NCBI GenBank assembly: GCA_012295275.1
Contig: CM022675.1
Span: forward strand, 17,360,001-17,424,000
Direction of reading: 5' to 3'
DNA from: Chrysomallon squamiferum
Taxonomy: Eukaryota; Animalia; Mollusca
DNA: 64,000 nt
In this document: positions 1-64,000 of the stretch, in pieces
Numbering within the stretch: position 1 is the first letter of the stretch
Layout: each line of letters starts with the position of its first letter
The notes under the pieces: model-generated
Databases searched by the model: none
The model's input: the letters and a program-made list of their open reading frames with translations, nothing else
Told to the model about the DNA's origin: nothing
Program-made: the position numbers and the translations under genes

Positions 1-56720: not shown

Positions 56721-57418
56721 AAAATGAGCTAAACAAATAAATTAAATAAATAAATAAATAAATAAATAAAATCCTTTATCTTCCTTTAAAATTAGTTACA
56801 TGAAGTTTGTCGCTGAAAGTAAGCTGTCATAATAATAGAATAATATAATAATACATTACGTTTAGGACCAATAATGTTCATTAAGTGAACTTCAAAATGT
56901 ATTAATTAATAAATTTCATCAAATTCAATAAAAATAAATATGAACGATTCTACGTACAAAGTGTGTGCGTTAGTACATGTGTACGAATATGAGTGAATGA
57001 GTGTGCATTAATGTACCCATTCTTGCATAGACAGATCAGCATGATGTATATATTATATTGTAGATAAGTATAACTATATAATGGAAGGACATCCACCATG
57101 TAAAAAAAAGCCCAGGCTAGATCAAACTAAATATTAATGGGTAGTTTATTAGCTTTAGTTTGAAAACTTTCCTTGATGGCCGACAGGTGAAGCTAACAAA
57201 TAATGTACATAGTTTATGAAATCAAATTAAATGTAGATCGGAAATGTTATCGTTTAAAATGTGTTGTATTTTCTGGATTATCTCTAGTTTAAAATGTATT
57301 GTGGTATTTTGCTGCCCGGTTGAATGTTTATAATTCGTATCTGCCTTGAGCTCGGATTTCGTTTCAGTGACAGGAAATATGGAATATTTTAATATTATAG
57401 TGGTAGAGTGGCTAGCAC

Positions 57419-57454
<36 letters not shown>

Positions 57455-58310
57455 ATTCATTTGTTGTTGTTGTTATTATTATTGTATCAAATATAGCACA
57501 TAAAATATTTTCTTTGGCAACACACTATTTCCATTTCTTTTTTGTTTTTTCTTTTTTTATGGATTAAAATGCAATCGAAAAACAATAAAGACACCATTGC
57601 GTGTGCGTGCGTGCATGTATGAATGTGTGTGAATGTATGTTTCTTTTTTCCATGTGGAGATGGAATATGTGAAGGGAGATAACTCTCACCGTTCTACAGG
57701 TTTTGTAGTCTAATGTTTTTTAGATCTATTAGCTTTCTTTGAAATCATATTTAAAATAATTCTTTGAGATAATTTATGGATTATGAAATTACTCATTTAA
57801 GTAAATTATACTTTGCTAATCAAATCAGTTTTTATTATTGTGGGTTTTTTTTTTCTTCTTTTTGTTTTCTCTACGATATCTACAGCGCATGAGGGGGCGT
57901 CAAAGCTTTTTTTTTCTACTAGCTTTACTTGCAGTTGTAGTGGTTGTAGTAATAGTAATATATATATTTATATTTATTCATTATTATTCGTAATTTTAAT
58001 TTTTTCCTTTATATATTTATTGATGGTGTTTTTATTATTTTCACCATTTGCTACAATTTTAATCACTTACCTACCGTTATTATTACTACTATTAATACTA
58101 AAATTAATTTTACCACTTTTGCTATTAATCTAATACTAGTACTACTGTTAATACTCCACCAATTACTACTGCTACTGCTATTAATACATCCACTCCATTA
58201 TGCTGCTAATTCTACTATTATTTCTTAGATGGATATAACACGAAAAAGTATGTTCATTAATTAACACTATGGGAACTTACTTTCGTAACTTTGTAATCAT
58301 AACTCATCTG

Positions 58311-58621
58311 ACATATTGTTTATTCTCTTCTTCATCCGCTAAACCAGCATACTTTGAATATCGTTTCTGTTTCGTTCATTTGGCACTGGGTAGTATGGAT
58401 CTCCAGAATCGGTAGAATACTCTCTCACTATTGTTGTTCCATTGACATCTTTATTATACAGATGTTTATATTCAACAATTCTTGTAAAGTTTTCAGGACC
58501 CTGTGGGTAGTTTACGACGACATTGGGCTGGAAAAATGGCTGATTTAAGTGAATAGTTTCAAATTTAATAGACCGATATTCTAGCTTTTCCAGCCCAGAG
58601 GAAGCAAAGTATTAAATCTAA
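58311..58621 (-). pseudogene. Partial direct duplicate of the UDP-galactopyranose mutase coding sequence (matches ~59637-59946)
   Basis: Near-identical core encoding YFASSGLEKLEYRSIKFETIHLNQ...GDPYYPVPNERNRN, a 1-nt deletion near 58360 and a more diverged tail. No start or FAD-binding domain. Confidence 0.9.
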
Positions 58622-58755
58622 TAAAACGAATATTAATTGTTTATTTCTATTTATGACACACAAAAAAAAAAAAAAAAAAGAAGCCTACTGTAAAATGTTA
58701 CGAAAGCGAATAATACAGTTTTAGAAACAAAATGTAAAAGCAATGAAAGTTTATT

Positions 58756-60930
58756 TCAGCACTCATCAATATGAGGATAGCGGAATAATAAAGTCCACAT
58801 CCGTTCGATTATGTGACCAGTTATTGGATTGTTTGATTTTGAAAGTTCGACATACCATGATATCAGCAGGTTTCTATATAGAGACAATTTTCTTCGTAAT
58901 AAGACATCCGTTACTACGAACTCCCCTCGGTAATTACTGTGAAATTCTAAACAGTTTTGTTTAGATTTTGTAATTTGATAAAAATACTCACAAGTCTGTT
59001 GTTCAATTCGTTTAGCACTCCAGTCTAAGTAATCAGATTTTAAATCAAAACATTTGTAATCTCCAAATGAAAAGTAGTGATTTCTAAGAGTTTTGCTTTC
59101 AGAATAAATCCTATCTCTTTTTTTGAAGTTCAAAAGTTGTTTCATTTGATCAACAGCTTCAAAGATATTCATTGTTGGTACTTCTTTCGCCCCCTGAACA
59201 AATATGTTCAAATCAACAAACATCGACTGTTTCACCATCATGTGATACAACCACGTATGACCTTCTCTGCCAACGTTTGGCAGCGACGTTTGCTGAATAT
59301 TGCATCTTGGATACTGTGCTGCTAAAACAGCACCCTGTCGTACTTGATTGCACTTTTCATATATAAAAGTAATAACTTTATGGTTATAACATAGCTTAAA
59401 AATGTCTTTAGAAAACCAAGATAAATCTTCCGAACAATGACTAATGACAAGAGCTACAGAAAGTTTGCCATTTGCCTGAGGAAAAACTTCATTAGCTTCA
59501 GATAAACTCTTAGGAAACAGTTGTTTCTCTGAAAATGAAATATCAGAATAAGCTCTTTTAAACTGGTTGATGGCATTAAGAACTGCTTGATCCATATTGA
59601 AATATTTGTAACTGGCAAGACGACCAACAAAATATACATTATTTTGTTTTTCTTCTTTTTCCGCCAGAGCAGCATACTTTGAATACACGTTTCTGTTTCG
59701 TTCATTTGGCACTGGGTAGTATGGATCTCCAGAATCGGTAGAATACTCTCTCACTATTGTTGTTCCATTGACATCTTTATTATACAGATGTTTATATTCA
59801 ACAATTCTTGTAAAGTTTTCAGGACCCTGTGGGTAGTTTACGACGACATTGGGCTGGAAAAATGGCTGATTTAAATGAATAGTTTCAAATTTAATAGACC
59901 GATATTCTAGCTTTTCCAGCCCAGAAGAAGCAAAGTATGAATCTATGGGACCGGTAAAAAATGTCTTGCTAAAATGTTTAACTGAAATTTTTTTTGTACT
60001 GGTCAGATGAAAAAAATCGGTATTAAGATGAACTGAAATTAATTTGTGATTCAACATTTGTGAAATCATAGCAGTGTATCCGTCTCCAGGCAACGCCTGA
60101 TAGTCATCATCTGGAAAATAACGATCATCAAAATTGTCTCGAACTGGAATGCGTTGAAGAACTGAGGCATCCAAGTCTTTAGGATATTTAGACCATTGCT
60201 TGTATGTGTAACCTTTGAACAGTTTATCAAAGAGAACTTCTCCAACTCGTGCCTTGGCAGCTTCTTCTCCGTTCTTTGGACGGTCATTTCGTATCTGATG
60301 TTTTTTCAGCCATTTTTTCATTTCCTGCTGATTTTTTATTGATTCGCCAAAAAGCATATTCACTGTGACTATGTTGACTGGAATAGGAACGTAATTTCCA
60401 TCGACATTGGCGACCACTCTATGTTCATAAGGAATCCACGTTGAAAACTGAGACAGGTAGCGCCAAACAAGAGAATTTTTCGTATGGAATAGATGTGCTC
60501 CATATTTGGAAACTCTAATACCGCGTTCATTGATGTAGTCGTAACAGTTTCCTCCTATGTGATCCCTTTTCTCAATTATCAGAACTTTCTTTTTTAGAAG
60601 TGTTGCATGAAGGTGAGCTAGAACTGCCCCTGACAGACCAGACCCCACTATTAAAATGTCAGCAGATGCTATTTCCTTCTTGGAAAAATGTTCTGTTTTA
60701 TTTTTATTTCTTGATGTTTCTACTGAACGAGAGAGGTTGTTCATATGATTAGCAATAAAATCTTTTGTATCAGTTTCTGTCAAAAATATTTGCTGAGTTT
60801 TATATATACGATGTACTTCTAGGTGAGAAACCGGAAAAAAATTCGAAATTAATATCCAGCCACTTAACAGAGACAATGCTAATAGAAAAAATAAACATTG
60901 TTTTGTGTTTTTCATACTGGCAGTCCTCAT
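58756..60930 (-). CDS. glf: Membrane-anchored bacterial-type UDP-galactopyranose mutase fused to a C-terminal DUF3431-like domain (724 aa from the first ATG)
   Basis: Uninterrupted ORF. The track start at 60951 is TTG; the first ATG is at 60930 and the next at 60915. Hydrophobic segment CLFFLLALSLLSGWILISNFF. Glf motifs: ILIVGSGLSG, EKRDHIGGNCYD, YGAHLFHT, YTYKQW, RIPVR..FDDRYF, TGPIDSYF, LEYRS, FTRIVEYKH, GDPYYPVP, GRLASYKYFNMDQ. C-terminal motifs VISHCSEDLSWF, LPNVGREGHTWLYHM, IFVQG and GHIIERMW fit the DUF3431 pattern. Confidence 0.92.
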   Translation of the reverse strand: MRTASMKNTKQCLFFLLALSLLSGWILISNFFPVSHLEVHRIYKTQQIFLTETDTKDFIANHMNNLSRSVETSRNKNKTEHFSKKEIASADILIVGSGLSGAVLAHLHATLLKKKVLIIEKRDHIGGNCYDYINERGIRVSKYGAHLFHTKNSLVWRYLSQFSTWIPYEHRVVANVDGNYVPIPVNIVTVNMLFGESIKNQQEMKKWLKKHQIRNDRPKNGEEAAKARVGEVLFDKLFKGYTYKQWSKYPKDLDASVLQRIPVRDNFDDRYFPDDDYQALPGDGYTAMISQMLNHKLISVHLNTDFFHLTSTKKISVKHFSKTFFTGPIDSYFASSGLEKLEYRSIKFETIHLNQPFFQPNVVVNYPQGPENFTRIVEYKHLYNKDVNGTTIVREYSTDSGDPYYPVPNERNRNVYSKYAALAEKEEKQNNVYFVGRLASYKYFNMDQAVLNAINQFKRAYSDISFSEKQLFPKSLSEANEVFPQANGKLSVALVISHCSEDLSWFSKDIFKLCYNHKVITFIYEKCNQVRQGAVLAAQYPRCNIQQTSLPNVGREGHTWLYHMMVKQSMFVDLNIFVQGAKEVPTMNIFEAVDQMKQLLNFKKRDRIYSESKTLRNHYFSFGDYKCFDLKSDYLDWSAKRIEQQTCEYFYQITKSKQNCLEFHSNYRGEFVVTDVLLRRKLSLYRNLLISWYVELSKSNNPITGHIIERMWTLLFRYPHIDEC

Positions 60931-62425
60931 TGTCACCAAGATTATATACAAAAAGTTTTCAATAAGAATCCTTCAAGCATGGATATATCAAATCCGTAAT
61001 CGTGGTCTTTTTTGTGTGTAGGGTTTATTAAAATATATGTATCAGATTTTAGTATCAATAACAATAAAACAATCTTTTAAAAACTAAAAGAAATCGAAAT
61101 AGAAATTTAAGTATCAGGTTTTGATTTTTAAAGTTTGATTTTGTCTGAATTCAGTTTTTTTTTTTCTTATATAGCTATATCTTATGATCTTTCTTCTATC
61201 ATGATAAATCCTGAAAAAGAAGTAGAAATGTAGAAAGAACCTGTAAATATATATATATTGTTTCTTTTCATTTTTTTATTACCAAACCTTTCAGGAGTCA
61301 CTTAATACGACAACGTCAAATAATGTAACTGTAAGTATGTCTTGGAATACGGCTGACTGTGAACACACAGCTACTAAACTAACAGTACTGATATTAAATG
61401 TCAGCTTTACAAGAAAAGGTGTTTCGCCTCAGCCTGCTGACCTTTTTGTCTCGTGGTGCCATGATTCAGCTTGAATAGAGTATTGATTAAATGAGAAACA
61501 TCAGGTAGACTGTTGTCAGTACCCTGCACGGTAGAAGCCCGTCGACACTGTTATTCTAAGTGTATTTATTTACTTAATTATTAATAGATAATGTGATTAA
61601 TTACAACAAAGTGTTAGCAAAGCCAGTTTTTTTATATATATATATATAATTTTCCTAAAATATTGGTGAATGTTATTTTAAAATGAAAGTTTGTCTTAGC
61701 AGTAGCTAGACATATTGACAAAACAATAAAAATATGTAACAGCTACGTTCTTGGTGTGTGTGTGTGTGTATGTGTGTGTGTGTGTGTGTATATATTAGCA
61801 TATTTCTTTGTAAAACAGTTTGATATATATTGCATTTGCAAAATATATTGCTATACATGAATCCTGTGCGATTATAGTCATTAAGAACAAACGAATACTT
61901 TTTACTGCTAGAAACATAAAATGAAATAAAACTTACCGTAAGTCCACTAGCATGTTAAAACGCATAGGTAACTAGGAGTCATTGATCTAAACATGAAAAC
62001 ACGGAACACCGATCTACGCGAGTCAGTGGCCATGGCAATAAAACAACAATAACTAAGCACTGATTATACTGGCCTTCATACAGACAACCCCGCTTTAACA
62101 AACTCTATTTAAATCTTAGCTACAAACATTAACTTATCATGTCCAGCTTTCATTATAATTGTTATTGTTGTTTATTACTGATGCAATCGTATTGTTGGCT
62201 GAAGCATATTTAACAACATTGATAATGATAGTAACAATACTTTTTTAATAATAATAATTTGTAGTTTGATACAATGTCAAAATCAAAAAATAGCACAAGA
62301 AACAAAACAAGTTAAGTCGAAGCGATAAAGGTAGCCATATAGCCACTATTATTTACTTGGTAATTAAGTAAATTGAATATATTTCAACTGCTACAGTATG
62401 ATTTTTTTTTTTTTATATATTTCAG

Positions 62426-62440
62426 GTCGATTCAGTCAAG
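62426..62440 (+). other. Candidate isolated 15-nt plus-strand micro-exon
   Basis: T-rich tract + tttcag | GTCGATTCAGTCAAG | gtaagg. No partner exons identified. Confidence 0.3.
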
Positions 62441-64000
62441 GTAAGGATGTGGGTATACATCGTATTTCTGACAGGACCTTATCTGGGGAGATTTTTTTAA
62501 TGTAACAATTTGTATGGCATTATTAACAGCAGATATTCTTTGTTTCCTTATTCTTCTTCTTACAGAATATGTAACTATTACGACATTCATACCACTATGT
62601 CATTACAGTTTTGACGTAGACTTGAAATAGATGGCTAAAACTAGGATAAAACGCTTGTTTGACGCGCAAGATCGATTTCACTGATTTAACTTTCATTAAA
62701 ACCAGTGCTTAAGACTGGCTTATCAAAGGCTATGGAATTTGTTTTCCGGTCTATGAAAAGGTGCTTATATGAAATAACAATCGTCACTCTCTGACCCCAT
62801 ATAAAAAAAGATATATATTAAAAATGTTCCAAGTGTTTTGTTAAATTAAAAAGGTTTAATATTACTGTGATTTGACTATTCTGTATCAATAACAAAAACA
62901 AATTCATTCTATTCAAAGCTTTTGGAAAATACGTTTCGAAAAAGGTAAATTAATGTTGAAAGAAATACATAAATAAATTCAGAGAAGGCAAGAAATAATT
63001 TCATTCTAACTATTATGAAAATTGGAATTTCTTCCTTACCTAGAAAGGAGCATCAAAGTTCGGCTTCTCCCATATGTTCTAGATGAACAAAGAATACTTT
63101 AATTTTAAGTTCGTTTATAATCCTCAACAGATTTGCCTAATTTCTGCTTGACTGACAAAATACAAATAAAATAACCGGTTTTGACTACCAATTCTGAAGG
63201 CCTATTATTTCGCGAACTCAAGATGACCGTCCCAAACAGTCATGAATGCGATCAATATTAAATATCAGACGAGTATTTCGACGCATTGTTATTCCTGTTT
63301 TCCATTATGTTTAACCAAACAAACTGCCATTCCACTGAATTTCTTTCGTACACAATTGAATGAATTCAAGCCTTTATAAAATCAATGATGCGATAAGAAA
63401 TTTGATACTGCATAGACTGCTTTTAAAACTCTCAGGATAAACTGTATTCGACTCACAGACTGTTTCCTTAAAATCATGTCTCGAATCATTTTAATTATTA
63501 ATTTTGTTCAGACTTTAGAATTAGTTTCATGTTACACTGACATTCTTGATATGAAGCTATTGGAATTCTTAGAAATGAATATATTTATTTTATTTCGAAA
63601 AATTAATACTGATAATAAATAATAAAGTCAGTGTTTGCTAGCTGTTACCTACTAAAACCTTTCTGAAGTACATCCTGATATAAGTCAGTTTTCATTAACT
63701 ATATTAATATTTAAGTGGGGTTTTTTCAGTAATATTATAGACAGTCAAACTTGTCTATAACACGCACGGAACTTCACAAAAGTGGCCGTTATGTTTAAGC
63801 CAATACTGACACTGAGAAGAACAATTATATTGTGAGAAATAATATTTTTATTTTATAAGAAAATTTCCACGTTAGTAGACAATAATAATACAAAAAAATA
63901 TTTTATTCACTTTTAAGTCTGTAATTTTGATTGTTTTCTTTGTCGTTCAACAAATGTTTAAAAGTGAATTCACTTGACAGACAATATTTTGCGCACTTAA

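What the first reader, a model, noticed from the sequence alone, without database searches (positions are those of the whole stretch)
58756..60930. Intronless bacterial-type UDP-galactopyranose mutase in an animal-like genome: candidate horizontal transfer
Seen: a 2.2-kb intron-free ORF among LINE remnants and microsatellites, next to a gene with ~95 exons, with the Glf motifs intact. Established: UGM makes UDP-galactofuranose and is absent from vertebrates. Fungal, trypanosomatid and nematode UGMs form a distinct eukaryotic type (GGHVIF motif), whereas YGAH.FHT as seen here is the prokaryotic type. Inference: the gene was acquired from a bacterium, alga, protist or large virus, and the host may make galactofuranose glycans.
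Basis: partly seen in the sequence, partly recalled or inferred. Interest (0 to 1): 0.82.

Follow-up and report, generated by a model that had tools for sequence, protein, structure and literature searches.

The report
Snail galactofuranose mutase–transferase fusion gene
An animal genome, likely a vent snail's, carries a real intron-free gene that joins a bacterial-type sugar-ring-converting enzyme to a predicted sugar-transferring domain and a predicted membrane anchor; it was likely taken from a marine microbial eukaryote and would let the animal decorate its glycans with galactofuranose, a sugar typical of microbes.

Summary
The ORF is real: 724 aa, uninterrupted, with a prokaryote-type UDP-galactopyranose mutase (UGM) domain. 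It is host DNA. Read contigs bridge both ends at flank-like depth, and a 69%-identical orthologue lies on a 40.8-Mb Gigantopelta aegis sequence.

An N-terminal hydrophobic anchor precedes the UGM, and a DUF3431-like domain with a predicted GT-A glycosyltransferase fold (Z 12) follows it.

The closest named non-animal relatives are anchored UGMs, mostly with the same fused domain, from choanoflagellates, Hondaea and a foraminifer. Grouping with bacteria is rejected (AU p=0.0006), and so is grouping with the brittle-star UGM. Transfer from a microbial eukaryote is likeliest; descent from a choanozoan ancestor with massive loss is not excluded (p=0.053–0.08).

The genome holds at least three UGM genes. 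RNA contigs show a paralogue sharing a 99.5%-identical mutase domain with different ends; this copy's own ends were not seen in RNA.

Bacterial-type UGM transfer into animals is already published (Ciona; bivalves listed). What appears new is the anchored mutase–transferase fusion and DUF3431 as a candidate galactofuranosyltransferase. The scan had no earlier matching finding.

The parts
58756..60930 (-). Single-exon coding sequence, 724 aa: anchor + stem + UGM + DUF3431-like GT-A domain
   Evidence: orthologue XP_041356356
60838..60900 (-). Predicted signal anchor (residues ~11-31) after basic residues; type II membrane topology inferred
   Evidence: Kyte-Doolittle 19-mer 2.03, the highest in the protein; present in 11 of 12 clade A and 7 of 8 clade B proteins
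60670..60837 (-). Low-confidence stem (residues ~32-87) with two N-glycosylation sequons
   Evidence: pLDDT <50 at residues 43-57 and 65-80; sequons N65, N77
59551..60669 (-). Prokaryote-type UDP-galactopyranose mutase domain (residues 88-460), FAD- and UDP-Gal-binding residues retained
60100..60117 (-). Site of a one-residue insertion shared with clade A/B eukaryotic homologues
   Evidence: 33 of 335 motif-matched domains carry it; 31 of the 33 fall in clades A/B or are near-copies of their members; P0101 and P0112 lie outside
58771..59463 (-). DUF3431-like domain (residues ~490-720), predicted GT-A fold, putative glycosyltransferase
   Evidence: Pfam 24.1 bits against cut-off 25; Atlas 0.96, 30 of 30 hits DUF3431; VIA Z up to 12.2
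59482..60668 (-). Stretch shared at 99.5% with a transcribed paralogue elsewhere in the genome (residues 88-483, ending at the domain borders)
   Evidence: RNA runs X8 and X9, one contig each, 6 differences in 1187 nt, same loose ends in run X5
58323..58620 (-). Recent partial duplicate of the UGM coding region (residues ~330-414), no start; a gene fragment
   Evidence: 254 nt at 99%, 299 nt at 96%; both junctions lie inside contigs of runs X1 and X3

Best explanation
This is a genuine single-exon host gene of an animal, likely a gastropod related to Gigantopelta, encoding a predicted membrane-anchored two-domain enzyme whose bacterial-type mutase likely converts UDP-galactopyranose to UDP-galactofuranose and whose predicted GT-A domain would transfer that galactofuranose onto glycans in the secretory pathway. 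Shown: the ORF, the domain order, the conserved mutase active site, host linkage, and paralogues. Predicted: the anchor and the GT-A fold. Inferred, step by step: (1) type II insertion puts both domains in the ER/Golgi lumen; (2) UDP-Galp brought in by the host's ordinary UDP-Gal transporter is ring-contracted in place by reduced FAD; (3) the fused domain uses the minor, labile UDP-Galf at once, which removes the need for the dedicated UDP-Galf transporter that fungi use; (4) paralogues keep a homogenised mutase and vary the transferase domain, perhaps for different acceptors. Origin, inferred: the gene arrived already fused and anchored from a marine microbial eukaryote or its virus, before the split from Gigantopelta.
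For: Mutase: TIGR00031 above cut-off; model rmsd 1.4-1.5 A and 42% identity to Deinococcus UGM against 12-17% to fungal/trypanosomal UGMs; 11 of 12 Deinococcus UDP-Galp contact residues identical (mapped by hand). Transferase: the separate model has pLDDT 85.9; the top 18 VIA rows are glycosyltransferases (Z 12.2-9.8), and C2GnT has the highest identity of the 50 rows (16%, Z 10.2, rmsd 3.7 A, 191 aligned); the family-wide conserved residues (N.GRE.H, F.QG, GH..ER.W) are retained across 222 domains. Coupling: 23 of the best 150 hits of the C-domain profile carry UGM sequence (4 are fragments); the two domains are also fused in reverse order in P0086 and P0079. Anchor: 11 of 12 clade A, 7 of 8 clade B, 0 of 78 bacteria, 0 of 22 GVMAG. 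Host gene: contigs span 60639-61743 and 58570-59517 at flank-like depth in X1 and X3 and likewise in X5; GC3 0.294 against 0.282 for the window; orthologue on a 40.8-Mb G. aegis sequence. Origin: inside a 59-row eukaryote/virus clade (100/100) that excludes 13 of 15 bacteria; bacterial and pan-animal groupings rejected; named choanoflagellate sequences group with Hondaea rather than with the animal clade (96/98).
Against: No activity was measured. The Foldseek E-values for the GT-A match are weak (best 3e-4), and a shared fold shows no donor sugar. No DxD motif is evident. Eight fused relatives (P0091, P0212, P0240, P0241, P0249, P0252, P0271, P0286) have lost mutase motifs but kept the C domain, and many homologues are stand-alone, so the C domain does not need its own mutase. 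No lumenal reductant for FAD is known to me, and fungal UDP-Galf is made in the cytoplasm (PMC4630932 passages). Sequon density did not distinguish clade A from bacteria (0.094 against 0.077 per Asn). The ends of this copy were absent from both RNA runs (one study). A+B sisterhood is only weakly supported (65/80 and 128 of 200 bootstraps; 93 of 200). Vertical descent was not rejected in 2 of 3 tests. 16 of the 18 clade A rows in the fused tree (all but the window and Gigantopelta) come from unnamed records, so the age and range of the acquisition are unknown.
Confidence: 0.47

Rival explanations
1. Same protein, but inherited vertically from the common ancestor of animals and choanoflagellates and lost in most animal lineages; no transfer into gastropods.
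For: Two named choanoflagellates, Hartaetosiga balthica and Choanoeca perplexa, have the same anchor-UGM-C domain architecture and the insertion. Clade A + Hartaetosiga was not rejected on the UGM domain (p=0.082). Clade A + five choanoflagellate-side rows was not rejected on the fused alignment (p=0.053). Six clade A proteins are truncated at the same place, as an intron would cause in prokaryotic gene calls (inferred), so the clade is old and eukaryote-encoded.
Against: Clade A + Hartaetosiga alone is rejected on the fused alignment (p=0.001). The best trees put the choanoflagellate sequences with the stramenopile Hondaea. Gigantopelta is the only named animal with the fusion in three homologue searches. 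The domain is reported as rare in metazoans (PMC13390645 section 10). The Amphiura UGM is a separate lineage.
Confidence: 0.27
2. The mutase is active but the C-terminal domain is not a galactofuranosyltransferase: it transfers another sugar, or only binds glycans; or the enzyme acts on microbial or dietary Galf (defence or salvage) instead of building host glycans.
For: The fold match spans many GT-A families with tied Z scores; the known Galf transferases GlfT2 and GfsA rank only 34th and 37th (Z 9.1). UGM is also fused to other modules (GT41, epimerase, DUF5672). DUF3431 mostly stands alone. A defence role has been suggested for the Ciona UGMs (PMC13390645 conclusion passage).
Against: The fusion recurs in both orders and across protists and viruses. 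A lumenal mutase makes most sense if its product is consumed on the spot (inference).
Confidence: 0.3
3. This particular copy is a silent or decaying duplicate; the working gene is the transcribed paralogue.
For: RNA contigs in 2 of 2 runs leave the window sequence at both domain borders, and none covers this copy's unique ends. A broken duplicate lies next to it.
Against: The frame is intact over 724 codons; the conserved C-domain residues are kept; the two variants called in its unique C part are both synonymous. The two RNA runs are from one study and are contigs, which drop minor variants.
Confidence: 0.15
4. Direct transfer from a bacterium, such as the snail's symbiont.
For: Prokaryote-type sequence, no introns, up to 60% identity to bacterial UGM domains.
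Against: Constrained tree rejected (p=0.0006). Among the 80 GTDB loci kept, the anchor is absent in all 78 with a measurable domain, none carries the insertion, and only a Parachlamydiaceae MAG has the C domain, in reverse order.
Confidence: 0.04
5. Contaminant or chimeric join in the assembly.
For: No single contig links the ORF to the gene 19.6 kb away; one DNA run may be the source of the assembly.
Against: Both ORF ends are bridged into non-coding flanks at flank-like depth in three runs from three studies. There is an orthologue in G. aegis and an approximately 80%-identical homologue in a second organism's run. Base composition is host-like.
Confidence: 0.02

Closest known systems
Bacterial UDP-galactopyranose mutase Glf (Deinococcus radiodurans, PDB 3HDQ; TIGR00031)
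   Same: Fold (rmsd about 1.5 A over about 370 residues), single-Gly His loop, 11 of 12 substrate contacts.
   Different: Bacterial enzymes are soluble 367-399-aa proteins (PMC3624792 Table 4). This one adds an anchor, a stem, a one-residue insertion and a fused GT-A-fold domain.
Horizontally acquired UGMs of Ciona (KY21.Chr5.483, KY21.Chr14.742; PMC13390645); the bivalve and Amphiura homologues listed in its Fig. S4
   Same: Prokaryote-type, single-exon, multi-copy UGM in an animal genome; function of Galf unknown.
   Different: The paper proposes a bacterial source and, in the sections read, mentions no anchor or fused domain. The Gigantopelta accession is absent from its supplement text. 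Amphiura belongs to another lineage and carries DUF5672 instead.
Gigantopelta aegis XP_041356356 'UDP-galactopyranose mutase-like'
   Same: Orthologue: 69% identity, same architecture.
   Different: Only an automatic annotation; the hologenome preprint has no occurrence of 'mutase' and reports a lack of prokaryotic HGT.
Fungal Galf pathway (cytoplasmic UgmA/GlfA, Golgi UDP-Galf transporter UgtA/GlfB, Golgi GfsA transferase)
   Same: Predicted end product: Galf on secretory-pathway glycans.
   Different: Fungi use three separate proteins and a eukaryotic-type mutase (PMC4630932 passages). Here one anchored polypeptide would do both chemical steps in the lumen.
DUF3431 (PF11913); GT-A enzymes such as mannosylglycerate synthase and metal-independent C2GnT
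   Same: Conserved motifs and nearest Atlas clusters are DUF3431; the predicted fold is GT-A.
   Different: Just under the Pfam cut-off; no sequence-level hit to any solved structure (best E 0.36); no function assigned in the three paper listings found.

Membership tests
Prokaryote-type UGM (Glf, TIGR00031) | Score above the curated cut-off | tested here: met
   337.9 against 303.75 bits
Prokaryote-type UGM (Glf, TIGR00031) | UDP-Galp and FAD contact residues conserved | tested here: met
   H146, H170, F238, Y241, T242, W246, R260, Y271, N365, R375, Y405, R437, Y443, M446 match Deinococcus; F175 is Leu (by hand)
Prokaryote-type UGM (Glf, TIGR00031) | Stand-alone soluble protein of about 370-400 aa | tested here: not met
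   724 aa with a hydrophobic anchor and an extra domain: the domain is a member, the whole protein is a variant
Prokaryote-type UGM (Glf, TIGR00031) | UDP-Galp/UDP-Galf interconversion (rather than UDP-GalNAc) | not testable with these tools
   Needs an assay; the Campylobacter GalNAc mutase 4MO2 scores similarly
Eukaryotic-type UGM (fungi, trypanosomatids) | Gly-Gly-His loop and close sequence identity | tested here: not met
   G-A-H loop; 12-17% identity, TM about 0.6 (PMC3624792 section 12)
DUF3431 (PF11913) | Pfam gathering score of 25 | tested here: inconclusive
   24.1 bits, E 3.4e-5, over profile positions 3-207 of 219; 9 of 13 aligned members hit the family; Atlas 0.96
GT-A glycosyltransferases | GT-A fold | tested here: met
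   Predicted model: Z 12.2, rmsd 4.7 A, 188 aligned to 2BO4; Z 10.9, rmsd 3.2 A, 163 aligned to SpsA
GT-A glycosyltransferases | DxD metal-binding motif, or a metal-independent substitute as in C2GnT | tested here: inconclusive
   No conserved DxD among 222 domains; conserved F.QG and E709 instead; residue-level superposition was not seen
GT-A glycosyltransferases | Sugar transfer from a nucleotide donor; donor is UDP-Galf | not testable with these tools
   Needs an assay
Horizontally acquired animal gene | Resides in host DNA and has orthologues in related animals | tested here: met
Horizontally acquired animal gene | Transcribed by the host | tested here: inconclusive
   A paralogue appears in 2 of 2 RNA runs; this copy's unique ends in 0 of 2
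Horizontally acquired animal gene | Nested within a non-animal donor lineage with vertical descent rejected | tested here: inconclusive
   Pan-animal and bacterial groupings rejected; choanozoan grouping rejected in 1 of 3 tests

The most novel reading that the evidence does not exclude
DUF3431 is an unrecognised family of galactofuranosyltransferases, and this anchored fusion is a self-contained lumenal machine, used by marine protists, their viruses and some animals, that makes UDP-Galf inside the secretory pathway and installs it directly. Vent snails run a small family of such machines with a gene-converted mutase and diversified transferase domains, to put a microbe-like sugar on surfaces that face symbionts.
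Probability: 0.35. Interest if true: 0.82.

Novelty: new variant of a known kind. Interest (0 to 1): 0.58.

Why it matters
If right, it gives a testable function to a widespread domain of unknown function and points to a new glycosyltransferase family. It describes a second route to galactofuranose (lumenal mutase, no dedicated transporter). It predicts galactofuranose in molluscan glycans, a sugar treated as a microbial signature. It also shifts the likely source of some 'bacterial-type' animal UGMs from bacteria to microbial eukaryotes. Transfer of this enzyme type into animals is itself already published, which limits the surprise.

Tried and rejected
No whole genome is held, so paralogue number and synteny rest on read contigs; contig depth is a rough guide only.

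Sequon density as a test of lumenal location was uninformative. A sequence search of the C-domain profile against the PDB found nothing. The full-length Atlas search gave only scores of 0.81-0.82, which are leads only. The C-domain-only tree (222 rows, 175 columns) was poorly resolved. The LINE label could not be confirmed with Pfam. The 'longer' C-domain search missed several of its own input proteins, so the absence of named bivalves there means little. Bivalve and Ciona UGMs were not among the top 120 of either full-length search and could not be placed in my trees. This copy's ends are not covered by RNA contigs, which is no proof of silence.

Earlier-findings look-ups returned one unrelated giant-virus note and two empty answers.

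Ten literature searches found no paper on a UGM-DUF3431 fusion, on this gene in gastropods, or on Galf in gastropod glycans. The library is open-access only, most hits were seen only as listings, and bioRxiv supplements (Gigantopelta preprint) could not be seen.

Full report
Observation. The minus strand carries one ORF at 58756-60930, 724 aa. Residues 91-459 match TIGR00031 at 337.9 bits, above the 303.75 cut-off. The AlphaFold model (mean pLDDT 84.3) superposes on Deinococcus UGM at 1.4-1.5 A with 42% identity, against 12-17% for the Aspergillus and trypanosomal enzymes. Mapping the contact table of PMC3624792 (seen: search passages, section 12, tables) onto the alignment by hand gives 11 of 12 substrate contacts identical. 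The His loop has one Gly, as in bacteria.

What was missed. The mutase is only half the protein. Residues ~11-31 are the most hydrophobic stretch (2.03) and follow basic residues; a low-confidence stem follows. Residues ~490-720 match DUF3431 just under cut-off (24.1 against 25 bits), and the Atlas places them with DUF3431 clusters (0.96, 30 of 30). Folded alone (pLDDT 85.9), the domain matches GT-A glycosyltransferases. Foldseek was weak (best E 3e-4). VIA-align gave Z 12.2 to mannosylglycerate synthase, 10.9 to SpsA and 10.2 to core-2 GlcNAc transferase, which has the highest identity of the 50 rows shown. No DxD is conserved among 222 domains; N.GRE.H, F.QG and GH..ER.W are, and the window keeps them.

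Is it host DNA? Nine of 11 listed runs, from three studies, hold the stretch. In X1 and X3, single contigs span 60639-61743 and 58570-59517 (58583 in X3), crossing both ORF ends into non-coding DNA, at depths of 7-8.8 (X1) and 127-146 (X3); neighbouring unique contigs have 7.1-9.6 and 140-156. X5 agrees (50-56). One of these runs may be the assembly's source, and no contig reaches the next gene. GC3 is 0.294 in a window of 0.282. The best homologue is Gigantopelta aegis XP_041356356, 69% over 87% of the length, on a 40.8-Mb sequence, so the host is likely a related gastropod (inference). A second organism's run holds an approximately 80%-identical homologue including the C domain.

Paralogues and expression. 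The mutase part has two to three times the depth of the unique ends, and X5 also holds contigs about 83-85% identical at single-copy depth: at least three UGM genes, roughly judged. Both RNA runs (one study) give one contig that matches 59482-60668 with 6 differences and leaves at both ends; the same loose ends occur in X5. Those positions are residues 483 and 88, the domain borders. So a paralogue with a near-identical mutase but different anchor and C domain is transcribed, which suggests gene conversion confined to the mutase (inference). This copy's own ends were not seen in RNA. A 299-nt fragment of the mutase is duplicated just downstream.

Relatives and origin. I gathered 433 UGM domains. 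A one-residue insertion marks 33 of 335 motif-matched domains. After dropping 158 near-duplicates, FastTree on 275 rows put the window with Gigantopelta and P0003, inside clade A (otherwise unnamed ENA/JGI records), sister to clade B: the choanoflagellate Hartaetosiga, Hondaea, the foraminifer Bolivina and a protist-like contig. IQ-TREE (LG+G4, no mixture model) on 72 hand-picked rows, leaving out the long-branch P0091 and near-copies, recovered a 59-row eukaryote/virus clade at 100/100 excluding 13 of 15 bacteria, with B at 99/96, A at 68/93 and A+B at only 65/80. On 53 fused proteins (2 of 55 dropped for reversed domain order), A has 99/97 and B, with both named choanoflagellates, 96/98; A+B appears in 93 of 200 bootstraps. 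AU tests, on groups named after seeing the first tree: A+Amphiura p=5.6e-5; gastropod trio + 13 bacteria p=0.0006; A+Hartaetosiga p=0.082 on the mutase alone and p=0.001 on the fusion; A + five choanoflagellate-side rows p=0.053. A hydrophobic segment precedes the mutase in 11 of 12 A, 7 of 8 B, 0 of 78 GTDB and 0 of 22 giant-virus-MAG proteins. The gene was therefore already a eukaryote-style anchored fusion. Transfer from a microbial eukaryote or its virus is my best reading (about 0.6); vertical descent with massive loss remains (about 0.27). Because most clade A hosts are unnamed, the acquisition may be much older than gastropods.

How it likely works. The inferred type II topology puts both domains in the ER/Golgi lumen. 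The mutase would turn imported UDP-Galp into UDP-Galf, and the GT-A domain would consume it. Fungi instead make UDP-Galf in the cytoplasm and need a dedicated transporter and separate Gfs transferases (PMC4630932, passages). Support is the recurrent fusion: 23 of the best 150 C-domain hits carry mutase sequence, and the reverse order also occurs. Against: eight fused relatives, including Choanoeca P0212, have lost mutase motifs; most DUF3431-like hits stand alone; the lumenal source of reduced FAD is unexplained; sequon counts did not discriminate; nothing was assayed.

What is known. PMC13390645 (seen: abstract, passages, sections 6 and 10, supplement part 6 of 15 and term searches; figure topology not visible) reports two single-exon bacterial-type UGMs in Ciona as horizontal transfers. 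Its Fig. S4 lists Mytilus, Mercenaria, Ruditapes and Amphiura homologues; the Gigantopelta accession does not occur in its supplement text. The G. aegis preprint 10.1101/2020.09.23.308304 (passages) has no mention of a mutase and reports a lack of prokaryotic transfer. PMC8724618, PMC6994554 and PMC7773692 (passages) mention Galf in fungi, protists and algae but not in molluscan glycans. Three DUF3431 papers were seen only as listings. Ten searches found no description of the fusion.

Verdict. Real, host-encoded, prokaryote-type, but not straight from bacteria and not a plain mutase. A new variant of a known kind: interest 0.58, rising to about 0.8 if the C domain proves to be a galactofuranosyltransferase.

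Noticed in passing
window 312-39131, minus strand (runs off the window start): Gene with a predicted signal peptide and at least 82 phase-1 micro-exons of four repeat types in ~880-bp units; the in-phase reading has no stops and is 39% Arg and 12% Trp. It looks like a precursor of tandem cationic Arg/Trp-rich peptides (antimicrobial-like or structural; resemblance recalled, not tested).
   Followed up: partly
window 59482-60668: Paralogues are near-identical only across the mutase domain and diverge at the domain borders, suggesting domain-limited gene conversion.
   Followed up: partly
window 58323-58620: Recent partial duplicate of the UGM coding sequence about 135 nt past the stop codon.
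   Followed up: yes
proteins P0091, P0212, P0240, P0241, P0249, P0252, P0271, P0286: Fusions whose mutase domain has lost catalytic motifs while the DUF3431-like domain is kept: possible pseudo-enzyme domains.
   Followed up: partly
proteins P0242-P0248, P0254, P0267, P0280: Stand-alone DUF3431-like proteins from unnamed records, several with an N-terminal hydrophobic segment, group next to the gastropod C domain (FastTree 0.83).
   Followed up: partly
protein P0118 (Amphiura filiformis): Separate animal lineage of prokaryote-type UGM, with an N-terminal hydrophobic segment and a DUF5672 domain, grouping with diatom and cryptophyte sequences.
   Followed up: partly
proteins P0011, P0021, P0029, P0068, P0135, P0149: All are cut at about the same place near the start of the mutase, as if an intron interrupts the gene in that lineage.
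   Followed up: no
window 55300-56800: High-copy repeat region with an ORF fragment (56089-56364) that I recall as LINE ORF2-like; no Pfam hit.
   Followed up: partly
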